Below are positions 1-64,000 of a DNA stretch of 64,000 bases, one piece after another (positions within the stretch are counted from its first letter, which is position 1; every line of letters begins with the position of its first letter). Below the pieces are notes generated by a model. It was not told where the DNA came from and made no database searches. It saw only the letters and a program-made list of their open reading frames with translations. The stretch lies in the sequence record MG589383; one strand, written 5' to 3'. The position numbers and the translations under genes are program-made. The DNA is from Shigella phage phi25-307.

Positions 1-211
1 CACCTCCATAAGAGCGTGCTGCTCGTCCTGCATAAATCTTTGCTAAACCGATATCTTCGGTAAAGAATACACGATCCAAGTTTTTCTTACGTCCGGTTTC
101 AGACAGAACTCCTGTTTCTTCAGGAGGACAAAGCATGTTTTCGATGTTAGCTGAACTACTTGAACCGTGATAAAAAATCTTAAATTCTGCTTTACAATCG
201 ATGGTTTTCAT
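1..211 (-). CDS. hypothetical protein, N-terminal part only (gene runs off the window start)
   Basis: ATG at 211..209 behind RBS GGAGAACAAA; open frame to position 1 (MKTIDCKAEFKIFYHGSSS...); early promoter immediately upstream. Confidence 0.45.
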   Translation of the reverse strand, partial: MKTIDCKAEFKIFYHGSSSSANIENMLCPPEETGVLSETGRKKNLDRVFFTEDIGLAKIYAGRAARSYGG

Positions 212-237
212 TTTGTTCTCCAGTAGTTGATAGGTCT

Positions 238-266
238 ATAATAACACAACTACTGGAGAAGTAAAC
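238..266 (-). promoter_or_regulatory. T4 early-type promoter (GTTTAC -35, 17 nt spacer, TATTAT -10)
   Basis: plus-strand ataata 238-243 and gtaaac 261-266; reads GTTTAC-N17-TATTAT on minus strand. Confidence 0.5.
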
Positions 267-641
267 TTAAAAACGTAATTTAGATACATCTGCGTTGATT
301 TCGGTTTGGTTTGCGTCGTATGCAATTAAACGAACCGCTTTAGATGGGTCATTCAATGCATAGAAATGATGGAACATTGCTCGAACAATATCACCATTTA
401 CGAGTTCTACCTGGATAGGAGAACCTTTTTCGAGTTGGAAATGTTCATAAGCTTTGATGGTTCGCAGATAATCAAGTTTTTGATTTCCGGCTCCAACAAT
501 TTGTACGATACGTTTGCCCATGTTTTCCATACGAGATACAATAGTTTTAGGAGCAAGAATAACGTAGGTTGCCAGCGGAGAAACTACTTCAACAGTTGTG
601 TTTTCGGTGATTGCAGTAAAAATTGCTTGAGACATATTCAT
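267..641 (-). CDS. hypothetical protein (124 aa), downstream of gene 41
   Basis: ORF with RBS AAGAGGAAAA before ATG; no recognisable motif. Confidence 0.55.
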   Translation of the reverse strand: MNMSQAIFTAITENTTVEVVSPLATYVILAPKTIVSRMENMGKRIVQIVGAGNQKLDYLRTIKAYEHFQLEKGSPIQVELVNGDIVRAMFHHFYALNDPSKAVRLIAYDANQTEINADVSKLRF

Positions 642-670
642 AATGTTTTCCTCTTGGTTTGTGTAAGTAC

Positions 671-700
671 ATCATATCATGCCTAGAGGAAGATGTAAAC
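671..700 (-). promoter_or_regulatory. early-type promoter candidate (GTTTAC ... TATGAT)
   Basis: gtaaac 695-700 and atcata 671-676 on plus strand, 18 nt spacer. Confidence 0.35.
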
Positions 701-707
701 CCCGAAA

Positions 708-729
708 GGAGACCGAAGTCTCCTTTTTA
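708..729. terminator. hairpin GGAGAC-CGAA-GTCTCC followed by TTTTTA (terminator-like, just 3-prime of gene 41)
   Basis: perfect 6 bp inverted repeat with tetraloop; T-run on plus side. Confidence 0.4.
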
Positions 730-2172
730 TTAAAATTTTAACTCATTGGCTAAGCTATCTAGGTCAGCACGTGTTGCTTTGGCTTTACCTACGCGTTCCG
801 TACGATTCACCTCTGCCTGACGCATCTGAGCACCTGCGTTTTCATTTACTGTGTTAGGTGTGTTCATGCCTTCTTGCTCAATCTCAATCCATTTCTGGTT
901 GCCTTTACGTACACCCATCAGGAATTTATTCCACTTATTCTTATCACCATATCGTGATTTGATTTGTTTGATAAGTTGTTGTTCAGCTTGTGCAAGTTCT
1001 TCGGTTTCAATTACGGCCAACATGAAATCTGCCGTTGCTGGTAAACCTGCTGATTCTGCAATATCGCTCATGTTCATATCCGAAGCATCCCATGCTGCAC
1101 GTCCTACTTGAGCTGCAGTCCATAGAACTGTTTCAGATTCTACTGCTAATGCACGAAGTTCTTCTGCGATAGCTTTAACTAATGTGTAGCTATTTTCAGT
1201 GTAAACTCTGATACGACAAGACCCACAAATACCTAAGTAATCAACCATGATTACAGATGGCACAAAGTTCTTCTTGAGTTTCAATTCATTAAGCAATGCA
1301 CGGAATGTATTAGCATTAGCTCCGCCAGTAGGATACTGTTTAACTACTAAACGTCCTAATGTGGATTTTGAACGCCATTTTTCCATCTTGGCTTTATATT
1401 CAGCATAAGATACGTTACCATCATCGATATCATCGAGTGATACGTCAAGCATGTTTGCATCTATACGCTTAGCACAAACTTCTTCAGCCATTTCCATAGA
1501 AATATAAAGAACATTATGACCTGTTTGAAGATAATCTGCAGCAAGTGAACAAAGGCCTAAAGATTTACCAACGTTAACACCAGCCATTAAAACATTCAGT
1601 GTACCGGTTTCAGCACCACCTTTAGTTATTTTATTTAGAATGTTTAATTTGAACGGGACCTTACGTGCTTTGTTCAGATAAGAAAGCCAGCGTGCTTCAT
1701 AGTCTTCCATCCAGTCATGTCCAACATAACTATCAAACGAAATTGAAAGTGCTTGACGCATAATATCAGGAATAGCTCCTACGTCAGGCATTTTCTTGTT
1801 ACGTTGTTCTGGAGGTAGTTCAGCATTAGACTGAATCTCAATGATTTTGGATGTAGCATTATACATCGCTTTTTGCTGGACATATTTCTCAGTTTCTTTA
1901 ACCAACCATTCATGGTCTTCAGGAGTATCAGCCAATTTTTCAATTAGATCTGAAGTTCCTTTATATTCGGCTTCAGTTAAAGAACTGTTATCTAAAGCCA
2001 CCTTTAATGCATTGATAGACGGCATTGCATTATATTCGTTAACGTGGCTCTTTATAATTTTAAAGACATTTTTTGCCGGTCCACGCTCAAAGTACTCAGA
2101 ATCCATATAAGGCCAGACCTTAGAAAAATAAGCCTGGTCATATACTAGATGAGACAAAATAATTTCTACCAC
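730..2172 (-). CDS. 41: gp41 replicative DNA helicase (DnaB-like)
   Basis: 480 aa; Walker A GVNVGKS; near-collinear with recalled T4 gp41 (MVEIILSHL...ANELKF); GTG start with AAGGAG RBS. Confidence 0.95.
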   Translation of the reverse strand: MVEIILSHLVYDQAYFSKVWPYMDSEYFERGPAKNVFKIIKSHVNEYNAMPSINALKVALDNSSLTEAEYKGTSDLIEKLADTPEDHEWLVKETEKYVQQKAMYNATSKIIEIQSNAELPPEQRNKKMPDVGAIPDIMRQALSISFDSYVGHDWMEDYEARWLSYLNKARKVPFKLNILNKITKGGAETGTLNVLMAGVNVGKSLGLCSLAADYLQTGHNVLYISMEMAEEVCAKRIDANMLDVSLDDIDDGNVSYAEYKAKMEKWRSKSTLGRLVVKQYPTGGANANTFRALLNELKLKKNFVPSVIMVDYLGICGSCRIRVYTENSYTLVKAIAEELRALAVESETVLWTAAQVGRAAWDASDMNMSDIAESAGLPATADFMLAVIETEELAQAEQQLIKQIKSRYGDKNKWNKFLMGVRKGNQKWIEIEQEGMNTPNTVNENAGAQMRQAEVNRTERVGKAKATRADLDSLANELKF

Positions 2173-2181
2173 GATAACTCC

Positions 2182-2523
2182 TTAAAAGAATTTAAATTTT
2201 TTCTTGGTCCGTTCATTAAAAGCTTGTTGTACTTGCATTGTAACACATTTTTCAACATGTGGTGCAAGTTCTGCTTTTCTGTCCTGGTCAAGAACTGCAA
2301 AGTCCATTACGATTTTACCATCAACCCAGTCTAGTTTTGTAATATAGACTATATGATGAGAACCATCTTCAAGTGTAATCAGAATCTCTTGAATGACATT
2401 TTCCATTGCTGAACGGATAATTTTAAGAGATTCATTAAACACTCGTTCTTTGCGAATGTCTTCCCCTTCCGAAGAAGGGGAGTCATCAACGATTTCTAGA
2501 TTTAAATCATTGAGATTATTCAT
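2182..2523 (-). CDS. 40: gp40-like protein (by position between uvsX and 41)
   Basis: small ORF directly after uvsX stop; ATG at 2523; positional homology only. Confidence 0.5.
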   Translation of the reverse strand: MNNLNDLNLEIVDDSPSSEGEDIRKERVFNESLKIIRSAMENVIQEILITLEDGSHHIVYITKLDWVDGKIVMDFAVLDQDRKAELAPHVEKCVTMQVQQAFNERTKKKFKFF

Positions 2524-3688
2524 CGAAATCTTCCATTTCGTCAAGGTCGTTTTCTATATCTGCTGCAGACGGAGCATCAGAAGTTTTAACCGGAACTTTA
2601 GTTGTTGCTTTGCAATTAATAAGGTCGTTAACAGCGTCATCAACTTCTTTAATAGAAGAGATAGCACCTAGTTTATATTTAGTTTCAATTGCATCTCGGA
2701 AAGGTTTGTGTTTAAACAACGGCCCCCAGAATTCTACACAATCAGTAGCTTTAGCACGCCATGATTTCTCTTCACGAATCATTTCGCCCGTTTCTTCGTC
2801 AAGGAATTCTCGAGCATACCAACCAGCTTTAGGCTTAACCACAAAACCAATTTCAGTTGCCATTTCTAACAAGCCACTGAATGGGTCGATACCACCATCG
2901 AAATTAACCGTGATTGGGAAAGTAGATTTCTCTTTAACTGTACGAGATTTTTCTGCTTTCAACGTGAAGTCATAACCGGTCAATTCTGTACCTTCTTTAA
3001 CCTGACGTTTAGAGATAAAGAATACGGTGTTAGCAGAGTAAAGAATACCTGTACCACCACCCATAATCTCTTTAGGATACAATCCGCCGATTTCCATTGC
3101 TGTATGGTTGATTGCAACACATGGAATATCTTTAATAGTCAGATAAGGAGTCACAATGCGGAACAGAGATTTAAGTGCCTTAGCACGAGACATATCACCT
3201 ACAACTTTCTCGTTCAACGCATCTTCGGTTTCTTTCTTAGATGCAGTATTACCGATTGAATCGATAAAGATAATAACTTTATCACCGCGTTCAATCGCGT
3301 CAAGCTGATTAGTCATATCAACTTTAAGTTGTTCGACAGATTGAATCGGAGTATGAACTACACGGTCTAAATCAACACCCATTGAACGAAAATAAGATTC
3401 TGAAGCACCAAATTCTGAATCATAGAACAAACAAATTGCATCTTTATATTTCTTCATATATGCTGCAACCATGGTCAGCCCAAACAACGTTTTAAAGTGT
3501 TTAGAAGGAGCAGCAAAAATAGTTAAGCCTGATTGCAACCCGGCATTCAGTGCACCACCTAATGCAATATTCAACATCGGAATACGAGTAGGGACTTCAT
3601 CGCGATTATTAAACAGCTTAGACTTAGTCAAGTCTGCAGTCATTTTAGAAGTAGAAGCTTTAATCAGACGAGATTTTAAATCAGACAT
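2516..3688 (-). CDS. uvsX: UvsX recombinase (RecA/Rad51 family)
   Basis: 390 aa; MSDLKSRLIKASTSK... N-terminus and acidic C-terminal tail as in T4 UvsX. Confidence 0.95.
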   Translation of the reverse strand: MSDLKSRLIKASTSKMTADLTKSKLFNNRDEVPTRIPMLNIALGGALNAGLQSGLTIFAAPSKHFKTLFGLTMVAAYMKKYKDAICLFYDSEFGASESYFRSMGVDLDRVVHTPIQSVEQLKVDMTNQLDAIERGDKVIIFIDSIGNTASKKETEDALNEKVVGDMSRAKALKSLFRIVTPYLTIKDIPCVAINHTAMEIGGLYPKEIMGGGTGILYSANTVFFISKRQVKEGTELTGYDFTLKAEKSRTVKEKSTFPITVNFDGGIDPFSGLLEMATEIGFVVKPKAGWYAREFLDEETGEMIREEKSWRAKATDCVEFWGPLFKHKPFRDAIETKYKLGAISSIKEVDDAVNDLINCKATTKVPVKTSDAPSAADIENDLDEMEDFDE

Positions 3689-3743
3689 TGTATTTTTTCC
3701 ATAGGCATCATTATATTTTACTCATGTTTAAAAGATAAGACGA

Positions 3744-3770
3744 TTATATACTAAGGGTTATACAGCATTT
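3744..3770 (-). promoter_or_regulatory. middle (MotA-type) promoter candidate upstream of uvsX
   Basis: minus strand AAATGCTGTA (Mot-box-like) - 12 nt - TATAAT. Confidence 0.35.
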
Positions 3771-3788
3771 AAAACTTTAAACAGGCTC

Positions 3789-4337
3789 TTAACGAGCCCA
3801 TTTGATAATTTCTGTAATCAAATAATTACGTTCGCTTGCATTAAATCCTATAACTTTGTTAGCACCGTCATGATTAAGTAATTGATACGTTTGGATTTTG
3901 TTATGAATTGCAAACTCTTCAAAATATGAAATGACTGTATTAAAACCGAATGAAGACAAAGTAATAAGATCGTCTTCAAAACTTTCAGTCATTTCGTTAC
4001 GTGTTAAAATAATTGTGAACACATCATGGTTTTGGCAAAGACGAACATAATCCTGTTCATAAACGTCAAGAACCGAGTCCGCATCTTGTCGAATACGTCC
4101 ATAAACCCAGTTACTAATATATCCACGGTCTAACAGATAAATCTTAGTAGGGTCTAAATAATTCAACATCGTTTCGAAACAGCCAACTTCATTTCGAGAC
4201 TTAACATCGAAACGTCCATTAACTGTTCGTTTAGGGAAATCAATCTTTACATATCTTTCACTAATTTCCATTATGTCATTAATGAAAGTTGTTTTACCAG
4301 CATTATCCGGGCCATCTACTAAAATAATTTTAGCCAT
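3789..4337 (-). CDS. P-loop kinase-like protein (nucleoside/nucleotide kinase fold)
   Basis: Walker A VDGPDNAGKTT near N-terminus; 182 aa; sits at the T4 bgt locus. Confidence 0.6.
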   Translation of the reverse strand: MAKIILVDGPDNAGKTTFINDIMEISERYVKIDFPKRTVNGRFDVKSRNEVGCFETMLNYLDPTKIYLLDRGYISNWVYGRIRQDADSVLDVYEQDYVRLCQNHDVFTIILTRNEMTESFEDDLITLSSFGFNTVISYFEEFAIHNKIQTYQLLNHDGANKVIGFNASERNYLITEIIKWAR

Positions 4338-4338
4338 T

Positions 4339-5238
4339 TTATTCCTCGATTACGACATCTTCGTATTTAGGTATATTATACGGTGAAGAAATTAAAGCAT
4401 TAAAGTAGATGAACTCACCAAGACCTGGATGGAATACTTCTTCAGGATTTTCGAAATATTGAATCTTCGGTCGTCCTTTAAGAATTTGATAGTACTCAGT
4501 TTTAGTTGGTTTAAAAATTCGAATCAGCGCTTCTTCAGGATACTTATTTCTGTCGAAGCTATTATTTGGATCGGTTATATAAAGCGGTTGACCTAATTGA
4601 ATTGCACATTCAACCACTTGTTCAAAACGATAGCACGGGTCACTAATTCGAAATGGATGAAAAATACCATCTAGATGAATAGGAGCCAAATCACCTACAA
4701 GACGCTGCATGATGGAAGGACGTATAACTTTCTGGGTTACGATAATCTTATTACCATCGGCACCAGCGTTAACCAGCACTTCCTTTTGACGTTTATTCAA
4801 CACAGTAGTTTGAAGTGAACGATTAACCGACAACATATCGGTTTTTAAGAATTCGTCAATATAAAAACGTGGTTTATTAGGGTCTGCAGTGATATTGAAA
4901 TTGAATTCCACATCAAAAGCGCCGTCATATCCAGTGATATCTGTGATTAGAAAATCACAATCATAATAAGCAATTAATGAATCAACCACAAATTCATTTT
5001 CAGACCAGAAATATTTACGAGTGTTATACGCGTTATCTTTATACCATAATGGAACAAACTTAAATTCTGGGAAAAGACGTTCACATTCTTTAATATCAGA
5101 TGCATTACGTGGATATGTAATCACATCACCCGGATTAGCACGGTGCAAATGAAGTTGGAAGTTGCCATCCTTAAGGATAGCGTACTGTCCAGTTTCATAA
5201 GACCGCATACTCAAGATAGGTACGCGGAAAATAGCCAT
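4339..5238 (-). CDS. hypothetical protein at bgt locus; candidate DNA sugar transferase
   Basis: 299 aa ORF; start overlaps gene 42 stop as TAATG; no known motif, function inferred from position only. Confidence 0.55.
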   Translation of the reverse strand: MAIFRVPILSMRSYETGQYAILKDGNFQLHLHRANPGDVITYPRNASDIKECERLFPEFKFVPLWYKDNAYNTRKYFWSENEFVVDSLIAYYDCDFLITDITGYDGAFDVEFNFNITADPNKPRFYIDEFLKTDMLSVNRSLQTTVLNKRQKEVLVNAGADGNKIIVTQKVIRPSIMQRLVGDLAPIHLDGIFHPFRISDPCYRFEQVVECAIQLGQPLYITDPNNSFDRNKYPEEALIRIFKPTKTEYYQILKGRPKIQYFENPEEVFHPGLGEFIYFNALISSPYNIPKYEDVVIEE

Positions 5239-5954
5239 TAGTCAAGGAATCCTTTAACATAATCAAAATCACGTTCAAACACATGGGCACTTACCATGGT
5301 ATGAGTATAATCACCAACTTCTACACCGCATTCGTTAGCGATATAATGAAGTAATTTTCCTTGGAGATAAAAATCCAACTGCATAACAACAGCACAGTTC
5401 TGAGAACGCATATGACAGTGGGTATAAAGCTTACCATCACGAATATAATAAGTCACTGAGTCAGTACATGGATATTCAAGCGTTTCGTCTGAATCAAGCA
5501 AAGCCTGATCAGAACTTTCTAGAATTTGGAACACAACTCTTCGAGAGTTAGGCTTCTCTTTAAGTTCTTTTAGAAGAGCTGGTAATTGGGCCACAATGCG
5601 AGGACCATAGAAAGTGTTGAAGTTCGCCGGCAAAACATCTGATTTTGGTTTAGAAATAAATTTAGCGACATTAGGATATGCCTTAAACGCTTCTTCTGCG
5701 TTGGTACCACCAGAAATCATAAACTTCCAGAAGTCTTCGGCATATTCATAAGAGATGCGGTTAATACGTGGGTCGGTCATTTTGAATGTTGACGGGGTAT
5801 CAACAACTACTGTCATAGACCCAATTTCATTACAACGTCCAATACGAGAATCAGTTACGAATTCCGGGTTTTCTAAAATTTCACGATTGACTGCTTTAAA
5901 TGCGGTTTGAAAATCTGCGGCTTTGATATATTTCATTGTGTTATGTTTTCCCAT
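5238..5954 (-). CDS. 42: dCMP hydroxymethylase (thymidylate synthase superfamily)
   Basis: 238 aa; C-T-D-S-V-x-Y-Y-IRDGK...MRSQN...HVF pattern matches T4 gp42 catalytic region; RBS GAGGTAAAC. Confidence 0.8.
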   Translation of the reverse strand: MGKHNTMKYIKAADFQTAFKAVNREILENPEFVTDSRIGRCNEIGSMTVVVDTPSTFKMTDPRINRISYEYAEDFWKFMISGGTNAEEAFKAYPNVAKFISKPKSDVLPANFNTFYGPRIVAQLPALLKELKEKPNSRRVVFQILESSDQALLDSDETLEYPCTDSVTYYIRDGKLYTHCHMRSQNCAVVMQLDFYLQGKLLHYIANECGVEVGDYTHTMVSAHVFERDFDYVKGFLD

Positions 5955-5973
5955 GTTTACCTCAATACAATTT

Positions 5974-5998
5974 ATTATATACTCAATTCGTAAAGCTT
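5974..5998 (-). promoter_or_regulatory. middle (MotA-type) promoter candidate upstream of gene 42
   Basis: minus strand AAGCTTTAC - 11 nt - TATAAT. Confidence 0.35.
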
Positions 5999-6233
5999 AT
6001 TTGAATTTCTTGACAATGTTGATATAACGTAAAGCTTCAGCATCGATACTTCCAAGAACACTATGAAGAAATGCATCAGCGTAGTATTCCAATTGAACAG
6101 GTTTCTTTAATCACTTTAGCCGCTTTAGTTTCAAACAGGCCCATCAGGGCCTTTTTAAGAATTTGTTCATTAGTGTTCAGTTTCATAGTCAAAATCTCTT
6201 CATTAAGTTGGTGGTTAAAAGTTTTTCTAGAAA

Positions 6234-7394
6234 TCATTCCGGGTACCTCAAAGCGTCATCAGAGTTAGTTATATCAATAATAGATATAGAGTTTTCTGCT
6301 AACCCATTTTTAGATAACTGACGTTTATAATATCTTTCACAATATGTACACGTCGTCCCGCAGATTTCATTAGCACAATCGAAATCTGGATGTCTGAACC
6401 ACCTTTTTTCTAAAAAGCCATCTAACAAAGAGGTTTCAATATTTACTGTATGTGAAAACTCAGTTTCATTTTCAAGAGTGAAAATAGTCTCTAAAGGCTT
6501 CCACAGTTCTAACAAATTACCTTCAAACTTTTCAGAAGCGTATGCTTCAAGAACTTTCAAAATGTAGTCTGTGCTACCTGTACGTCCTGAAACTTTGAAT
6601 TGAGTGATACCAATATCATTATAAAGTTTCAAATCTTGAGGACGAACAAAACGAGTTCTCAGCCAGTTAAATGGGTCTGTATCACGAGCTTTAATGCAGT
6701 GTTGCATTGGATATCCATTTAAGGATTTAGCATCATCAGCTGTAACATCAGTACTATGGAAAATATAGCAAGAGTCACGATAGCTACAATGTGTTGTATA
6801 CCCTTTACCAGCATTAGAACAGAACTCATTTACAAGAACTTCAAATATTATATTGTTCTTATTGCAAAACTCTGCTGCACGCTTCAGGAAAGAAACTGAA
6901 CGGTTCTTATGAATTCCACAGCAGACCTTTTTGATATTATACTGGTCATGCAAGTATTTGATTTGAGTTACAGCATCGACATGTAGAATTGTTGAAACTT
7001 CAATCTCAATGTCTTTATTGACTTCACGAACAATTTCCATAACAACAGGGTTAGCGATAGTAATACGCCATACGCCTATTGACCAAAGATACTGAACATA
7101 ATCCTGAATAGCTTTCTTCTTCCACTCAACTAGTTCTCTTTTTGAACCAGGATTTATCGTGTTGAGTGTATAGTTAAAGCAAATACCTAATTCGTTACAA
7201 CGTTTAACGTAATCTTCTAACATCTTTTTGTCAACGTCAGGAAGCCTAAAATCAGGTCTGGCTGCTACAAAAGCCATTTCTCTTGTAGAGCCGTATACTT
7301 CGTTTATCAAGCTATTAGGATAAGTTTTATTGAGCTCTACGATTTTATCAAGAAGAGCTAAATCAAAATTCGTTCCGATTTTAAAAGTATTCAT
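6234..7394 (-). CDS. hypothetical Cys-rich protein (386 aa) at imm locus
   Basis: long ORF; C-terminal cysteine cluster CANEICGTTCTYC; possible metal or Fe-S binding enzyme. Confidence 0.6.
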   Translation of the reverse strand: MNTFKIGTNFDLALLDKIVELNKTYPNSLINEVYGSTREMAFVAARPDFRLPDVDKKMLEDYVKRCNELGICFNYTLNTINPGSKRELVEWKKKAIQDYVQYLWSIGVWRITIANPVVMEIVREVNKDIEIEVSTILHVDAVTQIKYLHDQYNIKKVCCGIHKNRSVSFLKRAAEFCNKNNIIFEVLVNEFCSNAGKGYTTHCSYRDSCYIFHSTDVTADDAKSLNGYPMQHCIKARDTDPFNWLRTRFVRPQDLKLYNDIGITQFKVSGRTGSTDYILKVLEAYASEKFEGNLLELWKPLETIFTLENETEFSHTVNIETSLLDGFLEKRWFRHPDFDCANEICGTTCTYCERYYKRQLSKNGLAENSISIIDITNSDDALRYPE

Positions 7395-7453
7395 TTTTTA
7401 CATCTCGCGTTAATTGATGCGATGGTTTTTTTTTGCAGGTCTTACTTAAATTA

Positions 7454-7840
7454 TTATAGATTCGGTTTATATGATTTAAATGTTTCGAATTCGCCTTTAT
7501 TCATAAGAGCTTTGAATTCGTCAGGACGCATAGCTTTGTCGTCGATAATCCAATCATATACTGGTTTATGTGTTAGCAAATTATGGTACTTCAATCCAAT
7601 GTTTGCCAAGTTCTGAATCAGACTTGGGAGAATGTCAATTGCTATACGACCAGGACCTACTGACTTCATACCGCGAGCAGTGTAAAGCGTTATGGTATGC
7701 CCTGCATCATACAGGGCATTAATGGCAGACACCATTTCGACGTCTGGTTTGAAGTTCACGTAATCACGATTGTTATTCCACTCTGTTATACAATCATCGA
7801 CATCAAAACAAAGATTAAGCATGTTTTTTACACGGTGCAT
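7454..7840 (-). CDS. HAD-superfamily phosphatase-like protein
   Basis: FDVDDC (DxD nucleophile motif), LYTARG, conserved K, WIIDDK; ATG overlaps upstream stop as TAATG. Confidence 0.55.
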   Translation of the reverse strand: MHRVKNMLNLCFDVDDCITEWNNNRDYVNFKPDVEMVSAINALYDAGHTITLYTARGMKSVGPGRIAIDILPSLIQNLANIGLKYHNLLTHKPVYDWIIDDKAMRPDEFKALMNKGEFETFKSYKPNL

Positions 7841-9525
7841 TAGATTCGTTCCCATTGATGAGTGATATCGCCACCGATTGGACGATAAGAAACACCAGTT
7901 TCTTTATCAGTTAGTACCCATTTACCAGGATTTTTTGTAATCAGAGTAGCCGTTACAGGTTCTGCTACATCATAACTAATAGTGCCGTCCTGAAGTACAC
8001 GGCCCATATTACGTAATTGCTTAGTCAGAAGTTCCATACCTTTATAATATGCGGCTACCGCTTTAAGTGGATTATTCTTGAAATAACCACCTAATGCAAT
8101 CCAGATAATTGCTACAGCCAAATGATGATACTCATTAAACGAACTCATCTTTCCATATTTGTAAACTAATGGATTGATGTTAATAGTCACATTACAAGTT
8201 GTTTCATCAATAGTAAACTGTCCCCAGGTCGGATTAGCATTGAATTCATCATAACCTGAAACAGCATAAAGCACTTTAGCTTCATCATACAATTTTGGCC
8301 CGTAAATCTTGGTTTCACCAAAATATCCACGAGGGTCGATAAACTTGACTTCACCATTATCAGTAATCATAGTATTACTGAAGTTTGGGTCACCATGAAT
8401 AACAGAGTACTGTCCCTGAGAACGGTTATGATAACGAATAAGGTGTTCTAAAGCTTGTTTCAGCATTGGCTTCAGACGCCCAATCTTAGTGTAGTTCACA
8501 TGTGTGATTTTACCGAATGAATCAATCAATGGTTGAATACTTTCACAACGATCAATAACTTTCGTATAGAACTCTTTAGTGAAATCACGGCGAACAGTTT
8601 CAGGACTTACAAAATAAGTGTCTGTGCTGAATTTCAGTGCATCTAAAATTGCATCAACAATTTGTGGACGAGCAAGACTTGATTTGGATTTAATATATTC
8701 AAATGCCGGCTTACCTTTAATGCGTTCCATTTCAAAGTTATTTTCATTAACAGAAACTAACTGAGGAACTGAATCTGATTTCACTTTAAGATACCATGAA
8801 ATCTCATCTTTCTGAAGAGCTCGACCCTGTTCGGTTAATGCGAATTTAGTTACAGTTTCTTCACCAATTTCAACTGCATTAAAACTACGATTAAGTTCAC
8901 GAACTTCATGAGCTTTTTCAAGTTTAGGCATATCACCTAAATCAATTAGATTCATAAGCTCTGATTTATTGAATGCGCTGCCGTAAAGGAATTCTACGAA
9001 ATCACGTCCTTTGCAGTATTCATGAATTTCCTCATCAGTAGAACCCATATAGAATTCCCAGTCTTTGAACTGATAAATTCCTACAACATTACCACCTGTT
9101 GAACCTACATTAGTGATATTTTCACCGTCGAAATTATATCGACATTCGTCACCCTTAACATAGATTGCGTTAACATTCCAAGACCATGAACCAAAATCAG
9201 GAATAATATCACACCAGTTAACAATTACATTATGGCCGTCTAAATCTTTGTGTAATTTAGCAAGAGCATAAGCAGAACCATACGCTTCATCAACTGTACG
9301 AATAGTCACATTGAACCCTTCTTGCTCACAATAAGCTCGAACAGTTTCAGCAAATTTTGAATGAACTACTACAATAATTTCATCTGCACCAAGGTCAGAA
9401 TAAATTGTATACAAATTGCTCAGAATAGTGTCTTGTTTATAGTTAACAAGCACCTTAGGAATATGATGTGTTATTGGATACAAACGAGTTGCCAGTCCAG
9501 CACCAAGAATAACAGCTTTTTTCAT
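7840..9525 (-). CDS. bifunctional sugar-1-phosphate nucleotidyltransferase / sugar kinase
   Basis: N-terminus ILGAGLATRLYPIT..IPK (GxGTRLxPxT NTase signature); C-terminus HGDPNFSNTMI...FIDPRG (APH/choline-kinase Brenner motif). Confidence 0.85.
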   Translation of the reverse strand: MKKAVILGAGLATRLYPITHHIPKVLVNYKQDTILSNLYTIYSDLGADEIIVVVHSKFAETVRAYCEQEGFNVTIRTVDEAYGSAYALAKLHKDLDGHNVIVNWCDIIPDFGSWSWNVNAIYVKGDECRYNFDGENITNVGSTGGNVVGIYQFKDWEFYMGSTDEEIHEYCKGRDFVEFLYGSAFNKSELMNLIDLGDMPKLEKAHEVRELNRSFNAVEIGEETVTKFALTEQGRALQKDEISWYLKVKSDSVPQLVSVNENNFEMERIKGKPAFEYIKSKSSLARPQIVDAILDALKFSTDTYFVSPETVRRDFTKEFYTKVIDRCESIQPLIDSFGKITHVNYTKIGRLKPMLKQALEHLIRYHNRSQGQYSVIHGDPNFSNTMITDNGEVKFIDPRGYFGETKIYGPKLYDEAKVLYAVSGYDEFNANPTWGQFTIDETTCNVTININPLVYKYGKMSSFNEYHHLAVAIIWIALGGYFKNNPLKAVAAYYKGMELLTKQLRNMGRVLQDGTISYDVAEPVTATLITKNPGKWVLTDKETGVSYRPIGGDITHQWERI

Positions 9526-9706
9526 GTTGTGGTCCTCATTGGTAAGTAGGAGTATTGTACACTATTCTAGTTAAAGCATTCATACTTTGCTTGTAGTCCA
9601 ATCATAATCCATCCAATTACAAGTGTTGGAATCATTACCGGAGCCGTTAAGCTCCAGTAGATAGTCATGACAAGCATCAATAGTAAAAGTCCTATTGTTA
9701 TTGCTT

Positions 9707-10342
9707 TCATTGTTCGCCTCGTAACATGGCACCTAGTGCACCGCCAGGGTGGAACTTAAGGAAGTCATTAGAGGTAAATCCACGTTCAGACGAAAGGTTG
9801 ATAGCAAACGTATCGATAAGCGCTAACAACAATGTAGTGGACATAGTCGGAGCCAGAGAATTCTCATCAACCTCTACTGCGATGCCTGTACAGAAAGAGT
9901 AATCAAAAAGGGCTTCATTTTCTTGTGGAATGTCTGGGTTACAATGCAACAGAATCTGTTTGACGTTCGGACGAATCATTTTAAGATGCTTAGCCACACC
10001 TATCATTTCTTCAGTTTTACCAGAACGACTAATATGAATCAACACATCATTAGGCGCAATGAATCCTGCATCACCGTGAGAATAATGCCCGGTGTTCAAG
10101 TACATACTCGGGATACCGAGTGAAGCAAATGTCTCAGAAGCTTTAGTTGCAATATTAGCATTCTTACCAACACCTGTAATAATTACTCGGCTTTCATAAT
10201 TACTAAGTCCCGGACGTCGAAGAGTTTCTAGAATAGCATTATAACGAGCAGGGTTTTGACTAATTACTTTGGCCATAGCGGCCAAAGAAGAAGATTGTTT
10301 TATGATTGCGTCAATAGCGATAGTAATAGGAGTAGTTTTCAT
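9707..10342 (-). CDS. SIS-domain arabinose-5-phosphate isomerase (KdsD/GutQ family)
   Basis: ITGVGKNANIATKASETFASLGIPS...HGDAG...ISRSGKTEE...HPGGALG aligns to KdsD SIS core. Confidence 0.85.
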   Translation of the reverse strand: MKTTPITIAIDAIIKQSSSLAAMAKVISQNPARYNAILETLRRPGLSNYESRVIITGVGKNANIATKASETFASLGIPSMYLNTGHYSHGDAGFIAPNDVLIHISRSGKTEEMIGVAKHLKMIRPNVKQILLHCNPDIPQENEALFDYSFCTGIAVEVDENSLAPTMSTTLLLALIDTFAINLSSERGFTSNDFLKFHPGGALGAMLRGEQ

Positions 10343-10382
10343 ATTTCTCTCATTTAATTAGTTTACCGTCCATGTCATTATA

Positions 10383-13094
10383 TCAAAAATCGAACATATC
10401 GAACAGAGATGCTTTCTTCTCGTAATCGAGTTTCGCTGCTGATGTGAATCCTTCAAGTGGTTTAATAAATGTCTTCTCAAGGAGAACAGTGTAGTCCATC
10501 CAATGAAGTACGTCGTCTTTAATTAAATCTGTGATTTCAGTACCAGAAGGCCATGCGATACATTTATCACCGAATGGGTTTCCTTCACGTAAAGGCAGAA
10601 CATATACTTTTTCACCTTCTACAACTTGTGGTGCATCGATATTACCTTTGATAGCACGGTTATACGTCAGAATTCCACGAATATGGAACGGGCATTTGGG
10701 ACCAGGGAATCCACCTACATCGTATTTAGCAATGTTATTCGCAGAAGATACCGACGCGATGCTAATATAATTCAATTGACGGAATTCTTTTTCAAACTCT
10801 TTAAAATATTCTTGTAATGATTCTTCACCTTCTTGAAGCATACGACGAATACATTCTTTAAGAGCTTTCTGTACTGCTTTAGGAGTCGAAGATTTCTGAG
10901 TCTCTAGACCCATGATTTTGAGTTTAGGCTCAGCGTAACGAGTACCTTCCATATCCCATACGTTTAATGCATAACGTTTCTTACCAGTCCAGAATCCACC
11001 AATACCTTTAGAACCAAGTGGAGGCCCAGCGATAGCTTCTCGGTCCATGAACATTAAGTGTTGTTTATTGTTCATGTATTCACACATTTCACGGAAACCT
11101 CTATCAATAGCTGGTTCCATACGTTCACGTGCAAACTTATCTAAGAAGTCTACCCAATGGTTGGTATCACGGAATTTAGATTCACCAACCTTATCGATAA
11201 TTTTATCAGCAGATACGTAAATAGAGTCTGTATCACCATAAAGAACGAAAGCTTCACCTTCTGTACCGCAAACTTCATTCAGATATTCATTAACTTTACG
11301 TTCAATCCACTGTAAAGCCATTTGTCCGAATGTTGTGATTGCAGTAGCATTACGCAAATCATAATAACGGAACCAAACGTTGCCAAGTGCACCATAAAGT
11401 GAGTTGATAAGCAATTTACGGTTAATTTGGGCAGTCATACCTGCAACTTCAGTACGTTGAGCTCTAAACAACATTTCATTAAGAGATTTAGCAGACAACT
11501 TTTTAATCTTTTCTTTAATCTCATCGCTGAAGTCGAAACGATAATCAACATCTAATGGTTCGTCAACAGAAAGATTAGGATTATGCAATGCCTCTTTAAT
11601 TATTTCACCATTACGTTGAGCTGCAAGCATGTAACCTTTATGTTCTTTACGTTGATTAAAGACCTTAGTGATTTCAGTTGGAACTACACCATCACGGTCT
11701 TTATAATACATCATGCCGTTAGGAGAACAACTGTACACATCAGAAGGACGTTCAGCAACAGCGTTAATATAATCATGCAATGGAGCTACTTTAAACGTTC
11801 CTGCTATTGTTTCTGGGCTAATATTCACTTGGCGAATAATACTTGGATACAGAGATGTAAGGTCGAAACTCATTACATATTTGTATCGATTTGGAATAGG
11901 TTCCTTAACAAAAGCGCCAGGATAAGGTTGAACCGGGTGAGAACGACCTTGTGGAATCACCTTGTTCTGCTCTTTAAGGCTATTAAAAATAATAGCATCC
12001 CATGTTTTAATTGGGCTAAATACAGATTGAATCTGAATTTTAGCATAATAACCCATGTCCAAACTCAAGTTGATGAACTGACGCTTAGCATCAATTTGCA
12101 ATACACGATACACATCGATAATGTTATAAGAAATATATCGTTGGTGATTGCTTTCACGAAGCTTAGAAATAGGGCCGTCATATTTCAGTTTACCAACGTT
12201 CAATTCAAATTCTGAAATGTAATCCAGAGAATATGACGGTTGATTGGTAAAAGAGAATTTTTTGTAAAGGTCAATGTAATCAAGAACAGAGATACCGAAC
12301 AATGTAATGATTTCACGAGAACCATACATGTTTTCGATAACTTTAACACGAGTTTTACGATGTGGTGATAAACGTTTCGCAGTAGATTCGCCAAAAATAT
12401 TCTTGATTCGGTTATACACATACGGAATATCAAATGACTCAACGTTCCATCCAGTCAAAATGACAGGAGTTTTCTGTTGCCAGAAGTTGAGATATTCCAT
12501 CAACAATTCTTTTTCGTTATCGAACGGCATATAAATGATTTTATCGATAATTTCGGATGGAACTTCATCACCACCTTGTTCTTGAAGCTTAGCCGCAATT
12601 TCGATAGACCATTCTTCTACATTACCATATGGAGAATTCAATAGATCAAATACGTAGAACCTGTCGTCAATTGAGTCATAATGGGTGATAGCATCAATCG
12701 GATGTTTTGCTTGTGAAGGCTCAGGGAACCCATCCGGAGATGTTACTTCGATGTCGAAGTTAGCCGCACGAATTTTTGTATGGTCGTATTTGATTTCATA
12801 GTTATAAGTGTCAGACAAATACGCCAATTTGAAATCGTCCATGCCAAGTGCTTCAAGACCGATATCTTCCATGCGTTTAATCCATTGGGAGGCATCACGC
12901 ATATTAGCGAACAACTTACGAGTACACGGCTTACCGTAGATATCGAAATATTTCGTAGCCTGACTTTCCGGACAATGAGCAAACAGTGATGGTTTATATT
13001 CTACTTCACGAGTACGTTCACGGCCGTTAGAATCGATGTAACGTTCAAAAATTGAATCACCAATCTGTTCAACCGTTAAGTAAAATTCTTTCAT
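10383..13094 (-). CDS. 43: DNA polymerase gp43 (family B)
   Basis: 903 aa; exo motifs FDIEV, NIIDVYRVL; YGDTDS polymerase motif; matches recalled RB69 gp43. Confidence 0.97.
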   Translation of the reverse strand: MKEFYLTVEQIGDSIFERYIDSNGRERTREVEYKPSLFAHCPESQATKYFDIYGKPCTRKLFANMRDASQWIKRMEDIGLEALGMDDFKLAYLSDTYNYEIKYDHTKIRAANFDIEVTSPDGFPEPSQAKHPIDAITHYDSIDDRFYVFDLLNSPYGNVEEWSIEIAAKLQEQGGDEVPSEIIDKIIYMPFDNEKELLMEYLNFWQQKTPVILTGWNVESFDIPYVYNRIKNIFGESTAKRLSPHRKTRVKVIENMYGSREIITLFGISVLDYIDLYKKFSFTNQPSYSLDYISEFELNVGKLKYDGPISKLRESNHQRYISYNIIDVYRVLQIDAKRQFINLSLDMGYYAKIQIQSVFSPIKTWDAIIFNSLKEQNKVIPQGRSHPVQPYPGAFVKEPIPNRYKYVMSFDLTSLYPSIIRQVNISPETIAGTFKVAPLHDYINAVAERPSDVYSCSPNGMMYYKDRDGVVPTEITKVFNQRKEHKGYMLAAQRNGEIIKEALHNPNLSVDEPLDVDYRFDFSDEIKEKIKKLSAKSLNEMLFRAQRTEVAGMTAQINRKLLINSLYGALGNVWFRYYDLRNATAITTFGQMALQWIERKVNEYLNEVCGTEGEAFVLYGDTDSIYVSADKIIDKVGESKFRDTNHWVDFLDKFARERMEPAIDRGFREMCEYMNNKQHLMFMDREAIAGPPLGSKGIGGFWTGKKRYALNVWDMEGTRYAEPKLKIMGLETQKSSTPKAVQKALKECIRRMLQEGEESLQEYFKEFEKEFRQLNYISIASVSSANNIAKYDVGGFPGPKCPFHIRGILTYNRAIKGNIDAPQVVEGEKVYVLPLREGNPFGDKCIAWPSGTEITDLIKDDVLHWMDYTVLLEKTFIKPLEGFTSAAKLDYEKKASLFDMFDF

Positions 13095-13106
13095 TTAATT
13101 TCCTTT

Positions 13107-13122
13107 AGACGAGTTATTGTCT
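13107..13122 (-). promoter_or_regulatory. gene 43 translational operator hairpin (stem AGAC/GUCU, loop AAUAACUC)
   Basis: minus strand AGAC-AATAACTC-GTCT then AAAGGAAATTAA-ATG; loop identical to the known T4 gp43 operator loop. Confidence 0.6.
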
Positions 13123-13150
13123 TTTGTTTGTTGATGAACTTATTATACTC

Positions 13151-13168
13151 CAAATGGGACCGAAGTCC
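13151..13168 (-). terminator. hairpin ATGGGAC-UUCG-GUCCCAU between regA and 43 (terminator or RNA-stability element)
   Basis: 7 bp stem with UUCG tetraloop on minus strand; weak U-tract. Confidence 0.4.
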
Positions 13169-13175
13169 CATTGCT

Positions 13176-13544
13176 TTAATTACCAATTGTATATTTTGCT
13201 TTCAAAGTCCAGTCATCTTTCTGTTTAAAAGAGATAACACGGAAGTTATTAGTCAGGCCAAACAGATCTTCACGAGCAGAGTCTTCAATAACAATCAATC
13301 CCCATTCTTCAAGCAACTGGGCAATCGAATCACGTCGCTGATAGTCTTCACCGTCAATATCAACCTGACGTCCATCCATACGCAACATTTCTTTAAAGTG
13401 GACGATATAGTACTTACCTTGCTTTTGGAGGATATGACAAGACTGGTAAAGGACTTTATCCTTGTTATTAGCGATGCCCATACGAGTCAGAGTCTCTTTG
13501 ACTTTCAGAAAATCTTCAGGGTTCTTCAATTTAATTTCAATCAT
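13176..13544 (-). CDS. regA: RegA translational repressor
   Basis: MIEIKLKNPEDFLKVKETLTRMGIANNKDKVLYQSCHIL... matches T4 RegA; ATG at 13544. Confidence 0.85.
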   Translation of the reverse strand: MIEIKLKNPEDFLKVKETLTRMGIANNKDKVLYQSCHILQKQGKYYIVHFKEMLRMDGRQVDIDGEDYQRRDSIAQLLEEWGLIVIEDSAREDLFGLTNNFRVISFKQKDDWTLKAKYTIGN

Positions 13545-13546
13545 TT

Positions 13547-14110
13547 TTACCATTCCAATGCTAATTTTTTAAATTGTTTTTGTTCTTTCACATTTTTTGT
13601 AACTTCTTTGAGAAACTCATCAGTGACCATGGCCTTCAGTTCTTTAAGGACTATTGGCAACTTGTTATTTTTTTCAAGGAGCCGCTTATACTCAGTAGCA
13701 TCATTCATGTTGATTGTGTAATGTTTCATCAACAGTTTGATAACTAGTAACTCTGAAGTGTCTTCGACTAGTTTAGCCCATTTAGAGAATCGACGACCAC
13801 GCGGAATTGCCGCCATCATATAGTTGAAGTGCGCTTCATCACTTAATTCAGAACCGACTAAGTTCATCATGTAAACAGCTGGCATACATTCTGGGAACTG
13901 GGATAATGAGTTCTCAACCATAAATTTTGAGTAGTCGACCTGAGCAATTGACATAGATTTCTTTTCATTAATAGCATTAATGATTTTAAAGAATTCATTC
14001 TCAGGTTTTTCTTTAAACATATCAGCACATTTTTGAATCGCATCGGCGTCATTAGACTTCCATGCAATTTGGTGCTCGTTAAGCTGGACGTCATCATCGA
14101 ATAAGTTCAT
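13547..14110 (-). CDS. 62: gp62 clamp-loader small subunit
   Basis: 187 aa, position between regA and 44. Confidence 0.8.
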
Positions 14111-14111
14111 A

Positions 14112-15074
14112 TTATTTCCAAGTTAGTTCGCAGGTCAGTTGAAGAAGCATATACATAACATGTAATTCAATATTACTTGCTAATCCATGAAACTTATTGT
14201 TTTCGCCTGCAATTTCATAAAGCGAAATAATACTTTTACCAGGTGCAACTTGGTCATAACATTCTGAAACTAATTTATCGATGAACCATGAATAATCTGC
14301 GGCATATTTTGGAGCTAATGCACGAAGCTGTTTGATATCTTTGTTCTTCATTGCTTCGATGACATCAGAGACTGTGCCACGGTCGTTAGTTACGATAGAC
14401 AAAATACCCGCATCAAGAACACCTTTAGACGAGTACTGGTCTAATTGACCAATTGTACGACGAAAGTCCGGGAAGTTCTTTTTAACCAGAGCTGCAACAA
14501 CTTTCATATCAGCGATTTCGATATTTTCGTTCTTACAGATTTCAACCATACGATGAATCATTTTCTTCATCATCGAGATTTTATCTTCTTCCGTTGGACG
14601 TCCGAATTCGATAACTCGACAACGACTACGTAATGGTTCAATAATTCCATCGATGTTGTTAGCAGTAATAATAATAGAACAGTTACTAGAGAATTCTTCC
14701 ATAAACGTACGAAGGTGACGTTGTGATTCGGCGAGGCCACTACGGTCAAATTCATCGATAACAATAACTTTTGGCTTGCCTTCCATTGAGACTGAACGAG
14801 CAAATGCAGTTAACGGACCACGCACAAAATCAATTTTACAATCGGAACCGTTGACGAACATCATTTCGGCATTGATATCATTACATAATGCTTTTGCTAC
14901 GGTTGTTTTACCTGTACCCGGAGAAGGAGAGTGCAAAATAATATGAGGAAGTTTTCCTTTAGATACTAAAGACTTGAATGTTTCATGGTCATACGCAGGC
15001 AGAATACATTCGTCAATGGAAGAAGGACGATATTTCTGTTCTAGAATGTGTTCTTTGGGATTGATAGTAATCAT
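14112..15074 (-). CDS. 44: gp44 clamp-loader ATPase (RFC-like AAA+)
   Basis: 320 aa; Walker [10 protein letters not shown]; Walker B VIVIDEFD; SRC motif. Confidence 0.9.
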
Positions 15075-15149
15075 GTAATTTTCCTCATTATCATTAAACT
15101 GGAGGATTTCTCCTCCATAATCGTATCACAATAAACGTAAAGCTTTGAC

Positions 15150-15836
15150 TTAGAAGTCGTGAGTAGAATCGGCTTCCATTGCAATAACATAACTTACTTG
15201 AGAGCTTTCAAACTTGGCTGCAACTTTATCACCAGCTCCCCACAACATTACTTTATAGTTACCTGGCTGGATTTTCATATTAGCCATATTGATTACGAAG
15301 TTAAAATTGTTAGAACCGTCATAATCGGTAAGAGTCAAAGAATACTTAGGACGAGTTAAGCCAGAATCTTCAACTTTATTATAGCCGTTGATAACAATTT
15401 TACCATCTTTATTTGTAATAGCAATTGTATCAATCTGAAGACCACGTGAAACTCGAAGCAATTGTTGAAGGTCTTCAGCTTTAATTTCAGTAATCACAGA
15501 AGCCACTGGGAATTGAATTGGCTTATTAGGAAAAACAATGGTGCTCTTGTCAGCGGCAGGCCAATAAACCGTGGAACGTGTATCTGCAATTTTAATATTG
15601 CCATCGGTGTGCATCGAAATTTCAGCATCATCAGACACTAGACTCAAAATGCTTAAGAAGCTATTCAAATCATAAAGTGCTACGTCAAAATCAATTTCAT
15701 CAGAGATATTTGCTTCCGCATAAGTGGTGCCATTAACTGCACGAGTCATAATAAATTTACCTTGACTCAGCAGAATGCCGGAGTTAATAGAGGCAAAGTT
15801 TTTCAGAATAGCGATAGTATCTTTAGACAGTTTCAT
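15150..15836 (-). CDS. 45: gp45 sliding clamp
   Basis: MKLSKDTIAILKNFASINSGI... collinear with T4 gp45; internal ATG at 15836 used. Confidence 0.9.
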   Translation of the reverse strand: MKLSKDTIAILKNFASINSGILLSQGKFIMTRAVNGTTYAEANISDEIDFDVALYDLNSFLSILSLVSDDAEISMHTDGNIKIADTRSTVYWPAADKSTIVFPNKPIQFPVASVITEIKAEDLQQLLRVSRGLQIDTIAITNKDGKIVINGYNKVEDSGLTRPKYSLTLTDYDGSNNFNFVINMANMKIQPGNYKVMLWGAGDKVAAKFESSQVSYVIAMEADSTHDF

Positions 15837-15876
15837 TTTATTTCCTTTCAAGACAATTCAAAGTTTAACAAATTTA

Positions 15877-16293
15877 TTATGCAGCAACCATTTGCTTTTT
15901 AATAGCTTCAGGCAGTGATTCAATATATTCTGGAATTTTAGAAGCAACAATTTCGCCAGCTGCAATTAGTTGTTCGTCGGCATCAACACAATAGAAATCT
16001 TCCAGACGCTCAGAACCATCTTTATCGAGAACGATTTTTCCGCCGGCTTCAATAGAATCTTTATAGTGCTTACGCATCAGATGAATCCACATATCAGATA
16101 CATCGTTATCAATAAAACCATAAATCATAAAACGAGTTTCTTGTGGCAAAGATTGGAGTTTTTTAGCACTTGCGTCATCACAATGCAGGACCCATGCTTT
16201 ACGAACACGATTATGGTTATGTGGGTTAGCGTCAGTACGGATAGAAGTAACTTTCAGATCAGCAGCAGTGAAACCTTTAGCAGTAGTAAACAT
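15877..16293 (-). CDS. rpbA: RpbA-like protein (by position)
   Basis: 138 aa ORF immediately downstream of 45 as in T4; no motif check possible. Confidence 0.4.
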   Translation of the reverse strand: MFTTAKGFTAADLKVTSIRTDANPHNHNRVRKAWVLHCDDASAKKLQSLPQETRFMIYGFIDNDVSDMWIHLMRKHYKDSIEAGGKIVLDKDGSERLEDFYCVDADEQLIAAGEIVASKIPEYIESLPEAIKKQMVAA

Positions 16294-16305
16294 ATTATTT
16301 CTCTC

Positions 16306-16506
16306 TTATTCGTAGAAGTCGGTAACTGTCCATGCGGAATTGCGATTAGACATTATTTTATTATACTCATCTTTAAAAGCAGATTTGAGCATTTGTTCAG
16401 TAACAATATGTTCTTCACCTGAAAACGTATTGGTCAAAACATATTTTTTAATTTCAGGGACAACGAGAAGATGTTGGCCGGTTGAATACTCCATGTTGTT
16501 CTCCAT
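16306..16506 (-). CDS. hypothetical protein (66 aa)
   Basis: small ORF with MotA-type promoter upstream. Confidence 0.4.
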   Translation of the reverse strand: MENNMEYSTGQHLLVVPEIKKYVLTNTFSGEEHIVTEQMLKSAFKDEYNKIMSNRNSAWTVTDFYE

Positions 16507-16521
16507 TTAATTTGATGTGGT

Positions 16522-16548
16522 CATTATAACCACATCGTGTTAAAGCGT
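16522..16548 (-). promoter_or_regulatory. middle (MotA-type) promoter candidate
   Basis: minus strand AACGCTTTA - 12 nt - TATAAT. Confidence 0.4.
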
Positions 16549-18237
16549 TTATGAAACAGTCATTACCGTAAATCGTCCAACTTTGCTCATCTGAAGATGC
16601 TGTCCATACCGTTGAGGGTCATGGTCTCGATGAGAGATAATGAACACATTAGTATTTTGTAAACTTCCAAGAATGGTATCTATAGCCTTAACAGCCTCAG
16701 AATCGACAGCGCCATCAAAAACCTCATCAAGAATCAGAGTGTTGATTTTAACACCAGAGACCTTTTCAGCAATATCTCGCCATGTAAACAACAATGCGAT
16801 ATCGATACGCGCTTTTTCGCCTTGACTAAATGAAGCATAACTGAACTCTTCACGGCCACGTGATTTTATAGATTCATTGAATTCTTCGTCAATAGAAAAC
16901 ACGTAATCAGCTTCCATGATTTTAAGATAATGGTTAATCTGCTTGTTGAACAGAGGCACATATTTTTTAATGATAGCACCTTTAATACCAGAATCTTTTA
17001 ACATATCTGTGATAATACCACGATGGTATTTTTCAAGAACGATATCCGATTTTGTTTTAATGATTTTATCAAGTTCTTTTTGAAGCAAAGCTATCTCATC
17101 AACATGGTCGATAAATTCCGCTGAGGCTTGTTCTATTGCAGCTTTAACTTTCTTAGCTTTATCAATAGTGGCAATCATTGCTTGTTTCTTGGTACGAATA
17201 TCAGATGCAAGGTCCTGTTTAGTCTTAACATTAGCTCTATATTCGTCCACTAGGACACTCAGATTATCTCTGTGGCATGTAAGTTGCTCGAATGAGTGAT
17301 TACATTCGTGAAGCTTATCGGTAATCTTAGAGACAATAGGATCACCCTGGTGCAACTGCGATGCACAAGTAGGACATGTACCACCATCATGATACATCTT
17401 AATAACTTTGTTATACGAGTCAATTTTAGATTTAATCAAGAATGCTTCTTGTCCTATCTTGTTGAATGCCTCAGTAGGGTCTTCATCAAGAACGATATTA
17501 AGTAGTCGCTCATTAGCTTCTTCGATTTCTGCTTTTAATGAACGAGCTTCTTTGGCTAGGTCGTCATACATGTTCTGTAGACGCGCTACGTTATCACCAG
17601 ATAATTTCTTTTGACGTTCGATATTCTCGTTATAAATCTTAATTTGTTGGATAATACCATCTTTCTTGGCATCGAGAACTTGTCCCTGGGAATTAAGTTC
17701 TCGAACTTGAGACTTATTGATTTTATCCATTTCAGCGAGTGTGCCGACTTCTAAAAGGTCTTCGACAAGTTTTCTGCGAGCAGGGGTGCTAAGAGCCATG
17801 AAAGGGGTATACCCTGCCGTCCCAAGCACAACGATTTGTTTAAAAGACGCGTATGACATTCCGATGCTACGTTCAAATTCTTCTTGGAAGTCACGACTGC
17901 TGGCAGATTCATCAAGACGAACACCGTCAACGGAGATTTCGAAAATATTGGGCTTTTGGCCACGTTTAATGAAGTATTTTTTACCATCGAATTCCATCCA
18001 AAGCTCAACTAAGAGCCCTTTCTTGTTCGTGCTATTAATGATTTGCCCTTTCTTAACATCACGAAATGGTTTACCGAAAAGTCCGAAAGTAATGGCTTCT
18101 AACATCGTAGATTTACCACCACCATTTTTACCAGTGATTAATGTCTTTTGGACTTTATCTAATTGGATATCAATAGGATTCCCACCTACCGACATGATGT
18201 TTTGATAACGAACACGATTTAATTTAAATGATTTCAT
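16549..18237 (-). CDS. 46: gp46 recombination nuclease ATPase subunit (Rad50/SbcC-like)
   Basis: 562 aa; Walker A GKNGGGKST at N-terminus, coiled-coil middle, CxxC hook CPTC, Walker B/D-loop LILDEVFD at C-terminus. Confidence 0.9.
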   Translation of the reverse strand: MKSFKLNRVRYQNIMSVGGNPIDIQLDKVQKTLITGKNGGGKSTMLEAITFGLFGKPFRDVKKGQIINSTNKKGLLVELWMEFDGKKYFIKRGQKPNIFEISVDGVRLDESASSRDFQEEFERSIGMSYASFKQIVVLGTAGYTPFMALSTPARRKLVEDLLEVGTLAEMDKINKSQVRELNSQGQVLDAKKDGIIQQIKIYNENIERQKKLSGDNVARLQNMYDDLAKEARSLKAEIEEANERLLNIVLDEDPTEAFNKIGQEAFLIKSKIDSYNKVIKMYHDGGTCPTCASQLHQGDPIVSKITDKLHECNHSFEQLTCHRDNLSVLVDEYRANVKTKQDLASDIRTKKQAMIATIDKAKKVKAAIEQASAEFIDHVDEIALLQKELDKIIKTKSDIVLEKYHRGIITDMLKDSGIKGAIIKKYVPLFNKQINHYLKIMEADYVFSIDEEFNESIKSRGREEFSYASFSQGEKARIDIALLFTWRDIAEKVSGVKINTLILDEVFDGAVDSEAVKAIDTILGSLQNTNVFIISHRDHDPQRYGQHLQMSKVGRFTVMTVS

Positions 18238-18488
18238 ATGTATTCTCTTCGAATGAAGTCCTCTACATATTTTAACATATCATCTCTATCAGCAAAATAT
18301 TCATCTAATTCTGCATACATAACAACACCCGGTGCGTACTCACAGGTAACATACATTGTTCCAAAGAAACGAGGAGTTGATTCCTCGTAATTCTCAGTCC
18401 ATTCAACGACACCAATATAACCGTCACCAATACTAAATTCATGACGTTGGATTTCATAATCAGTCTTCGTCATTATACGCGTCCTCAA
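18234..18488 (-). CDS. hypothetical protein (84 aa)
   Basis: ORF between 46 and 47. Confidence 0.45.
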   Translation of the reverse strand: MRTRIMTKTDYEIQRHEFSIGDGYIGVVEWTENYEESTPRFFGTMYVTCEYAPGVVMYAELDEYFADRDDMLKYVEDFIRREYI

Positions 18489-18717
18489 TACACGCTTCAG
18501 CCATTTTAAGAATAGAGCCAGGAGTATCGTTGTCCATTATATTAAAGCTAAATTCAATAGCCCAGTCAGTGTAGACATGAACTGCTTTAACTTCATTGCC
18601 TTCAACGCGTAATGGCTCAATCCAATACTTGATAGTGTTCTCGAATCCATCATCATCTTTAACGTCCATTTCAACTTCAAGCCTGAGTCCAGCATTGTTA
18701 AATTCATCTAAAGTCAT
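18460..18717 (-). CDS. hypothetical protein (85 aa)
   Basis: ORF between 46 and 47. Confidence 0.45.
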   Translation of the reverse strand: MTLDEFNNAGLRLEVEMDVKDDDGFENTIKYWIEPLRVEGNEVKAVHVYTDWAIEFSFNIMDNDTPGSILKMAEACIEDAYNDED

Positions 18718-19733
18718 TGTGTTGCCTCGATATAAAGTTCATTGGAATATTTGACCAGCGCTTCTCTGTCTTCGTCTGAGATATCTGGAATCGCGTCAAT
18801 ATATTCTTTAATGATATCTTGAAGTGATTTAATCTCGATTTCCTGGTCATCATCAGATTCAACGCTGTTATCAACTTTAGAAACCATACGAAGAGAGTGA
18901 ACTACTTTTTCAAGTTCAGATTCAAACTTAGTCAACTCTGAATCAATTTCTGATACTATAACACGTACGGCTAGATTAGTATAATCAGAATAATTGATTT
19001 TGCCTTTAAACGGATAAGTGATTCGTCGATGCCATGTTGTTTCATTAGGAATAAATTCCATACGTTCAACATCAGTGTCAAATACCCAGAATCCGCGTGG
19101 GTCGTTTTCATCACCTGCAGTAAGGGTCCATGGTGTCCCAATATATTTGACGTTAGCAGCTTCAGAGATTGTGTGGAAGTGGCCGGACCAGACTTGTTTA
19201 TAGGTCTTTAAAAAATCAGGTTCAAGCCCATGAGACTTCATTCCTTTATAGAAATAAAAACCATTCAGTTCCCAGTGCCCAACACAATACGCGGCAGAAG
19301 AAGTCTTGATGTGCTCTAAGATTTCACCAGTATTTTCTTCGCACATCCAAGGAATTAAATCAATCAAACATCCGTCAAAATCTACTGTAGTAGGCTTATC
19401 ATATACTTTAACATTAGGATATTTAGCTAAAAGCTCAGTAGAAGCGTTTGGAGTTAAAGTATTTTTAAAGTGCATATCATGGTTTCCTACAACAGTATGT
19501 AGGGTAATACCAGCATCATCAAGCATTTGAACTATTTCACGTGCGAACTCCATAGTTTTATGCGTGATTGCTTTTCGCACATCAAAAATATCGCCGTATT
19601 GAATCCATGTAGTAATTCCATTTTTCTTAGAATATTCTATCGCCTGCTTAATTCCATCCAACTGAATGGATTGAACCCACTCATCATCGGCTTTAACACC
19701 TAAATGCCAATCACCTAAATTTAAAATTTTCAT
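18714..19733 (-). CDS. 47: gp47 recombination nuclease (Mre11/SbcD-like phosphoesterase)
   Basis: 339 aa; N-terminal D-x-H (LGDWHLG) and GNHD calcineurin-like motifs. Confidence 0.9.
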   Translation of the reverse strand: MKILNLGDWHLGVKADDEWVQSIQLDGIKQAIEYSKKNGITTWIQYGDIFDVRKAITHKTMEFAREIVQMLDDAGITLHTVVGNHDMHFKNTLTPNASTELLAKYPNVKVYDKPTTVDFDGCLIDLIPWMCEENTGEILEHIKTSSAAYCVGHWELNGFYFYKGMKSHGLEPDFLKTYKQVWSGHFHTISEAANVKYIGTPWTLTAGDENDPRGFWVFDTDVERMEFIPNETTWHRRITYPFKGKINYSDYTNLAVRVIVSEIDSELTKFESELEKVVHSLRMVSKVDNSVESDDDQEIEIKSLQDIIKEYIDAIPDISDEDREALVKYSNELYIEATQ

Positions 19734-19779
19734 ATTATTTCCTCATTAGTTAATTCATTCTATCATCCGTTTATAAAGC

Positions 19780-19806
19780 AAAAAAAAAGGAACTCCGAAG
19801 AGTTCC
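19780..19806 (-). terminator. rho-independent terminator (GGAACUC-UUCG-GAGUUCC + U9)
   Basis: perfect 7 bp stem, UUCG tetraloop, nine-T run on minus strand. Confidence 0.65.
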
Positions 19807-20018
19807 TATCCACATAGTACACCGTACAGAGGCTCATTTGAACTTTTAAATCTAATGGGCTTGTATGTAATAGTTCCTTCGGCTTTAGCTTTATCATAAG
19901 ACTCTTTAAAACGTCTCATTCTTTCTGCTTTGCCTTTACGGATTTTATCGAAATTTTCAGAGGTCATGTCGTTCGTCATGCATAATCACCTCTCAGAAAA
20001 TACCTAAATCGATTTCTC

Positions 20019-20240
20019 TCATCGTTTCCACCATTTCTTAACTTGAAATGAATCAACCCATACGAGTTGTTTTGGGTCTGCCTTTACAATAGGTGGACAA
20101 ATTTCTGTAATAGAACCGTCGTGATATTCCTTTTCAGAGATTTTAACACAAAGAGGACCTCCCAATTTAAGGGTGAACCCTGCGTTCAGCTTCAGACGTT
20201 TAAACTTTGTTTGAACTAGCGCCATTAATGATGTCCTCAA
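20019..20240 (-). CDS. hypothetical protein (73 aa)
   Basis: small ORF in the 47-55 interval. Confidence 0.4.
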   Translation of the reverse strand: MRTSLMALVQTKFKRLKLNAGFTLKLGGPLCVKISEKEYHDGSITEICPPIVKADPKQLVWVDSFQVKKWWKR

Positions 20241-20523
20241 TAGCCTGACGAGTAGTAACCCACTGGATTTTAATTAACTTGTCATTATATGGTTGTCGTA
20301 GAATATCCCGAGATTTCTTAATAGCATATTCGTAAGCTTCGAAGTTGTTTTGAATTGCTGCTTCTTGAGCATGAGCATAAAGACGGTTTAGTTCAAAACG
20401 ATTCTTTTTAAGAATCTTTTCGGATTTTTTACGTGCTTCAGCTTCATTTTTCTTTTGGATTTCTTGTAGCATTTTAGCTACTGCATCTTCTGCTTCTTTA
20501 TTTTCAATAATCTCGGTAGTCAT
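20200..20523 (-). CDS. hypothetical protein (107 aa)
   Basis: small ORF in the 47-55 interval. Confidence 0.45.
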   Translation of the reverse strand: MTTEIIENKEAEDAVAKMLQEIQKKNEAEARKKSEKILKKNRFELNRLYAHAQEAAIQNNFEAYEYAIKKSRDILRQPYNDKLIKIQWVTTRQAIEDIINGASSNKV

Positions 20524-20524
20524 A

Positions 20525-20734
20525 TTATCTCATTAAATTAAAATAAAAACGTCCGTCCTCTTCAATACAGAACTCATACTCAACCGGAGTCCCATTTATC
20601 GAAAATGACACGTCATGTGGGTTCAAAGGGTCGATGTCAAAATTAATTTTAAATTCACGACCCAACAGTTTTACCAAATAAGGTATTGCTTCGTCAAAAG
20701 GTTCTTCTAAGTAGTTAGAGATGTCAATTGTCAT
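20525..20734 (-). CDS. hypothetical protein (about 70 aa)
   Basis: start trimmed to internal ATG so it does not overlap gene 55. Confidence 0.4.
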
Positions 20735-21281
20735 CCTCATATAAAAAATCCAAACTAGGCGAATCGCTAACAACTTCCTTCTTTTCAGCCCCAGGAGCTT
20801 TATAAGCGGATTCTTCATAATGCGTCATTTTATCGTAGATGTCTTGAATAAACGTTTCATCTACCAACGCTACCATATCATCGTCATGACTGTCGTAGAC
20901 ATTATGAACGAAGTAACTATATTTCTTTGCAACTTCCTTACGTTCTTTTTTGATACGTTGGACAAAAGCATTAAAACAAGCTCTAGTTATGTATGCATGT
21001 GGGTTATTGTACTTAGTTTCGTCGAAATTATGAAGTCCCTTAATAGAGGCTTCAATCCCATCTGCAATCATCTCCTGCTTCCAAGACTGGGTATATCCTG
21101 AAAAGTTGAAACGTTTGGACAGGCCTTCGGCGATAAGCATAATTGCTAAACCGATTGTATCATTCTGACGAATAATTTTGTTTGGGTCTTTATTATTTAA
21201 GAGCTCCTTTTTCCACTCGATTATAGCGGCGAGAAGCTCTTTATTATTCACATAGTTATTTTTAGGTTTTTGTTCAGTCAT
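20724..21281 (-). CDS. 55: gp55 late-transcription sigma factor
   Basis: 185 aa; ...NYVNNKELL...[55 protein letters not shown]... matches T4 gp55. Confidence 0.95.
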
Positions 21282-21436
21282 AAGTACCTCTTAGCTCAAT
21301 TCATAGGTCTATTATATCATAATATTTAGAGACCTATCTTAAAGCACGAGATACTACCAAAGATACGTAACTTTCATAAAATTGTCGACTTAAAATTCAC
21401 CAAACTTTTATTCGGTTATAGTAATTCGAGATAGTT

Positions 21437-21664
21437 TCATTCTAGTTCCTTTGCTGCTTCAAGAGCAGCATCCAGCGAATCAAATTGGTCAACGAAATCA
21501 ATATTCAACGCATCGTCAACCGTAGCATATAACCACCATTGTTTGAATTCGTATTCTAGAATAAATCCAGGCCCTTCAATCTGAGGAAGACCTAGGCTAT
21601 TTGTACCAACTTCGTAACCAGCTAGACGCAGGTCATTAATCAAAGTTTCTGTTAATACGCTCAT
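21437..21664 (-). CDS. hypothetical protein (75 aa)
   Basis: ORF. Confidence 0.45.
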   Translation of the reverse strand: MSVLTETLINDLRLAGYEVGTNSLGLPQIEGPGFILEYEFKQWWLYATVDDALNIDFVDQFDSLDAALEAAKELE

Positions 21665-21993
21665 TTTACCGCCTTAACAATTTTCAGGTCAACGAATTTT
21701 TTCTTACGTTGATTTTTCATACGACGGATAGTCTTTTCAGAGATTTCATGTTTCTGATAAGCTTTAGATTCAACACCAAATGCAGCAACGTCAAATTCAG
21801 AAAGAATATATTGTACTAGAATTTCACGAATAGAATTACGTCCAATTTTCTGGTCGTGTTTTTGCATGATTTCATAAAGACGGAATTCCCACGCGTCAAG
21901 AACTTGAGGAGTAACAATATTGCCGGATTCAAGAAGAGCAACAACTTTATCGAAAGCGAAAGAATTAACTACATTTTTGATTTTAGTAGACAT
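21661..21993 (-). CDS. hypothetical protein (110 aa)
   Basis: internal ATG at 21993 with RBS GAGGAAAATAAT. Confidence 0.5.
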   Translation of the reverse strand: MSTKIKNVVNSFAFDKVVALLESGNIVTPQVLDAWEFRLYEIMQKHDQKIGRNSIREILVQYILSEFDVAAFGVESKAYQKHEISEKTIRRMKNQRKKKFVDLKIVKAVK

Positions 21994-22011
21994 ATTATTT
22001 TCCTCGGTTGT

Positions 22012-22056
22012 TTTATTATCCAATGAGAGCATTATACTCTGCTCTCAAGAGTTTGT
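22012..22056. repeat. 45 bp intergenic element with inverted repeat GAGAGC/GCTCTC; identical copy at 52286..52330
   Basis: exact sequence tttattatccaatgagagcattatactctgctctcaagagtttgt seen at both loci. Confidence 0.8.
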
Positions 22057-22059
22057 GCA

Positions 22060-22299
22060 TTATTTCGTGATAAGATAATGTAAATAGTTTGCTTGACGAA
22101 CACTGATATCAACACCCATATCAAAGATACCTTTATAGAACGGGTATTTGTTTTCAGTAGAATCTAGACTAAAAGCCTTTCCACCACAACTAACGGTAAT
22201 AGCATCAGTTAAAGTGTCATATACAAACTTAATAGTTGAACCATTCACTACGACTTCAAGACGTTTTTTCGATGTAGTAATGTCTAATTCTTGTTCCAT
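22060..22299 (-). CDS. hypothetical protein (79 aa)
   Basis: ORF. Confidence 0.45.
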   Translation of the reverse strand: MEQELDITTSKKRLEVVVNGSTIKFVYDTLTDAITVSCGGKAFSLDSTENKYPFYKGIFDMGVDISVRQANYLHYLITK

Positions 22300-22362
22300 G
22301 ATATTTTCCTCATTTTAAGACGATAGGAAGATAATAACATGTCTTCCTATCGTTGTACATTA

Positions 22363-22575
22363 TTAACCGAACTTTTTAGCGCCTTTCCAGCCTTCGTACA
22401 TAACTGCACAAGTCAGTAGTACAGCGTGCTGGCATTCTTTGTATTTGTAAATCCAGAACCAGCGTAAGAAGTCTTCGTCCTCAACACCGTTGAGTTTCAT
22501 ATTGGCAAAGAATTCGGCACGTTCTTCACGAAGTTGCCATGACACAATATTTTCAGGATTCATTTTGTGTTCCAC
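22363..22575 (-). CDS. hypothetical protein (70 aa)
   Basis: ORF. Confidence 0.4.
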   Translation of the reverse strand: MEHKMNPENIVSWQLREERAEFFANMKLNGVEDEDFLRWFWIYKYKECQHAVLLTCAVMYEGWKGAKKFG

Positions 22576-22694
22576 GCCCCATTTTCATCAATAAACTTAA
22601 TCCAGTCATTTACAGACCATTTAGTTGTATCACCCTTTGGATTAACATTTAAAGTATATAATCCCTGCTTAAAAAGCATTCGTTTGATATTCAT
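22560..22694 (-). CDS. hypothetical small protein (44 aa)
   Basis: ATG at 22694 with RBS GAGGAAATT. Confidence 0.35.
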   Translation of the reverse strand: MNIKRMLFKQGLYTLNVNPKGDTTKWSVNDWIKFIDENGAWNTK

Positions 22695-22701
22695 AATTTC
22701 C

Positions 22702-22995
22702 TCAACTGTAACGATAACATTCGTTAGCTTTACGTTTGGCTTCAGTATGAGAAGTATTATAATCATAATCTTCTTTACTGTAAACATCTTTTTTCAACTT
22801 ACGAACTTCTTTGCGGAGTTGTCGATTCATTTCGTTCTTGACTTCAGAATCAACGCCTTTCATACGTTTCCATTTATCTGAGCGGAATATGTTTTCAACC
22901 ATGTCTTTGTGGCTAACACCGTCAGGAGCTTTACGTTTACCAAAATAGTCGTAATCACGAACTTTCAAATCTTTACGACGATACGTTTTACCCAT
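22702..22995 (-). CDS. hypothetical basic protein (98 aa)
   Basis: ATG at 22995 with RBS GAGGTACTT; Lys/Arg-rich. Confidence 0.45.
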   Translation of the reverse strand: MGKTYRRKDLKVRDYDYFGKRKAPDGVSHKDMVENIFRSDKWKRMKGVDSEVKNEMNRQLRKEVRKLKKDVYSKEDYDYNTSHTEAKRKANECYRYS

Positions 22996-23002
22996 AAGTA
23001 CC

Positions 23003-23251
23003 TCAGAGGTTGATTGATACAATGCGTTTGATAAAATTCACTTCACTTACTGAAAGGTCTTTAAGACCGATTGATTCTAAACGCTGAGTAAGCGTCAACA
23101 TTGGGATATAGTCCCATTGTGTTTTAGACGTTTGATAAGTACGGACGCCATTAGCAATTTCAACATGTAAATCGGAAATGGTAATGAATACCAGTCGCTC
23201 GTCATTAACTTTAAGGGTTAGAACAACTTTCTTTGAATCTAAACTAATCAT
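23003..23251 (-). CDS. hypothetical protein (82 aa)
   Basis: ORF. Confidence 0.45.
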   Translation of the reverse strand: MISLDSKKVVLTLKVNDERLVFITISDLHVEIANGVRTYQTSKTQWDYIPMLTLTQRLESIGLKDLSVSEVNFIKRIVSINL

Positions 23252-23430
23252 GGCTTAATTTCCTTCGCAATTGAACAGAAGATACCACGGTCACAAAGCA
23301 TTTCACCAATTTCTGGATATTTGATCGAACGGTACCAAACATCTAGGCTTGAAACTCTGGTTATCTGTACTGCATTACCGCTGACAGAATAGTACTGGTC
23401 GACCTTAATTTCTTTATCTTCAATTGTCAT
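23248..23430 (-). CDS. hypothetical protein (60 aa)
   Basis: internal ATG with RBS GAGGAAAATAAA. Confidence 0.4.
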   Translation of the reverse strand: MTIEDKEIKVDQYYSVSGNAVQITRVSSLDVWYRSIKYPEIGEMLCDRGIFCSIAKEIKP

Positions 23431-23595
23431 TTTATTTTCCTCTATAGTAGATGGTTTAATCTTAACACATCTATTGAGGATGTAAACTGTTTTATGAAAA
23501 TATTTTTGATTTGAGAGGGGCACAAGGAGATAGTGAAGTGAGGATTCCAATAGATTATATTAGAAATGGGATAAAGAAGACCAGGCGGCACCTGG

Positions 23596-23904
23596 TCAAT
23601 CTTCTATGATATCAGAGTCGTATCCTAATGAAATCAAGGACTTTTTAAACTCTGCAATATTCTTTTGTTTCTTACCATTTAAAAATATGACAGGATAACG
23701 AATATTAAGTGAAGTGAATCCTGCACGTTTAGCAAGAGATACGATTAAAGGACGGTCATATTCAATCTTACCATTATTAGTGAGGACTTTATAAAATGTA
23801 TAAGGAGCATTGAGTTCCTTTAAAAGTTTTGTAACAGTATAACATCCTGGACAACGTCCTACTTCTTCAGGGATGCCATAAATTTCAATTAAGTTTTGAC
23901 CCAC
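23596..23904 (-). CDS. nrdH: glutaredoxin-like protein (NrdH-like)
   Basis: CPGC redox motif near N-terminus; 102 aa; precedes nrdG/nrdD. Confidence 0.6.
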   Translation of the reverse strand: MGQNLIEIYGIPEEVGRCPGCYTVTKLLKELNAPYTFYKVLTNNGKIEYDRPLIVSLAKRAGFTSLNIRYPVIFLNGKKQKNIAEFKKSLISLGYDSDIIED

Positions 23905-24196
23905 AGGAAATTACCCCTTGATAGTTCCAGGTTTTTAGAACTTCTTCGCAAACAGCTTCTTCATCAACGGTTTCATAAGGAACATAAACCTGGATAAGGA
24001 ATCCGGTATCGTCGAAGCTGAAATAAACCGTAGGCTTAATACCATGAATCTCAGACAATGCATAGATGTCTTTAAGGTCGTCTTCTTTACCAACAAAAAA
24101 CCCTGGGTTCAGGTCACAATCATAAAAATACCATTCATCACCGAACTTGTCCCATGCATTCCAGTTTGTTACAACATATTCTTCAAATCTAATCAT
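23885..24196 (-). CDS. hypothetical protein (103 aa)
   Basis: ORF. Confidence 0.45.
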   Translation of the reverse strand: MIRFEEYVVTNWNAWDKFGDEWYFYDCDLNPGFFVGKEDDLKDIYALSEIHGIKPTVYFSFDDTGFLIQVYVPYETVDEEAVCEEVLKTWNYQGVISCGSKLN

Positions 24197-24198
24197 AA

Positions 24199-24438
24199 TT
24201 AAGCCTTTTTATCAAGAACATCATTCAACTTATTAGTAATTTTATCCAGGCGTTCATTAAACTCGCTAGAAGATAGTCCTTTTTCTGGAGAAATTAAACT
24301 AATCACGAAAAATACAACAGTAAAAGGAATAAGAAAAATAGCTCCAACTGCCATAAACAAAAAGAACGTTACAGTTGTAAGAAAATCAGCTAAACCTTTA
24401 CGAAATTTATACATATTTACCCTTAATTGATTAACCAA
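24199..24438 (-). CDS. small membrane protein (79 aa)
   Basis: hydrophobic segment FLFMAVGAIFLIPFTVVFFVISLI. Confidence 0.45.
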   Translation of the reverse strand: MVNQLRVNMYKFRKGLADFLTTVTFFLFMAVGAIFLIPFTVVFFVISLISPEKGLSSSEFNERLDKITNKLNDVLDKKA

Positions 24439-24528
24439 GCATTGATAAACACTAAACTATATTGCGAATAAAATTCTGGACCAAAACGAAAAATCATATC
24501 ATTTATAGTATCCATAATGTAATTCAAT

Positions 24529-24999
24529 TTAATCATGTTTCCACACCCCATCGGTATTTGACCAAAGTCGCTGATTATCTGATCCTCGCCACAGTTTTTT
24601 GGTCGGAAGATTTTTCTCATACTTCCCATCAATAATAACATCAACATATTTAAGCATTTCTAGTTGTTTAATATCTTCAAACTTGTATCCTGTCCACAAC
24701 CAAATGCTTTTATTCGGATAAAGATTTTTTACTGTTTGAACCACAGAGTGAATAACATCTCGGTTGTCAGGATAGAGAGGGTCACCTCCGGTTATAGTCA
24801 ATCCTTCTATATAATCATTATTCAAGCATTCAATTAATTGTTCTAGTGTCTCTCCAGTGAATGGAATACCATTTCTAGCATTCCATGTTGATTTATTATA
24901 ACACCCTTCACATTTATGCAAACACCCTGTAACGAAAAGAACGACCCTGCATCCAGGGCCATTCACAAAATCGCAGGGATAAAATCTATCGTAATTCAT
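24529..24999 (-). CDS. nrdG: anaerobic ribonucleotide reductase activase (radical SAM)
   Basis: 156 aa; CLHKCEGC (CxxxCxxC) motif. Confidence 0.9.
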   Translation of the reverse strand: MNYDRFYPCDFVNGPGCRVVLFVTGCLHKCEGCYNKSTWNARNGIPFTGETLEQLIECLNNDYIEGLTITGGDPLYPDNRDVIHSVVQTVKNLYPNKSIWLWTGYKFEDIKQLEMLKYVDVIIDGKYEKNLPTKKLWRGSDNQRLWSNTDGVWKHD

Positions 25000-26813
25000 T
25001 GGTGTTTAACCCTATGCATGATTTCTTTATTTTTGCCAAGATTAAATCCGCGTTCGTTCGGATTTCCCAAATAGCCACATGTTCTTCTTATTGTGTTCAT
25101 CTTTTTAGGATCAGTTTCTCCGCAAACTGAACAAACAAATCCGTTTTCAGTAGGAGTCATTTCATGGGTACTTCCGCATGTAAAACATTTATCTACTGGC
25201 ATATTAACACCAAAATAATCTAAATGTTGTGCAGCATAATCCCAGACAGCCTCAAGACCTTTTAAGTTATTTTTCATATCAGGAAGTTCAACATAAGAAA
25301 TGTGTCCACCTGTTGCAATGAAATGATATGGGGCTTCGCGAGAAATCTTTTCAAATGGAGTAATATTTTCTTCTACTGAAACGTGGAAACTATTAGTGTA
25401 CCAGCCTTTATCAGTGACATCCTTTACACTTCCATATTTTTCTGTGTCGAGTTTACAGAAACGATAACACAAGTTTTCAGCAGGAGTAGAATACAAGCTA
25501 AAAGCAAAACCGGTTCTTTCAGTCCACTGCTTAAGACGAGCATTCATTTTAGTCAAAATTTCTTGCCCAATATCACGTCCGACAAGAATATTCAATTCGT
25601 GAATACCAATGTATCCTAAAGACACTGAACTTCTACCGTTTTTAAATAACTCAATTATGTCGTCATCAGGTTTAAGACGAACCCCGAATGCACCTTCTTG
25701 GTAAAGAATAGGAGCAACAGTAGCTTTAACTCCTTTTAAGGAACTAATTCTACACATCAAAGCTTCAAAACACAGATCCATTCGTTCATTAAATAGCTCA
25801 ACAAATTTCTGTTCATTGAACTGTGTTCCAATATAAGAATCTAACGCAATACGAGGAAGATTCAGTGTTACAACACCAAGATTATTACGTCCATCAAGAA
25901 TTTCATTACCAGTCGAATCTTTCCATACACTCAAGAAACTACGACAACCCATTGGAGAAACAGGAATAGATGAACCGGTGATAGCTTTATTATTCTTAAC
26001 TGAAATAATATCAGGATACATTCTTTTGCTTGCACACTCTAGAGCAAGCTGCTTAATATCATAGTTCGGATCGTCTTTATAAAGATTAACACCTTCTTCA
26101 ACGAACATAACAAGTTTAGGGAAAATAGGAGTTATCCCGTCGCGACCAAGACCTTTAATACGATTTTTAAGAATTGCCTTCTGAATAATTCGTTCAGTCC
26201 AGTCAGTTCCAGTACCAAATGTGATTGTTACAAAAGGCGTTTGTCCGTTTGAACTAAAGAGAGTATTTACTTCGTATTCATACGCTTGGAATGCATCGTA
26301 TACGTCTTTTTCTGTTTTAGATTGGGCATAATTCAACGCATCAGCGATTTGCCATTTTTCTGCATCCTCAATATGTTTTGCATAGGTGCGTTTAACATAA
26401 GGAGAAAGAACTTTATCGACATTCGCAAATGTAGTTCCACCATACTGATGCGAAGCAACTTGTGCAGTAATTTGTGCCATAATTGCAGTAGCAACGCCAA
26501 TAGATTTAGGTGTTTCAATTTGAGCATTACCTAGCTTAAATCCATTCTCAAGCATCCCCTTTAAATCTACTAAACAGCAATTAGTAAATGGAAGAGCAGG
26601 AGAATAATCAATATCATGGAAATGGATAATTCCACTTTCATGTGCTTTCATAATAAAAGACGGGACCATATTTTTGGCAATGTGCTTAGACACAATACCA
26701 GCCATAAGGTCCCGTTGAGTTGGAAAAACACGAGAATCTTTATTAGCATTCTCGTTCAAAAGATCTTTATTAGTTTTATTAATTAATCCTTCAATTTCTT
26801 TTTCAATTTTCAT
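24996..26813 (-). CDS. nrdD: anaerobic ribonucleoside-triphosphate reductase
   Basis: 605 aa; C-terminal glycyl-radical motif RRTCGYLG and Zn-Cys cluster; uninterrupted frame. Confidence 0.95.
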   Translation of the reverse strand: MKIEKEIEGLINKTNKDLLNENANKDSRVFPTQRDLMAGIVSKHIAKNMVPSFIMKAHESGIIHFHDIDYSPALPFTNCCLVDLKGMLENGFKLGNAQIETPKSIGVATAIMAQITAQVASHQYGGTTFANVDKVLSPYVKRTYAKHIEDAEKWQIADALNYAQSKTEKDVYDAFQAYEYEVNTLFSSNGQTPFVTITFGTGTDWTERIIQKAILKNRIKGLGRDGITPIFPKLVMFVEEGVNLYKDDPNYDIKQLALECASKRMYPDIISVKNNKAITGSSIPVSPMGCRSFLSVWKDSTGNEILDGRNNLGVVTLNLPRIALDSYIGTQFNEQKFVELFNERMDLCFEALMCRISSLKGVKATVAPILYQEGAFGVRLKPDDDIIELFKNGRSSVSLGYIGIHELNILVGRDIGQEILTKMNARLKQWTERTGFAFSLYSTPAENLCYRFCKLDTEKYGSVKDVTDKGWYTNSFHVSVEENITPFEKISREAPYHFIATGGHISYVELPDMKNNLKGLEAVWDYAAQHLDYFGVNMPVDKCFTCGSTHEMTPTENGFVCSVCGETDPKKMNTIRRTCGYLGNPNERGFNLGKNKEIMHRVKHQ

Positions 26814-27283
26814 TTTAAACTCTTTCTAAGCTGCTTTTTGAATGAAGCTATTAATTGTGTTTTGGTATCAGATTCATTATATTCAAATCCTCTTTGAAGC
26901 ATCTCAGCCATCATTTCCTCTTTACCTAGTCTTGAGAACTCTTTAGTTTTGTCTGGAACAAAATTAGGATGGATATTATTATCAGAATAATCTTGTTTCA
27001 AATAAGCAAGAAGAGCTTCAAGCCATTCGAGGTAGTCGACATCACGTCCTTTAAGACCAGAACGGTTGAACTTATGCTTCATTTGACCTTCTGCTGCGTT
27101 GCACAGATTACAGAGTAACCCACGAACTCTACCGGCTTTTGGCCCGTTTAATTCATGGTCGTGGTCAAGATGGTTACCTTGAACATCAGGGTCTAATTCA
27201 CGGTGGCAAATAGGACACTTACCATTCTGTGCATCATAAAATTTTTGTTTTTCTTCTTTATATTTTGCGCCTGATAATAACAT
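26810..27283 (-). CDS. 49: endonuclease VII (Holliday junction resolvase)
   Basis: 157 aa; CPICHREL...HLDHDH...LCNLCN zinc/His motifs as in T4 gp49. Confidence 0.9.
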   Translation of the reverse strand: MLLSGAKYKEEKQKFYDAQNGKCPICHRELDPDVQGNHLDHDHELNGPKAGRVRGLLCNLCNAAEGQMKHKFNRSGLKGRDVDYLEWLEALLAYLKQDYSDNNIHPNFVPDKTKEFSRLGKEEMMAEMLQRGFEYNESDTKTQLIASFKKQLRKSLK

Positions 27284-27318
27284 GATAAACCCTTACCTTA
27301 AATAGATAAGGGTATTTA

Positions 27319-27744
27319 TTAACTTAAACGTCTTTCTAAATATTCAATGTATTCTGCGGCTGCTTGCATCAGATTACCTTCATAGCCGTCGTTATTTTCT
27401 TGTCCGGCTAATTTAGCTAATGCATAAGAAATTCGTTCACCTTCGAATTCACCAAGTTTACTACCTAGCACATCCGCAATATCAGCCGAATCAATTTCTT
27501 CGAGTTCATCTATTGAATGGGATTCCCAGAAGCACCAAAGAGAAGTATCACGGTCATAGATGCAAAGTTTCTCACCTGTGTTCAACAACACTTCGATAAT
27601 GCCATGGGCACCATAACCATCTTCGGTAGTAGTACCAATTACCTTGATGATCGTATCTTTCTTTAATTCAGGAAACTTATCTTGGAGTTCTTCGTCTTCT
27701 TTAACAATTTTGAACCATTTACCGCGAGTTTCAGAAATATTCAT
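27319..27744 (-). CDS. hypothetical acidic protein (about 141 aa; start uncertain)
   Basis: ORF; internal ATG chosen, alternative upstream start possible. Confidence 0.4.
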   Translation of the reverse strand: MNISETRGKWFKIVKEDEELQDKFPELKKDTIIKVIGTTTEDGYGAHGIIEVLLNTGEKLCIYDRDTSLWCFWESHSIDELEEIDSADIADVLGSKLGEFEGERISYALAKLAGQENNDGYEGNLMQAAAEYIEYLERRLS

Positions 27745-28044
27745 ATCAATATTCTCTATAAAAGTTACGATGAGAACGTTTAGCTTTGCGAAGCTGACGT
27801 TTAGTAGGACGAACTGTAAATGGTTGTCCAGAGAAAAAATTCGGATCGGTTTTAATAAGCAAATACCAATCATGCTTGCCATTTTTTAATAAACGGTACA
27901 ATAATTTAACTTGCATAATAATCTCTTCCCATTTCCATATCAATTAATTCATTTATTGAAGGTTCATCATAACATGGTTCTTCGTAGTTGTAAACCGTTT
28001 CGACGTCTGGCTCGACTGTCTCCCATCGAGCCGAATACCACGGT

Positions 28045-28389
28045 TTAACCCCGGAGTTTATTGAGCTCTTCATAATCAATCCAGGATTCTAGCCCTGACG
28101 GCAGGTCACATTCAATGTTCCACAGAAGCTCTTCGATGGCTTGTAGGCGATTATATTCTTCAACGGTAATGGTAACCATTGGTGCAACCGGTTCTGCCTT
28201 TTTAACCATCATATCGTTCATCAGGACGTAAAGGTCATCACGAACGACACTGTCGTTCCATGTCCATATTTCAGCATCTCGAACCAATGAAGTCGGAATC
28301 GAATTTAAAACTTCAAGCTTAGTAGGAGCGTCAGGGCCGAGAAGAGTTGCTACAAATTTATATGCTTTGGCGAAATCAATATCGTTCAT
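28045..28389 (-). CDS. hypothetical protein (114 aa)
   Basis: ORF. Confidence 0.5.
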   Translation of the reverse strand: MNDIDFAKAYKFVATLLGPDAPTKLEVLNSIPTSLVRDAEIWTWNDSVVRDDLYVLMNDMMVKKAEPVAPMVTITVEEYNRLQAIEELLWNIECDLPSGLESWIDYEELNKLRG

Positions 28390-28649
28390 TTAAAATATTC
28401 TCGCAGTTGGTCGAATCCACCAATATGACTTCCGTCAGGAGCAAACACTTGAGGCATAGTCAATCCGACTTGTGATTCACGTCCAAGCTTAACCAGAAGC
28501 TCAGCAATTTTCTCATCATCGAACACACCTTTTTCTGGCATAACATTAATGAATTCGAATGGCTGTTTCTTAACAGTCAGCAATCGTTTCGCATTATCGC
28601 AATAAATGCATTTATGAATAGTAGAGTCATAACCATACACTTTAAACAT
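28386..28649 (-). CDS. nrdC: thioredoxin/glutaredoxin NrdC
   Basis: MFKVYGYDS..HKCIYC.. (CxYC active site) matches T4 NrdC. Confidence 0.85.
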   Translation of the reverse strand: MFKVYGYDSTIHKCIYCDNAKRLLTVKKQPFEFINVMPEKGVFDDEKIAELLVKLGRESQVGLTMPQVFAPDGSHIGGFDQLREYFK

Positions 28650-29055
28650 TATTTTTCCTTTCATCGATTAAATATGCAACACCAAATACAATACATGTAA
28701 TAAAACCTGTGATACCGATAGAGAACATCAACACTGTACCAAAGAACCAAATCAAGTTATCTTTAGTAGTTTGTTTGATATCCATCTCACGAATTTCTAT
28801 AGCTATCGTATCACCTTTATTCAGAAGCGTATAAAACGACGGTGATACATGCCTGTCAAAAACTCGACCTTGTTCATCTTTATAAACTGCAATAAATTCC
28901 AATTTAGAATATTTTCCTGAAGATTGGCCTGAGATTAATTCCACTACCTCCACAGGAATTACTTTAGTTTCCATGTAAGTATTCTGGCTGTTCCAAATGA
29001 ATGGAATAATAGCAAAAACTAAAGCTGCGATAAAACAACGAAGGCTATATCTCAT
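28642..29055 (-). CDS. membrane protein (137 aa)
   Basis: N- and C-terminal hydrophobic helices. Confidence 0.5.
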   Translation of the reverse strand: MRYSLRCFIAALVFAIIPFIWNSQNTYMETKVIPVEVVELISGQSSGKYSKLEFIAVYKDEQGRVFDRHVSPSFYTLLNKGDTIAIEIREMDIKQTTKDNLIWFFGTVLMFSIGITGFITCIVFGVAYLIDERKNNV

Positions 29056-29360
29056 TATAATGTTCTCTCAAATTTGTGGAAGCATTTACGGCATTTCAAT
29101 TTCAAGTTATCAGTGGTCCAGTTAACCAGTTGGACTTGGATAGTTCCACATTCCGGGCATGGATGTTTTGCTGCCGATTTGGCAGCATTTTCACGTCGTT
29201 CAACCATTTTCATGATTTCGTTCCATGCCGGAGGAACGAACTCTTCTTCACCGTGGATTTTATCTCGCTGAACAAATTCAATCTTTGAACTATCGTCAAT
29301 AAACTTAACCAAGCCGTGATTAGTGCTCATGTCAATATCCTCTAAAAGACGTAGTTTCAT
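29055..29360 (-). CDS. zinc-ribbon protein (101 aa)
   Basis: CPEC ... CRKC motif pairs. Confidence 0.5.
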   Translation of the reverse strand: MKLRLLEDIDMSTNHGLVKFIDDSSKIEFVQRDKIHGEEEFVPPAWNEIMKMVERRENAAKSAAKHPCPECGTIQVQLVNWTTDNLKLKCRKCFHKFERTL

Positions 29361-30310
29361 TATAAAACCTCAATGGCATTTCGTAAACCGTCAGCTTTTG
29401 CATTCAGAGCTTTTAATGATTTAGTTTGTTCTGCAATCCGGGCTTCGACTTCTTTCAGACGAGATTTGAGATATTCGCGTTCTTCTCTTAAATTATCAAC
29501 TTTTTCTGCTTTAGTCTCTTTAATAGGCTTAGGCTTATACTCGTTAGGGTTCTTCAACTTAATTTGAATACGAGAACTGAATAACATTGAACCGTTATCT
29601 TCGGTTTCGCTGAACATTTCAACAACATCCATGGTCTGTAATATCATACGAAGTTTATAAGACAACGAACGAATAGTTTTGTTGCGCTTATTAATTTCTT
29701 CGGCTTTCATGGTACCGAGATTACGTGAGTAGTAATAAGGAACCTGGATATCAATTGATAATGATGCGTTACCATTACCGGTTGGTTTGAATACTGCAGT
29801 AACCCAGTCTTTAACATGAACTTTATTTGTACGACCGTCGCCGCCTGTGAATAATTTACGTGAATGTTTAAAAAGCATGTTCACTTGGTTATTGAATTCA
29901 CAAGCAAATTTATCAGCAAATTTAGTTTCAGGAATGGTAGATAACCAATCAGCCAAATGGGTCTTTTTAACATCGTTAATAATAGTAAATTCAACTAAAT
30001 CAGTTTTAGATGTCACAGATTTAATAAAGCTCGGCTTCATAAAGTTTTTAATGTTATCACGAGCCACAGTAGAAGATAATAAACGAGAACGTTTAAACCA
30101 TTGAAGCAGCGTCCCTAATGAATGAGAATACGCATTCTGAGTATCTTTACAGATATGATTTTCTTGACCTGTGTATGTACCAAAATCGCGAAGAATACCA
30201 CTTACTACAACTCGGTGTGGAACATCAAATCCTAATGAACCAGAAGCACGTTGGGCATGAACGTTAGCGATAAGACCTGCAAAATAATCAACATAATGTG
30301 AACGTGTCAT
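29360..30310 (-). CDS. hypothetical protein (316 aa) with C-terminal coiled coil
   Basis: RBS GAGGAAAATATT; early promoter upstream. Confidence 0.6.
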   Translation of the reverse strand: MTRSHYVDYFAGLIANVHAQRASGSLGFDVPHRVVVSGILRDFGTYTGQENHICKDTQNAYSHSLGTLLQWFKRSRLLSSTVARDNIKNFMKPSFIKSVTSKTDLVEFTIINDVKKTHLADWLSTIPETKFADKFACEFNNQVNMLFKHSRKLFTGGDGRTNKVHVKDWVTAVFKPTGNGNASLSIDIQVPYYYSRNLGTMKAEEINKRNKTIRSLSYKLRMILQTMDVVEMFSETEDNGSMLFSSRIQIKLKNPNEYKPKPIKETKAEKVDNLREEREYLKSRLKEVEARIAEQTKSLKALNAKADGLRNAIEVL

Positions 30311-30338
30311 AATATTTTCCTCTCGTTAAGATAGATTC

Positions 30339-30368
30339 ATTATACTCCAACCATCCTTGGTTGTAAAC
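30339..30368 (-). promoter_or_regulatory. early promoter (GTTTAC-18-TATAAT)
   Basis: plus attata 30339-30344 and gtaaac 30363-30368; spacer contains ccatccttgg. Confidence 0.5.
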
Positions 30369-30372
30369 TGAT

Positions 30373-31305
30373 TTATGATTTTAATGCATTCATTGCGTTA
30401 AAAAGTTTAGAGTACTGCAACTGGAGCTTGGTAACTACTTGTTGAGCATCACGAAGCTTAGCTTGTGCTTTGTCAAGTTCAACAGACAGTTGGTCCACAG
30501 TGGCTTTGATTTGATTATAATAGTAATCTTCGGCAGGAAGAAGACCATTAGAGATTTCCAGTTTAGGCGACGGCGTACCGTTAAACATAACAGGTTGTGC
30601 TGAAGCTGCATTAATCTTACCGATAGTCGGGGCGACAATAATTGACGCTTCGAACGTTGCATTTTCCTTTTTAAGATTTTGATAGTATTCAGAGTCTTTG
30701 TGCCACCATGGCGCAGGAACCTTTTTACCAATAGATACACGAGCCTGGATAGCGATATGGCCCTTATTCTTGATAACGTCGATAATATTAAGCTCACGAG
30801 AATAAATTGCTTTAATCTGGTGAATATTATCACCTAACACTTCCAACGCTTGGTGGAATACACGAGCAACGTTATCATTCTTAGGTTTATACGTAAGAGT
30901 GAACTCGTTCTCACTGATAACCATGATTTCTAACTTATCGTAAGTATATTTCAAATGTTTCATGTTAATTGCTTGAGGACGAATACGAGAAGCAATGGCC
31001 ATCAGATTGTTAAGGTTATTTCTGAACTGTTTAGCAAAATATTGTCCGTAGCCGCCGATACAAAAATTACGAAGTTTCTGTTTGGCTAATAAACGGCTGA
31101 ACTCACCATTTTTAATGAACTCTTTAACGGGTGTGTTAGTAACGCATTCAAATTGAGTAAACTTACGAGAATTAATCCCATAATATGAACAGATTTCCTC
31201 AATCTCTTCAGGAGTCTTTACAGGCATACGGATAGGATTAGGACCTGGGGTATATGCGTTCGAGGTAAATTCTTTGATAAGTTCTCTACGTGTAATAGAA
31301 GCCAT
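30373..31305 (-). CDS. hypothetical protein (310 aa)
   Basis: RBS GAGGAATATAAA; early promoter upstream. Confidence 0.6.
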   Translation of the reverse strand: MASITRRELIKEFTSNAYTPGPNPIRMPVKTPEEIEEICSYYGINSRKFTQFECVTNTPVKEFIKNGEFSRLLAKQKLRNFCIGGYGQYFAKQFRNNLNNLMAIASRIRPQAINMKHLKYTYDKLEIMVISENEFTLTYKPKNDNVARVFHQALEVLGDNIHQIKAIYSRELNIIDVIKNKGHIAIQARVSIGKKVPAPWWHKDSEYYQNLKKENATFEASIIVAPTIGKINAASAQPVMFNGTPSPKLEISNGLLPAEDYYYNQIKATVDQLSVELDKAQAKLRDAQQVVTKLQLQYSKLFNAMNALKS

Positions 31306-31331
31306 TTTATATTCCTCATGTTGAAAAATTT

Positions 31332-31361
31332 ATTATACTCCAACCATCCTTGGTTGTACAT
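31332..31361 (-). promoter_or_regulatory. early promoter variant (ATGTAC -35, TATAAT -10)
   Basis: same ccatccttgg spacer as the promoter at 30339. Confidence 0.4.
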
Positions 31362-32356
31362 CATTCCTTAAGAAGTTTTACTACTTGAATAAGATTAGCT
31401 CGTTCTGTTTTATTTTTACCGTTTAAGCCTGCTAATCGTGAGATTTCATCATCAGTCTGTTGAATAGTTACATTAAGTTCGTTAATCAAAGCTTCAAAGT
31501 ATTTGATTTGCTCAGCATGTTTTGATTCAAATTTCTGAACCGGAATAACGTCTTGGTTTAGTTCATCAATAAGGTCTTTAAGAGCATCTTCTTGGTTGAT
31601 ATCATATTCAACTTCTTTTATTTCTTCAACGAGCTCGTCTTTATATCTAACGTCTTTTAGTCCTGGTGCTGGTCCTGAAATCTCTTCTTTAAGAGTACAA
31701 ACATATCCAATACGATATCCAATGCCGTCTCGCTTGATAACAACTTCGTCGATAAATCCACAATGTTTAAGACCAGAGCCGATTAAGTCAAAATATCCTT
31801 GACGTCGTCCTTCAAACGTTACACGAACTACTAAGACAGTTTTACCTGCAACCTTTTGAAGCTCACATTTATAAAAGTCTGTTGAACCTGAATAACGTGG
31901 ATGAGTTTTAAAGTTCATCTGACGATCTAGGCCCATTTGTAAGCGTGCTGATACGGCCATAAAACGTGTTTGGTTCTCATTAAGATGAGCAACAATCCAT
32001 TTCAAAGGCATTTTACACTGTTCACGACCGAACAAATCAGTACGTCCTAGATTACGCAGGATGTTGTTAGAGTTAATCATCGACAGAACGTTAAGTTTAT
32101 TCAGCGCGCTGAAGATTCCATCGGCCATTGATTTTCCGTAACCTTTACACGCTTTAATAAGCGCTCGCGGTAGATTAGTATAGATTTCAGACGGCATATG
32201 AAAATCAAATTTACTAGTCAGTAATTGATGAACTTGGATAGCAATTTGCTCATAATTAAGTGCTCTGCGATCATTATGGTCTTTAAACCACACTTTAATC
32301 TGTGAAGCACATAAACCGTTAATTTCATGTTTTACCGCATCAGATGTAATGCTCAT
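31361..32356 (-). CDS. hypothetical protein (331 aa)
   Basis: ORF; MotA-type promoter upstream. Confidence 0.6.
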   Translation of the reverse strand: MSITSDAVKHEINGLCASQIKVWFKDHNDRRALNYEQIAIQVHQLLTSKFDFHMPSEIYTNLPRALIKACKGYGKSMADGIFSALNKLNVLSMINSNNILRNLGRTDLFGREQCKMPLKWIVAHLNENQTRFMAVSARLQMGLDRQMNFKTHPRYSGSTDFYKCELQKVAGKTVLVVRVTFEGRRQGYFDLIGSGLKHCGFIDEVVIKRDGIGYRIGYVCTLKEEISGPAPGLKDVRYKDELVEEIKEVEYDINQEDALKDLIDELNQDVIPVQKFESKHAEQIKYFEALINELNVTIQQTDDEISRLAGLNGKNKTERANLIQVVKLLKE

Positions 32357-32391
32357 AACTATTTCCTCAGATTGAATTGGAACTCAAAACC

Positions 32392-32419
32392 ATTATAACC
32401 CGTCCTTGGGTAAAGCGTT
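32392..32419 (-). promoter_or_regulatory. middle (MotA-type) promoter candidate
   Basis: minus strand AACGCTTTAC - 12/13 nt - TATAAT. Confidence 0.4.
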
Positions 32420-32946
32420 TATGCGTGAACCGTCTTTAAACGTTCTTCAAATTTCCGAAGAGTACTAATACGTTCTGCTTTCTGTTTTGTATAGTTTGCA
32501 ATACGTTCTGAAGTGAGAGCGTATCGTTCGTTTACTGTTTCTTTCATGAAGTCAGGGATTTCACGAGAAGCTTTAATTTCATCAAACTTATCGAGTACTG
32601 CCTGGTCTTCAGCGATTAAATTTTCGTACATCTCGATATCTTTCTTGATAAACTCGATATCTTCCTGGGTTACTTTGGATAAACGAGATGCTTTATCCTT
32701 TTTGTACTGCTCGTTAGTTTCACGAGACCAGAATAATGTACGTTTTTTGTTAGTGTTTTTGTAGACTTCCACAATTCCAACTGAATCGATGATAACAATC
32801 CAATTCCAGCGAGATTTGAAAATCTGACCTCCGTCCACGGTAATCTCGTTACCATAAGCAATGTCATTAAAGAACTTGCTTTGTGCTTCAGATTTAAATT
32901 TACCGTCGTTATAATTTACCAGGTTGAAAATATCTTTAGCGTTCAT
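32419..32946 (-). CDS. hypothetical protein (175 aa)
   Basis: ORF. Confidence 0.55.
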   Translation of the reverse strand: MNAKDIFNLVNYNDGKFKSEAQSKFFNDIAYGNEITVDGGQIFKSRWNWIVIIDSVGIVEVYKNTNKKRTLFWSRETNEQYKKDKASRLSKVTQEDIEFIKKDIEMYENLIAEDQAVLDKFDEIKASREIPDFMKETVNERYALTSERIANYTKQKAERISTLRKFEERLKTVHA

Positions 32947-32974
32947 GTTTTACCTCCAGTAGTTGATAGGTCTA

Positions 32975-33002
32975 TAATAACATAACCATAGACCTTGTAA
33001 AC
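32975..33002 (-). promoter_or_regulatory. early promoter (GTTTAC-16-TATTAT)
   Basis: gataggtctataataaca ... gtaaac on plus strand. Confidence 0.5.
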
Positions 33003-33004
33003 AA

Positions 33005-33292
33005 CTAAAAGAAACTTTTTTCGGTATTTTTTCCACTGAACCAAACCGATTTCGGAATTTTCTGTAATTTTTCAGATTTAAGTTTCTCTTCCTGTTCTTT
33101 CTTATATGCATCCTTGTCGTACTGGAACAACTCTAGGGCATTCTTTTGTAGACGGTCTAAGGTAATTAAGGCTTTAGTTTTTCCTTTCAAGGAAGAGTCC
33201 TGGCGAACCTCCTCGCTATATTGCATCGTAGAACTAACTATACGATGAGCATAGAGTTCGACTGCTGCTTTAATTTTTTGCATAAAATCCAT
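33005..33292 (-). CDS. hypothetical protein (95 aa)
   Basis: ORF. Confidence 0.45.
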   Translation of the reverse strand: MDFMQKIKAAVELYAHRIVSSTMQYSEEVRQDSSLKGKTKALITLDRLQKNALELFQYDKDAYKKEQEEKLKSEKLQKIPKSVWFSGKNTEKSFF

Positions 33293-33430
33293 AACATATC
33301 CTCTTTGATTTGTACATCATTATTTTTAAATATTTCTATGCCCTCAGTAGGTTCCTGGTGTCCTTCTTTGAGGTAAGCCATATGATTATTCATCTTTATG
33401 GCTTTTGTTACCTCAGAACTTCCTATAAGC

Positions 33431-34411
33431 TTATTTCAGTAAAGTTACTTCAGAGATTTCCTCCCAACCATCTTTATCAGTTGAAATAAAATCTGCTACG
33501 TAAAGAGCCGTACGTAATGATACATTGCGAAGACGAGATACGTTAGCCTTCATCCAGGACAATGCTTTATACGTTTCTGCATCCGTCAGACCACGTTTCT
33601 GCATCATGTCAGTAGATAATATTACATCTTCAACTCGAACCATAATCTCTTCATTAGAGTGTACTCCAAGGTCGAGATACACTGAACGAGATACTAAAGC
33701 TTGAAGGTGTGGGGCAAGTTTCGAACCGCGTTCTAACTCTTTATCGATATCAACGTTAGTAATGAAAACGATAGTACCTTCAAACTCAAATTCTTTATCA
33801 ATACCCTTATCATCGAGATAAGATGACGCAGTGCTCCAACAAACTTTGCGTTTATCTCCGGTATCTAATGCTGCTTTAAGAAGGTTCAAGATGTCCATAT
33901 CTGAGAATACGTCAACGTCGTCGATTAAGAGAACGCTGTCTGCATCACGGTTGAGCCAAAGTTGTTCGTAAAGGCCAATACCAGAGATTTTACCATTAAT
34001 GCTTTTGTATTTGATGAAACCGTTATCATTAGCATTATTAAGTGCTTTATCCAGAGAATACGTCTTACCAATACCAGCTGCACCTGAAATAATGAGTGAA
34101 CGAATTTTACCATCGATAATGCCATTCGTCATCATGTTCATTACTTTAAAGCGTTTGTTGATACGAGTTTTCATATCTTCAGTGCTTTCAACAACTGCAA
34201 CTGGTGACGTCTCAACTCTTTCCATTACGATGTCTGATTTGAAGACCCATACTCCACGTTCAGAACCATCAATCATAACGAAAATTTTACCATCACCTAA
34301 GTGGGAACATTCAGGATTAAGCTTTGCCGGGAACCAGGTCTTTGTGGCAACATAAGAACCAGAGATTTCGTTATTACGATAGATACCTTTTTTGATTTGA
34401 ACGTTGAACAT
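33431..34411 (-). CDS. P-loop NTPase (326 aa)
   Basis: Walker A GAAGIGKTYS, Walker B LLIDDVD; ATG at 34411 with RBS GGAGAA. Confidence 0.6.
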   Translation of the reverse strand: MFNVQIKKGIYRNNEISGSYVATKTWFPAKLNPECSHLGDGKIFVMIDGSERGVWVFKSDIVMERVETSPVAVVESTEDMKTRINKRFKVMNMMTNGIIDGKIRSLIISGAAGIGKTYSLDKALNNANDNGFIKYKSINGKISGIGLYEQLWLNRDADSVLLIDDVDVFSDMDILNLLKAALDTGDKRKVCWSTASSYLDDKGIDKEFEFEGTIVFITNVDIDKELERGSKLAPHLQALVSRSVYLDLGVHSNEEIMVRVEDVILSTDMMQKRGLTDAETYKALSWMKANVSRLRNVSLRTALYVADFISTDKDGWEEISEVTLLK

Positions 34412-34449
34412 TTTATTCTCCAATTTACTCATTTCGTTTCGATAGGTCT

Positions 34450-34478
34450 ATAATAACATGTTTAAAGCAAAAGTAAAC
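34450..34478 (-). promoter_or_regulatory. early promoter (GTTTAC-17-TATTAT)
   Basis: gataggtctataataaca ... gtaaac. Confidence 0.5.
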
Positions 34479-34480
34479 AA

Positions 34481-34699
34481 TTATTTGCGACGAGATTTTT
34501 TGGTAAGAGGTTGAAAGAACACTGCTTTACCGGCTGGGGTTAAGGTGACTCGTAATGCATTACCGATTCCTAAGGATGCTTTAACTAAACCTTTAGCTTT
34601 CAGTTCACCGAATGCTTGACGTTGTTCTGCATCACGAGTGTTAACCATAAGACCTTTATCACCTGCTTCACGAATCATTTCTAACATTTTGGTTTTCAT
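34481..34699 (-). CDS. hypothetical protein (72 aa)
   Basis: ATG at 34699 with RBS AGGAGAACAAA. Confidence 0.5.
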   Translation of the reverse strand: MKTKMLEMIREAGDKGLMVNTRDAEQRQAFGELKAKGLVKASLGIGNALRVTLTPAGKAVFFQPLTKKSRRK

Positions 34700-34727
34700 T
34701 TTGTTCTCCTCTTGTTTTGATAGGTCT

Positions 34728-34756
34728 ATAGTATCATATCCTAAAAGCATGTACAC
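34728..34756 (-). promoter_or_regulatory. early promoter variant (GTGTAC -35, TACTAT -10)
   Basis: gataggtctatagta ... gtacac. Confidence 0.4.
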
Positions 34757-34778
34757 TACTTTTTAAAAATATTTTAAC

Positions 34779-34797
34779 CCCCTAAAGGGACCCGAAG
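34779..34797 (-). terminator. hairpin GGGACC-UUCG-GGUCCC after the secreted-protein gene (terminator-like)
   Basis: 6 bp GC stem with UUCG loop; short U-tract. Confidence 0.45.
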
Positions 34798-34807
34798 GTC
34801 CCCACAT

Positions 34808-35089
34808 TTACTTATCGCACTTAGCAACATAATTAGGCATATCACAGAATACGGAGCGAGTAACTACTCGGCCCTTTGACCATGCTTCAGTTGCTTGTCC
34901 GGCCGTGCTATTAATATAGCTTGATCTAATGTTCTCAATACCCTGAGAATGTGATGCATTTACCGAACCATTAGAAGGCCCAGAAGACTGGTTACCACCA
35001 GCTCCTGCACTACCGCCAGCAGCACCCGTGGTAGCACCAACAGAGAATGCCATCATTACTGCGAATAAACCAATTACTAATTTTTTCAT
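34808..35089 (-). CDS. secreted Gly/Ser-rich small protein (signal peptide)
   Basis: MKKLVIGLFAVMMAFSVGA signal-like N-terminus; late promoter TATAAATA upstream. Confidence 0.55.
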   Translation of the reverse strand: MKKLVIGLFAVMMAFSVGATTGAAGGSAGAGGNQSSGPSNGSVNASHSQGIENIRSSYINSTAGQATEAWSKGRVVTRSVFCDMPNYVAKCDK

Positions 35090-35120
35090 ATTTACCTCAA
35101 GTTAATGGTTATTTATCTAC

Positions 35121-36110
35121 TTATTTATAGTAAGAATTATGATTTTCGAGATAGACTTGTTCAAGGAAGTCATCCCAGAAACTCATATCTACTTTTTGTT
35201 GCATGCCGTTCTTGGCAGCTTGTTCTGATGCTTGTTCAACTTGGTCAACGATATCTTCTAGGAATTCTTGTACAGTTTTAAATGTATGTTTACCAAGCTT
35301 AACATCGAGAATAAATGGAGCATCCTGAAGTGGGTAAACCAGGTCGCCTGTTTTGTAAATTTCCAATAATTGAAGTCCACCACGACATGCATGACTCAAT
35401 GCTTTCCAGTCAATACCTTCGTTAGCTTCTGCCTTACGAGCACGTTCACCATAGTTCTCTTCCAGTTTAACCAGGATGGCATTGAACTCTTTATTGGTTA
35501 ACGTGTCTTGGAATTTACGGTCTAACAGATTATAGAATGTTTGCTTACCTGTTTTCTCGTTTTCAGTTTCAATCCACGAAGCAAATTCACCTACGGGCAG
35601 AACATTCTTCATATGTGATAAACGAATTACTGCACCATTATCAAAGTATTGTCCCCATTCATTAGAACGTTTAAGGGCTTGACGAAGAACAGCCAGTCGA
35701 GAACCCTTGACGCCGTATTTAGAAGCTTGCTTACGAACATACCCTAAATAAGATTTCATGTTAGTAGTATAGAAACGAGACCTGTTGTCTTGAATATACT
35801 TCCACACGTCAGGCAAATCAGATTTAACTACTAAACTTGGTGGAGTGTGAAGCATATCTAATGCGACGGTTTCACCATCCGCAGCTAGTTTAAAGAAATA
35901 TTTGAGACTATACAACTCATGGTCCACGTCGTCTTTTGTGTTCTTAGAAGATGTGTTATTCGTGTTCTTGCTCATATGTTCTTTAACGTTACCGGTCAAG
36001 ATGTCACGAGCATGAGGGACGTAAATTTCTTTAAAATCAACGTCAGATTCAGGAGTAGACGTTCCATAAAGGTGGCTACCAAAGTAGCCTTTCATAATTG
36101 TTTTCATCAT
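35121..36110 (-). CDS. nucleotidyltransferase-fold protein (329 aa)
   Basis: N-terminal YFGSHLYGTSTPESDVDF = GS...G...TPxSD[IV]D Pol-beta-type NTase motif. Confidence 0.6.
   Translation of the reverse strand: MMKTIMKGYFGSHLYGTSTPESDVDFKEIYVPHARDILTGNVKEHMSKNTNNTSSKNTKDDVDHELYSLKYFFKLAADGETVALDMLHTPPSLVVKSDLPDVWKYIQDNRSRFYTTNMKSYLGYVRKQASKYGVKGSRLAVLRQALKRSNEWGQYFDNGAVIRLSHMKNVLPVGEFASWIETENEKTGKQTFYNLLDRKFQDTLTNKEFNAILVKLEENYGERARKAEANEGIDWKALSHACRGGLQLLEIYKTGDLVYPLQDAPFILDVKLGKHTFKTVQEFLEDIVDQVEQASEQAAKNGMQQKVDMSFWDDFLEQVYLENHNSYYK
35122..35129 (-). promoter_or_regulatory. late promoter TATAAATA
   Basis: exact T4 late -10 consensus on minus strand about 33 nt upstream of ATG at 35089. Confidence 0.5.
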
Positions 36111-36580
36111 TTAGCCTTATATTCAAGAGTAGGACAGACTTTTTCTTTACGAGCTTTAAGGTATTCGCCTATTAATGATTTCTTACGTTCAATAGGCTCA
36201 AGTCCATTTTTAATTCGTTCTTGGTTTTGCGCAATGAACTCAATTTCTTTATAATATTTTCTGTCGTTATATTTGTCTAACAACCAAGATGGACCAATTA
36301 TCAACCCGGCAGAAATAAAAGCCATGACTGATACCATTAAAATGCCTACGCCAATTGAGGCCGGAACTAATGTCCATAGACTGCTAAAAACAAAGAATCT
36401 AGTTAAAATTTCCTGGCCAATGATTACGACTGCTGCTAAAATCGCAAATCCAATAATTGAAACAGACAATACTGGGATTAACGTTTTCCAAAAATAAGCA
36501 CACAACGTTTTAGGGCGATTCCATGTACTATTGAACGCGGCATAAATTTTAAAGTGCCAAGAGTTTTCATTGATAATCAT
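36107..36580 (-). CDS. membrane protein (157 aa)
   Basis: two or three predicted TM helices. Confidence 0.5.
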   Translation of the reverse strand: MIINENSWHFKIYAAFNSTWNRPKTLCAYFWKTLIPVLSVSIIGFAILAAVVIIGQEILTRFFVFSSLWTLVPASIGVGILMVSVMAFISAGLIIGPSWLLDKYNDRKYYKEIEFIAQNQERIKNGLEPIERKKSLIGEYLKARKEKVCPTLEYKAK

Positions 36581-36589
36581 AATAATTCC

Positions 36590-37120
36590 TTATTTCAAAG
36601 TCGGGATAATAGAATCAAGATAAGCTTTAAGAGCAACTGCTTCATCTTTGTCTAATGTAATGATATGCTGACGAAGGTCATCAATTTGACGAATAACTAC
36701 GACATCACCATCTTCATACGAAGGATTAACGCCTAGGACTGTTGTATAGTCAGGGCGGTCCTGATTTGTAATAAAAGCATTACGGCATTTAGCCCATTGA
36801 AGTTTGGCCTTTTTGGCTGTTTCAGATTCCACGAATTCTTTCACCTTAGTGACGAATGTTTTCCAATTATTAATAGAAAAACATTCGTCTTCAGTTTCGA
36901 TATTAACCCCACTATAAAGTCCATGATAAAAACGAACTTGGAGGTCTTCACCAATGTTAATTACAGATGCATGTCCCGGTGGATTGAGTTTCAAAATCTT
37001 GTCCAGTTCCATAGGAAGAATAGTAGCAGCATCATCTTCTTGTGTCAGAACATACACATAACCACGTTTTTCGATACATAAATCACCAAACAACTCGGTT
37101 GTTTCAATTACAGTTTTCAT
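36590..37120 (-). CDS. hypothetical protein (176 aa)
   Basis: ORF. Confidence 0.5.
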   Translation of the reverse strand: MKTVIETTELFGDLCIEKRGYVYVLTQEDDAATILPMELDKILKLNPPGHASVINIGEDLQVRFYHGLYSGVNIETEDECFSINNWKTFVTKVKEFVESETAKKAKLQWAKCRNAFITNQDRPDYTTVLGVNPSYEDGDVVVIRQIDDLRQHIITLDKDEAVALKAYLDSIIPTLK

Positions 37121-37436
37121 ATTATTCACCAATTAAAGTTTCAACAAAATTCACCAAAGCATTCTGGCAAGCATCAACCTGATTTTCATAAAAGTCTTCG
37201 TTATCATTTACCGCATGATAAGCTACATCATTCAAATCTGAATCAGCTTCACGTAAGTCACGGATAAGGTCCATCAATTTATTAGCTTGTTCACGGGTCA
37301 TTTTACCATACTCGTTTCAATAAGATTCACTATGCCGTTTACCATGTTATAAGTAAACATCGGATAATTGTATTGTACTACAACATAAGCGATAAGCAAA
37401 AGTTTCATTTTGTTCTCCATTTGTTTTGGTAGGATT

Positions 37437-37466
37437 ACTATATCATAGTCCTACCAAGACGTAAAC
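37437..37466 (-). promoter_or_regulatory. early promoter (GTTTAC-18-TATAGT)
   Basis: drives two tiny ORFs (36 and 59 codons) at 37408..37123 that are not in the ORF track. Confidence 0.45.
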
Positions 37467-37723
37467 TACCGATTGTGTTTTAAATGTTGATAAAGTTCTT
37501 CAACTTGTTTAGGGTCCAAAACAATTAAGTCATTTTCTTGGCGAAGATAAATCCATCCCTTATCCCCACGGCCATTTTTACAAAACATCACCACCATATC
37601 ATCATCTTCAGCGCTTTCAGGTAAAAGTTCAAGTACACCGTCTTCAGATTTTCCAGTATAATCGTAAAGCATAATGTCCTCACATAATCTCGTTAACATA
37701 CATTTGCAATTCGGTGTGGGCAT
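37466..37723 (-). CDS. hypothetical protein (85 aa)
   Basis: ORF. Confidence 0.45.
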   Translation of the reverse strand: MPTPNCKCMLTRLCEDIMLYDYTGKSEDGVLELLPESAEDDDMVVMFCKNGRGDKGWIYLRQENDLIVLDPKQVEELYQHLKHNR

Positions 37724-37859
37724 CTGCCATCTTTTTCATAGCTCTGTTAATGTCGATGTCTCCATCTTCGCAACCATGAGCATTTTCCCAATCAGATACC
37801 GCATTAGCGTACTCTTCAATCAAAAACATCAACTTAGAAATCTTTTCTTTACGTGTCAT
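37680..37859 (-). CDS. hypothetical protein (59 aa)
   Basis: ATG at 37859 with RBS GAGGAG. Confidence 0.4.
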   Translation of the reverse strand: MTRKEKISKLMFLIEEYANAVSDWENAHGCEDGDIDINRAMKKMADAHTELQMYVNEIM

Positions 37860-37886
37860 AACGTTCTCCTCTAGTAAGTAAGGACT

Positions 37887-37915
37887 ACTATAACACAACC
37901 TGAGGAAAAGTAAAC
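37887..37915 (-). promoter_or_regulatory. early promoter (GTTTAC-17-TATAGT)
   Basis: ggactactataaca ... gtaaac. Confidence 0.5.
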
Positions 37916-37926
37916 TGATAGATGCC

Positions 37927-37954
37927 AAAAAGCCCCAACCATAAGGAAGGGGCT
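37927..37954 (-). terminator. rho-independent terminator after rI (AGCCCC...GGGGCU + U5)
   Basis: 6 bp GC stem, 12 nt loop, TTTTT on minus strand. Confidence 0.55.
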
Positions 37955-37960
37955 AGTAAA

Positions 37961-38263
37961 TTAGATAGATGTAGGCTCTAATTTTATTTTCATGAACTCG
38001 GCAAATTGTCTGGCAGTTTTTATGCCTTGTTCATGACATTCAAATGCATCATCACAGGGGCTATTTTTGTAATGCTTTGCCATATACTTATAGAATTTTT
38101 CAGAATTCTCGACATTTTGAATTTCAAACAAAGTATATACGTTTTTAATCCCTGATTCCATAAAGTTATCAAAATATGGGTCAGTGTACGCAGTACCAAC
38201 GATAGGAGTTGTTGCTGCAAAAAACCCCAGCATCGCCATGACAGCTATCGCTCTTAAGGCCAT
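37961..38263 (-). CDS. rI: rI lysis-inhibition regulator (periplasmic)
   Basis: MALRAIAVMAMLGFF...DPYFDNFMESGIKNVY...CDDAFEC as in T4 rI. Confidence 0.8.
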   Translation of the reverse strand: MALRAIAVMAMLGFFAATTPIVGTAYTDPYFDNFMESGIKNVYTLFEIQNVENSEKFYKYMAKHYKNSPCDDAFECHEQGIKTARQFAEFMKIKLEPTSI

Positions 38264-38281
38264 ATAGGCCTCCTGTTAATT

Positions 38282-38488
38282 TTAGCCAGTATTTATTTTT
38301 CGCCTTTGGACGGCCTTAACATCTGTGAGGTATTTTTCCAGCTTGCGCTTGCGTGTATAATCAGCTTTAGAACCAGTTTGACGGATATCCTCGTTTAAAT
38401 GAGAAATAGAATGTCCTAATTCTCTTCGGATTTCATCCAATTGGGTTACAGTAAGATTACGAAGTTGTTTTTCGTTTAATTGCTGCAT
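38282..38488 (-). CDS. hypothetical protein (68 aa)
   Basis: ORF. Confidence 0.45.
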
Positions 38489-38515
38489 ATATACCTCTTG
38501 GTTAGATATTAGTAT

Positions 38516-39097
38516 TTATAACAACCCTGTCAAATCATTCCAATGCTTCCGGCATAATGACACATATCTATCAGTATCACCAATTTCAATTTGACTGCCA
38601 TCTGTAATTGGAAGTCCGTCTTCAGTGACTCTAGCTACCATTGTGGCCTTTTTACCACAATGACAGACACCTTTAAGTTCAACAAGCTTATCGGCAATAG
38701 CCATTAATGCTTGAGAACCTTCAAATAGATTACCTTTAAAATCTGTTCGTAGTCCATATGCCATTACCGGCACATTGTATACGTCAACAATACGACTAAG
38801 TTGATACACCTTTTCAGTAGTTAAGAACTGAGCTTCGTCAACAAATACACAATGAATATCCTTTTGTGCTGTAGCCCATTTATAGAATTCAAAGATATCC
38901 ATGTCTTTTGTAATTATATTGGCGTCCTGACGAATACCAATACGAGAGACTATTTCACCTTTTGAATCGCGAGTATCAATAGCCGGTTTAAGAACTAATA
39001 CACCCATGCCACGTTCTTTATAGTTATGGGCGGCAGTCAAAAGAGAAGCAGATTTTCCAGCATTCATTGCTGCATAAGTAAAAATTAAACTCGCCAT
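38516..39097 (-). CDS. tk: thymidine kinase
   Basis: 193 aa; P-loop AAMNAGKS, VDEAQF, C-terminal CxCG...C..H zinc motif. Confidence 0.9.
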   Translation of the reverse strand: MASLIFTYAAMNAGKSASLLTAAHNYKERGMGVLVLKPAIDTRDSKGEIVSRIGIRQDANIITKDMDIFEFYKWATAQKDIHCVFVDEAQFLTTEKVYQLSRIVDVYNVPVMAYGLRTDFKGNLFEGSQALMAIADKLVELKGVCHCGKKATMVARVTEDGLPITDGSQIEIGDTDRYVSLCRKHWNDLTGLL

Positions 39098-39098
39098 C

Positions 39099-39287
39099 TT
39101 AGTCCTTAGTTAAATTTTCTAAATATGTTTCTAAATCATTTTCAGCTTTATCGATAGATTTTACTAATTCGTAGTATGTTTCAGCATCTCCATAATCCGA
39201 AGCCAATTCAAAAGATAAATCTCGTTCTAAACTAATAATTTCACTGATTAAAAATCGTATTTCATTCTTTTGTTCGCGAGTAATCAT
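39099..39287 (-). CDS. hypothetical acidic protein (62 aa)
   Basis: ORF. Confidence 0.4.
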   Translation of the reverse strand: MITREQKNEIRFLISEIISLERDLSFELASDYGDAETYYELVKSIDKAENDLETYLENLTKD

Positions 39288-39490
39288 AAGGAATTTATAT
39301 AATCAATAAGTTCTTGTTCTTTATCGTCGAAATCTTTACACAGTTCTTCGTATTCGTCGGTATTAAAAGGACCGCATTCATCGCAAACTTTTTCCAATTC
39401 ACTATTTTTATCAATAACTTCGTGAATAAGAGAAAACAGTCTGTCTTTTTGTTCTTTACTTAAACTCATAACCATGTAACCTTTAAGCAA
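39284..39490 (-). CDS. hypothetical acidic protein (68 aa)
   Basis: ORF. Confidence 0.4.
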   Translation of the reverse strand: MLKGYMVMSLSKEQKDRLFSLIHEVIDKNSELEKVCDECGPFNTDEYEELCKDFDDKEQELIDYINSL

Positions 39491-39693
39491 TATTCTTCTA
39501 CATGTTGTTTACGACCTTTCTTATCAATAAAGGTATATTCAACGAATGTTCCAATATAGTCTTTATCTACATCATGTGGACTATTAATTGGGCATTTAGT
39601 ACGGCAAATGCGTTCCCATTGACGAATAATTACTGCCTTATTCTTTGGGTCATATGGATGTGGATAATGTATATTCATAATAATGGTTCCCAA
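39466..39693 (-). CDS. hypothetical protein (75 aa)
   Basis: ORF. Confidence 0.4.
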   Translation of the reverse strand: MGTIIMNIHYPHPYDPKNKAVIIRQWERICRTKCPINSPHDVDKDYIGTFVEYTFIDKKGRKQHVEEYCLKVTWL

Positions 39694-40142
39694 TCAACAA
39701 TCACAATTTCTAGTTTAGTGGAATACGTATCTAAAATCTCTTCGATGACGTCCCAGTTTCCACCACCAATACCTGCACCAATTCTTGGCATATAAATTAC
39801 AGGCTTTGTTATCTTATTCTTTCCGAATTCATTTAATTCTATTATACAATTCATTAAAGCATAGTACTCAAAATTAGGTCCCGGCTCAAACTGCGTATAA
39901 AGATTAAAGCAATAAGCTTTATGGGTCTTAAAATATTTTTCATAAACCGAATAAGTCCCGAGTTTAGACTCGTCTCCGAATTCGGTTTGAAGTTTATCGG
40001 CTTCCAGAATTTTTGGATAAGCCTTTGCTAATTGTCCTGCCACACCGGCGCCCATTGTATGAAAACAATTACACCCGTGAGCAATATTATTACCTTTAGA
40101 AAACAGGGCGACAATATCGCCCTTGATATAGTTTTTAATCAC
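39675..40142 (-). CDS. macro-domain protein (ADP-ribose binding/processing)
   Basis: HGCNCFHTMGAGVAGQL and PRIGAGIGGG motifs; likely GTG start at 40142. Confidence 0.65.
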   Translation of the reverse strand: MIKNYIKGDIVALFSKGNNIAHGCNCFHTMGAGVAGQLAKAYPKILEADKLQTEFGDESKLGTYSVYEKYFKTHKAYCFNLYTQFEPGPNFEYYALMNCIIELNEFGKNKITKPVIYMPRIGAGIGGGNWDVIEEILDTYSTKLEIVIVDWEPLL

Positions 40143-40482
40143 TTGCTGCAAGTCCTCTAGTATAAGAGTCAACTAGACGGTCCACCATAGAATTGCATGC
40201 TGCCTTATCTTTAGGTTCCGCCACCGAGCATTCTAATATTTGCCATTTTTTATAGTATCTTTTAATTAAGGTAGACGCCTTGAACCTACTAGACGCCCCA
40301 TCTTTTTCTCCGTCTTTATACGCATATAACAATTTTTGTGAAAAATCTACTTTACACTCTTGACTTTTACCACAATAATCAGACGCCGTTCTGTTTGTAT
40401 ACTCCGTTACATCAGTATATGTAGTATTAGCAAGAGCGCTAAATGAAACCAAGCCAACTATTAAAGCCAACATTTTGGTCAT
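40135..40482 (-). CDS. secreted protein (signal peptide, Cys-containing)
   Basis: MLALIVGLVSFSALA signal-like N-terminus. Confidence 0.5.
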   Translation of the reverse strand: MTKMLALIVGLVSFSALANTTYTDVTEYTNRTASDYCGKSQECKVDFSQKLLYAYKDGEKDGASSRFKASTLIKRYYKKWQILECSVAEPKDKAACNSMVDRLVDSYTRGLAASD

Positions 40483-41021
40483 TCTTTTATTTCCAGTAGT
40501 TTATTTGATTTAAGGTAATTAGCCTTTTCTAGGACTTCAGAAGCATATTTACTTCCAGCACTTGTCTTCCATCCCGCATTATATGAGGATATAGCTTTTC
40601 TTATATCCCCGTTATGTATATTTAACCAATAAGAAAATTCGATATAAGCCCATCTGGCTGAATTAGACCGCTTAGATAGCATTTTCTTAATTTGGGCATC
40701 AGTCATATTATAACCAAGCTGGTTAATTCTTGCCCTCATTGTTGGTAGATAATTTTGGAACATTCCATACGCATGGTGACCTTTCTTATCTTTAAGATTA
40801 ATACCTGCAGATGATTCCTGCCATAGTATTGCGGCCATTATGTATCCAAGTCCTTTCTTATGCATATTTTCATGCGTTTTAAATTTTCCATCCTTAGAAA
40901 ACTGTTCCCCAAACTGATAAGCATAATTCAAGTTATCGAGTTGGACATTACTAAAAGTATGCTCGGAGCTATGTGCTGATAATGAAAGAGCAAATAGACC
41001 AGCGAGTAGTGCTTTTCTCAT
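40479..41021 (-). CDS. secreted lytic-transglycosylase-like protein
   Basis: signal peptide; WQESS and YGMFQ motifs resembling the SLT catalytic region. Confidence 0.5.
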   Translation of the reverse strand: MRKALLAGLFALSLSAHSSEHTFSNVQLDNLNYAYQFGEQFSKDGKFKTHENMHKKGLGYIMAAILWQESSAGINLKDKKGHHAYGMFQNYLPTMRARINQLGYNMTDAQIKKMLSKRSNSARWAYIEFSYWLNIHNGDIRKAISSYNAGWKTSAGSKYASEVLEKANYLKSNKLLEIKE

Positions 41022-41029
41022 GTTTACCT

Positions 41030-41488
41030 CTAGATTTTAATCACTGCTTTAGAAGCTTTTCCTGGTAGTCGTTTACTGTTAATAATAGCCATTCTGCATT
41101 GAAGAGTCTTCATTTTGAATGCTGGACTTTCGCGACAAACTGTAAGTCCTAACCAAAGATTTCCATCAGTTATTTCTAAACGGCCTGGACGATATTCGAC
41201 ACCTTCGACAAAATCTTCATCAACATCCGGACGTGCCGGCATTGATAAAAATTCTGCAACTTCTTTAACATGATTTTTTACTTTACGAAATAATTCAAAA
41301 ACGTAGTTCTCATCTATTTCTCTCTGTATAGCACGATCTAAGAGATGTTGAGAATACTTGATATGAAAGCCTGGTAGTCCAAGAGACTTTGCAGCATCTT
41401 TTATACCGGCATTTATTTTGCGGAACTCCGTTTCAAAGATTCGACGGAGTTTATTACGGCGGATAAAAACGTCAGAATTGATAGTCAT
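41030..41488 (-). CDS. regB: RegB endoribonuclease
   Basis: 152 aa; MTIN..VFIRRNKLRR.FE.EFR.IN ... CRMAIINS.RLPGKASKAVIK matches T4 RegB. Confidence 0.9.
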   Translation of the reverse strand: MTINSDVFIRRNKLRRIFETEFRKINAGIKDAAKSLGLPGFHIKYSQHLLDRAIQREIDENYVFELFRKVKNHVKEVAEFLSMPARPDVDEDFVEGVEYRPGRLEITDGNLWLGLTVCRESPAFKMKTLQCRMAIINSKRLPGKASKAVIKI

Positions 41489-41517
41489 TTTTGATTTCTC
41501 CTCTAGTTGACAGTTCT

Positions 41518-41546
41518 ATAGTAACACATCTAGAGGAGAAGTAAAC
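41518..41546 (-). promoter_or_regulatory. early promoter (GTTTAC-17-TACTAT) for regB
   Basis: cagttctatagtaaca ... gtaaac. Confidence 0.5.
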
Positions 41547-41550
41547 TACT

Positions 41551-41766
41551 TTATTGATAAAATGGAGTTAAAGCCCAAGATTCTTTAGATACCATATCGG
41601 CGAAATGCCTCATCTCTTCGATTTGGCGACGACGCTGGTCAGCATAGTCTTCTTCGCCTTCTTCCTTACAATCTTCAAGGTCTTCTTCAAGATACTTTAA
41701 GTATTCACTACAAATTTTGTTGACCTTTTCTTGAAAGTCCAATAACCCGGTAATAGTAGAAGCCAT
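41551..41766 (-). CDS. hypothetical acidic protein (71 aa)
   Basis: ORF. Confidence 0.45.
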   Translation of the reverse strand: MASTITGLLDFQEKVNKICSEYLKYLEEDLEDCKEEGEEDYADQRRRQIEEMRHFADMVSKESWALTPFYQ

Positions 41767-42032
41767 TAGTATTTTTCCTCAGGTCGAAATACCGCACGGC
41801 ATGCCCACATGCTGGCTTCTTTTAGATGTTGCTTAGCATACTTAAGAGCCTGCACTGCATCCATATCTTCTTTGGTTTGTTGCTCTGATTCATTTTCTTT
41901 CAAGATATATGCTTCTTCAATCAGAGCATCAAACATCAATCCAAGACGGACTTCTGCGTCTTTAATAGCGTTCACTTTACTGATTTTATCATCGGTATGT
42001 GGCTTGTAGCCTTTGATGTCTTCAATCGACAT
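41766..42032 (-). CDS. hypothetical protein (88 aa)
   Basis: ATG at 42032 with RBS GAGGAAATTCC. Confidence 0.45.
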   Translation of the reverse strand: MSIEDIKGYKPHTDDKISKVNAIKDAEVRLGLMFDALIEEAYILKENESEQQTKEDMDAVQALKYAKQHLKEASMWACRAVFRPEEKY

Positions 42033-42246
42033 AAGGAATTTCCTCATCGGTGGCAAGGTCATATTCAACCAATTGGATAGGCTCATTAATACCATATCCA
42101 CGTACAGTGATATCGGTTGACGGATATTTTCCAGTAATATCACCCGTTCTAAATGCTTCAATGAATGATTGCTCGCCTGAGCAACTAAACCAGGCGGCAA
42201 AACATTTTAAAACATCTTCAGACCCTTCTATAATCAATTTAGCCAT
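42022..42246 (-). CDS. hypothetical protein (74 aa)
   Basis: ORF. Confidence 0.45.
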   Translation of the reverse strand: MAKLIIEGSEDVLKCFAAWFSCSGEQSFIEAFRTGDITGKYPSTDITVRGYGINEPIQLVEYDLATDEEIPYVD

Positions 42247-42608
42247 TATAGACTCTCAGTAAAGGTACGAGCGATAACATCGCGCTGCTGTTCCGGAGTC
42301 AGAGAGTTAAAGCGAACTGCATAACCGGATACACGGATGGTCAGCTGTGGATATTTTTCAGGATGCTTAACTGCATCTTCCAGAGTTTCGCGACGCAGAA
42401 CGTTAACGTTCAGGTGTTGACCACCTTCAATTTTAACTTTAGGTTGATGTTCAATTTCAATTTCACGGGCATTCAAACCGTAGAAAATTTCCGGGTCTAC
42501 AATAGCGTCTTCTTTAAAAGTCTTAGAGACGATAATCCGGGCTTGAGTACCGTCTTCAAAATAAATAGTGCCTTTATGTACACCTTCAAGAATTTGATAT
42601 GCTTTCAT
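42246..42608 (-). CDS. autonomous glycyl-radical cofactor (GrcA/YfiD-like)
   Basis: C-terminal [19 protein letters not shown] = glycyl radical motif RVSGY. Confidence 0.7.
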
Positions 42609-42614
42609 ATAACC

Positions 42615-42923
42615 TCAATTAGAAAATAAATTTATCCAAGATTTTTCTTTAATCAAAAATGGGTCGGAATTAAACGCCATTAAACTTTGAGTAATTAATC
42701 CCTTAAATGACCCATCAATAAATTCCATTTTGAAATGTGGAATACTAGTCATCAACCGTGCATTAGGAGCAGTACAAAGAACATGCTGCCCTGCGAACGG
42801 ACCTTTAGTCAAACGATATCGTTTAGGTTTAAAATGGTAAATCTCATAATTTTCTACAAGAGCCCTTTTATTGCATACTGGGCTGTTATAACAATACTCA
42901 AAAACTTCAATAGTGGTCATCAT
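42615..42923 (-). CDS. hypothetical Cys-rich protein (about 102 aa)
   Basis: ORF, start trimmed to the ATG at the upstream stop. Confidence 0.4.
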   Translation of the reverse strand: MMTTIEVFEYCYNSPVCNKRALVENYEIYHFKPKRYRLTKGPFAGQHVLCTAPNARLMTSIPHFKMEFIDGSFKGLITQSLMAFNSDPFLIKEKSWINLFSN

Positions 42924-43459
42924 TGCATTCCAATCACAAAAAATTGAGGACGAGCAATACCGCCGATGCAATATTTGCTTTTGCAGCAGTGCTGTACTGA
43001 TTTAATATGGACATTGTAAATCTTATCCATATCAGGAGCTTTAATAGGCTCGTCAATTATATACAGAATACGAGAAAGCGTTAATCCACGGAATTTAGAA
43101 CCTTCATTGCCAATAAAACTACGGACAGAATCAGTAAATAAACGGAATCGAATATCATCGCTAGAATAACGAGAAAATTCTTTTTTAATGTTGCCAACAG
43201 AAATTTTAGCATAAGCTGAAGTATTAGAAAGAACAATAACTGTTCCACCATCGAGCAGCCAATTAGCGGCAAAATTAGTTACTGCAGTTGATTTACCAGA
43301 TTGTCTGCCACCATCTAAACGAAGTGTACAGTACTGCTTGAGTACGTCTTCAAATGGTGGGGCATAACCGTTCTTACAAATTTCTTCTACTCTAGCATCA
43401 GAATGGTGTGTAAAAGCATTCATCAGGGATAGATAAGGTCCAGTTAAAAATGTTCTCAT
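42920..43459 (-). CDS. hypothetical protein with P-loop-like GGRQSGKST motif (179 aa)
   Basis: ORF with conserved structured leader upstream. Confidence 0.5.
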   Translation of the reverse strand: MRTFLTGPYLSLMNAFTHHSDARVEEICKNGYAPPFEDVLKQYCTLRLDGGRQSGKSTAVTNFAANWLLDGGTVIVLSNTSAYAKISVGNIKKEFSRYSSDDIRFRLFTDSVRSFIGNEGSKFRGLTLSRILYIIDEPIKAPDMDKIYNVHIKSVQHCCKSKYCIGGIARPQFFVIGMQ

Positions 43460-43632
43460 TTAGTTTCTCTTAAGGTTGGGGCCATTCCGTGGCACATGTT
43501 AGGTCCTTCGACTCGCTATGTAAACCCATTACCGCACTTGGGCTCGACCTTATTACAGGTTGGAAAAGGTACATCACTCAGAGGACTCGACGTTCATAAG
43601 GAGAGGTTGCGTTTCCCTTTATTAGACAAGAA

Positions 43633-43962
43633 TTATACTCTAGGCTTTTGAGCTTGTTTGGTATTGGATTCCCATGCGGCTTTGGTAATTTTGTTAGCGG
43701 CATAACCAAAGGCACTAGATAGAACACCTTTAGAGTTGAATACATCCAATCCAATAAGTACACCTGCTGTGTTAAATTTAGGAGCAAAGTACGCATTAGT
43801 TTTAGAAAGAGCTTTTTTCAATTCAGGGTCTTGAACCAAGCCATCAAAAACGCCTTTACCATTTACTTTATATGTTACTTTGGGATTTTTAGCTTCTTCG
43901 ATAGCAGCTTTCTGTTCCGCAGATAATGTAACTTCAGTGATAAACTCTTGATATGTTTTCAT
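43633..43962 (-). CDS. internal-protein-like capsid-targeted protein (CTS MKTYQEFITE)
   Basis: N-terminal MKTYQEFITE capsid targeting sequence; ATG at 43962. Confidence 0.6.
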   Translation of the reverse strand: MKTYQEFITEVTLSAEQKAAIEEAKNPKVTYKVNGKGVFDGLVQDPELKKALSKTNAYFAPKFNTAGVLIGLDVFNSKGVLSSAFGYAANKITKAAWESNTKQAQKPRV

Positions 43963-44075
43963 TTTGTTCTCTCTAGGTTTAGACCATTCCATGGCCCATG
44001 AATTGTCCATTTTCCGTATTTACCACTCCAAGTAATTATGAATATACTATCACAATTCTAGGAGAAAGTAAACTG

Positions 44076-44378
44076 TTATTTACCTTTAATTACTTTAGCT
44101 GCTTCGATAGCCGCTTGCTGAAGGTCGTCCATAGACATACCGAATTTAGAAGCAAAGTTATCAATTTTCTTTTCGACCGCATTCAAAGGCTTGGCCTGTT
44201 TACCTTCATTAGCGCCTGGAAGAGCGAGAATACGCTCTTTGTCAATATAAAGGCTTACAAGTTTCTTACGGTCTTTATCGGACAAATCATGAAATGAATG
44301 GGCCTTTTTATTTATAGCGGCTTCTAATTTACCTGCACTCACTCGAGCTTCAGTAATAAATTCTTGATATGTTTTCAT
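44076..44378 (-). CDS. ipII: internal protein, IPII-like (CTS MKTYQEFITE)
   Basis: CTS leader; 100 aa, size as T4 IPII. Confidence 0.55.
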   Translation of the reverse strand: MKTYQEFITEARVSAGKLEAAINKKAHSFHDLSDKDRKKLVSLYIDKERILALPGANEGKQAKPLNAVEKKIDNFASKFGMSMDDLQQAAIEAAKVIKGK

Positions 44379-44419
44379 ATGTTTCCTTTAAATGTAAATA
44401 GGCCTAAGTACAGGCCTTA

Positions 44420-44998
44420 TTAATTACCACGGGCTGCATTAGCAACGGCATAAGCGTACTGAACATTAGCGTCTTTAAACGTACCTTTAGAGGTATCTAT
44501 TTCTGCCTTAAAGCCGCCTTTAGCCATAACATCAGCAAATTCTTTACGGAAAGCCATTGCGTCAAGACCTTTCCATGATGATTTGTGCTTGGCGAATTCA
44601 AGACCAGCGTAGTTGACAGCCTTAGCTAATTTATTATCAATAACCCATTTACCGGCTTTAGGCACAAACTTCGGTCCTTTTTGTTTAGAGAACAGTTTTA
44701 AATTCCAGCGACGAAGATCACTGTCGGCTTTAACAAAAGCTGCATCTAAGTTACTAGCAACAACATCTTCAATATGAGCAAATTTAAGTCCGTCAACTTC
44801 AATATTTAGGTCGGTACGCCAGCGAAGTCCTTCCCAAGCGAAAGCTTTAAAGTCGGAAGCTTTTGTAGCTAAGTATCGTTCAAGTGGAGCAGTTTTAGGG
44901 TCAAAGCCGTTTCCACCACGATAAGTCCACTCGTCCTTATTAATGCCTTGAGCTTTTCCTGCAAAGGCCTCGGCGATAAATTCTTTATATGTTTTCAT
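44420..44998 (-). CDS. ipIII: internal protein, IPIII-like (CTS MKTYKEFIAE)
   Basis: CTS leader; 192 aa, size as T4 IPIII. Confidence 0.55.
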   Translation of the reverse strand: MKTYKEFIAEAFAGKAQGINKDEWTYRGGNGFDPKTAPLERYLATKASDFKAFAWEGLRWRTDLNIEVDGLKFAHIEDVVASNLDAAFVKADSDLRRWNLKLFSKQKGPKFVPKAGKWVIDNKLAKAVNYAGLEFAKHKSSWKGLDAMAFRKEFADVMAKGGFKAEIDTSKGTFKDANVQYAYAVANAARGN

Positions 44999-45024
44999 TT
45001 TTGTTCCTATTGTTTTAATTCATG

Positions 45025-45339
45025 TTATTCTTTAGGGAAGTTTTTAGAGTATGCGTCATAAAGTTTATTGCCGATGCGACGGAAGACTCTAGCTGCAAAA
45101 CGGTTTTCAGGGTTTTTAATCATGATTTGCATCATGTAAGTTCCTGCATCCGAAAGAGCTTCTTCATAGTACCCATTAATTTCTTTAAGAGTCCTACGTT
45201 TACCACCAGGACCATCAACAGTAATTTTCCATTTACCTGTAGAAGTGCGGCTCGGTGGCTCAACTTGTTCAATCCAAATATAACCACCTTCAACGCGTTG
45301 ATTGGCGGATTCTGCAATAAATTCTTTATACGTTTTCAT
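45025..45339 (-). CDS. internal-protein-like capsid-targeted protein (CTS MKTYKEFIAE)
   Basis: CTS leader; 104 aa; own early promoter. Confidence 0.6.
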   Translation of the reverse strand: MKTYKEFIAESANQRVEGGYIWIEQVEPPSRTSTGKWKITVDGPGGKRRTLKEINGYYEEALSDAGTYMMQIMIKNPENRFAARVFRRIGNKLYDAYSKNFPKE

Positions 45340-45369
45340 TTTTGTTTCCTTGTTTGTTTTGATAGAGTA

Positions 45370-45399
45370 ATTATACCATATTAATACTTAAGCGTAAAC
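45370..45399 (-). promoter_or_regulatory. early promoter (GTTTAC-18-TATAAT)
   Basis: gtaattatacca ... gtaaac. Confidence 0.5.
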
Positions 45400-45402
45400 T
45401 GT

Positions 45403-45663
45403 TTAAGCTTTACCGCCAGAAATAATTCCGAAGTTGTTAAAATCATATCCAATATCGTCAACATCTACTTTAGGGCTTGCTACAACATAAGCAATTTCAC
45501 CACGTTTTGCATAGGTGTTGATTTCTTTACCATCGCCGCCTAGGAAAGAATACCCATTACGTTTTAATGAGCCAAAGTCTTCCGCATCACCAATGAAAGC
45601 TTTAACTTTAAATTTATGACCTTCGGCATCTGCTTCAGCGATAAATTCTTGATACATTTTCAT
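45403..45663 (-). CDS. internal-protein-like capsid-targeted protein (CTS MKMYQEFIAE)
   Basis: CTS leader; 86 aa. Confidence 0.6.
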   Translation of the reverse strand: MKMYQEFIAEADAEGHKFKVKAFIGDAEDFGSLKRNGYSFLGGDGKEINTYAKRGEIAYVVASPKVDVDDIGYDFNNFGIISGGKA

Positions 45664-45669
45664 TTTTCC

Positions 45670-46083
45670 TTAGTAAATTGATTTACCATAGTATTTGTAC
45701 CAAGTAGGACGCTGAGCAATTTTTTCATCTAAGCGTGCTTGACTTATCGCAATGGACGCTTCGGACGGGACATAATTATTACGAAATTCGGCAGGGATGT
45801 CGGAAATATCCTGGACAGTCGTGTCCTTGATTTTGAAACCACGTTTCAAGCATTCAGCGATTAACTCGATTTGACGTAAACGTAAAAATTCGAGTTTGTC
45901 GTAAAAGAATGTTACATGACCTGTGCCTAAGATAAATGTTGGAGAGATTTTAAAATCCTTTACACGTTTACCGTTTTGAACATGTTTACGGACTGCACCA
46001 AATACACGTGGTAATTCACGATACTCGGCCATAAGATGTTGGTCGGTCAGTTCAGAAACAAGTGTTAAATTGATACGGGTCAT
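45670..46083 (-). CDS. denV: endonuclease V (pyrimidine-dimer DNA glycosylase)
   Basis: [34 protein letters not shown]... matches T4 DenV; ATG at 46083. Confidence 0.9.
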
Positions 46084-46110
46084 AATTTCCTCCAAGTAGT
46101 TGATGAATGT

Positions 46111-46140
46111 ATAGTATCAAAACCCTTGGAGGAAGTAAAC
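46111..46140 (-). promoter_or_regulatory. early promoter (GTTTAC-18-TACTAT) for denV
   Basis: gaatgtatagtatc ... gtaaac. Confidence 0.5.
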
Positions 46141-46141
46141 A

Positions 46142-46423
46142 CTATTTTTCTGAAGCGCCTGAAATATATTTTTCAAGACGTTGTTTCATCAACGAGCCGT
46201 TCTTAGCGATTTCTTCTGGTTTATCGCACATACGCAACAAGGCTTCAAGCTTAACGATATCACTGGTGCGCTCAAATTTGCGAGTATCTATCTTACTAGC
46301 AAGTTCAGAAATACGTGCTAATAGACTTTCAGCTTCAACCAAAGCTGCACCTAGCTTAGTTGCAAATGTGTCAGTAGCTTCGTTAAGAATAGATTCTGAT
46401 AAAAATTCACTATATGTTTTCAT
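46142..46423 (-). CDS. internal-protein-like capsid-targeted protein ([13 protein letters not shown])
   Basis: CTS leader at internal ATG 46423. Confidence 0.55.
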
Positions 46424-46908
46424 ATATACGCTTTCCAAGTTCCTGTTTTAAATGTCGAGATTACGCGTTTCGCGCGATTAGGTGTCTGACGATACCATTT
46501 AGATTGGGCTAGATTTACTGCCGCTTCGTCCCAACGTTTCTGTTGAAGCATACGAAGAGAATTAGTAAAACCAGCGACGCCTGCTACACCCATTTGGAAG
46601 ACCATATTGACCAATGCACATCGACGAACTGCATCTAAAGAATCATATACCGGTTTAAGTTTAGCATTACCCAAGATTCCGCGAACAGCTTTATCAACGT
46701 CTTCATTAAATAACTTTTCAGCCTCATCAAGGGTAATTGTACCGTTGCATTTACGTCCGATCATTCTGTCAAGTTCAGCTTTAGCTACGGCTAAAGACGG
46801 GTTCTTTGTTACTAAATGACCTATGCCAATCGTCCAAAAGCCTTCAGTGTCTTTGTATAAAGTCAGTCTAAGACCTTCGTCATTACGAAGCATTTCAAAT
46901 ATATTCAT
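46420..46908 (-). CDS. e: lysozyme (endolysin, T4 e)
   Basis: [27 protein letters not shown]... matches T4 lysozyme with catalytic E11/D20/T26 context. Confidence 0.95.
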
Positions 46909-46912
46909 AATA

Positions 46913-46932
46913 CCTCCCACGTTTATAGGAGG
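46913..46932 (-). promoter_or_regulatory. hairpin sequestering the lysozyme RBS, with a late-promoter-like TATAAACG in the loop
   Basis: minus strand CCTCC-TATAAACGT-GGGAGG-TATT-ATG. Confidence 0.45.
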
Positions 46933-46942
46933 TATTTATTAC

Positions 46943-47416
46943 TTATAGGATGGTAGTGAGCACCTTATATAATGATTTGCCCATTACATATTCCCATTGA
47001 GAAGGTTTAATTAAAGCGAATGCATCAAATTCAGGAATCTGTCGTCCGTCTGGGAATGTATGATAGGAATTACAAACACTGTTTCTGAATTGCTCGTGCT
47101 CTACAGGGATGGTATATAGGAACAGATGAATATTCTTATTGTCTGAGTAACGATGTTCACCTAGGTCTTTCAGGAAGGCAGGGTCATATTGTGTAAACCC
47201 AGTTTCTTCTTCGCATTCACGAATAGCTGCTTCAATAGGAGATTCACCGGGCTCGACACGACCTTTAGGAATATCCCACCGATGAGCTAAAGAACCTTTA
47301 GGACGAGAACCAGTTACACGCCCCATGAATAATTCTTTATCTTCGGTAAGGAAAATAATACCAGCTGATAGTTCTTTCACTTTATTTTTCTTACTCATCA
47401 TCTCAAATTCCTGCAT
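46943..47416 (-). CDS. nudE: Nudix hydrolase
   Basis: Nudix box GRVEPGESPIEAAIRECEEETG. Confidence 0.85.
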   Translation of the reverse strand: MQEFEMMSKKNKVKELSAGIIFLTEDKELFMGRVTGSRPKGSLAHRWDIPKGRVEPGESPIEAAIRECEEETGFTQYDPAFLKDLGEHRYSDNKNIHLFLYTIPVEHEQFRNSVCNSYHTFPDGRQIPEFDAFALIKPSQWEYVMGKSLYKVLTTIL

Positions 47417-47796
47417 TCGGTAATAAAACGTTCAACTTCATTATTCTTGGCCTTTATCTTGTCTTTACGTTCCTGTAAACTACTTTTAACAAGATTAATA
47501 ATGATGCCTACAGTACCTCCACCAATTATACCACCAATAATACTTACGATAGTAGATGCTAATAAGATGGCGATAATATCTAGTACAGCAAAGGCACTTA
47601 CTTTAGTACTAAAAAACCATATAGACGGTACAAATATAATCCATCCTGTTATCCATTGGCACTTATTGAAAAACCTTTCAAGCTCAGCTTGAGTTGTTCG
47701 TATTACTTCATCAATAGGTTGATATCCATTAATGTATCTGTTCACGATAATACCTGCTGGCTGGTCGATTTTAAATTCTTGGCAAATATGTTTCAC
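47398..47796 (-). CDS. membrane protein (132 aa)
   Basis: multiple hydrophobic helices. Confidence 0.5.
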   Translation of the reverse strand: MKHICQEFKIDQPAGIIVNRYINGYQPIDEVIRTTQAELERFFNKCQWITGWIIFVPSIWFFSTKVSAFAVLDIIAILLASTIVSIIGGIIGGGTVGIIINLVKSSLQERKDKIKAKNNEVERFITECRNLR

Positions 47797-47867
47797 TAAG
47801 TAGGATGGACAGGATGTCCAATCTACTGAATAGTATGAAATACCTTCATTGCCATCAACTATTCATA

Positions 47868-48173
47868 TTATTTTCCTCGACATTCTTTAATGAAATTTTC
47901 TAGATTGGTAGATTCAATAGCTTTTTTACGAGCTTCTGCGTGTTCTTCTTCAGACAATTTACATTTATAATTGACCCAGACATTATGGTCGAAACTAGTC
48001 GTGGCATATAATAACAATGCTCCAACGAATAGCAAAAACGGTGATAAGAATACAAAACCAGGAACACCATCCATATCGTAAGCCTTTTGTAATACTGCAA
48101 CAGAAAGAGCTGCGTAAAAAGGTGATGCAAATATTGTTAAAAGACCAATTCGGTTGGTTTCGCCTAATTTCAT
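47868..48173 (-). CDS. membrane protein (101 aa)
   Basis: hydrophobic helices. Confidence 0.5.
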   Translation of the reverse strand: MKLGETNRIGLLTIFASPFYAALSVAVLQKAYDMDGVPGFVFLSPFLLFVGALLLYATTSFDHNVWVNYKCKLSEEEHAEARKKAIESTNLENFIKECRGK

Positions 48174-48202
48174 AATATTCTCCTCATGTTTTAATAGGAC
48201 TA

Positions 48203-48232
48203 CTATAACATAGTCCTATCATGTTGTAAACA
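48203..48232 (-). promoter_or_regulatory. early promoter (GTTTAC-18-TATAGT)
   Basis: ggactactataaca ... gtaaac. Confidence 0.5.
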
Positions 48233-48243
48233 GTTTTGCGAAA

Positions 48244-49200
48244 CTATTTGAAAGGTTTTACCATATGGAAATTTTGTTTGAAACGTTTGACATAATCATC
48301 ATGTCCTAAGCTTTGGTACATACTTACTACTTTGCTGTAGTTTTCCCAGGCATACTCACGGAACCAACCAGAGGTGATGCTTGTACAGACTTTTTCTAAT
48401 GCCATCATAAAACTGGCTTCAGGGTTAATTTTAAAGTCATTAGGAATCTGAGAACGTTCTAATGCTAGTACACATGATTCTTCGTATACACCGGCCAATT
48501 TGACCATTTCTGGTAATGATTCGAACTTCTCACGTGAGGTCATGACTTCAGAACCGTCTTTCATATAAAATGTATACGCTGGACGGTCTGTTAGTGCAAT
48601 GGCTTCATGAATAGTATCATGGTCATATGTATAGATATCATCTTTAAAGAACGCACTTTTAGAAGTGTCAAGAACCGGGTGAGCATAGTTCAAGGTTTCT
48701 TTCTGGCGTTTCAGCATAATTTCAGTAAGTTCATCGTTCAGTGTAACACCTTTACCACGAAGATACTGAATATGGTTCATAGTCTTTAAAAAGAACGGAT
48801 TATTTTTCTTGAAACGATGAGACATCTTAATTGCAAGACATATCTCAGGAGTTGCCCAGTAAAACCCATTCAAACAGTCTTTAGACAAATGTTTCTTGGC
48901 GTATTTTAAAAGGTCATAAGAAGACGTGAAATCTTCAGGAGTGAGTTCACCGACTAATTCACGGACATTAGTGATTGCCGGAACAATATACGCTTCAAAA
49001 TGAGTTTCGCGTCCATTATGGAAGCATTTGAAAACTTGGACATCAGGGTTATCTTGATGAACATATACACCCATCATTTGATTTTTGAATGTATTCCAAG
49101 AACCTTGGTCTGCAATAAAGTCCCAGTCACTATTTTTGATAGCGTTAGAATCAATAAGACCATGATAGTGAAGTGCACGAGAACCAATAACTAACATCAT
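48244..49200 (-). CDS. hypothetical protein (318 aa)
   Basis: ORF. Confidence 0.55.
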   Translation of the reverse strand: MMLVIGSRALHYHGLIDSNAIKNSDWDFIADQGSWNTFKNQMMGVYVHQDNPDVQVFKCFHNGRETHFEAYIVPAITNVRELVGELTPEDFTSSYDLLKYAKKHLSKDCLNGFYWATPEICLAIKMSHRFKKNNPFFLKTMNHIQYLRGKGVTLNDELTEIMLKRQKETLNYAHPVLDTSKSAFFKDDIYTYDHDTIHEAIALTDRPAYTFYMKDGSEVMTSREKFESLPEMVKLAGVYEESCVLALERSQIPNDFKINPEASFMMALEKVCTSITSGWFREYAWENYSKVVSMYQSLGHDDYVKRFKQNFHMVKPFK

Positions 49201-49228
49201 AATATTTTCCTCGGATTAATTCATTAAC

Positions 49229-49468
49229 TTAAATTTCACGACATGCGATATCATATTCATCCCAGAGGTCATCGTGTGAAGCCTCTACCAATGGAACGAT
49301 TGTACCATTTATGTCTTCATTATAAGGGCAAATTGTACAGTGTGCATCTTCGAATCGAATGCCTTTGTGTTCAGATTTTTTATAACGCATATCGAATATC
49401 TTTGCAAACTTTTCACGAGTAATGGTTTTACCAACCACTTTGGTTCCGATACTTTCGTAATAAATCAT
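49229..49468 (-). CDS. hypothetical Cys/His-containing protein (79 aa)
   Basis: ORF. Confidence 0.45.
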   Translation of the reverse strand: MIYYESIGTKVVGKTITREKFAKIFDMRYKKSEHKGIRFEDAHCTICPYNEDINGTIVPLVEASHDDLWDEYDIACREI

Positions 49469-49496
49469 TGTGGACTCCGTTTAATTTGATAGGACT

Positions 49497-49526
49497 ACTA
49501 TAACATAGCCCTATCTTGTTGTAAAC
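49497..49526 (-). promoter_or_regulatory. early promoter (GTTTAC-18-TATAGT)
   Basis: ggactactataaca ... gtaaac. Confidence 0.5.
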
Positions 49527-49737
49527 TGTTTTAGCAAGAATAACTAGATGATACTCAGCCTTGAACAGTAATACTATTATTTGATACCGAGATTGCGTTC
49601 TGGAGATTCAGTCCTGCGGTATCTTCAATCCATAATGTAACTTCTTCGCGTTCTTCTGTTGCAATTTGGAACAGGTTTTCCAGGGCAGCTACTGCCGTAC
49701 GTACAGCACAATCTAATTCACGAGACATATGATTTCC

Positions 49738-50010
49738 TTAGCAAGTGTGAGAAGACGCAATCCAACCGCCAGTTTCGAGGCTCAGATTGTAGTCGTATTG
49801 GTAAACGTCAGCCCATTCAGCATAGCCGTTTTTTGTACAACGTTCAAGATCGGCTTTAAGCTGTCCGGGTGAATGATAGGTTCCACCCATACCATAAGCT
49901 GGATACAAGTCGAATGTTGTGTTTTGTTTATCAGCAATTTCTTTGGCAGCATCAATAGCTGCATAGATTTTTGCTACAGCTTCAGCCAATTCGGTTTGTT
50001 CTTTAGACAT
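49738..50010 (-). CDS. hypothetical protein (90 aa), paralog of the next ORF
   Basis: shares MSK..E N-terminus, YG.GGTY core and C-terminal SS..C with 50020..50325. Confidence 0.5.
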   Translation of the reverse strand: MSKEQTELAEAVAKIYAAIDAAKEIADKQNTTFDLYPAYGMGGTYHSPGQLKADLERCTKNGYAEWADVYQYDYNLSLETGGWIASSHTC

Positions 50011-50019
50011 AGTGATTCC

Positions 50020-50325
50020 TTAGCACAACGCAGAAGACGAAACCCAAGCACCTTCAGTAATAACGTAACCGTTACCTTCACGCTTAACATCGCCACCATT
50101 ATTTTCAATTTCATCTTTCATCCACTGGGATACGATTTCACCCTTAGGATAATAAGTACGACCGCTACCATAATCACCTACAGAAAATGATACGGCATAT
50201 TGGTCTGCGATCTTTGTTGCTTCTTCTTCGATACGTTCAGCTTGATTCAGAAGTTTATAAATTGCATCTGAAGCGGATTCGGCATCATTAAACTCTGGTA
50301 CTTTAATTTCAATAATCTTACTCAT
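50020..50325 (-). CDS. hypothetical protein (101 aa), paralog of the previous ORF
   Basis: tandem duplicate. Confidence 0.5.
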   Translation of the reverse strand: MSKIIEIKVPEFNDAESASDAIYKLLNQAERIEEEATKIADQYAVSFSVGDYGSGRTYYPKGEIVSQWMKDEIENNGGDVKREGNGYVITEGAWVSSSALC

Positions 50326-50681
50326 TTTCTACATTCCTTAATAAAGTTTTCGATTGTTTCATTTTCACGTCTAGCTAGGAGTTCATTATAACTAATCATT
50401 TGAGAAGCGTAAATCTTTTTATTTTTCTTGTTATGGTTTATAAAATCGTAGTAAAAATAGACTACAGTACAAAATGATGCGATGGATGCAAAGGCTTGGG
50501 TATACCGTAAGTCCTGCCATTGGTCTGTGAATCCACCAGTGTTCCCTATAAATCCTAACACAACGCCGTCAATAAGAAATCCGACTAATCCAAAGGCAAA
50601 TCCCATGCCAATACTCATAATAAAAATTAGAATGTTCTCGCCAAGAGAAGGCCATACGGTTAAGAGTTGAGGCTTTTGCAT
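50322..50681 (-). CDS. membrane protein (119 aa)
   Basis: hydrophobic helices. Confidence 0.45.
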   Translation of the reverse strand: MQKPQLLTVWPSLGENILIFIMSIGMGFAFGLVGFLIDGVVLGFIGNTGGFTDQWQDLRYTQAFASIASFCTVVYFYYDFINHNKKNKKIYASQMISYNELLARRENETIENFIKECRK

Positions 50682-51085
50682 CTTATCTCCTTAACGAATT
50701 CCATAGCTTCTTCATATTCATACTTTTTAACAGCTTCATCATACTGAGCTTGGGCTTTTGCGCACTGAACTTTCCATTCTCTTAATCGGGCTCTGTGATG
50801 ACGTCCTTGGTACCAATATCCCACCCAGTTAATAGGCATTAATAAAAATGGTACAATAAACGACCCGGCTATAATAAGTAAAAACACTGCATCAGACGAT
50901 ATAACTTCACTAGAATCTAAAACAGCTCCTATAATCATAAAGATTAAAAATGCTAAAGCTAAAATAGGGCCAAATAGTACTTCGTTTGGGATTAATTTAC
51001 GCTTGTATTCATACGCCCAGGGCTTACTTGGCATGTATAGGGTTGGCTTTGACATATTCTCTACATTCCATAATAAATTGCTCAA
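50660..51085 (-). CDS. membrane protein (141 aa)
   Basis: hydrophobic helices. Confidence 0.45.
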   Translation of the reverse strand: MSNLLWNVENMSKPTLYMPSKPWAYEYKRKLIPNEVLFGPILALAFLIFMIIGAVLDSSEVISSDAVFLLIIAGSFIVPFLLMPINWVGYWYQGRHHRARLREWKVQCAKAQAQYDEAVKKYEYEEAMEFVKEIRCKSLNS

Positions 51086-51641
51086 GGATTAAATTGTTAG
51101 TGAAATTAGGACTAACAACCATGGTTTCATAAAGCGCATCAATAGCACTTAAAGCATCAGCTCTTTTAAGCAAAGGCTTGCCTTCATACATAGTTTCAGA
51201 ATCGACGATTAACGTAAAGTAATATTTTTTATTATCGACTAGAACTTCAGTATCGATATAAAACATGTTAGACCTTAAGAGCTTATCTCTAAAACCATAA
51301 TAATCTTCAGAGCGTTCGCTGATATAGTCCCGTTCAGTGTTTAAACAACAAACAGACCATGTAGGAGCAATGAAATCAGTGAATCTAATATCATGGTCTG
51401 CAACTAGTTTAGCAATAGCTCTGATATCATGAATCATAATACCTGGGGCTAATAAAGATTTTCGGTTATTTGCATATTCAGTTGTCTCATAAGAAGACGA
51501 CCAGTACCATTTACGTCCAGTTGCAACATATCGTAATGAATCAACTAAAGACGTAGGTGGATTTACCTTATTTCGGAACTCTTCGAACATTGAGTCAATA
51601 TCATTATTTTGGTTTCGCATGTTAACTCCTTTATTATCCAA
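51024..51641 (-). CDS. hypothetical protein (205 aa)
   Basis: ORF. Confidence 0.5.
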   Translation of the reverse strand: MDNKGVNMRNQNNDIDSMFEEFRNKVNPPTSLVDSLRYVATGRKWYWSSSYETTEYANNRKSLLAPGIMIHDIRAIAKLVADHDIRFTDFIAPTWSVCCLNTERDYISERSEDYYGFRDKLLRSNMFYIDTEVLVDNKKYYFTLIVDSETMYEGKPLLKRADALSAIDALYETMVVSPNFTNNLILEQFIMECREYVKANPIHAK

Positions 51642-51669
51642 AAGGAGGACCGGAGTCCTCCGTATTATT

Positions 51670-52263
51670 TTATTTCAAAGAGTTAATATATTCTTGTACA
51701 TCAGCAGAAGTGGTTTCGACACCAGCTGGAGTGCCATTGAACGTTTCAACACGAGTCAGAGTGTCTTCGATATCAACCTTAGTCAGTGCAGCGATTTCAA
51801 TTACATCATCAGCCGTAGAGATACCAAGGGCATTGGCTGCTCGAGTTTCACGAATGTATTCGAGTTTGATTGCCAGATTCTGACGAGCATCGTCAAGTTC
51901 AACCACCTTACGAGCAATTTCAATTCGCATAGCGGCATACCCGTCAGCTTTTGTATTAAGTTGTTCGGCAGTTCGACGATACAGAAGACCAAGCTTGGCA
52001 TGCATGGTAACATCTTGTCCTTCAGCCAGGAGCTTACGAATTTCACGTTCCTTAGAAGCGGCTTGCTTGTTCTTTTCATTAACAAGTTCGCGAATACGTT
52101 TTTCTTCATTAATAGATTTAACAGAAGCCGTTTTTAGTTCTTTGATTTGGGTAATCAACTTATCTGCAGCTGCGTTATACTGTTCTTCGACAGTCAGATT
52201 TTTAGCCATAGCAGTACTCAGTTTAGTGCGGATGAATTCAACAAGTTTCTTCAGTGTGTTCAT
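51670..52263 (-). CDS. coiled-coil protein (about 197 aa)
   Basis: ATG at 52263 with RBS GAAAGGTAATAAT. Confidence 0.5.
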
Positions 52264-52285
52264 ATTATTACCTTTCAATTGGTGG

Positions 52286-52330
52286 TTTATTATCCAATGA
52301 GAGCATTATACTCTGCTCTCAAGAGTTTGT
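52286..52330. repeat. second copy of the 45 bp palindromic intergenic element (see 22012..22056)
   Basis: identical 45 nt. Confidence 0.8.
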
Positions 52331-52333
52331 AAA

Positions 52334-52561
52334 TTATTTTTTAATCAAATTGACATAAAACTCGGCGTCTTCCGGGTGCATGCCTTCACAGTATTCTTCA
52401 ACCATGAACTTCTTAACAGCTTCATAAGGACCACTCAGATTAAGCTCAGTTGTCCAGAACTTGGAATCTTGGGCTGAATCGATACGAACTTCAGGGTGAC
52501 GGTTGCGAATAACTTCTTCGGTGTATTCATAATCAACGACATCAATACTAACTTTAGCCAT
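52334..52561 (-). CDS. hypothetical acidic protein (75 aa)
   Basis: ORF. Confidence 0.45.
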   Translation of the reverse strand: MAKVSIDVVDYEYTEEVIRNRHPEVRIDSAQDSKFWTTELNLSGPYEAVKKFMVEEYCEGMHPEDAEFYVNLIKK

Positions 52562-52802
52562 TTTGTTTTCCTCTTGATTTGATGTGATTACTATAACATA
52601 AACTTACTTAGATGTAAATTATTTCAACGTCACCTTTAGCTGCTTTATAACCTTCAGCCCAAGATACAACAGAGTTTTTATCTGAGGATTCAAATTCAGG
52701 CATTGGACTTTCACCAATATTCACACAATATGTTTCTTCATTTTCATCGAACCAAATAATTAAAGTAATCATTTTGTTTACTCCTCTGTAGTTGATAAGT
52801 CT

Positions 52803-52832
52803 ATAGTATCACCATCCTTGGTGCTTGTACAT
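52803..52832 (-). promoter_or_regulatory. early promoter variant (ATGTAC -35, TACTAT -10)
   Basis: ccatccttgg spacer family; drives a 52-codon ORF at about 52772..52614 not in the ORF track. Confidence 0.35.
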
Positions 52833-52840
52833 CATTATTT

Positions 52841-53146
52841 TTAATTTTTCCAACTTAACAACTTGTAGTGTCCTTCATTAACACGTGGTTTATCCCAAGA
52901 AATACTAATATATGATTCACTGTCAATAGAAGTCGCCGGGTTTTTCTCTACCGTAAGACCTTCACTTTCTAGCCATTCAATAGTATTTGCGCATAAATCG
53001 GAAGAACACCTAATCGGAAACTGGCAAGATTTTTCACCTTTAGATGCAGCGTTATACATCTTTTCTAAAATACGCTTTTGCACGTTTTTAAAAATAGTTT
53101 CAGCGGATTCTTCAGATTTTTTATTCAGTTCAGTATAAAGATTCAT
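52841..53146 (-). CDS. hypothetical protein (about 101 aa)
   Basis: ATG at 53146 with RBS GAGGAG. Confidence 0.5.
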   Translation of the reverse strand: MNLYTELNKKSEESAETIFKNVQKRILEKMYNAASKGEKSCQFPIRCSSDLCANTIEWLESEGLTVEKNPATSIDSESYISISWDKPRVNEGHYKLLSWKN

Positions 53147-53203
53147 AATATTCTCCTCATTAATAGGGCTCATAATATCTCAATCATAAGCCCGTGTAAA
53201 CAA

Positions 53204-53467
53204 TTATTTCATATTATTGAAATAATCTTCCGCATCAAAATCGTTATCATGGTAAACTTTGGTAGACGATTTGGCGTAACCTTCAGCTGAGAACATATTA
53301 ATCACAACTTTAATTGTATACCACTGTCCGTCTTCATTACCCATTACTGCATAGGTTTCATACACCGGGTGTTCGGGTCCAATAACTTTAATATCATTCA
53401 CCGTACGTCCGAAATCTTCTGGAACGCATTTCATAAAGAAGTTGAACAGTTCACCGTAATTATCCAT
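53204..53467 (-). CDS. hypothetical protein (about 87 aa)
   Basis: ATG at 53467 with RBS GGAGAA. Confidence 0.5.
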   Translation of the reverse strand: MDNYGELFNFFMKCVPEDFGRTVNDIKVIGPEHPVYETYAVMGNEDGQWYTIKVVINMFSAEGYAKSSTKVYHDNDFDAEDYFNNMK

Positions 53468-53510
53468 TTCATTCTCCAAGTTATTTTCTGTATCGGTAGT
53501 TGATAGTTGT

Positions 53511-53540
53511 ATAGTACCACGGAAGAACAGGGATGTAAAC
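53511..53540 (-). promoter_or_regulatory. early promoter (GTTTAC-18-TACTAT)
   Basis: gttgtatagtacc ... gtaaac. Confidence 0.5.
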
Positions 53541-53669
53541 AGTTTTGTGAAAAAAAAAGTTTTTGTGGAATTCTAGGGCAGGGAGAGGAAATTAAAAAGT
53601 AGGATAATATATTATAAAGGGTATAAACTAAATGATGTGCCTAGAGAGGTCCAGAAAGGCCTAGATACC

Positions 53670-53697
53670 AAAAAGCCCCAACCTTTCGGAAGGGGCT
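53670..53697 (-). terminator. rho-independent terminator (AGCCCC...GGGGCU + U5) closing the tRNA/small-RNA transcription unit
   Basis: same stem sequence as the terminator at 37927. Confidence 0.55.
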
Positions 53698-53745
53698 ATG
53701 CCTTGCGGCAACCTTGTCGGGGTTCCACCTGCTAAGGCAAGTGTT

Positions 53746-53896
53746 TGTACGAAACGCCGGGATTCGAACCCGGTTATTAAGCAGTTGACGCTACTCAATA
53801 TTTTTAAAAGGCCATATCTCGACCATATCCGAACGTTCCGTCAAAAACGCTACTCGGCTTACGGCAAAGATATTTCCTCGAATCGATAATTCTGTG
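53746..53896 (-). ncRNA. candidate tRNA-like small stable RNA
   Basis: ORF-poor; canonical T-arm CCGGG-TTCGAAT-CCCGG followed by CGTTTCG that can pair with GAAACG about 140 nt upstream; no cloverleaf found. Confidence 0.3.
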
Positions 53897-54008
53897 CGCC
53901 GTTTCTGCTGTGATGTAAGGGGATATTAACGAATCATAAAGATTTATTAAGACCAGTCCTTACTCAGGGAACATCAGTCCGACGACTTGCCGGTAGCGAC
54001 CCGGCTTC

Positions 54009-54353
54009 TTATTTTGGCATATCATCAATTTGTTCTCGACGCCGACGCCATAGATTAATCGCTTCATAAACACATTCTGCGTTTGGTATATGACGGCAAT
54101 AATATAATGATTCGCGTTTCTGGAACCGATGTTGTAATGGAATTTCGTTTAAAAGGTCTTTACGATCAAAGTATTCAAAACTAGTTAACCCAGAACGATT
54201 TTTAAGGAACTTCCAATGGCCAAATTCATTTTGGAAATAAACGTAATCAGCGTGTTGATATAACGAATTAATCAACCGGTCAGAAATAACTGTATCCTGT
54301 TCATTAAAATAAAACGTTAAATCATGAACTACCAGATAAATATTACCTTTCAT
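54009..54353 (-). CDS. hypothetical protein (about 114 aa)
   Basis: ATG at 54353 with RBS GAGGAAAAT; start trimmed to avoid tRNA overlap. Confidence 0.5.
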   Translation of the reverse strand: MKGNIYLVVHDLTFYFNEQDTVISDRLINSLYQHADYVYFQNEFGHWKFLKNRSGLTSFEYFDRKDLLNEIPLQHRFQKRESLYYCRHIPNAECVYEAINLWRRRREQIDDMPK

Positions 54354-54371
54354 ATTTTCCTCACTTAAAGT

Positions 54372-54448
<77 letters not shown>

Positions 54449-54454
54449 AATATA

Positions 54455-54528
54455 TGACCCAGACCAGATTCGAACTGGTAACCTTTCCCTTATGAGGGGA
54501 CTGCTGCTAACCGTTGAGCTACAGGGCC
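54455..54528 (-). tRNA. tRNA with CAU anticodon (Ile-lysidine type or Met)
   Basis: manual fold: T-arm ACCAG-TTCGAAT-CTGGT, anticodon loop CTCATAA; acceptor has one U-U mismatch and the D-arm is atypical. Confidence 0.6.
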
Positions 54529-54607
54529 TAAATAACTTTCTATTATGAAAGGCACTTTAGAGCACCTTTGGTAATAGAGTGTATGAATTAATAATAACAC
54601 ATAATTC

Positions 54608-55123
54608 TTAAAGCAAATCAATCATTTTAACGGTTGGCAAAACGATTTCTTCTTCAATATAAGCAAATTCGACACGTTCAACTACACGCAAGAAATCATA
54701 ATCATAATATTCAGAAGCATGGCCAAGAATATCAGTGAGACCTTCTGATACCAAATATCCGTTCTCACGGAACAGGTCAAATACACGTGATTCGTCTTCT
54801 TCAGATTTATTACCGAGGTCGACTTCAATATCAAAGACCTTTTTAATGAATTCTGGATAAAGCTGGTCTGAGAACAGTCCTTCAACCAAGTATTCATAGA
54901 TTAAAAGCGAGCAATCACTGAATAGTGTATTACCACAGTAACGTTCAGCTTTAGTACTAGAATGACGACTCTTAAATTTCTTCAAGAGATATTTAAACTG
55001 TTGGAGCTCATGCTCTTCTACACCAAATAATGTTTTGGTTTTATAGTTGTCACCGTCATTTTCCCAAGTAGTGACATCAATTACATAACCTTTAGGAATT
55101 GTACTGCCTAAACAAATATTCAT
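54608..55123 (-). CDS. hypothetical protein (171 aa)
   Basis: ORF. Confidence 0.5.
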   Translation of the reverse strand: MNICLGSTIPKGYVIDVTTWENDGDNYKTKTLFGVEEHELQQFKYLLKKFKSRHSSTKAERYCGNTLFSDCSLLIYEYLVEGLFSDQLYPEFIKKVFDIEVDLGNKSEEDESRVFDLFRENGYLVSEGLTDILGHASEYYDYDFLRVVERVEFAYIEEEIVLPTVKMIDLL

Positions 55124-55127
55124 TTAC

Positions 55128-55418
55128 TCACCGTACCATATTAATGTAATTATATTCAATGCAACGTAATTTCAAAGGATTCTTGAAAATATCATATTCA
55201 AGAGGACCTTTTTCTGTTTCAATAAAGAAATCAAAGTTAACTGTGTTAAATTTATCATCTTCACAGAGTAATTTAACCTGTGAAGACGAACGGTCGATGT
55301 AAACCTTTTCAACTTCAAAACATGTTAAAATGCCATAATCATCAATCAAGGCTTTAGCTGCTTCTTGATCATATTTATATCCATTTTCAATGGATGATAC
55401 TTTCGCATAAAGAATCAT
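55128..55418 (-). CDS. hypothetical protein (96 aa)
   Basis: ORF. Confidence 0.45.
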   Translation of the reverse strand: MILYAKVSSIENGYKYDQEAAKALIDDYGILTCFEVEKVYIDRSSSQVKLLCEDDKFNTVNFDFFIETEKGPLEYDIFKNPLKLRCIEYNYINMVR

Positions 55419-55420
55419 TA

Positions 55421-55813
55421 TTAACCTTTATCAACAATAGTATGTGTATGGGCATTTACGATTTGCCACCAGTCAAAACTATCGCCAAATCGTTTTGATT
55501 TATTGTCTTCAATAATTTGGCGTAATTCATCTTCAGTAGCGGCTTTCGCGATTAAATCAGCATATCCACCACGAGGATAATAATTATCACCTGCAAAAAG
55601 TAAAAAGTTTGGTTTAATATTATTAAACTCTTCAAGAGTAATAACTGTTCCACCAGGTTGAACAATATCTACATAACTATATCCTAATTTTTGAGCAGCA
55701 TCTACTGCTTCAAGCAGGGTATCATGAGCCCATCCAATTTGGCAATCTGGCTTTTCAGATGGATTAGCCTGATAATCCGCGTACACTTTATACATTCTAT
55801 TCACCTTTTGCAA
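55421..55813 (-). CDS. hypothetical protein (130 aa)
   Basis: ORF. Confidence 0.5.
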   Translation of the reverse strand: MQKVNRMYKVYADYQANPSEKPDCQIGWAHDTLLEAVDAAQKLGYSYVDIVQPGGTVITLEEFNNIKPNFLLFAGDNYYPRGGYADLIAKAATEDELRQIIEDNKSKRFGDSFDWWQIVNAHTHTIVDKG

Positions 55814-55982
55814 TTTTATCCATAACGATAGCGATTAAGCCGATTAGAAATGCTACTACCAATGAGATAGAATTTTCTGTTGTTGTCAGTAGTCCACAAA
55901 TGAATCCTACAAACATCGAAAAACTAAAAGCCATTGAAGCAATTACTACAGCAACATTACGAATCAGTTCAGCACGTTTCAT
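55797..55982 (-). CDS. small membrane protein (61 aa)
   Basis: hydrophobic; early promoter upstream. Confidence 0.45.
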   Translation of the reverse strand: MKRAELIRNVAVVIASMAFSFSMFVGFICGLLTTTENSISLVVAFLIGLIAIVMDKIAKGE

Positions 55983-56011
55983 TTTATTCTCCTCAGTAGT
56001 TGATAGGGTAA

Positions 56012-56041
56012 TAGTATCACTACCCTATCTAAAAGTAAACG
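56012..56041 (-). promoter_or_regulatory. early promoter (GTTTAC-18-TACTAT)
   Basis: gggtaatagtatc ... gtaaac. Confidence 0.5.
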
Positions 56042-56051
56042 GTTTTATAAA

Positions 56052-56360
56052 CTATTTTATTCCGCGTGATGCAATCGTATTCTGCCGTTTAACGCCAGTT
56101 TGTTTAAAGTTATGATTGTCGAGTTGATCGGTACGAGCAACTCCAAACGATGATTTAATCTTAGCTTTAGATCCTTTAGTTATAGAAATAAACATCTCGG
56201 GAGCCCCTTTCTTAAAGTCCGAAGCAATTACTTCAACACCGTTCTTAGCAAGTGACCTCAGAATTGCTTCCGCATACTCATCATCAAGACCCGCTTGAGT
56301 ATGAATAACGAATGTCTTTGGTGCAGCTGCTTCACAGATAAATTCTTTGAAAGTTTTCAT
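56052..56360 (-). CDS. ipI: internal protein, IPI-like by position (CTS MKTFKEFICE)
   Basis: CTS leader; 102 aa; adjacent to the 57B homolog as ipI is in T4. Confidence 0.55.
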   Translation of the reverse strand: MKTFKEFICEAAAPKTFVIHTQAGLDDEYAEAILRSLAKNGVEVIASDFKKGAPEMFISITKGSKAKIKSSFGVARTDQLDNHNFKQTGVKRQNTIASRGIK

Positions 56361-56390
56361 TTTATTTTCCTAATTAATTTTGATAGGACT

Positions 56391-56420
56391 ACTATAACAT
56401 AGTCCTATCAGCATGTAAAC
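56391..56420 (-). promoter_or_regulatory. early promoter (GTTTAC-18-TATAGT)
   Basis: ggactactataaca ... gtaaac. Confidence 0.5.
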
Positions 56421-56433
56421 TGTTTTGTGAAAA

Positions 56434-57119
<686 letters not shown>

Positions 57120-57123
57120 TTTA

Positions 57124-57858
57124 TTACCTTAAGATTGTTTCAATTTTAGAATAAAGCTCTTCTAAAGAGCCGTCGTTTGTAATAACTAAATCGCCTTCTT
57201 CAATAGGCAACCCAGCTTCTGTAATATGTTTATCAACGGATTCCGTACCAGAGCGAACCACATGAATAACTGTAGCACCCATCGCTCTAGCGGTTTCCAT
57301 TTCATGGACTTGACGTGTATCGGTTACAACATAGTAATCGAAATCACTTCCAATATAATCCATATAGTTTAATGCAAAAAGTTTAACCCAATACATACGG
57401 TCAAATAAATTAACGACAACATCCGTACCGAGGGCTTGCATAAGACGGCGGATTGACCATGTGTCGTTGATATTATTTATAGCTTCACGCAGGGCTTCAT
57501 ATGGTTTAATATCTAGATATGAATACCCACCTTCTAATGATGATAATACTTTAACATTATTAATTGGTAAATATTGACTTTGTAAATAAATTAGCGCTTC
57601 TTCTATTAATTCAATAACATCCAACTTATTGATATTTAATGGTGTTTCACGGTCATATCCAACACCTTCAAAGTATTCATATTTCAACTCAGTGAATACA
57701 TCAGGATTTTCAGCATGCCTACGTCCCCAGGCTATTGCTAGAGCGTCTTTAATCGGATATGCCAATTGGTATTTTACGGATTTAAAGTTTGAATTGATGT
57801 AATCGGCAGTAGTGTCTTTACCACTACGTTTGATGCCGCTTAAAAAGATTAGCTCCAT
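57124..57858 (-). CDS. 1: gp1 deoxynucleoside monophosphate kinase
   Basis: IFLSG.KRSGKDT P-loop; SIRRLMQALGTD..VN.FDRMYWVKLFAL as in T4 gp1. Confidence 0.9.
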   Translation of the reverse strand: MELIFLSGIKRSGKDTTADYINSNFKSVKYQLAYPIKDALAIAWGRRHAENPDVFTELKYEYFEGVGYDRETPLNINKLDVIELIEEALIYLQSQYLPINNVKVLSSLEGGYSYLDIKPYEALREAINNINDTWSIRRLMQALGTDVVVNLFDRMYWVKLFALNYMDYIGSDFDYYVVTDTRQVHEMETARAMGATVIHVVRSGTESVDKHITEAGLPIEEGDLVITNDGSLEELYSKIETILR

Positions 57859-57911
57859 AGGTTTTCCTCATATAATTTATGAATGATTATAACATACGGA
57901 GCTAGAAGCGA

Positions 57912-58496
57912 TTAACGCAAGGAAGGGTGTCTAGAAATGGATTTAGATTCGACCGCTTGACGTGGCTGTTGAGATACAATGACTTCACCATCCTTTTCTA
58001 TCGTCATATACGCGTAGTGAATAGTTGCTACGCACGTAACGGCAGGGTCAGAGTCTTCGGTGTAACTAAATTCAATTTCACTCAAATCAGAAATCCATGG
58101 TTTATAGAAATTTGCCGTCAAAACTACTTCGGTCTTATTGTTGTTTAAAATGTGCAAAGTAACAAACTCGGGACCATCTGAGTGGGCCGTATTATGTCCG
58201 GTTATATAGTTATTAGTGCTGAGCATCCATTTATACATGTTCATCCAGGACGTCATGTCTTCATCAACTATAAATCGTACAACAAAAGGGTCATATTCAA
58301 ATGTGGTGCCTGCACGCATTGCACGTCCTAACCCCATTGTGCCTGTCACAGTTTCAACAACAGGAATTCTCACACCTGGTAATGGAGCCGTTTGGGCATT
58401 GAGCACAAAACCTGAAGTTCGTGTACTATCTGGGATATCCACAACAAAGTTTGTTATATTTGTTTGGTTAAAAATCTGTCTCGCTGGACGAGTCAT
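57912..58496 (-). CDS. 3: gp3 tail completion / sheath stabiliser (by position)
   Basis: ATG at 58496 with RBS GAGGTG; T4 order 1-3-2-4. Confidence 0.6.
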   Translation of the reverse strand: MTRPARQIFNQTNITNFVVDIPDSTRTSGFVLNAQTAPLPGVRIPVVETVTGTMGLGRAMRAGTTFEYDPFVVRFIVDEDMTSWMNMYKWMLSTNNYITGHNTAHSDGPEFVTLHILNNNKTEVVLTANFYKPWISDLSEIEFSYTEDSDPAVTCVATIHYAYMTIEKDGEVIVSQQPRQAVESKSISRHPSLR

Positions 58497-58598
58497 AAGC
58501 ACCTCAAAAACGCTTTAATAAAAATGCAGTATAATGGTTTTAGGTCTCTTCCATTAATCCGGTTCAACAGAATATCAGAAGAACGGAAGAGAATAGAA

Positions 58599-59420
58599 TT
58601 AAGATTTCCAAACAGTATTCGCAGAGAAACGTTTTCCTTTTGACATAAACTGCTGAGTAGGTAACATGATTATGTTAGCCCAGTCTTTAGGAGCTATTTC
58701 TGTTATTGTTCCTCTAATGTGGCCTGGCAGGTATGCTTTAATCATTTTGTCAGCACCTTGAAATCCTTTCACCTTGCTCCAGTCTATCTTCAACTTTGTG
58801 TTATTAGTAATAGTAGTTGTGCTAGCATATTGCTTCAGCAATTCTTCAAGAAACTGTTGTCGTGCTTTAGGTGGGATATAGTGCAAGTTTAACCCATACA
58901 TCAAATTATGTTTACCTAATCCTAAATAAATAATCAAAGGATATCGGTCCCAGTACGGCAGAGTATCTTTATGTTTAGCATCATACACGTAAGTATAAAT
59001 TTTGCCTGGCGTAGGCTTGACTACTTTATGACCTTTTACACTTTTCTTAATTGTTTCAACAAACCACTTAGATGATTTGTTGTTTACTGCTGCGCCTTCA
59101 TTTCTAATCTTTTCTCGTATTGAACTGCGAAACGAGTTTATCATCAGAAGTTGACGTTCTTGCTTATTGAGTTTATTTTTAGGTTTAGATTCAAGCGTTT
59201 CAATTTTCTGTTCAGTTTTAATAGCTGATGCATATTTAGACATTGCAGACTTAAACGTCGAGTATTTTATTCCTTTTGATTCTGCAAATGCTTTTGCAGT
59301 GATTCCTTTCTCTTTAGCTTTCTTGTATTCTAATCCTACCTTAATCCATTTTCTTTCGTTAATAGACCTTGCGATCTTAACGACTTGTACCCCTTCAGAT
59401 ATAACTTGGAATATGCTCAT
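58599..59420 (-). CDS. 2: gp2 DNA end-protector protein (by position and size)
   Basis: 273 aa, basic; between 3 and 4. Confidence 0.65.
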
Positions 59421-59422
59421 AA

Positions 59423-59875
59423 TTACCCCTTGTATCCGAGTTTTCTAAGACCATCTTCGGTTAGAACTCGGAATTTTATATTTCTCTTTTCAGCAACAGC
59501 TGAGGCAGCTTTCCATTTGTCACAGTTCACAGACCAGGTATATATTTCATTCATATAACGTTTCTTTGCTGCGGTAGTAAGATTTGCAGGCTTAATAGGT
59601 GGTTGAGTTTCTTTCTTTGGTTTTATTTCTACAAAGAACTCTTGACCTGATGCATCTTTCATCCATATGTCCATATAGTACCGACGTTTTTTACCTTCAG
59701 CATTACAAAAATATGGAATTACTGCTGTTTCACTACCCCATGCAATAATTTCTGGATTTTTATCTAACCATTCGAAAAAGAATTTTTCCCAGTTTGAACG
59801 ATACGTTATTTTGGTATGGTCTCCACGGTATTTTTTTAAATTTTTTGGGACCCATTTACCAGAGTAGGCCATGTT
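59423..59875 (-). CDS. 4: gp4 head completion protein
   Basis: 150 aa from ATG at 59875 with RBS AAGGAGGA; late promoter upstream. Confidence 0.7.
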
Positions 59876-59883
59876 GTCCTCCT

Positions 59884-59891
59884 TATAAATA
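59884..59891 (+). promoter_or_regulatory. late promoter TATAAATA for gene 53
   Basis: exact consensus on plus strand about 43 nt before the gene 53 start. Confidence 0.6.
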
Positions 59892-59898
59892 GTATTAT

Positions 59899-59906
59899 TA
59901 TTTATA
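59899..59906 (-). promoter_or_regulatory. late promoter TATAAATA for gene 4 (divergent from the gene 53 promoter)
   Basis: exact consensus on minus strand 24 nt before gene 4 ATG. Confidence 0.6.
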
Positions 59907-59933
59907 CCAATTTCATATTGGAAGGAGACTATC

Positions 59934-60509
59934 TTGTTATTTACATTCTTCGACCCAATAGGATATAGTGCTAAAACAGTTAATAAGAACGCACCTACTA
60001 TTCCTATGACAGACATATTTCGTAACTATAAAGAGTACTTTAAGCGTGTTGCTGCCAATTATAGATTACGTTCTTATTACATTAAAGGCTCTCCGCGTCC
60101 TGAAGAACTAGCAAACATAATTTATGGCAACCCTCAATTATACTGGGTCCTTTTGATGTGTAATGACAACTATGATCCGTATTATGGTTGGATTACATCT
60201 CAGGAAGCAGCGTATCAAGCTTCTATTCAGAAATATGCTAATGCTGGCGGTGACCAAGTTCTTTATCATATTAATGAAAATCGTGAGAAATTTTACAATT
60301 TGGTTTCATATCCGGACGAGCCTTTAGTGTGGTACGATAAAGGTGATGAAGCTCGTAAGTATCCGCAATATAAAGGACCTTTAGCTGCAGTAGATACTTA
60401 TGAAGCGGCAGTATTAGATAATGAAAAACTTCGTAAAATAAAAATTGTTGCAAAAGAAGATATAAACTCGTTTATCACAGATTTGATTCGTGAGATGGAG
60501 ATTGCATAA
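59934..60509 (+). CDS. 53: gp53 baseplate wedge protein
   Basis: 191 aa; apparent TTG start after RBS GGAAGGAGA; stop overlaps gene 5 ATG (TAATG). Confidence 0.75.
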   Translation: MLFTFFDPIGYSAKTVNKNAPTIPMTDIFRNYKEYFKRVAANYRLRSYYIKGSPRPEELANIIYGNPQLYWVLLMCNDNYDPYYGWITSQEAAYQASIQKYANAGGDQVLYHINENREKFYNLVSYPDEPLVWYDKGDEARKYPQYKGPLAAVDTYEAAVLDNEKLRKIKIVAKEDINSFITDLIREMEIA

Positions 60510-62242
60510 TGGAAATGATTAGCAGTAGCCTTAATTGGTTCGTGGGTGTTGTCGAGGACAGAATGGACCCATTAAAACAAGGGCGAGTTCGAGTTCGAGT
60601 CGTTGGTCTTCATCCGGCGCAGAGAACACAAGGTGATGTACAAGGTATTCCTACAGAAAAACTTCCATGGATGACTGTTATTCAACCTATTACGTCTGCA
60701 TCAATGTCAGGTATTGGTGGTTCTGTTACAGGACCTGTTGAAGGAACTCGAGTATATGGTCATTTCTTAGACAAATGGAAAACAAACGGGATTGTACTTG
60801 GTACATACGGCGGAATAGTACGTGAAAAGCCTAATAGACTTGAAGGTTTTTCAGACCCGACAGGCCAATATCCGCGACGTTTAGGTAGTGATACGAACGT
60901 ATTAAACCAAGGTGGTGAAGCTGGTTATTATTCGAACTCTAACGTAATTCAAGATAACAACTTGGATTATGGTATAAACCCAGATGATACAGATTTAGCA
61001 AATATTCCAGAAGATGATGACCCTAATTTTACAATAACAGAAATGTTACGTCGTGACGAAGGTCTTCGTGATAAAGTGTATTGGGACCATCTCGGGTATC
61101 CTACAGTAGGTATTGGACACCTTATAGTAATGGAAAAAACCCGAGATATGTCTCGAATTAATAAATTATTATCTGATCAAGTAGGGCGTGAAGTAACAGG
61201 AAATCCGGGAACTATTACATTAGAAGAAGCAACAGCGTTATTTGAGAAGGACCTTGCTAAGATGCAGAAAGACATTCGTTCTAATTCTAAAGTAGGTCCT
61301 GTTTATGCTAAAATGAACAGATCTCGCCAAATGGCATTAGAAAACATGTGCTTCCAGATGGGCGTAGGCGGTGTAGCAAAATTCAATACTATGCTTAAAG
61401 CAATGGCCACAGGTGATTGGAAAACCGCATACAAATCTGGACGCGATTCGTTATGGTTCCAACAGACTAAAGGACGCGCTTCACGTGTAACAACAATTAT
61501 TTTAACCGGTAACATGGAATCATACGGTGTTCCTGTTAAAACACCACCTTCACCAGGAGTTGGTGCCGATTTAGTTACTAGAAATACCGATCCAGAAGAC
61601 CCAGCTGGTCCTCCTGTTCCGTTAGATTCACGTATCCTTTTTAAAGAACCTGAATCAAGTTATCGTGGTGAGTATCCATATGTTCATGCTATGGAAACAG
61701 AAAGCGGTCACATCCAAGAATTTGACGATACTCCAGGTAATGAACGTTATCGCTTAGTTCATCCAACAGGGTCATATGAGGAAGTTTCTCCGTCTGGGCG
61801 TCGTACTCGTAAAACTGTAGAAGACCTTTTTGACATCACTAATGGCGATGGGAACTTCTTGATTTCTGGTGATAAGCTTGTTAACGTTGGTGCTAATGAA
61901 ATATATTATAACATGGCAGACCGCCTCCATCAAATAGACGGCAATGACACAATCTTTATTCGTGGTAACCAATCTAAAACTGTTGAAGGCGATGGAACTC
62001 TTTACGTTAAGGGTAATATCAAAATAGTTGTTGACGGAAATGCAGATATTCTTGTTAAAGGTGATGCTAAAACTCAGGTCGAAGGGAATCATGATTACAC
62101 CGTCAACGGAAACGTTAAATGGACTGTTAATGGTAATGTTGATATGACTGTTGCCGGGGATTGGGCAGAAACAATGTCTACAATGAGCTCAGTAGCTTCA
62201 GGACAATACACTGTTGACGGATCTCGTATTGATATTGGGTAA
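60509..62242 (+). CDS. 5: gp5 baseplate hub / tail-associated lysozyme with C-terminal beta-helix
   Basis: 577 aa; lysozyme core EMLRRDEGLR..VYWD..GYPTVGIGHL; C-terminal VxGxxxxx octapeptide repeats. Confidence 0.95.
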   Translation: MEMISSSLNWFVGVVEDRMDPLKQGRVRVRVVGLHPAQRTQGDVQGIPTEKLPWMTVIQPITSASMSGIGGSVTGPVEGTRVYGHFLDKWKTNGIVLGTYGGIVREKPNRLEGFSDPTGQYPRRLGSDTNVLNQGGEAGYYSNSNVIQDNNLDYGINPDDTDLANIPEDDDPNFTITEMLRRDEGLRDKVYWDHLGYPTVGIGHLIVMEKTRDMSRINKLLSDQVGREVTGNPGTITLEEATALFEKDLAKMQKDIRSNSKVGPVYAKMNRSRQMALENMCFQMGVGGVAKFNTMLKAMATGDWKTAYKSGRDSLWFQQTKGRASRVTTIILTGNMESYGVPVKTPPSPGVGADLVTRNTDPEDPAGPPVPLDSRILFKEPESSYRGEYPYVHAMETESGHIQEFDDTPGNERYRLVHPTGSYEEVSPSGRRTRKTVEDLFDITNGDGNFLISGDKLVNVGANEIYYNMADRLHQIDGNDTIFIRGNQSKTVEGDGTLYVKGNIKIVVDGNADILVKGDAKTQVEGNHDYTVNGNVKWTVNGNVDMTVAGDWAETMSTMSSVASGQYTVDGSRIDIG

Positions 62243-62245
62243 TAT

Positions 62246-62761
62246 ATGGCACAAATACTTCCTTTAAATACCGACTTAGGAGAAGACATGGAAGGGGCGT
62301 CTATTGACGTCCTTTTTACTCCACAGTTAGAAACAACCGAAACTTTAGTGTCAATAAATATAACAGATTATGAACCGACACAAGGCATTACGGTAGATGG
62401 TAATCGTTTATATGGAACATATGAAAGTGTGTTTAGCTTTTCTTCGGATGCATTGAAATACCGATTAAATGACGATTTTGAAACCGCATCTTCATGGGAT
62501 GATTTACCAAAAGATGAATCCGCACAGTTATATTTGTGGAGAGCTCCTCAGAATCTTCGTAAAGTGTTTAGTTATACGGTTGAAATGATTTATAACTACC
62601 AAGAAGAAAGTTCATCAGGCGGTTCTAGAAGTGACTCTGGTACAGAACCTCCACCGGCTCCAGTACAAAAAACTCTTACTAAGGTTTATACAAAAACTAT
62701 AGTAGGAAATTGGAGCAAATGGGCTCAACAATTACGAAACTATGTTTATGTGAGGCCGTGA
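62246..62761 (+). CDS. 5.1: gp5.1-like protein
   Basis: 171 aa ORF directly after gene 5. Confidence 0.55.
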
Positions 62762-62763
62762 AA

Positions 62764-63057
62764 ATGTCTGGTTTAAGTTACGACAAGTGCGTTACAACAG
62801 GTCATGAAGCATGGCCTCCTACTGTAATAAATGCTTCCCAATCTAAAGTGTTCACCGGCGGTATTCCTGTTCTTGTGGCAGGAGACCAAATAACACCTCA
62901 TACAGAAATTAAAAAACCATACGAGACTCATGGAGGTGTTACTGAACCTCGTACATCTAAAGTATACGTCACTGGTAAAAAGGCTGTTCAAATGGCTGAC
63001 CCAATTTCATGCGGGGATACTGTTTCTCAGGCCTCGTCAAAAGTCTTTATAAAATAG
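62764..63057 (+). CDS. 5.4: gp5.4 PAAR-like spike-tip protein
   Basis: 97 aa from ATG at 62764; His/Cys-containing small protein at the position of T4 5.4. Confidence 0.6.
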
Positions 63058-63065
63058 GAATTAAA

Positions 63066-64000
63066 ATGGCAAACACTCCTGTAAATTATCAATTAACACG
63101 AACAGCGAATGCTATTCCCGAGATTTTTATCGGGGGCACATTTGCCGAAATCAAACAGAACATTATCGAATGGCTCAACGGGCAGAATGAATTTCTTGAT
63201 TATGATTTTGAAGGTTCGCGTTTAAACGTATTGTGTGACCTTTTAGCATATAACACTCTTTACATCCAACAGTTCAGTAATAGTGCAGTGTATGAAAGTT
63301 TTATGCGTACTGCAAACTTGCGTAGTTCTGTTGTACAAGCGGCTCAAGATAACGGATATCTGCCTTCATCTAAATCAGCAGCACAAACAGAAATTATGCT
63401 CACATGTACGGATGCATTAAATAGAAACTATATCACCATTCCACGTGGCACTCGTTTCTTAGCATACGCTAAAGATACTTCTGTTAACCCGTATAACTTT
63501 GTTTCTACTGAAGATGTCATTGTAGTTAAAGACAAAAATAACCAATATTTTCCACGTCTTCGATTAGCTCAAGGACGTATTGTTCGCACTGAATTAACAT
63601 TTGATAGATTAAAACCTATCATTATTCGTGATAAGAATATTGACCGTAATTTGGTTAAGTTGTATGTTGACGGAGCAGAATGGATTAACTGGACTCGTAA
63701 GTCGATGGTTCACGCTGGTTCTACGTCAACAATCTATTATATGCGTGAAACAGTTGATGGGAACACTGAATTTTATTTTGGTGAAGGTGAAATCTCTATT
63801 AACACATCAGAAGGCGCGTTAACATCTAACTATATTGGTGGCCTTAAACCTGTTCAGGGTTCTAAAATCGTAATTGAGTATATTTCTACTAATGGCGCAG
63901 ATGCTAACGGTGCTGTAGGATTTTCTTATGCTGATACATTAGCTAATATCACGGTAATCGGTATTAACGAGAACCCTAGCAATAACCCAGACTTTGTTGG
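63066..64000 (+). CDS. 6: gp6 baseplate wedge protein (N-terminal part; runs off the window end)
   Basis: ATG at 63066 (MANTPVNYQLTRTANAIPEIF...); open frame to window end. Confidence 0.8.
   Translation, partial: MANTPVNYQLTRTANAIPEIFIGGTFAEIKQNIIEWLNGQNEFLDYDFEGSRLNVLCDLLAYNTLYIQQFSNSAVYESFMRTANLRSSVVQAAQDNGYLPSSKSAAQTEIMLTCTDALNRNYITIPRGTRFLAYAKDTSVNPYNFVSTEDVIVVKDKNNQYFPRLRLAQGRIVRTELTFDRLKPIIIRDKNIDRNLVKLYVDGAEWINWTRKSMVHAGSTSTIYYMRETVDGNTEFYFGEGEISINTSEGALTSNYIGGLKPVQGSKIVIEYISTNGADANGAVGFSYADTLANITVIGINENPSNNPDFV

Follow-up and report, generated by a model that had tools for sequence, protein, structure and literature searches.

The region from 3789 to 10342 of the window, the 64,000-nucleotide stretch of Shigella phage phi25-307 (MG589383) analyzed here, very probably represents the core of the gene cluster by which an RB69-like Mosigvirus hypermodifies its DNA with arabinosyl-5-hydroxycytosine. 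The window belongs to a phage of this type, as documented by a DNA identity of 97.9-98.7% to RB69, JS09 and ST0 over positions 3700-10400. The pathway that replaces cytosine with sugar-coated 5-hydroxycytosine in RB69-like phages is already published, and the original question about the arabinosyltransferase beside “gene 42” is largely settled, because it has been answered as a prediction in the literature of 2025-2026. The new results concern the U32-family gene of the cluster, namely its linkage to chorismate mutase and DAHP synthase genes, its host distribution and its pairing with the transferase in contigs from anaerobes.

All genes of the window discussed below are located on the minus strand. 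Re-reading of the ORFs for the proteins of 182, 299 and 386 amino acids (aa) confirmed the coordinates of the preliminary description (3789..4337, 4339..5238 and 6234..7394), as well as the translational coupling of the 299-aa ORF to the gene at the “gene 42” position: the ORF 5238..5954 ends with GAC TAA, and the overlapping ATG results in the junction TAATG. The 299-aa ORF itself ends with TAA, and the ATG of the 182-aa ORF follows one base further. A promoter and terminator scan of positions 3600-10500 did not reveal more sites than are present in shuffled sequence. The proteins had been regarded as unique to this cluster, which holds with respect to their absence from T4, whereas homologues are common in other phages and metagenomic contigs (347 phage records for the 299-aa and 220 for the 386-aa protein, plus many metagenomic contigs).

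The designation of 5238..5954 as gene 42 and of the modified base as hydroxymethylcytosine has to be revised. Its 238-aa product is a thymidylate-synthase homologue (Pfam Thymidylat_synt, 1.2e-15) that is near-identical to PDB 9iqc, 9ir2 and 9iqu (E 7e-160) and is a flavin- and O2-dependent 5-hydroxy-dCMP synthase, and the base is 5-hydroxycytosine (PMC13326640; see also PMC13390438 for the base and the hydroxylase). RB69 gp48 makes 5hodC with oxygen derived from 18O2, and gp48 alone is enough for 5hodC formation in aerobic E. coli (PMC13326640). By analogy with the near-identical proteins, the enzyme would hydroxylate dCMP at C5 with flavin and O2. UDP-arabinofuranose would be provided by three further gene products, whose roles have likewise been shown for near-identical proteins. 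The first is the 211-aa SIS-domain arabinose-5-phosphate isomerase (9707..10342; RB69 gp55 orthologue, PHROG 5670), with matches to Pfam SIS (1.1e-10) and NCBIfam KpsF/KdsD (2e-32 and 7e-31). The second is the 561-aa bifunctional sugar kinase/UDP-arabinose pyrophosphorylase (7840..9525) of the RB69 gp52:53 or HY126 AfhE type (function: PMC13326640), which is intact and exhibits a Pfam NTP_transferase domain (8.5e-10) and weak kinase-family matches at residues 308-409. The third is the 133-aa HAD-type phosphatase (7454..7855; RB69 gp51/HY126 AfhF type, PHROG 1238), whose NCBIfam match to a capsule-biosynthesis phosphatase (4e-13) is below the cutoff; AfhF-type enzymes convert arabinose-1,5-bisphosphate to arabinose-1-phosphate according to the statement in PMC13326640 that cites He et al.

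The part of the cluster that is still worth pursuing is the 386-aa protein (6234..7394; RB69 gp50 orthologue), whose role is not yet explained in the literature found. A search for U32 with hydroxycytosine and phage retrieved no paper, and a search for chorismate mutase or prephenate in RB69 or Mosigvirus retrieved only unrelated work among the matches listed. The Pfam U32 core domain and the TIM-barrel fold of the structural model place the protein in the Peptidase_U32 family, and it is neither a transferase nor a protease of evident relevance. It is indeed Cys-rich, as originally described, with 13 cysteines (3.4%), nine of which are invariant in 55 homologues (C158, C192, C203, C209, C233 and C340-x4-C345-x3-C349-x2-C352). 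Because of these conserved cysteines it is likely an iron-sulfur enzyme. The core residues C192, C203, C209 and C233, present in 55/55 U32 sequences, are spaced C-x10-C-x5-C-x23-C and thus differ from the canonical U32 motif CX6CX15CX3C. Among the four E. coli paralogues compared with hhalign, RlhA is the best match (probability 86%, E 4.8e-6, 205 columns), with C203 and C209 of the phage protein aligned to the first two cysteines of its CX6CX15CX3C motif; UbiU and TrhP gave weak partial matches and UbiV none. The NCBIfam UbiU match is far under the cutoff, and a comparison of the U32 profile with PDB sequences returned a spurious BIM1 match only.

The characterized U32 members RlhA (23S rRNA ho5C2501), TrhP (tRNA ho5U34) and UbiU/UbiV (ubiquinone) are linked to prephenate-requiring, O2-independent hydroxylations (PMC10990095, PMC5727448), and as of 2024 in vitro hydroxylation had been shown for no U32 protein (PMC10990095). 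The conversion of cytosine to 5-hydroxycytosine by RlhA is the same change as that of the phage base (PMC5727448). The phage protein has the TIM barrel, the Pfam U32 core and a conserved Cys cluster in the homologous region, partly aligned with that of RlhA, in common with these factors, but it is only remotely similar to them (E 5e-6 to RlhA), its cysteines are spaced differently, it harbors an additional invariant C-terminal CX4CX3CX2C motif and it is embedded in gene clusters for deoxynucleotide metabolism and DNA glycosylation. With 386 aa it is also much shorter than RlhA (653 aa), whose long RNA-binding C-terminal region is therefore missing.

Our comparison of the gene neighborhoods showed that a chorismate mutase gene (Pfam CM_2, above the gathering score) adjoins the U32 gene in five phage genera, including Thanatos, where U32 occupies a different place in the cluster. 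In one metagenomic phage locus (L016) the U32 gene is followed by a DAHP synthase gene (2.6e-70). The adjacency of either gene in six independent lineages points indirectly to the use of prephenate. The small ORF at 6076..6237 (RB69 gp49 type, PHROG 8601), which is translationally coupled to the U32 gene, is truncated to 53 aa by a 1-base insertion near 6104; in the intact form, the reading frame would continue to about position 5997 and comprise 79 aa. The annotation of Entb_45 suggested that ORFs of this type are chorismate mutases, but they constitute a separate family: the intact RB69 form has no Pfam match and 15% identity to phage chorismate mutases, and both ORF types are present side by side in PM2 and TG1.

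Ten of the 21 distinct non-T4-like loci examined carry, next to the U32 gene, a gene for a transferase homologous to the 299-aa protein (hhalign 99.7%, E 4e-27), often together with a thymidylate-kinase-like kinase or AfhE/API homologues. No thymidylate-synthase homologue was found within ±7-10 kb of such loci in contigs from anaerobes. According to a tally of names, all 220 U32 records of cultured phages have hosts in Enterobacterales or Shewanella and none in Acinetobacter, though 57 Acinetobacter phages carry the transferase; Acinetobacter and Pseudomonas phages with the same cluster lack the U32 subfamily. The 13 U32 loci from genome collections are all located in MAGs or genomes, whose names indicate mostly gut and other anaerobe lineages. 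The occurrence of U32 in phages of facultative anaerobes and in contigs from anaerobes only is indirect support for an O2-independent hydroxylation. A strict rule that connects U32 with host aerobiosis nevertheless fails, since E. coli Dhakaviruses (JS98) contain the cluster without U32, and the link is therefore imperfect.

The best match to RlhA, the linkage to chorismate mutase or DAHP synthase and the occurrence in contigs from anaerobes make an O2-independent, prephenate-dependent hydroxylation route plausible. We regard it as an evenly balanced question whether the 386-aa protein is such a hydroxylase, which would supply the 5-hydroxypyrimidine of the aerobic enzyme also in the absence of O2. 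The chances are about equal, too, that the phage U32 subfamily comprises pyrimidine C5 hydroxylases that depend on prephenate instead of O2 and whose substrates are deoxynucleotides or possibly DNA. In RB69-like phages the U32 protein would serve as a reserve for the enzyme that relies on O2 and flavin, and would allow full cytosine replacement in the anoxic gut. It would not be required in aerobic E. coli, where RB69 gp48 alone suffices. Phages of strict anaerobes would have it as their sole hydroxylase, which feeds glycosyltransferases of the 299-aa type, and the chorismate mutase or DAHP synthase of some phages would make more of the oxygen donor available. This putative pairing would parallel the aerobic and anaerobic hydroxylases of E. 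coli, i.e., UbiI/H/F versus UbiU/V and TrhO versus TrhP.

It is possible, though clearly less probable, that the U32 protein is unrelated to base hydroxylation and functions as a sugar or heterocycle reductase, a collagenase-type peptidase or a hydroxylase for RNA of the host or the phage (tRNA ho5U, rRNA ho5C). RB69 gp50 is labelled “sugar or heterocycle reductase” in Table 1 of Lee et al. (PMC13326640), database names include “peptidase” and “collagenase-like protease”, and the gene lies amid sugar-activation genes in three loci (L016, L031, L032). Moreover, gp48 makes 5hodC on its own (PMC13326640) and JS98 lacks U32. However, there is no U32 member with an established protease mechanism of relevance here, and the characterized members are connected with prephenate-needing, O2-independent hydroxylations (PMC10990095, PMC5727448). 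The recurrent chorismate mutase or DAHP synthase neighborhood also argues against an unrelated function, as do modules that consist of kinase, transferase and U32 without sugar-activation genes (L023-L026) and the presence of dCMP deaminase (L007, L014) or thymidylate kinase (L007, L018) beside U32. The missing C-terminal region of RlhA likewise counts against this alternative.

The 182-aa protein (3789..4337; RB69 gp45 orthologue, PHROG 761 at 1e-44) contains the P-loop noted previously (VDGPDNAGKTT) and a DR motif (LLDRGY). Both motifs are shared with the thymidylate kinase family, but the scores are under the thresholds, with no match to Pfam Thymidylate_kin and 15.7 bits compared with a cutoff of 83 for the NCBIfam dTMP kinase; the fold matches to thymidylate kinase reported by Lee et al. 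for this type are structure-based (PMC13326640). We infer that it is a thymidylate-kinase-like nucleotide kinase that channels a modified nucleotide into the dNTP pool. Instead of dTMP, it presumably phosphorylates a dCMP with a 5-hydroxy or 5-glycosyloxy group, for which 5-hydroxy-dCMP and its arabinosylated derivative are the candidates.

The latter candidate would imply that the 299-aa protein converts 5hodCMP to ara-5hodCMP prior to replication, followed by phosphorylation by the 182-aa kinase and incorporation of the glycosylated dNTP by the polymerase. This scenario is rather unlikely in our view, but it has arguments in its favor: the genes for hydroxylase, transferase and kinase are contiguous and translationally coupled, and the trio recurs in unrelated phages and in RL38J1 (PMC13326640 for RL38J1). 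In addition, a thymidylate-kinase-like kinase accompanies the transferase family although a T4-type dNMP kinase phosphorylates 5hodCMP, and the DLP3 transferases, each tested singly, are inactive on 5hoC-DNA; the authors state that they cannot separate the mononucleotide from the DNA level (PMC13326640). On the other hand, the later arabinose additions have been shown on DNA (PMC13326640), and the 182-aa protein could be merely a dedicated 5hodCMP kinase. To our knowledge, every phage base glycosylation characterized so far, such as those by the T4 alpha- and beta-glucosyltransferases, takes place on DNA.

The 299-aa protein (4339..5238) is the orthologue of RB69 gp46:47, whose gene is split into two pieces in the RB69 reference record through a sequencing error and is intact in phi25-307. 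In its structural model, a cleft separates two alpha/beta domains of the Rossmann-like type, which corresponds to a GT-B fold. Together with the synteny and the published prediction, the model suggests a compact GT-B glycosyltransferase, predicted to be the first, base-proximal arabinofuranosyltransferase on 5-hydroxycytosine. The closest systems are RB69 gp46:47, DLP3 gp79 and Thanatos TH1_063, all three of which are predicted to act as arabinosyltransferase 1 in ara-5hoC formation (Lee et al. NAR 2026, PMC13326640). The T4 beta- and alpha-glucosyltransferases acting on hmC-DNA are likewise among the closest known systems, and no homology between T4 bgt and the 299-aa protein was detected beyond the shared superfamily. 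The identity to GT4-type retaining GT-B enzymes is 7-12% (sucrose-phosphate synthase 6kih, BshA 6n1x, PimA 2gej), and unlike these it has no Pfam Glycos_transf_1 match. The family constitutes a separate PHROG (3891) that is characterized by particular invariant motifs (SMRSYETG, DGN, PFRxSD, TDPN, HPG); in the C-terminal half, the sequence alignment shows R197, D200, K246 and H270-P-G as invariant and E275 as conserved. The preliminary description recognized no glycosyltransferase signature by eye, in agreement with the lack of any Pfam or NCBIfam match at E <= 0.1, and named remote-homology and structure-prediction searches as a check. The sequence searches, including the profile against PDB sequences, provided nothing relevant for this protein, and structure prediction alone was informative.

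With UDP-Araf as donor, the 299-aa protein would attach the first arabinofuranose at the 5-hydroxyl group of the base, and the second sugar would be added by another GT-B enzyme, whose gene lies outside the window. The inactivity of the singly tested DLP3 transferases on 5hoC-DNA (PMC13326640) counts against this assignment. No second transferase of the RB69 gp3 type was found within the window, and BLASTP revealed no similarity between this type and the 299-aa protein. A reversed order, in which the GT4-like gp3-type enzyme acts first and the second arabinose is added by the 299-aa protein, is improbable. ORF003c was put forward as arabinosyltransferase by Thomas et al. 2018, and the HY126 enzyme of the gp3 type has a structure (9iqz); however, the mono-arabinosylated Thanatos carries only the 299-aa type (Lee et al., PMC13326640), synteny with the hydroxylase is universal for the 299-aa type whereas the gp3 type is encoded elsewhere, and phages from anaerobes pair the 299-aa type with U32. 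It is even less probable that the 299-aa protein is a sugar-activating UDP-pentose pyrophosphorylase, as reported for its 47% identical orthologue TH1_063, which formed UDP-xylose in vitro (PMC12838424), given that the fold is GT-B and not that of a nucleotidyltransferase and that the 561-aa protein already supplies a bona fide NTP-transferase domain. Finally, the proposal of a novel-fold transferase, for which the 386-aa protein with its many cysteines and the 182-aa protein with its P-loop would also come into question, was derived from position only and can be dismissed with near certainty: of the flanking candidates only the 299-aa protein stands, with an ordinary GT-B fold, and the other two are refuted at the fold level as a U32 TIM barrel and a thymidylate-kinase-like protein.

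The published hydroxylase strictly requires O2, which is in tension with the gut habitat of the hosts and the total replacement of cytosine. This tension would disappear with an additional hydroxylase that works without O2, if the proposed function of the U32 protein is true. Glycosylated-hydroxypyrimidine DNA would then extend to phages of strict anaerobes, and the U32 field would gain a soluble small-molecule substrate.

Over positions 3700-10400, the window shares 97.9-98.7% DNA identity with RB69 and its relatives (JS09, ST0, JQD51 and others), and at least 80% of this stretch is covered in 150 phage records. Its minus-strand gene run is bracketed by the ORFs of DNA polymerase (10383-13094) and uvsX (2516-3688) and matches gp45 to gp55 of RB69 one to one. 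The three ORFs highlighted in the preliminary description, encoding proteins of 182 aa (3789-4337), 299 aa (4339-5238) and 386 aa (6234-7394), are all present. The reported coupling is likewise real, as the end of the gene-42-like ORF (...GAC TAA) overlaps the ATG of the 299-aa ORF in the sequence TAATG; the stop codon TAA of the latter is followed after one base by the ATG of the 182-aa ORF. The supposed uniqueness of the candidates to this cluster holds for their absence from T4 but not in the sense of rarity (tblastn: 299-aa protein in 347 phage records, 386-aa protein in 220).

The RB69 reference (NC_004928.1) splits the genes of the transferase (ORF046c/047c) and the bifunctional AfhE-type enzyme (ORF052c/053c) into two ORFs each; their equivalents in the window (4339-5238 and 7840-9525, minus strand) are both intact, which fits the sequencing errors that Lee et al. 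point out. A small minus-strand ORF (9580-9732; 50 aa, GTG start) between the genes of the arabinose-5-phosphate isomerase (9707-10342) and the bifunctional enzyme occupies the place of RB69 ORF054c and of small hypothetical genes in PM2 and TG1. The closely related Escherichia phage NRG-P0074 harbors a homing endonuclease gene (locus L001, 5591-6352), lacking in the window, between those of the HAD phosphatase (7454-7855 in the window) and the bifunctional enzyme. The latter is labelled “dCMP deaminase” in the NRG-P0074 record and the phosphatase “phosphoheptose isomerase” in others; both names look like annotation errors.

The 299-aa protein shows, as described, no visible glycosyltransferase signature: it has no Pfam or NCBIfam match, its PHROG (3891) is of unknown function, and none of the 137 homologues retrieved in a database search is named or carries a Pfam domain. 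An alignment of 58 of them revealed a set of invariant motifs, and the AlphaFold2 model derived from it (mean pLDDT 95.5, pTM 0.90) predicts a conventional GT-B fold in an unusually small protein, which rules out the novel fold once considered for the transferase. The choice of this protein as a candidate was right and agrees with the published prediction for RB69 gp46:47. The finding is thus already known: Lee et al. (NAR 2026, PMC13326640) named gp46:47, whose gene is interrupted by a sequencing error in the reference record, “arabinosyltransferase 1” and took it for the first transferase because mono-arabinosylated Thanatos carries this type only. The activity is a prediction in the literature consulted. 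The DLP3 transferases, each tested singly, were inactive on 5hoC-DNA, and Lee et al. state that they cannot decide between the mononucleotide and DNA as acceptor of the first sugar (PMC13326640). UDP-xylose formation in vitro, reported for the Thanatos orthologue TH1_063 (PMC12838424; 47% identical to the 299-aa protein), does not fit easily with a GT-B fold. ORF003c, once proposed as transferase (Thomas et al. 2018) and now viewed as the second one (Lee et al., PMC13326640), was not found within the window.

The assumption of hmC as the modified base is outdated. In RB69 DNA, 5-hydroxycytosine carries one or two arabinoses, attached directly at C5 through an ether link, and the phage's thymidylate-synthase homologue gp48 forms 5-hydroxy-dCMP with oxygen from 18O2 and a bound flavin (PMC13326640, PMC13390438). 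The gene-42-like 238-aa protein of the window (5238-5954, minus strand) matches PDB entries 9iqc, 9ir2 and 9iqu with E 7e-160. The 182-aa protein was wrongly listed as a transferase candidate; it has a P-loop and a DR motif and matches PHROG 761 “thymidylate kinase” (1.3e-44), while remaining below Pfam and NCBIfam thresholds. This kinase occurs in every cluster examined, at variable positions. The T4-type dNMP kinase of RB69 already phosphorylates 5hodCMP (PMC13326640), so the 182-aa kinase would be redundant or act on another substrate, possibly the arabinosylated nucleotide.

The 386-aa protein is no transferase candidate either but a member of the Peptidase_U32 family (Pfam 7.3e-11); of the earlier interpretation, the part on the 299-aa protein holds, whereas those on fold, base and the two other proteins do not. 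Nine of the 13 cysteines of the 386-aa protein are invariant in 55/55 sequences (C158, C192, C203, C209, C233 and the C-terminal C340-x4-C345-x3-C349-x2-C352), with non-canonical spacing. Characterised U32 proteins are linked to hydroxylations that involve prephenate: UbiU/UbiV are needed in anaerobic ubiquinone hydroxylation with prephenate as oxygen donor, 5-hydroxycytidine 2501 of 23S rRNA needs RlhA, which in turn requires prephenate synthesis, Fe-S biogenesis and four cysteines, and in tRNA ho5U formation the O2-dependent TrhO has a prephenate-dependent counterpart in TrhP (PMC10990095, PMC5727448, PMC6599085). Of the four paralogues in E. coli, RlhA gave the best match to the phage profile (hhalign probability 86%, E 4.8e-6, 205 columns that take in the Cys region), followed by TrhP (2.5e-3) and UbiU (8e-3), with no match to UbiV. 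Lee et al. mention RNA hydroxylation pathways only as not using thymidylate-synthase-type homologues (PMC13326640), and we found no paper linking U32 to phage hydroxycytosine in the literature searched.

No other protein of the cluster is as conserved across genera as U32 (83-87% identity): the thymidylate-synthase homologue reaches 77-84%, the transferase 51-68% and the kinase 41-72%. The same 220 cultured phage records were retrieved when the query was the window protein and when it was a metagenomic homologue of 55% identity, and among the matches listed every carrier is a phage of Enterobacterales or Shewanella. Acinetobacter is absent from the U32 name tally, yet 57 Acinetobacter phages have the transferase; the Acinetobacter and Pseudomonas clusters inspected lack U32. 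JS98-type E. coli phages lack both U32 and the isomerase. The latter is also missing in Klebsiella Potts1 and Proteus Pm5461, and host KdsD/GutQ presumably stand in for it in such clusters. Metagenomes contain many U32 homologues of 40-58% identity. A scan of a species-representative genome collection yielded 13 loci, all in MAGs or genomes, from Erysipelotrichales, Oscillospiraceae, Gastranaerophilaceae, Romboutsia, Tannerella, Phocaeicola faecalis, colon Clostridia, Angelakisella, Woesearchaeota, BRC1 and Planctomycetota, which are mostly gut or other anaerobes.

In these metagenomic and genome-collection loci, which are not T4-like, U32 lies among genes of replication and nucleotide metabolism (DNA Pol III alpha, UDG, SSB, dCMP deaminase, thymidylate kinase, dNK, NT5C and dUTPase). 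A homologue of the 299-aa transferase adjoins it, often overlapping, in 10 of 21 distinct loci (tblastn 1e-8 to 1e-16; hhalign 99.7%, E 4e-27, family motifs conserved). The thymidylate-kinase-like kinase is also found in L017 and L023-L026, and AfhE-like and isomerase homologues in L016, L031 and L032. No ThyA-type thymidylate-synthase homologue was detected within ±7-10 kb of U32 in any of these loci; L023 has a ThyX gene (Pfam Thy1). The locus comparisons thus indicate that the transferase-plus-kinase core is accompanied by one or the other of two unrelated candidate hydroxylases, and in T4-like phages of facultative anaerobes often by both.

In the metagenomic phage locus L017 (8098-9000 and 12073-13179), the gene after U32 encodes a TET-associated glycosyltransferase (Pfam TAGT 4e-8) and lies near UDP-galactopyranose mutase and dUTPase/DCD genes, with neither TET nor a thymidylate-synthase homologue in view, which hints at a galactofuranosylated hydroxypyrimidine. 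A radical-SAM/SPASM protein, which would be a second Fe-S enzyme of the module, recurs near U32 in metagenomic phage loci (L007 1-249, L018 1-628, L024 7980-9011, L026 7972-9000, L008 12160-13185), in L024 and L026 between kinase and transferase. L008 harbors two divergent U32 genes (8001-9098 and 13227-14360; 48% and 22% identity to the window protein), possibly a UbiU/UbiV-like pair, among NT5C, dNK, nucleoside 2-deoxyribosyltransferase and radical-SAM genes.

A chorismate mutase (Pfam CM_2, above gathering score) adjoins U32 in Kanagawavirus Entb_45, Mosugukvirus PM2, Tegunavirus TG1, Bragavirus Pm5461 and Shewanella phage Thanatos-1. Thanatos differs in gene order: its U32 lies after the kinase, not ahead of the thymidylate-synthase homologue, and the chorismate mutase has shifted with it. 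In metagenomic L016, U32 is followed by a DAHP synthase gene (NCBIfam 2.6e-70, versus 2.9e-17 for KDO8P synthase). The gp49-type small ORF after Mosigvirus U32 is not a chorismate mutase but of a different family, and PM2 and TG1 carry both. In the window (5997-6237, minus strand), one extra A near 6104 (AAAGAAACC versus AAAGAACC in RB69 and NRG-P0074) cuts this U32-coupled ORF from 79 to 53 aa; the change may be genuine or due to faulty sequencing.

For near-identical proteins, it has been reported that the thymidylate-synthase homologue turns dCMP into 5hodCMP with O2 and flavin, and that ribulose-5-P is converted to UDP-Araf via isomerase, bifunctional enzyme and HAD phosphatase (PMC13326640). 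The 299-aa GT-B enzyme would then add the alpha-linked first arabinofuranose to O5, and a gp3-type enzyme the second arabinose. We propose that U32 would make the 5-hydroxypyrimidine without O2, using Fe-S clusters and prephenate, a role to which we give about an even chance. Against it stand the aerobic sufficiency of RB69 gp48 alone (PMC13326640), the JS98-type phages without U32, the absence of chorismate mutase from Potts1 and Mosigviruses, although their hosts make their own prephenate, and the unusual cysteine spacing, together with the alternative label “sugar or heterocycle reductase” that Lee et al. gave to gp50 (PMC13326640). The unexplained U32 gene is the most interesting remainder of the cluster, for which the comparative evidence yields a specific and readily testable hypothesis.

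What the first reader, a model, noticed from the sequence alone, without database searches (positions are those of the whole stretch)
7840..9525. Fused sugar-1-phosphate nucleotidyltransferase and APH-like sugar kinase in one 561 aa protein
The N-terminus has the GxGTRLxPxT...PK signature of RmlA/GalU-type nucleotidyltransferases and the C-terminus has the HGDxxxxN...IDxxG catalytic motifs of aminoglycoside-phosphotransferase/choline-kinase-like kinases. Kinase plus pyrophosphorylase fusions are a salvage-type route from free sugar to NDP-sugar (Fkp, AmgK/MurU are analogues); finding one in a phage replication module is unusual. The nucleotide used (UDP, CDP, other) and the sugar specificity are not deducible from sequence.
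Basis: seen in the sequence. Interest (0 to 1): 0.8.

Follow-up and report, generated by a model that had tools for sequence, protein, structure and literature searches.

The report
Known phage UDP-arabinose kinase–pyrophosphorylase fusion
This gene is real and encodes a two-domain enzyme, already described in RB69-type phages, that helps make the activated arabinose sugar these phages attach to their DNA cytosines to escape bacterial restriction, so the finding is correct but not new.

The parts
7840..9525 (-). Whole gene: 561-aa bifunctional nucleotidyltransferase/kinase (homologue of RB69 ORF53_52c = gp52:53; AfhE-type). Its last 16 nt overlap the start of the downstream HAD phosphatase gene.
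   Evidence: ORF and overlap; 99.5% to RB69, 99.3% to Bas47, 56.8% to DLP3 gp82; phrog_4098 end to end, E 4.6e-295
8911..9525 (-). N-terminal domain, residues 1-205: minimal RmlA/LicC/MurU-like sugar-1-phosphate nucleotidyltransferase. Signature GAGLATRL at nt 9481-9504, K24 at 9454-9456, D106 at 9208-9210.
8005..8892 (-). Kinase domain, residues 212-507: protein-kinase-like fold of the APH/choline-kinase/fructosamine-kinase type. K227 (nt 8845-8847), E241 (8803-8805), catalytic loop HGDPNFSN (8374-8397), metal-binding IDPRG (8326-8340).
7843..8004 (-). C-terminal 54-aa tail, residues 508-561 (…TKNPGKWVLTDKETGVSYRP…QWERI). Present in all 36 aligned homologues with >=37% identity and absent from the 18 more distant aligned ones. 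Function unknown.
   Evidence: presence/absence across 55 homologues; pLDDT 81-90, short strands; ranks 42 and 47 (58-60-aa stand-alone phage proteins, 38-40% identical over 53-56 aligned columns; that these columns are the tail is my inference, since the output gives no query coordinates)
9707..10342 (-). Upstream neighbour: 211-aa SIS-domain arabinose-5-phosphate isomerase (RB69 gp55). Supplies D-arabinose-5-P from ribulose-5-P.
   Evidence: Pfam SIS 1e-10; NCBIfam KpsF/GutQ 2e-32 and KdsD 7e-31; phrog_5670; Lee et al. Table 1
7454..7855 (-). Downstream neighbour: 133-aa HAD-type phosphatase (RB69 gp51; AfhF-type) with a DVDD motif. Proposed to remove the 5-phosphate from Ara-1,5-P2.
   Evidence: NCBIfam TIGR01689 capsule-biosynthesis phosphatase 4e-13; phrog_1238; sequence; Lee et al.
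6234..7394 (-). U32 'peptidase'-family protein (RB69 gp50), inside the cluster. Role unresolved (see Noticed in passing).
   Evidence: Pfam Peptidase_U32 7e-11; 220 phage records, all >=82% identical
5238..5954 (-). ThyA-like 5-hydroxy-dCMP synthase (RB69 gp48). Makes the acceptor base.
   Evidence: Pfam Thymidylat_synt 1e-15; activity shown experimentally for RB69 gp48 by Lee et al.
4339..5238 (-). 299-aa putative first arabinosyltransferase (RB69 gp46:47, also split in the RB69 record). Would consume the NDP-arabinose.
   Evidence: phrog_3891 3e-156; Lee et al. Table 1 and text
3789..4337 (-). Thymidylate-kinase-like nucleotide kinase (RB69 gp45), at the uvsX-side end of the cluster.
   Evidence: Translation; RB69 annotation; Lee et al. 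Table 1

Best explanation
The gene encodes the Mosigvirus member of the AfhE-type bifunctional enzymes, which supply the sugar donor for arabinosylation of 5-hydroxycytosine in phage DNA. Proposed mechanism: (1) The SIS isomerase encoded just upstream, or host KdsD/GutQ, converts ribulose-5-P to D-arabinose-5-P. (2) The C-terminal APH-like kinase domain uses ATP to phosphorylate the anomeric C1-OH, giving arabinofuranose-1,5-bisphosphate. (3) The HAD phosphatase, whose gene overlaps this one by 16 nt, removes the 5-phosphate. (4) The N-terminal RmlA/MurU-like domain condenses Araf-1-P with UTP to give UDP-D-arabinofuranose plus PPi. (5) The cluster's glycosyltransferases transfer arabinose onto 5-hydroxycytosine. 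Shown here: the two folds, the invariant catalytic residues, the conserved neighbourhood, and near-identity to RB69 gp52:53 and to the Bas47 protein. Taken from the literature: arabinosyl-5hoC in RB69 and other Mosigvirus DNA, and the kinase and pyrophosphorylase activities of the homologue AfhE. Inferred: that this particular protein has the same substrates and the same order of steps.
Against: There is no assay on this protein or on RB69 gp52:53. The AfhE biochemistry is known to me only as relayed by Lee et al., because the primary paper (Nat Chem Biol 2026) and Mahler et al. 2025 are not in the library. I could not obtain the HY126 sequence, so identity to the assayed enzyme is unknown. 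Table 1 of Lee et al. still lists the alternative order, phosphatase first and then a kinase acting on free arabinose. Purified Thanatos TH1_060 made no NDP-sugar from xylose-1-P with any NTP, but that substrate is not the cognate one. For this sequence alone the kinase domain is below Pfam gathering thresholds and has no phmmer hit in the PDB, so the assignment rests on family-level profiles and on the fold.
Confidence: 0.8

Rival explanations
1. Free-sugar route. The HAD phosphatase first dephosphorylates Ara-5-P to free D-arabinose. The kinase domain then phosphorylates free arabinose at C1, and the NTase domain activates Ara-1-P, as AmgK/MurU or Fkp do for salvaged sugars.
For: The closest solved kinases (choline kinase, APH, fructosamine kinase) act on non-phosphorylated substrates. 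Lee et al. Table 1 lists 'dephosphorylates Araf5p to Ara' and 'phosphorylates Ara to Araf1p'. Gene content alone fits either order.
Against: [quoted passage not shown] The HAD protein resembles bisphosphate phosphatases of the GmhB type and capsule-pathway phosphatases. The established heptose precedent (GmhA, HldE, GmhB) uses the bisphosphate order (own knowledge). Many invariant basic residues in the kinase domain (R213, R326, R399, K417, K488) would suit a phosphorylated substrate, but that is only suggestive.
Confidence: 0.13
2. The protein is itself a DNA or nucleotide glycosyltransferase with an attached phosphotransferase, moving the pentose onto cytosine. This was suggested for Thanatos TH1_060 and by the GT-A domain annotation.
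For: The CDD 'glycosyltransferase family A' label on the N-terminal domain. The Thanatos authors kept it as a GT candidate.
Confidence: 0.03
3. The enzyme activates a different small molecule or uses a different nucleotide: for example a LicA/LicC-like phospho-alcohol with CTP, or another pentose such as xylose or ribose.
Against: RB69 and other Mosigvirus DNA carries arabinose on 5-hydroxycytosine. The adjacent gene is an arabinose-5-P isomerase. UDP-Araf works as donor in vitro. AfhE is reported as a UDP-D-arabinose pyrophosphorylase.
Confidence: 0.04

Closest known systems
AfhE of Escherichia phage HY126; RB69 gp52:53 (ORF53_52c); Acinetobacter phage DLP3 gp82; Bas47 bas47_0151; Thanatos TH1_060
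   Different: Nothing substantive. This is simply another Mosigvirus isolate, 100% identical to phage S143_2. Identity to the biochemically assayed HY126 protein could not be measured.
ADP-heptose pathway GmhA / HldE / GmhB, and the GDP-heptose pathway HddA / GmhB / HddC
   Same: Same chemical logic: SIS ketose-phosphate isomerase, then anomeric kinase giving a 1,n-bisphosphate, then HAD phosphatase removing the distal phosphate, then nucleotidyltransferase. As in HldE, kinase and NTase are fused. HddC is the best PDB hit for the family profile (E 1e-13).
   Different: A five-carbon sugar and UDP instead of a heptose with ADP or GDP. The HldE kinase is PfkB/ribokinase-like and its NTase is cytidylyltransferase-like, and HddA is a GHMP kinase (own knowledge). 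Here the kinase is protein-kinase-like and the NTase is RmlA-like. This is analogy, not homology, except for the HddC, SIS and HAD parts.
AmgK / MurU (MurNAc salvage) and LicA / LicC (choline activation)
   Different: Those are separate polypeptides that act on salvaged, non-phosphorylated substrates with no phosphatase step in between. Here the two are fused, need an intervening HAD phosphatase, and are fed by an isomerase.
Fkp (Bacteroides L-fucokinase / GDP-fucose pyrophosphorylase) and the Leishmania arabinokinase/pyrophosphorylase
   Same: A bifunctional kinase-plus-pyrophosphorylase on one chain that makes an NDP-sugar.
   Different: The Fkp kinase domain is of the GHMP family and acts on free sugar (own knowledge). 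No GHMP or PfkB match was found here.

Membership tests
AfhE-type bifunctional Ara-5-P kinase / UDP-Araf pyrophosphorylase (phage arabinosyl-5-hydroxycytosine pathway) | N-terminal RmlA/MurU/LicC-like nucleotidyltransferase domain with the G-x-x-T-R-L...K signature | tested here: met
AfhE-type bifunctional Ara-5-P kinase / UDP-Araf pyrophosphorylase (phage arabinosyl-5-hydroxycytosine pathway) | C-terminal APH/choline-kinase-like kinase domain with intact catalytic residues, on the same polypeptide | tested here: met
AfhE-type bifunctional Ara-5-P kinase / UDP-Araf pyrophosphorylase (phage arabinosyl-5-hydroxycytosine pathway) | Encoded beside an arabinose-5-P isomerase, an AfhF-type HAD phosphatase, a ThyA-like 5hodCMP synthase and glycosyltransferase(s) | tested here: met
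   the same layout in RB69, Bas47 and KLB31 and on a distant 350-kb contig
AfhE-type bifunctional Ara-5-P kinase / UDP-Araf pyrophosphorylase (phage arabinosyl-5-hydroxycytosine pathway) | Sequence homology to the proteins named in the literature | tested here: met
   99.5% to RB69 gp52:53, 99.3% to Bas47, 56.8% to DLP3 gp82, 54% to Thanatos TH1_060. Homology to HY126 AfhE itself could not be tested because its sequence is not held; the equivalence is stated by Lee et al..
AfhE-type bifunctional Ara-5-P kinase / UDP-Araf pyrophosphorylase (phage arabinosyl-5-hydroxycytosine pathway) | Enzyme activities: Ara-5-P 1-kinase, and UTP:Araf-1-P uridylyltransferase | not testable with these tools
   Reported for HY126 AfhE only, second-hand through PMC13326640
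HldE (bifunctional heptose-7-P kinase / heptose-1-P adenylyltransferase) | PfkB/ribokinase-type kinase domain and cytidylyltransferase-type (HIGH-motif) NTase domain | tested here: not met
Fkp-type fucokinase / GDP-fucose pyrophosphorylase | GHMP-family sugar kinase domain fused to the NTase | tested here: not met
   No GHMP Pfam hit; the kinase fold is APH/choline-kinase-like
AmgK/MurU or LicA/LicC salvage pairs | The same two folds (APH-like kinase, minimal RmlA-like NTase) | tested here: met
AmgK/MurU or LicA/LicC salvage pairs | Separate proteins acting directly on a salvaged, unphosphorylated substrate with no phosphatase step | tested here: not met
   Here the domains are fused. The gene is flanked by an isomerase that makes the phosphosugar and by a HAD phosphatase, and distant relatives fuse all four activities. 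The substrate itself could not be tested.

The most novel reading that the evidence does not exclude
The 54-residue C-terminal tail (residues 508-561; TKxPxKWxLxDxETGxxY...W) has not been described in the papers I could read. It is conserved in every aligned homologue with >=37% identity, is missing from the giant-virus and other distant homologues, and appears to exist as a stand-alone ~60-aa phage protein. It could be a docking module that ties the bifunctional enzyme to the HAD phosphatase, or to the glycosyltransferase or replisome. In that case Ara-1,5-P2, Ara-1-P and UDP-Araf would be channelled rather than released into a host that otherwise lacks NDP-arabinose metabolism.
Probability: 0.1. 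Interest if true: 0.35.

Novelty: already known. Interest (0 to 1): 0.15.

Why it matters
UDP-D-arabinofuranose is not a normal enterobacterial metabolite, so the phage must bring its own route to it. This enzyme carries two of the four steps. The resulting arabinosyl-5-hydroxycytosine blocks many restriction enzymes and changes how the phage responds to CRISPR and type IV systems, which bears on phage therapy and on enzymatic synthesis of rare NDP-furanoses. All of this has been published (Thomas 2018; Mahler 2025; He 2026; Lee 2026). For this window the practical result is a correct annotation, not a discovery.

Tried and rejected
1. The single-sequence AF2 model was useless (pLDDT 33). I replaced it with a model built on a 55-sequence alignment.
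2. phmmer of the kinase domain alone against the PDB found nothing, and a family profile gave only marginal kinase hits (E 0.004-0.4). The kinase assignment therefore rests on fold and family-level Pfam hits.
4. The primary papers are not held (He et al. 2026 and Mahler et al. 2025). Searches for AfhE, HY126 and arabinofuranosyl turned up no further source. HY126 exists in the NCBI taxonomy, but I could not retrieve its sequence.
5. Promoter and terminator scans of 4000-10500 found no more sites than shuffled sequence, so they are uninformative.
6. The afdb50 fold library was unavailable.
7. Rejected readings: a GHMP/Fkp-type or PfkB/HldE-type kinase (no such hits); a glycosyltransferase function for the N-terminal domain; a 'replication module' context as something unusual.

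Full report
OBSERVATION. A single ATG-to-TAA ORF of 561 aa lies at 7840..9525 on the minus strand. Residues 8-15 read GAGLATRL and the motif continues ...YPIT...IPK24. Residues 377-384 read HGDPNFSN and residues 396-400 read IDPRG. G-L-A-T-R-L is nevertheless the consensus of the whole family, and it aligns residue for residue with the LicC signature AGLGTRLRPLT...PK.

WHERE THE WINDOW COMES FROM. The next gene upstream (10383..13094, minus strand) is the RB69-type gp43 DNA polymerase. The 6.1-kb stretch 4300-10400 is 97.8-98.6% identical to the 30 best-matching phage records, which include RB69 itself, and 153 of 209 matching records fall in the 95-99% identity band. At the protein level the gene is 100% identical to phage S143_2, 99.5% to RB69 and 99.3% to BASEL phage Bas47 (AlbertHofmann), where it is already annotated 'putative enzyme involved in UDP-arabinose biosynthesis'. 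In the RB69 reference record the gene is split into ORF053c (221 aa) and ORF052c (346 aa). My alignment shows one extra C in the RB69 record after gene nucleotide 654, at codon 218 in the inter-domain linker. Thomas et al. 2018 (PMC6024577) resequenced this region, found the extra C to be a sequencing error, renamed the gene ORF53_52c (561 aa, 63.9 kDa), expressed it as a single band, and proposed that it acts in UDP-arabinose generation.

WHAT THE PROTEIN IS. Pfam finds NTP_transferase at residues 3-99 (E 8.5e-10). For this sequence alone it finds only sub-threshold kinase-like hits around residues 344-409. Across 55 homologues, 48 hit NTP_transferase and 24 hit APH, with a best E of 6e-10. 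A single-sequence AlphaFold model failed (pLDDT 33). A model built on a 55-sequence alignment is excellent (pLDDT 94.3, pTM 0.91).

A third element, a 54-aa C-terminal tail (residues 508-561), is present in all 36 aligned homologues with at least 37% identity and absent from the 18 more distant aligned ones.

CONTEXT. The cluster between gp43 and uvsX is all on one strand. In order it contains:
- a 211-aa SIS arabinose-5-P isomerase (9707..10342; KpsF/GutQ family, E 2e-32);
- this gene;
- a 133-aa HAD phosphatase whose start overlaps this gene's end by 16 nt (7454..7855);
- a U32-family protein (6234..7394);
- a ThyA-like enzyme (5238..5954);
- a 299-aa glycosyltransferase candidate (4339..5238);
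- a thymidylate-kinase-like protein (3789..4337).

The module survives deep divergence. A 35%-identical homologue on a 350-kb contig sits among SIS, GT2, HAD, ThyA-homologue, T4-EndoIV-like and dCMP-deaminase genes. Tenacibaculum phage PTm5 has the fusion next to a histidine phosphatase and a ThyA homologue. In contigs with giant-virus hallmarks (MutS with an HNH domain, RNA polymerase subunits), proteins of about 890-955 aa fuse HAD + SIS + NTase + kinase in one chain. The family is not rare: it occurs in 372 phage records, and 135 cluster representatives score E<=1e-30, nearly all listed ones covering both domains.

HOW IT MOST LIKELY WORKS. Lee et al. 2026 (PMC13326640) showed that RB69 DNA carries mono- and di-arabinosylated 5-hydroxycytosine, not arabinosyl-hmC as first thought. 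They also showed that RB69 gp48, the ThyA-like enzyme, makes 5-hydroxy-dCMP. They modelled gp52:53 as a MurU-like NTD plus an APH-like CTD. Citing He et al. (Nat Chem Biol 2026), they report that the homologue AfhE of phage HY126 is a dual D-arabinose-5-phosphate kinase / UDP-D-arabinose pyrophosphorylase, and that AfhF, the HAD protein, is the Mg-dependent phosphatase acting on the bisphosphate. UDP-Araf, but not UDP-Arap, served as donor for DLP3 glycosyltransferases acting on RB69 DNA.

The best-supported route is therefore Ru5P → Ara5P (SIS isomerase or host KdsD/GutQ) → Araf-1,5-P2 (kinase domain) → Araf-1-P (HAD phosphatase) → UDP-Araf (NTase domain) → DNA. The folds, catalytic residues and context are shown here. 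The activities come from the literature on a homologue. Applying them to this protein is inference, though a safe one given the 99.5% identity to RB69 gp52:53 and the shared gene cluster. The Thanatos homologue (54% identical) is required for phage propagation. It showed no activity with xylose-1-P, which is a non-cognate substrate.

COMPARISON WITH KNOWN SYSTEMS. The chemical logic is that of nucleotide-heptose synthesis: GmhA (SIS isomerase), HldE kinase, GmhB (HAD phosphatase), then HldE or HddC nucleotidyltransferase (own knowledge of that pathway). As in HldE, the kinase and NTase are fused. However, the kinase here is protein-kinase-like rather than PfkB or GHMP, so the protein works like HldE without being a member. 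The two folds are those of the AmgK/MurU and LicA/LicC pairs. Those are separate proteins acting on salvaged, unphosphorylated substrates, with no phosphatase step. Fkp shares only the 'kinase plus pyrophosphorylase on one chain' idea and has a GHMP kinase. I give it about 0.13.

NOVELTY AND VERDICT. The fusion, its split annotation in RB69, its role in NDP-arabinose supply and its domain structure are all published, and a homologue has been assayed. My analyses reproduce those results independently. Interest is 0.15. The only unreported detail I found in the protein itself is the clade-specific C-terminal tail.

LIMITS. I could not read He et al. 2026 or Mahler et al. 2025, and I could not obtain the HY126 sequence.

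SIDE OBSERVATIONS. These are listed under Noticed in passing. The most interesting concerns the U32-family gene in the cluster. It is far more conserved than its neighbours: all 220 matching phage records are at least 82% identical. It occurs only in phages of Enterobacterales and Shewanella and in none of the Acinetobacter phages that carry the NTase-kinase. In 48 records it is followed by an AroQ chorismate mutase. U32 relatives RlhA, TrhP and UbiU/V are prephenate-dependent, O2-independent hydroxylases (PMC5727448 and PMC6599085, found; mechanistic details from my own knowledge). The phage U32 protein could therefore be an anaerobic route to 5-hydroxycytosine. The papers I could read do not say so.

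Noticed in passing
window 6234..7394 (-); L010:4983-6394: The U32 'peptidase'-family gene in the cluster is at least 82% identical in all 220 phage records that carry it, far more conserved than the NTase-kinase (43-72% in the same phages). It is found only in phages of Enterobacterales and Shewanella (facultative anaerobes) and in none of the 57 Acinetobacter phage records with the NTase-kinase. In 48 records the next ORF is an AroQ chorismate mutase (Pfam CM_2, E 1.3e-9). U32 relatives RlhA, TrhP and UbiU/V are prephenate-dependent, O2-independent hydroxylases. It may therefore be an anaerobic route to 5-hydroxycytosine that complements the O2/flavin-dependent ThyA-like synthase. Lee et al. 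only label it 'sugar or heterocycle reductase'.
   Followed up: partly
window 5998..6237 (-): The homologue of RB69ORF049c (79 aa in RB69 and Bas47) is frameshifted in this window by one extra A in an A-run (AAAGAAACC versus AAAGAACC). That leaves a 53-aa ORF at 6076..6237. It could be a real mutation or a homopolymer sequencing error. This Mosigvirus ORF sits where other genera have the chorismate mutase but shows no detectable similarity to it.
   Followed up: partly
L001 (RB69 NC_004928) locus ~7569 = record ~29126: By my alignment, the extra C that splits RB69 ORF053c and ORF052c lies at record position ~29126, inside the 20-nt overlap of the two annotated ORFs. Thomas et al. cite C-29116. 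This is a 10-nt discrepancy in the reported coordinate, not in substance.
   Followed up: yes
L002:8001-10781 (GCA_013558355.1 contig); P0084, P0088, P0089, P0092, P0095, P0109 and others: Proteins of about 890-955 aa fuse HAD phosphatase + SIS isomerase + NTase + APH-like kinase, which would put the whole Ru5P-to-NDP-pentose route on one polypeptide. The neighbours of P0084 (MutS with HNH, RNA polymerase Rpb2 and Rpb10, Autophagy_act_C) look like a giant virus of the Mimiviridae type. What these viruses do with the product is unknown.
   Followed up: partly
P0091 (EukProt, Ceratiomyxa fruticulosa transcriptome): A 955-aa HAD+SIS+(NTase)+kinase fusion appears in a slime-mould transcriptome with several isoforms. 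It could be a eukaryotic gene, a viral one or a contaminant.
   Followed up: no
L008:5001-7939 (Tenacibaculum phage PTm5): A 27.5%-identical NTase-kinase fusion is followed by a histidine phosphatase (not HAD) and a ThyA homologue. This looks like a non-homologous replacement of the phosphatase step in an otherwise similar module.
   Followed up: no
L011:3135-9689 (350-kb metagenomic contig): A jumbo-phage-like contig carries SIS, GT2 glycosyltransferase, a tail-less NTase-kinase, HAD, a ThyA homologue, a T4 EndoIV-like nuclease and a dCMP deaminase. It is probably another cytosine-glycosylating phage lineage that uses a GT-A rather than a GT-B transferase.
   Followed up: no
window 7843..8004 (-), residues 508-561: The clade-specific 54-aa C-terminal tail has no Pfam match and no separate PHROG match. 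Two stand-alone 58-60-aa proteins of uncultured phages in BFVD match the model over 53-56 aligned columns (38-40% identity, TM 0.71-0.73). I take this to be the tail region, but the output gives no query coordinates.
   Followed up: partly
window 9707..10342 (-): The phage arabinose-5-P isomerase is a bare SIS domain of 211 aa. It matches positions 47-202 of the 328-position KdsD model, so it lacks the C-terminal region of KdsD/GutQ (the CBS pair, from my own knowledge).
   Followed up: no
L006 (Escherichia phage IME08, Dhakavirus): The IME08 cluster has the NTase-kinase (42.7% identical), the HAD protein, tmk, ThyA-like and GT genes, but no annotated SIS isomerase or U32 gene. Instead imm and a 166-aa ORF lie between gp43 and the fusion. 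This phage presumably relies on host KdsD/GutQ for Ara-5-P.
   Followed up: no
P0106, P0108, P0111, P0112, P0116: Variants of about 780-790 aa extend the NTase-kinase at the C-terminus. In P0106 a weak mannose-6-P-isomerase (cupin) Pfam match sits in that extension, and P0106 and P0111 carry that source annotation. This may be a different phosphosugar entry point to the same activation logic.
   Followed up: no

Follow-up and report, generated by a model that had tools for sequence, protein, structure and literature searches.

[quoted passage not shown]

The sugar carried on the DNA of bacteriophage RB69 is arabinose (PMC6024577, PMC13326640), and several of the proteins that put it there have been described. 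Lee et al. (2026) reported that RB69 DNA bears both mono- and di-arabinosylated 5-hydroxycytosine, and showed experimentally that gp48, a ThyA homologue, makes 5-hydroxy-dCMP (PMC13326640). Arabosyl-5hoC has been identified by LC-MS and NMR in RB69 and in Mosigvirus NP (PMC13326640, PMC13390438). For the related phage HY126, the work of He et al. (2026), as it is recounted in PMC13326640, has AfhE phosphorylating arabinose-5-phosphate to the 1,5-bisphosphate and AfhF taking off the 5-phosphate, after which AfhE makes UDP-arabinose.

The gene product of interest here is the one predicted to supply the arabinose-5-phosphate, known in RB69 as gp55 (RB69p055, NP_861745). The original RB69 note on gp55 reads [quoted passage not shown]. 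Thomas et al. (2018) singled out ORF055c, which resembles GutQ and KdsD, as a candidate for making UDP-arabinose (PMC6024577), and Lee et al. (2026) proposed that gp55 turns ribulose-5-phosphate (Ru5P) into Araf5P for the same purpose, labelling this a computational assignment from structural similarity only (PMC13326640). RefSeq now names RB69p055 "arabinose 5-phosphate isomerase", and PHROGs v4 holds a dedicated family of that name under auxiliary metabolic genes. Among bacteria, E. coli makes arabinose-5-phosphate by means of KdsD and GutQ (PMC11301363), and both a delta-kdsD delta-gutQ strain and an assay for the Ru5P/arabinose-5-phosphate isomerase reaction have been described (PMC11301363, PMC10448790).

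The DNA analysed here, referred to as the window, is a stretch of 64,000 nucleotides from Shigella phage phi25-307 (sequence record MG589383). Over 4.4 kb around the isomerase ORF it is 98.0-98.4% identical to Escherichia phages JS09 and RB69 and to some 150 further Mosigvirus genomes, a likeness by which the window is that of an RB69-like Mosigvirus. The isomerase itself differs little from RB69 gp55 (99.5% identity) or from its copy in HY126 (98.6%). Its orthologues in RB69, HY126, JS09 and DLP3 (gp83), all belonging to PHROG 5670, occupy the same place after gene 43 in the same module. Genes 52/53 and 46/47, which are split in the RB69 reference, are single ORFs in the window, and nothing else of substance differs. 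The assignment set out below is thus correct and already known, from RefSeq, PHROGs, Thomas et al. (2018) and Lee et al. (2026).

The predicted isomerase gene occupies positions 9707..10342 on the minus strand as one uninterrupted ORF of 211 codons, running from an ATG to a TGA, while the plus-strand frame over the same interval is riddled with stops. The preliminary description had credited this ORF with the five SIS motifs of KdsD and GutQ, and all of them are present: GVGKN at residues 57-61, IATKASETFASLGIP at residues 64-78, HGDAG at residues 89-93, ISRSGKTEE at residues 104-112, and HPGGALG at residues 198-204. It had also held that the CBS domains of the bacterial enzymes are missing, and this too is borne out. 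A Pfam scan of the 211-aa protein gave one SIS hit (1.1e-10) and none to CBS, whereas the same scan of E. coli K-12 KdsD returned SIS plus CBS, the latter at 2.8e-14. A BLASTP alignment pairs residues 16-207 with KdsD 23-202 (E 7e-34, 36% identity); the phage chain stops four residues past the equivalent of KdsD residue 202, where the KdsD CBS pair starts.

The gene position needs one correction. The isomerase does share its strand with gene 43, the DNA polymerase gene (10383..13094, minus strand, from the ORF and the RB69 and HY126 annotation), as first described, but it is upstream of that gene in window coordinates only. Because gene 43 is also read from the minus strand, it lies directly 5' of the isomerase gene, which begins downstream, 40 nt 3' of the stop codon of gene 43. 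Across 3600..13800, neither sigma-70 promoters (33 sites against 38.6 expected from shuffled sequence) nor intrinsic terminators (5 against 5.2) were found in excess.

SIS isomerases share one fold. In NCBIfam the isomerase scored best with the three API models (TIGR00393, NF008141 and NF008581): KpsF/GutQ at 2e-32, KdsD at 7e-31 and GutQ at 9e-23. Regulators of the RpiR/HexR type followed at about 1e-6, and neither a GmhA nor a GlmS model reached E<=0.01. A profile search that placed the protein in another SIS subfamily, such as those last two, would have refuted the initial proposal; instead the arabinose-5-phosphate isomerase (API) subtype came far ahead of any other. The scores do stay under the curated cut-offs (112.8 against 203.7 bits for TIGR00393, 107.7 against 505 for KdsD), because the CBS pair that makes up half of the models is missing, and the isomerase covers only positions 2-153 of 268. 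Relative to the KpsF/GutQ/KdsD family, the protein has the API-subtype SIS domain and the active-site residues while lacking the CBS pair and a whole-protein score above cut-off. PHROG 5670, "arabinose 5-phosphate isomerase", was matched at 8e-116.

Structure comparisons lead to the same place. Only four entries were matched among PDB sequences, and all are of the API type: B. fragilis 3etn (3e-25), E. coli CFT073 c3406 5uqi (4e-23), the KdsD SIS domain 2xhz (4e-19) and Listeria 3fxa (2e-13). An AlphaFold2 model of the isomerase, built with 25 homologues, reached a pLDDT of 94.6 and a pTM of 0.90, and in a Foldseek search of the PDB with this model the top nine hits were 2xhz, 3etn, 5uqi and 3fxa entries, at 3e-13 to 2e-11. 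Against single-domain APIs of the 3etn/5uqi type the TM-score was 0.75-0.90 (E about 1e-12). A gap of more than 1000-fold follows, and only then come RpiR/MurR regulators, GmhA (6e-7) and GlmS (7e-7). On these grounds, far weaker matches in both NCBIfam and Foldseek, identities as GmhA, GlmS or an RpiR-type regulator were rejected. All of the computational tests that were run agree, and they support placing the 211-aa protein, as judged by its sequence and its predicted fold, with the arabinose-5-phosphate isomerases.

An isomerase of the same fold might nonetheless act on another sugar phosphate, a hexose or heptose, and feed a different nucleotide sugar. GmhA, GlmS and MurQ do appear lower in the Foldseek list, the Listeria structure 3fxa was deposited merely as a "putative sugar-phosphate isomerase", and a neighbouring HAD gene is labelled "phosphoheptose isomerase" in databases. 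We consider this very unlikely, as GmhA and GlmS are more than 20 orders of magnitude off by profiles and more than 5 by fold search, and the closest ligand-bound structure, the crystal of c3406 (5uqi), contains arabinose-5-phosphate. The sugar on the DNA of RB69 is, moreover, arabinose (PMC6024577, PMC13326640), and the heptose label sits on a HAD phosphatase; given its phosphatase profile (TIGR01689) and its AfhF role, we regard that label as a misannotation.

The residues expected of a working enzyme are in place. K60, H89, E112, E157 and H198 of the phage protein align with K59, H88, E111, E152 and H193 of KdsD, which we take to be active-site residues; KdsD mutagenesis and the work on 2xhz are reportedly the source for the catalytic role of these lysine, histidine and glutamate residues. 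A paper on B. pseudomallei KdsD gives cysteines as "likely catalytic", and not the K/H/E residues. None of the five varies among 25 phage homologues with identities down to 41%, and they are kept in 136-138 of 138 representatives drawn from a library of 1.8 billion proteins. Since the API positions are conserved in this way across the family, a degenerate, non-catalytic SIS domain seems unlikely. This bears on the idea that the protein merely binds a sugar phosphate as a sensor or regulator, in the manner of RpiR, MurR or HexR. RpiR-type proteins are indeed the next-best matches by both profile and fold, but the phage protein has only 211 residues and no DNA-binding domain, its API matches are far stronger, and its five active-site positions do not vary, so that a regulatory role is scarcely credible.

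A SIS domain standing alone is not unusual for an API, as the closest bacterial relatives make plain. B. fragilis 3etn, E. coli CFT073 c3406 (5uqi) and Listeria lmof2365_0531 (3fxa) are, like the phage protein, about 200 aa long and consist of SIS only, with no CBS domains. These proteins are said, in papers from the Woodard laboratory, to be active APIs. The phage protein is roughly 30-40% identical to them, and by size, domain content and nearest relatives in sequence and structure it qualifies as a single-domain API; theirs is a role in Kdo or capsule synthesis, whereas that of the phage protein is predicted to be DNA glycosylation. Of the 20 library representatives that rank next after the phage proteins, 14 have fewer than 270 aa, and the CBS-bearing proteins of about 320 aa dominate lower down; with so many single-domain proteins among the nearest non-phage relatives, the stand-alone architecture is not in itself remarkable. 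E. coli KdsD, GutQ and KpsF (TIGR00393) share the same five residues and the same predicted reaction with the phage isomerase, at 36% identity over the SIS domain, and differ from it in their C-terminal tandem CBS domains.

Read 5' to 3' on the minus strand, the genes run from gene 43 through the isomerase, a 47-aa ORF, a 561-aa protein, a HAD phosphatase, a U32 protein, a short ORF, a ThyA-like protein, a 299-aa glycosyltransferase and a thymidylate-kinase-like protein to uvsX, a layout syntenic with that of RB69 and HY126. The ThyA-like, AfhE-like, AfhF-like and glycosyltransferase genes thus lie on one strand between uvsX and gene 43, as in an Afh-type module, and their products are 97-99.7% identical to those of HY126 and RB69.

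The 47-aa hydrophobic ORF (9567..9710, minus strand) starts within the isomerase stop codon (ATGA) and matches PHROG 3610 over its full length at 7e-27. It is 98% identical in HY126 and 60% identical, at the same position, in Erwinia phage Virsaitis27, an ORF coupled to the isomerase gene and kept across genera. The 561-aa AfhE-like protein (7840..9525, minus strand) is predicted to be bifunctional, with an N-terminal sugar-1-phosphate nucleotidyltransferase (Pfam NTP_transferase) and a C-terminal kinase, the latter matching kinase families weakly and being APH/choline-kinase-like by Pfam. It is 96.8% identical to its HY126 counterpart, and ORF052c/053c of the RB69 reference are the same gene split in two. 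The AfhF-like HAD phosphatase (RB69 gp51; 7454..7855, minus strand) matches the NCBIfam capsule biosynthesis phosphatase TIGR01689 at 4e-13 as well as PHROG 1238, and is 99% identical to the HY126 protein; an internal methionine that gives a product of 128 aa may be its true start.

Beyond these lie the U32-family protein (RB69 gp50; 6234..7394, minus strand), recognised by Pfam Peptidase_U32 at 7e-11 with a weak match to UbiU, and the ThyA-like 5-hydroxy-dCMP synthase (5238..5954, minus strand), predicted from its 98.3% identity to the RB69 orthologue gp48. The putative DNA arabinosyltransferase 1 (4339..5238, minus strand) is one ORF of 299 aa, with an identity of 98-100% to the two pieces in RB69 and of 99% to its HY126 counterpart; the role is that proposed for RB69 gp46:47 (PMC13326640). 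The thymidylate-kinase-like nucleotide kinase (RB69 gp45; 3789..4337, minus strand) was assigned from its ORF, its annotation and 97.8% identity to RB69. Given the close kinship with RB69, the virion DNA of the window phage presumably also carries arabosyl-5hoC.

Fusions found elsewhere, in some cellular or giant-virus proteins, bear on the same question. Two metagenomic proteins, P0203 and P0227 (E 6e-64 and 1e-65), combine a SIS domain with a homologue that spans the whole 561-aa protein, and in a third of 921 aa (P0210) HAD, SIS and AfhE-like parts are joined in one chain (E 7e-58). Such fusions lend Rosetta-stone support to a place for the putative isomerase within the AfhE/HAD pathway. 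The contig that encodes the triple fusion is giant-virus-like.

The gene might also encode a true API that sustains or alters the making of Kdo, LPS or capsule in the infected host, in the manner of KpsF, with no part in DNA modification. Cellular APIs do serve the Kdo and capsule pathways, and the likening of gp55 to a capsular expression protein in the original RB69 note belongs to the same line of thought. We hold this to be highly improbable, more so than a change of substrate, for the gene sits inside a DNA-modification module with no homologue of KdsA, KdsB or KdsC in the cluster, the isomerase tracks the close AfhE-like subfamily across phages of five host genera, and elsewhere the SIS domain is fused to AfhE-like and HAD domains.

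Taken with the family assignment, the gene context makes it very probable that the ORF encodes a SIS-only D-arabinose-5-phosphate isomerase acting as the entry step of a phage route of four activities that brings arabinose to DNA. The isomerase would draw D-ribulose-5-phosphate from the host pentose-phosphate pathway and convert it to D-arabinose-5-phosphate by an aldose-ketose isomerisation of the KdsD/GutQ type. The kinase domain of the 561-aa protein would then form arabinose-1,5-bisphosphate, the HAD phosphatase would strip the 5-phosphate from it, and the nucleotidyltransferase domain of the 561-aa protein would yield UDP-arabinofuranose, from which phage glycosyltransferases would attach arabinose to the 5-hydroxycytosine of phage DNA and so protect it from restriction. 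That the phage takes its pentose from the host pentose-phosphate pool, as was suggested at the outset, is also what Lee et al. (2026) proposed for gp55 (PMC13326640), and the gene context in the window agrees.

The logic of this route would mirror that of the ADP-heptose pathway, in which GmhA is the isomerase (acting on sedoheptulose-7-phosphate), HldE the kinase and adenylyltransferase, and GmhB the phosphatase. The order of chemistry and the folds correspond, with a SIS isomerase that turns a ketose into an aldose, an anomeric kinase, a HAD phosphatase that takes off the distal phosphate and a nucleotidyltransferase, and both HldE and the phage 561-aa protein fuse kinase and nucleotidyltransferase. 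That said, the phage route would handle a pentose rather than a heptose, and UDP rather than ADP; its isomerase belongs with the APIs and not with GmhA, and its kinase is APH/choline-kinase-like and not ribokinase-like.

Why a phage should bring such an enzyme may be a matter of supply. NDP-arabinose is, to our knowledge, not a normal enterobacterial metabolite, and hence the phage brings its own pathway. The isomerase itself is best read as a flux-boosting auxiliary metabolic gene and not as the sole possible source of arabinose-5-phosphate, since KdsD and GutQ are at hand in E. coli and some 90 related phages do without the gene. With about 62,000 cytosines in a genome of 167.6 kb (37.1% GC), 1-2 arabinoses on each and a burst of 100-200, each infected cell would need 0.6-2.5 x 10^7 units of arabinose. 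The host requirement for Kdo is about 2-4 x 10^6 units per generation, and by this estimate the phage demand for arabinose is several-fold above normal host Kdo demand. From such fluxes we infer that the phage isomerase most likely raises the supply of arabinose-5-phosphate and decouples it. Some regulation may have been lost with the missing CBS domains.

The distribution of the gene among phages adds to this picture. By tblastn, 274 phage records contain the isomerase and 366 the AfhE-like protein. About 90 phage genomes have an AfhE-like gene and no isomerase, and the isomerase is thus not indispensable for such modules. A transposon-mutagenesis preprint on Bas46 and LC53 yielded no essentiality data on the gene. 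In one of them, Klebsiella phage kv_tblp2, gene 43 is followed directly by a gene for an AfhE-like protein (44% identity) and then by those for HAD, kinase, U32, chorismate mutase, ThyA-like and glycosyltransferase proteins, with no isomerase gene in the locus. This group, made up of Klebsiella phages, Escherichia phages of the Bp7/dhabil type and some Vibrio phages, has a divergent AfhE-like protein that is about 42-44% identical. The isomerase co-occurs with the close AfhE subfamily in phages of Escherichia, Serratia, Erwinia, Proteus and Acinetobacter, and may mark an arabinose-specific branch of these modules. One could go further and suppose, quite tentatively, that the CBS-less isomerase does not simply duplicate host KdsD but is the deregulated, flux-setting and sugar-specifying step, that phages with the isomerase and the close AfhE make arabinosyl-5hoC, and that the 90 or so phages lacking the isomerase attach another sugar to 5-hydroxycytosine or rely on the host API; we would call this possible rather than probable.

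The U32 gene of the module raises a further possibility. Lee et al. (2026) enter gp50 as a "sugar or heterocycle reductase", with no mention of U32, and their discussion of other pyrimidine hydroxylation pathways, in tRNA modification, makes no tie to gp50 (PMC13326640). The U32 proteins RlhA, TrhP and UbiU/V are prephenate-dependent hydroxylases that work independently of O2, and RlhA makes 5-hydroxycytidine in 23S rRNA (PMC5727448, PMC6599085, PMC10990095). The phage U32 gene is present in 220 phage genomes at at least 80% identity, and every named host is a facultative anaerobe; the aerobe Acinetobacter is not among these hosts, although the isomerase occurs in 57 Acinetobacter phages. In Erwinia and Klebsiella phages the ORF that overlaps the U32 stop codon encodes a type II chorismate mutase (Pfam CM_2, 1.7e-11 and 8.7e-10, both above cut-off), with the ThyA-like hydroxylase gene directly after it. 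Chorismate mutase is the enzyme that makes prephenate. In Mosigvirus genomes the short ORF that follows U32 showed no chorismate mutase signature.

The U32 protein may, then, be a candidate O2-independent cytosine hydroxylase, and its pairing with a chorismate mutase suggests an anaerobic route to 5-hydroxycytosine beside the O2- and flavin-dependent gp48. Against this idea stand the low identity of the phage protein to its E. coli paralogues, only 17-21%, and an incomplete set of canonical Fe-S cysteines, of which two in four (the first and third) align with those of UbiU, UbiV and RlhA; a C-terminal CX4CX3CX2C is present. A BLASTP comparison of the phage protein with E. coli RlhA gave no significant match (E 0.05). 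Among the papers searched, none links the phage U32 gene to O2-independent cytosine hydroxylation.

The isomerase has been recognised since 2018 and its pathway was laid out in full in 2025-2026, and the present re-analysis offers independent confirmation together with corrected detail. Of possible further importance are which phages have or lack the isomerase, and the neighbouring U32 and chorismate mutase genes. If the tentative link between the isomerase and the identity of the sugar were true, the presence or absence of this one gene would predict DNA glycan chemistry from sequence. As the predicted entry step, the isomerase would tie the DNA-arabinose pathway of these phages to central carbon metabolism, and would mark the point from which the unusual sugar of their DNA armour originates.

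Inside the arabosyl-5-hydroxycytosine modification module lies a U32-family gene (RB69 gp50; 6234..7394, minus strand), which is also present in relatives (L005 5992-7502 and, in the Klebsiella phage kv_tblp2 locus, L006 6001-7403). A literature search found no published role for RB69 gp50. The U32 proteins RlhA, TrhP and UbiU/V are anaerobic hydroxylases that need prephenate, and the product of RlhA is 5-hydroxycytidine (PMC5727448, PMC6599085, PMC10990095). The U32 protein of the module may be regarded as a candidate O2-independent pyrimidine C5 hydroxylase. A search of phage genomes at a threshold of at least 80% identity recovered the gene from 220 phages, all the named hosts of which are facultative anaerobes, and at the same threshold none of the 57 Acinetobacter phages with the isomerase carries a phage U32 gene. 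In Erwinia and Klebsiella phages the U32 gene is overlapped by a gene for type II chorismate mutase, the enzyme that synthesizes prephenate, and the gene for the ThyA-like 5-hydroxy-dCMP synthase then comes next. Against the hydroxylase reading, phage U32 is very distant from its E. coli paralogues, and only two of the four canonical Fe-S cysteines align in it.

The slot taken by chorismate mutase in other genera is occupied in Mosigvirus by a short ORF on the 3' side of the U32 gene (5997..6237, minus strand; L001 3998-4237 and L003 11062-11184 in relatives' loci). Its frame and length vary among strains, from 79 aa in RB69 to 53 aa in the window and 40 aa in HY126, a relative with a syntenic module, and the source of the length differences is single-base indels at homopolymer runs. 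Because of this variability and the absence of a CM_2 signature, which was looked for in the Mosigvirus short ORF, this ORF may be decaying or non-coding.

The window also bears on the annotation of neighboring genes. The AfhE-like gene (7840..9525, minus strand) and the glycosyltransferase gene (4339..5238, minus strand) are each one unbroken ORF, of 561 and 299 aa, whereas the RB69 reference contains the split pairs ORF052c/053c and ORF046c/047c, each a single ORF here. The RB69 splits have been attributed to sequencing errors (PMC13326640), and the intact ORFs agree with that account. The HAD phosphatase gene (RB69 gp51; 7454..7855, minus strand) is named "phosphoheptose isomerase" in RefSeq and PHROGs. 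We reject this name as a propagated misannotation, since no SIS domain was found in the protein and it matches a capsule-biosynthesis phosphatase family.

The stop codon of the isomerase gene is overlapped (ATGA) by the start codon of a 47-aa hydrophobic ORF (9567..9710, minus strand; MKAITIGLLLLMLVMTIYWSLTAPVMIPTLVIGWIMIGLQAKYECFN), which PHROG 3610 matches across its entire length. Erwinia phage Virsaitis27 has a counterpart at the same position with 60% identity. In the RB69 reference the ORF is annotated in a shorter form of 36 aa, starting at an internal Met. Some relatives have genes for Seg-like GIY-YIG homing endonucleases within or beside the module (H17 NRG-P0074; L005 5352-5990), and one library protein (P0127, 369 aa) reads as a SegE/NUMOD3 and SIS fusion.

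Phage database counts give about 90 genomes with a divergent AfhE-like gene (28-44% identity) and no SIS isomerase, among them Klebsiella phages, Escherichia phages of the Bp7/dhabil/MN04 type and some Vibrio phages. In kv_tblp2 (L006 528-8991), the isomerase is absent while the HAD, kinase, U32, chorismate mutase, ThyA-like and glycosyltransferase genes are intact. Such phages may draw on the KdsD of their host, or the sugar that they attach may be another one.

Elsewhere these activities are physically joined. Metagenomic proteins P0203 and P0227 combine SIS and AfhE-like domains in a single chain of 711-788 aa, and a third (P0210, 921 aa; L004 3850-6615) combines HAD, SIS and AfhE-like domains. 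The contig of the 921-aa fusion also encodes a 2,337-aa ORF, a 2OG-Fe(II) oxygenase, a 1,081-aa helicase and an HMG-box protein; its proteins are rich in N, K and I, and it looks like a giant virus. This resemblance suggests that the same nucleotide-pentose pathway is present beyond phages.

Follow-up and report, generated by a model that had tools for sequence, protein, structure and literature searches.

A hairpin in the gene 43 leader of Shigella phage phi25-307 very probably is the RB69-type operator of an autoregulated DNA polymerase

The leader of the DNA polymerase gene in Shigella phage phi25-307 raises the question whether a small hairpin in front of the start codon serves the polymerase as an operator, and whether such an operator differs from those already described in T-even phages. 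We analysed a stretch of 64,000 nucleotides from sequence record MG589383, referred to here as the window. An initial annotation, made from the letters of the window, had placed a gene 43 translational operator immediately upstream of the polymerase Shine-Dalgarno (SD) sequence and had taken it as a sign of autogenous translational repression. From sequence comparison, we conclude with high confidence that the hairpin is the operator through which an RB69-type phage (genus Mosigvirus) controls translation of gene 43; it would be bound by gp43, which in this way would repress its own synthesis. The operator sequence is identical to that of RB69, which is already known, and for the window it holds no new biology. 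The comparative material that was collected around it is of wider use and is described below.

Two genes enclose the leader:
13176..13553, minus strand: regA, a translational repressor gene and the upstream neighbour of gene 43 (Pfam Translat_reg, E 2.6e-59)
10383..13094, minus strand: gene 43, family-B DNA polymerase of 903 aa, the regulated gene and presumed repressor (ORF, PDB, Pfam and RB69 comparison)

In the initial annotation the hairpin had been used to support the polymerase call, and this call is borne out by the protein itself. The 903-aa ORF matches RB69 DNA polymerase structures over residues 1-903 (PDB 1clq, 1ig9 and many others) and contains the Pfam domains DNA_pol_B_exo1 and DNA_pol_B. 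Compared to gp43 of RB69 (NC_004928), a single one of the 903 residues differs, A110 in the window and V110 in RB69. Codon 110 of gene 43 (12765-12767, minus strand) belongs to the N-terminal part, shortly ahead of the exonuclease motif (FDIEV, residues 113-117). RegA of the window also shows one amino acid difference to RB69 RegA (E83 here, D83 in RB69), and the clamp-loader subunit gp62 is likewise encoded upstream (Pfam). The locus is the T-even replication cluster of gp62, regA and gene 43. A megablast search with the window returned Mosigvirus genomes, the nearest being HY126 (99.1%) and ST0 (98.9%). The regA-43 stretch has 44 mismatches to RB69 in 3171 nt, corresponding to 98.6% DNA identity, and the intergenic region of 81 nt between the two genes is without any mismatch to NC_004928. 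A leader of 101 nt (13085-13185) is found with at least 99% identity in 150 Mosigvirus genomes, while an 801-nt stretch that includes the coding flanks (12800-13600) is found with 95-99% identity in 151 genomes and reaches at least 99% in one only. Thus, the leader is more tightly constrained than the adjacent coding sequence. The annotation of the window is confirmed in that gene 43 encodes an RB69-type polymerase with the known autoregulatory operator.

The operator consists of two parts:
13107..13122, minus strand: gene 43 operator hairpin AGAC-AAUAACUC-GUCU (sequence, minimum free energy (MFE) structure, RB69 identity, covariation and covariance-model match)
13095..13106, minus strand: single-stranded 3' part of the operator, AAAGGAAAUUAA, including the Shine-Dalgarno sequence AGGA (sequence; unpaired in the MFE structure)

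The coordinates of the hairpin had been given exactly in the initial annotation, and the strand is corrected here, the feature lying on the minus strand. As DNA it reads AGAC AATAACTC GTCT, with the 5' arm at 13122-13119, the loop at 13118-13111 and the 3' arm at 13110-13107. Directly 3' of the hairpin follows AAAGGAAATTAA, with the SD sequence AGGA at 13104-13101. The distance from the end of the hairpin is 2 nt to AGGA and 12 nt to the AUG of gp43 (ATG at 13094-13092, minus strand). The 4-bp AGAC/GUCU stem that had been proposed around the loop, just upstream of the polymerase SD, is seen in the sequence and in the ViennaRNA prediction alike: the MFE structure of the 51-nt leader is exactly this 4-bp stem with its 8-nt loop (-3.2 kcal/mol), and the SD stays unpaired. 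The 37-nt leader RNA with the operator is AACAAAAGACAAUAACUCGUCUAAAGGAAAUUAAAUG, and no pseudoknot appears in the gene 43 leader folds of the window. From the hairpin to the AUG the operator spans 28 nt. The RNA of 36 nt that had been suggested for binding assays has the length of the T4 operator, in which the spacer measures 18 nt and not 12 nt, and this detail does not apply here. The element lies at the gene 43 ribosome-binding site (RBS), has a stem within the range of 4-5 bp and an 8-nt loop, and carries the loop AAUAACUC with the central UAAC; sense-strand covariation, recognition by a profile and identity to a characterised operator add to this.

Operators of this kind have been described. 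Uzan and Miller, in their review, present gp43 as a translational repressor of its own synthesis, whose RNA target is made up of an upstream hairpin and the sequence overlapping the RBS; the hairpin comprises 18 bases in T4 and 16 bases in RB69, with the same loop (PMC3014915). The RB69 operator RNA is bound by RB69 gp43 and crosslinks to its palm (DNA-binding) domain, and in the -UAAC- centre of the loop the 3' AC bases matter for gp43 binding (PMC3014915). The polymerases of T4 and RB69 are both RNA-binding autogenous repressors with unlike RNA specificity, and their binding of RNA and DNA is mutually exclusive (PMC535899). According to Gold's memoir, it was this hairpin loop of gene 43 that was randomised for the first SELEX experiment (PMC4661202), in agreement with what the initial annotation had stated about the use of this loop. 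Compared with the RB69 operator, the whole intergenic region including the 16-nt hairpin, the SD and the spacing is the same in the window; nothing differs in the RNA, and the genome is that of another Mosigvirus isolate. This RB69 operator was reportedly characterised by Wang, Pavlov and Karam in 1997 (JBC) and by Petrov and Karam in 2002 (NAR), and the T4 operator is said to have been described by Andrake et al. in 1988 and to have been the SELEX target of Tuerk and Gold in 1990. Wang et al. 1997 are reported to have found that T4 gp43 accepts its own operator only, whereas RB69 gp43 binds the operators of both T4 and RB69.

The comparison with T4 needs some differentiation. The T4 genome (L019) reads AGCCU-AAUAACUC-GGGCU at the same place, and the claim of an identical loop is therefore correct; also shared are the position before gene 43 and the combination of a hairpin with a single-stranded SD segment. 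However, the stem of T4 has 5 bp (AGCCU/GGGCU) with a U.G closing pair, whereas that of the window has 4 bp (AGAC/GUCU) closed by C-G. In the covariance-model alignment this amounts to the loss of the U.G pair and one switch from C-G to A-U. The T4 operator spans 36 nt with a hairpin-AUG spacer of 18 nt, compared with 28 nt and 12 nt in the window. Thus, the likeness to T4 holds for the loop, but the phage is RB69-like and not T4, so that the element is the already-studied RB69 operator. The top 10 bases of the hairpin are given as identical between T4 and RB69 in the review (PMC3014915), and the genome sequences show 9 of 10, with U.G as closing pair in T4 and C-G in RB69 and in the window.

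Could a stem of four base pairs have arisen by chance, as an inverted repeat without function in a leader rich in A/T? The parts of the hairpin are unremarkable when taken singly. The fold z-score of -1.2 (51-nt leader) is not significant thermodynamically, and some hairpin with 4 bp and an 8-nt loop is possible at 2.3% of the window positions. The 8-mer AATAACTC occurs in two copies in the 64-kb window, compared with 3.8 expected, and is not enriched; the second copy, at 25645 (plus strand), has no flanking stem. Neither the stem alone nor the 8-mer alone is above chance. For their joint occurrence, 400 first-order Markov simulations covering both strands gave an expectation of 0.10 per 64 kb for this loop enclosed by four pairs, which scales to ~5e-5 for loop plus stem within the 60 nt that precede gene 43. 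This joint expectation speaks against a chance repeat, as do the invariance of the leader in 150 genomes, the compensatory covariation over 21 variants and the first rank given to the site within the window by an independent covariance model. The comparative data and the independent model put the hairpin far above chance, and the chance reading, effectively refuted by the comparative data, retains next to no probability.

The comparative data derive from gene 43 junctions of 16 named T4-like phages that span the range of identities, together with T4 and RB69 and with 55 IMG/VR loci that were found via alignment of the gp43 N-terminus. A loop of the form AAU[A/C/U]ACU[C/U/G] or AGCAACCU is located within 50 nt of the start codon in 57 of 74 junctions, in 24 unique 24-mers. 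The loop is nearly invariant (AAU[A/C/U]ACUC), with A, C or U at position 4 as natural variation, and the stem changes on both sides. Sequences for the covariation alignment were picked and anchored by the loop motif, and the stems played no part in the selection. The following stems were found:
AGAC/GUCU: window, RB69, Dhakavirus and others
AGUC/GACU: L026-28
AGGC/GUCU: L032
AGCCU/GGGCU: T4 and L055
AGACU/GGUCU: Moonvirus and Roth19
AGACC/GGUCU: Karamvirus
AGUCC/GGACU: Kanagawavirus
GACC/GGUC: Winklervirus
GGUCU/GGACC: L062
UUCU/GGAA: L052, L056 and L058

Across 21 aligned variants, standard pairs occupy 85.7% of the cells, compared with 56.6 +/- 3.3% in shuffles, and 31 cells are changed on both sides, compared with 9.2 +/- 2.4 in shuffles. 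The observed values for paired cells or double changes are attained by none of 500 shuffles. The covariation score is 0.789, and shifting the 3' partners by one to three columns lowers it to 0.233 or less. The same 4-bp stem is returned by RNAalifold from the 21 variants without a supplied structure. Clean compensatory switches can be followed directly where close relatives have the same flanks, namely between Dhakavirus (AGAC/GUCU) and L026 (AGUC/GACU), between T4 (AGCCU/GGGCU) and Merlin (AGACU/GGUCU), and between AGUCC/GGACU and AGACC/GGUCU. A U.G closing pair is present in 9 of the 21 variants; on the opposite strand this would be A.C, hence the selected structure is the sense-strand RNA. 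We are not aware of any earlier formal covariation support for the gp43 operator RNA. The comparative set provides such support for the original SELEX target RNA and shows which loop positions vary naturally.

Recognition by a profile was examined with a covariance model built from 13 variants, from which the window/RB69 sequence and all AGAC/GUCU stems had been excluded. The model was run over the whole window on both strands (128 kb) with filters off, and its best match is 13104-13125 on the minus strand (20 bits, E ~0.01), the RB69-type stem corresponding in the alignment to the four outer pairs of a T4-type stem. The remaining matches in the window have E values of at least 0.1 and the wrong loop length. 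Second among them is 38488-38518 (minus strand, E 0.1), located before a 68-aa ORF; with its 15-nt loop and mere A/U-rich similarity it was dismissed as a chance match. An Rfam 15 scan of 12500-13800 with E up to 10 yielded no gp43-operator family and chance-level unrelated matches only. Among the 17 junctions without the loop motif, the sole notable matches of the model are L068:332-354 and L065:126-147, both of the Acinetobacter type (AGCCU-AAUCAC(U)-GGGU/AGGCU, sharing UAUAGCCUAAUCAC), and no RB49-type operator was found in JSE. Both matches lie 150-375 nt upstream of gene 43 and were rejected as operators. The match in L068 is inside a small coding ORF, the two are in homologous sequence, and they are probably a coincidence in coding sequence.

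The identity of the 81 nt to RB69, the covariation and the model match support the initial reading of the element as gene 43 translational operator. Its sequence, position, structure and covariation, and its identity to RB69, are observed in the data presented here; for binding and repression we rely on the literature on the identical RB69 RNA (PMC3014915, PMC535899). The presence of a gp43 gene alone would be no proof, because some T4-related polymerases do not autoregulate (PMC3014915). In the most probable mechanism, the hairpin, weak with its 4 bp, exposes the loop AAUAACUC immediately 5' of the SD, and free gp43 would bind this loop together with the adjoining single-stranded SD region, via the surface that otherwise holds DNA. 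Bound gp43 would then block 30S binding and repress its own translation. Engagement on primer-template DNA would make gp43 release the mRNA, and polymerase synthesis would be coupled to the demand of replication. The A110 variant of gp43 in this isolate is expected to behave like RB69 gp43. A comparable principle is known from the gene 32 operator of T4 and RB69, where a replication protein that is free of DNA represses its own mRNA and where the RNA and DNA sites of the protein overlap (PMC3014915, PMC535899). In contrast to gene 43, for which a pseudoknot has not been reported, the gene 32 operator combines a 5' pseudoknot with a long unstructured A/U-rich tract and cooperative binding (PMC3014915).

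The neighbourhood of regA suggests another candidate repressor, since RegA might act on the A/U-rich segment between SD and AUG (GAAAUUAAAUGAAA), instead of gp43 or besides it. RegA, like gp43, is a phage protein in competition with 30S subunits for the initiation region, and its gene is adjacent to gene 43. RegA sites are A+U-rich, unstructured and variable and lie at or next to the AUG, as in T4 gene 44 (AAAUUAUGAUU) and in the RB69 RegA SELEX consensus (AAUAAUAAUAAnA) (PMC3014915). In the window, GAAAUUAAAUG in the SD-AUG spacer and GAAAUUAAAUGAAA, the spacer with the start (13095-13100, minus strand), resemble the RegA sites listed in that review (PMC3014915). However, a repressor with variable sites that lack secondary structure leaves unexplained why the hairpin before gene 43 covaries and keeps its loop. 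RegA could at most be a second repressor at the AUG and not a replacement for the operator, and we regard a RegA target as very improbable. Gene 43 is not known to belong to the classical set of RegA-sensitive T4 messages.

Upstream of the gp43 operator, the leader contains two further elements:
13153..13172, minus strand: UUCG-capped 8-bp hairpin AAUGGGAC-UUCG-GUCCCAUU, terminator-like or 3'-end hairpin (sequence and fold)
13142..13151, minus strand: GGAG (13151-13148) followed by a -10-like TATAAT (13147-13142) (conservation among Tevenvirinae junctions)

The separate UUCG-capped hairpin had been noticed 30 nt upstream in the initial annotation, and this is accurate: it occupies 13172..13153 (minus strand), starts 3 nt past the regA stop, and the gap to the operator stem (13152..13123) is exactly 30 nt. 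In T4 and its relatives, GC-rich hairpins with UUCG or similar loops are located at the same place, mostly with better U-runs. The hairpin of the window has a short sense-strand U-run only (GUCCCAUUUGG), T4 and the Dhakavirus relatives being better in this respect, and the T-run rule of the terminator scan holds for it on the plus strand only. Possible roles of the UUCG hairpin are weak termination with read-through or stabilisation of regA transcripts at their 3' end. Between it and the operator, GGAG-TATAAT is kept as (G)GAGTATAAT in most Tevenvirinae junctions (L001-L007, L019 and others). It may represent the -10 of a promoter for a short gene 43 leader, a RegB cleavage motif, or both. A sigma-70 scan of the window region did not call the sense-strand TATAAT and found no -35 match to it. 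An antisense sigma-70 match at 13117-13146 (plus strand) overlaps the operator; it is weak, at chance level, and was discarded. The -10-like hexamer of L033 and L052 directly adjoins the 5' arm of the hairpin, so that a transcript begun there could not hold the whole hairpin. On the strand opposite to regA, 13171-13195 (plus strand) reads TTGCTTTA-(11 nt)-TATATT, which resembles a T4 middle promoter with MotA box and -10. This stretch overlaps the C-terminal codons and the stop of regA, and its conservation may therefore reflect coding constraint.

The GGAG-TATAAT element bears on a further reading of the hairpin, namely a cis element that works independently of protein and without a role for gp43, as a 5'-proximal hairpin for mRNA stabilisation or processing. 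If the TATAAT at 13147-13142 were a promoter, the hairpin would be ~13 nt from the 5' end, and RegB processing stimulates gp43 synthesis (PMC3014915), with a GGAG just upstream. Yet 4 bp with -3.2 kcal/mol make a poor protective structure, and a loop that is near-invariant while the stem is free to change across genera fits a protein that recognises the loop sequence. Moreover, binding of gp43 to the identical RB69 RNA has been reported (PMC3014915). A purely cis-acting hairpin is for us hardly credible, and an operator recognised by gp43 is the reading we prefer.

The loop motif was found in Tequatrovirus, Mosigvirus, Dhakavirus, Kanagawavirus, Winklervirus, Moonvirus, Karamvirus and several unclassified Tevenvirinae. 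In the junctions examined, such a hairpin at the RBS was not found for Acinetobacter phages (Twarogvirinae), Krischvirus (JSE), Pseudotevenvirus, Slopekvirus, a large vibriophage, Biquartavirus and Ceceduovirus, consistent with the remark on T4-related polymerases that do not autoregulate (PMC3014915). Serratia phage 4S (L132:~270-314) has the exact AGAC-AAUAACUC-GUCU before gene 43, and its upstream gene is a homing endonuclease and not regA. Going by this arrangement, it is gene 43 and not regA that the operator accompanies.

A different loop occupies the operator position in Muldoonvirus. All four examined genomes of this genus, VP8 (Cronobacter) as well as Muldoon, SP1 and PS2 (Serratia), contain GUCC-(G)AGCAACCU-GGAC ~33 nt upstream of gene 43 (L009:650-690 in Muldoon, L049:~455-480 in PS2, L130 and L131 for VP8 and SP1). 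The PS2 element folds into a 6-bp stem with a CAAC tetraloop (-8.7 kcal/mol). AGCAACCU appears to be the loop of the SELEX "major variant" for T4 gp43, reportedly obtained by Tuerk and Gold in 1990. The major variant is described to have four changes among the eight loop nucleotides (PMC4661202) and a -CAAC- centre, and its use by natural phages was posed as a question in 2010 (PMC3014915). Both published constraints, the four changes and the -CAAC- centre, agree with AGCAACCU. A scan of IMG/VR for the 16/17-mer GTCC(G)AGCAACCTGGAC gave 50 matches, among which only two are T4-like (PS2 and Muldoon); the others are in unrelated contigs, in roughly the numbers that we estimate to arise by chance in a collection of this size. 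The literature searched contained no report of a natural major-variant operator, and full-text searches with the loop strings returned unrelated siRNA/miRNA papers only. We are evenly divided on whether the gp43 operator constitutes a covarying RNA family of at least eight Tevenvirinae genera, without an Rfam entry, whose natural sequence space includes the SELEX major variant. If true, the question of the 2010 review on a natural -CAAC- variant would be answered, and the two winners of the SELEX experiment would be two natural solutions. The Muldoonvirus clade, provided that it uses the major variant, would offer a natural system for RNA specificity that co-evolves with a DNA polymerase. The Muldoonvirus observation might be the only item here that is worth a separate follow-up. 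One further deviation from the usual loop was seen in the IMG/VR locus of a T4-like phage (L034:~440-470, IMGVR_UViG_2974736276), where AGCC-ACAC-GGCU at the operator position is followed by the usual AUAAACUAAGGAA. Its stem is T4-like and a 4-nt loop stands in place of the 8-nt AAUAACUC, and this hairpin may be a degenerate or re-specified operator.
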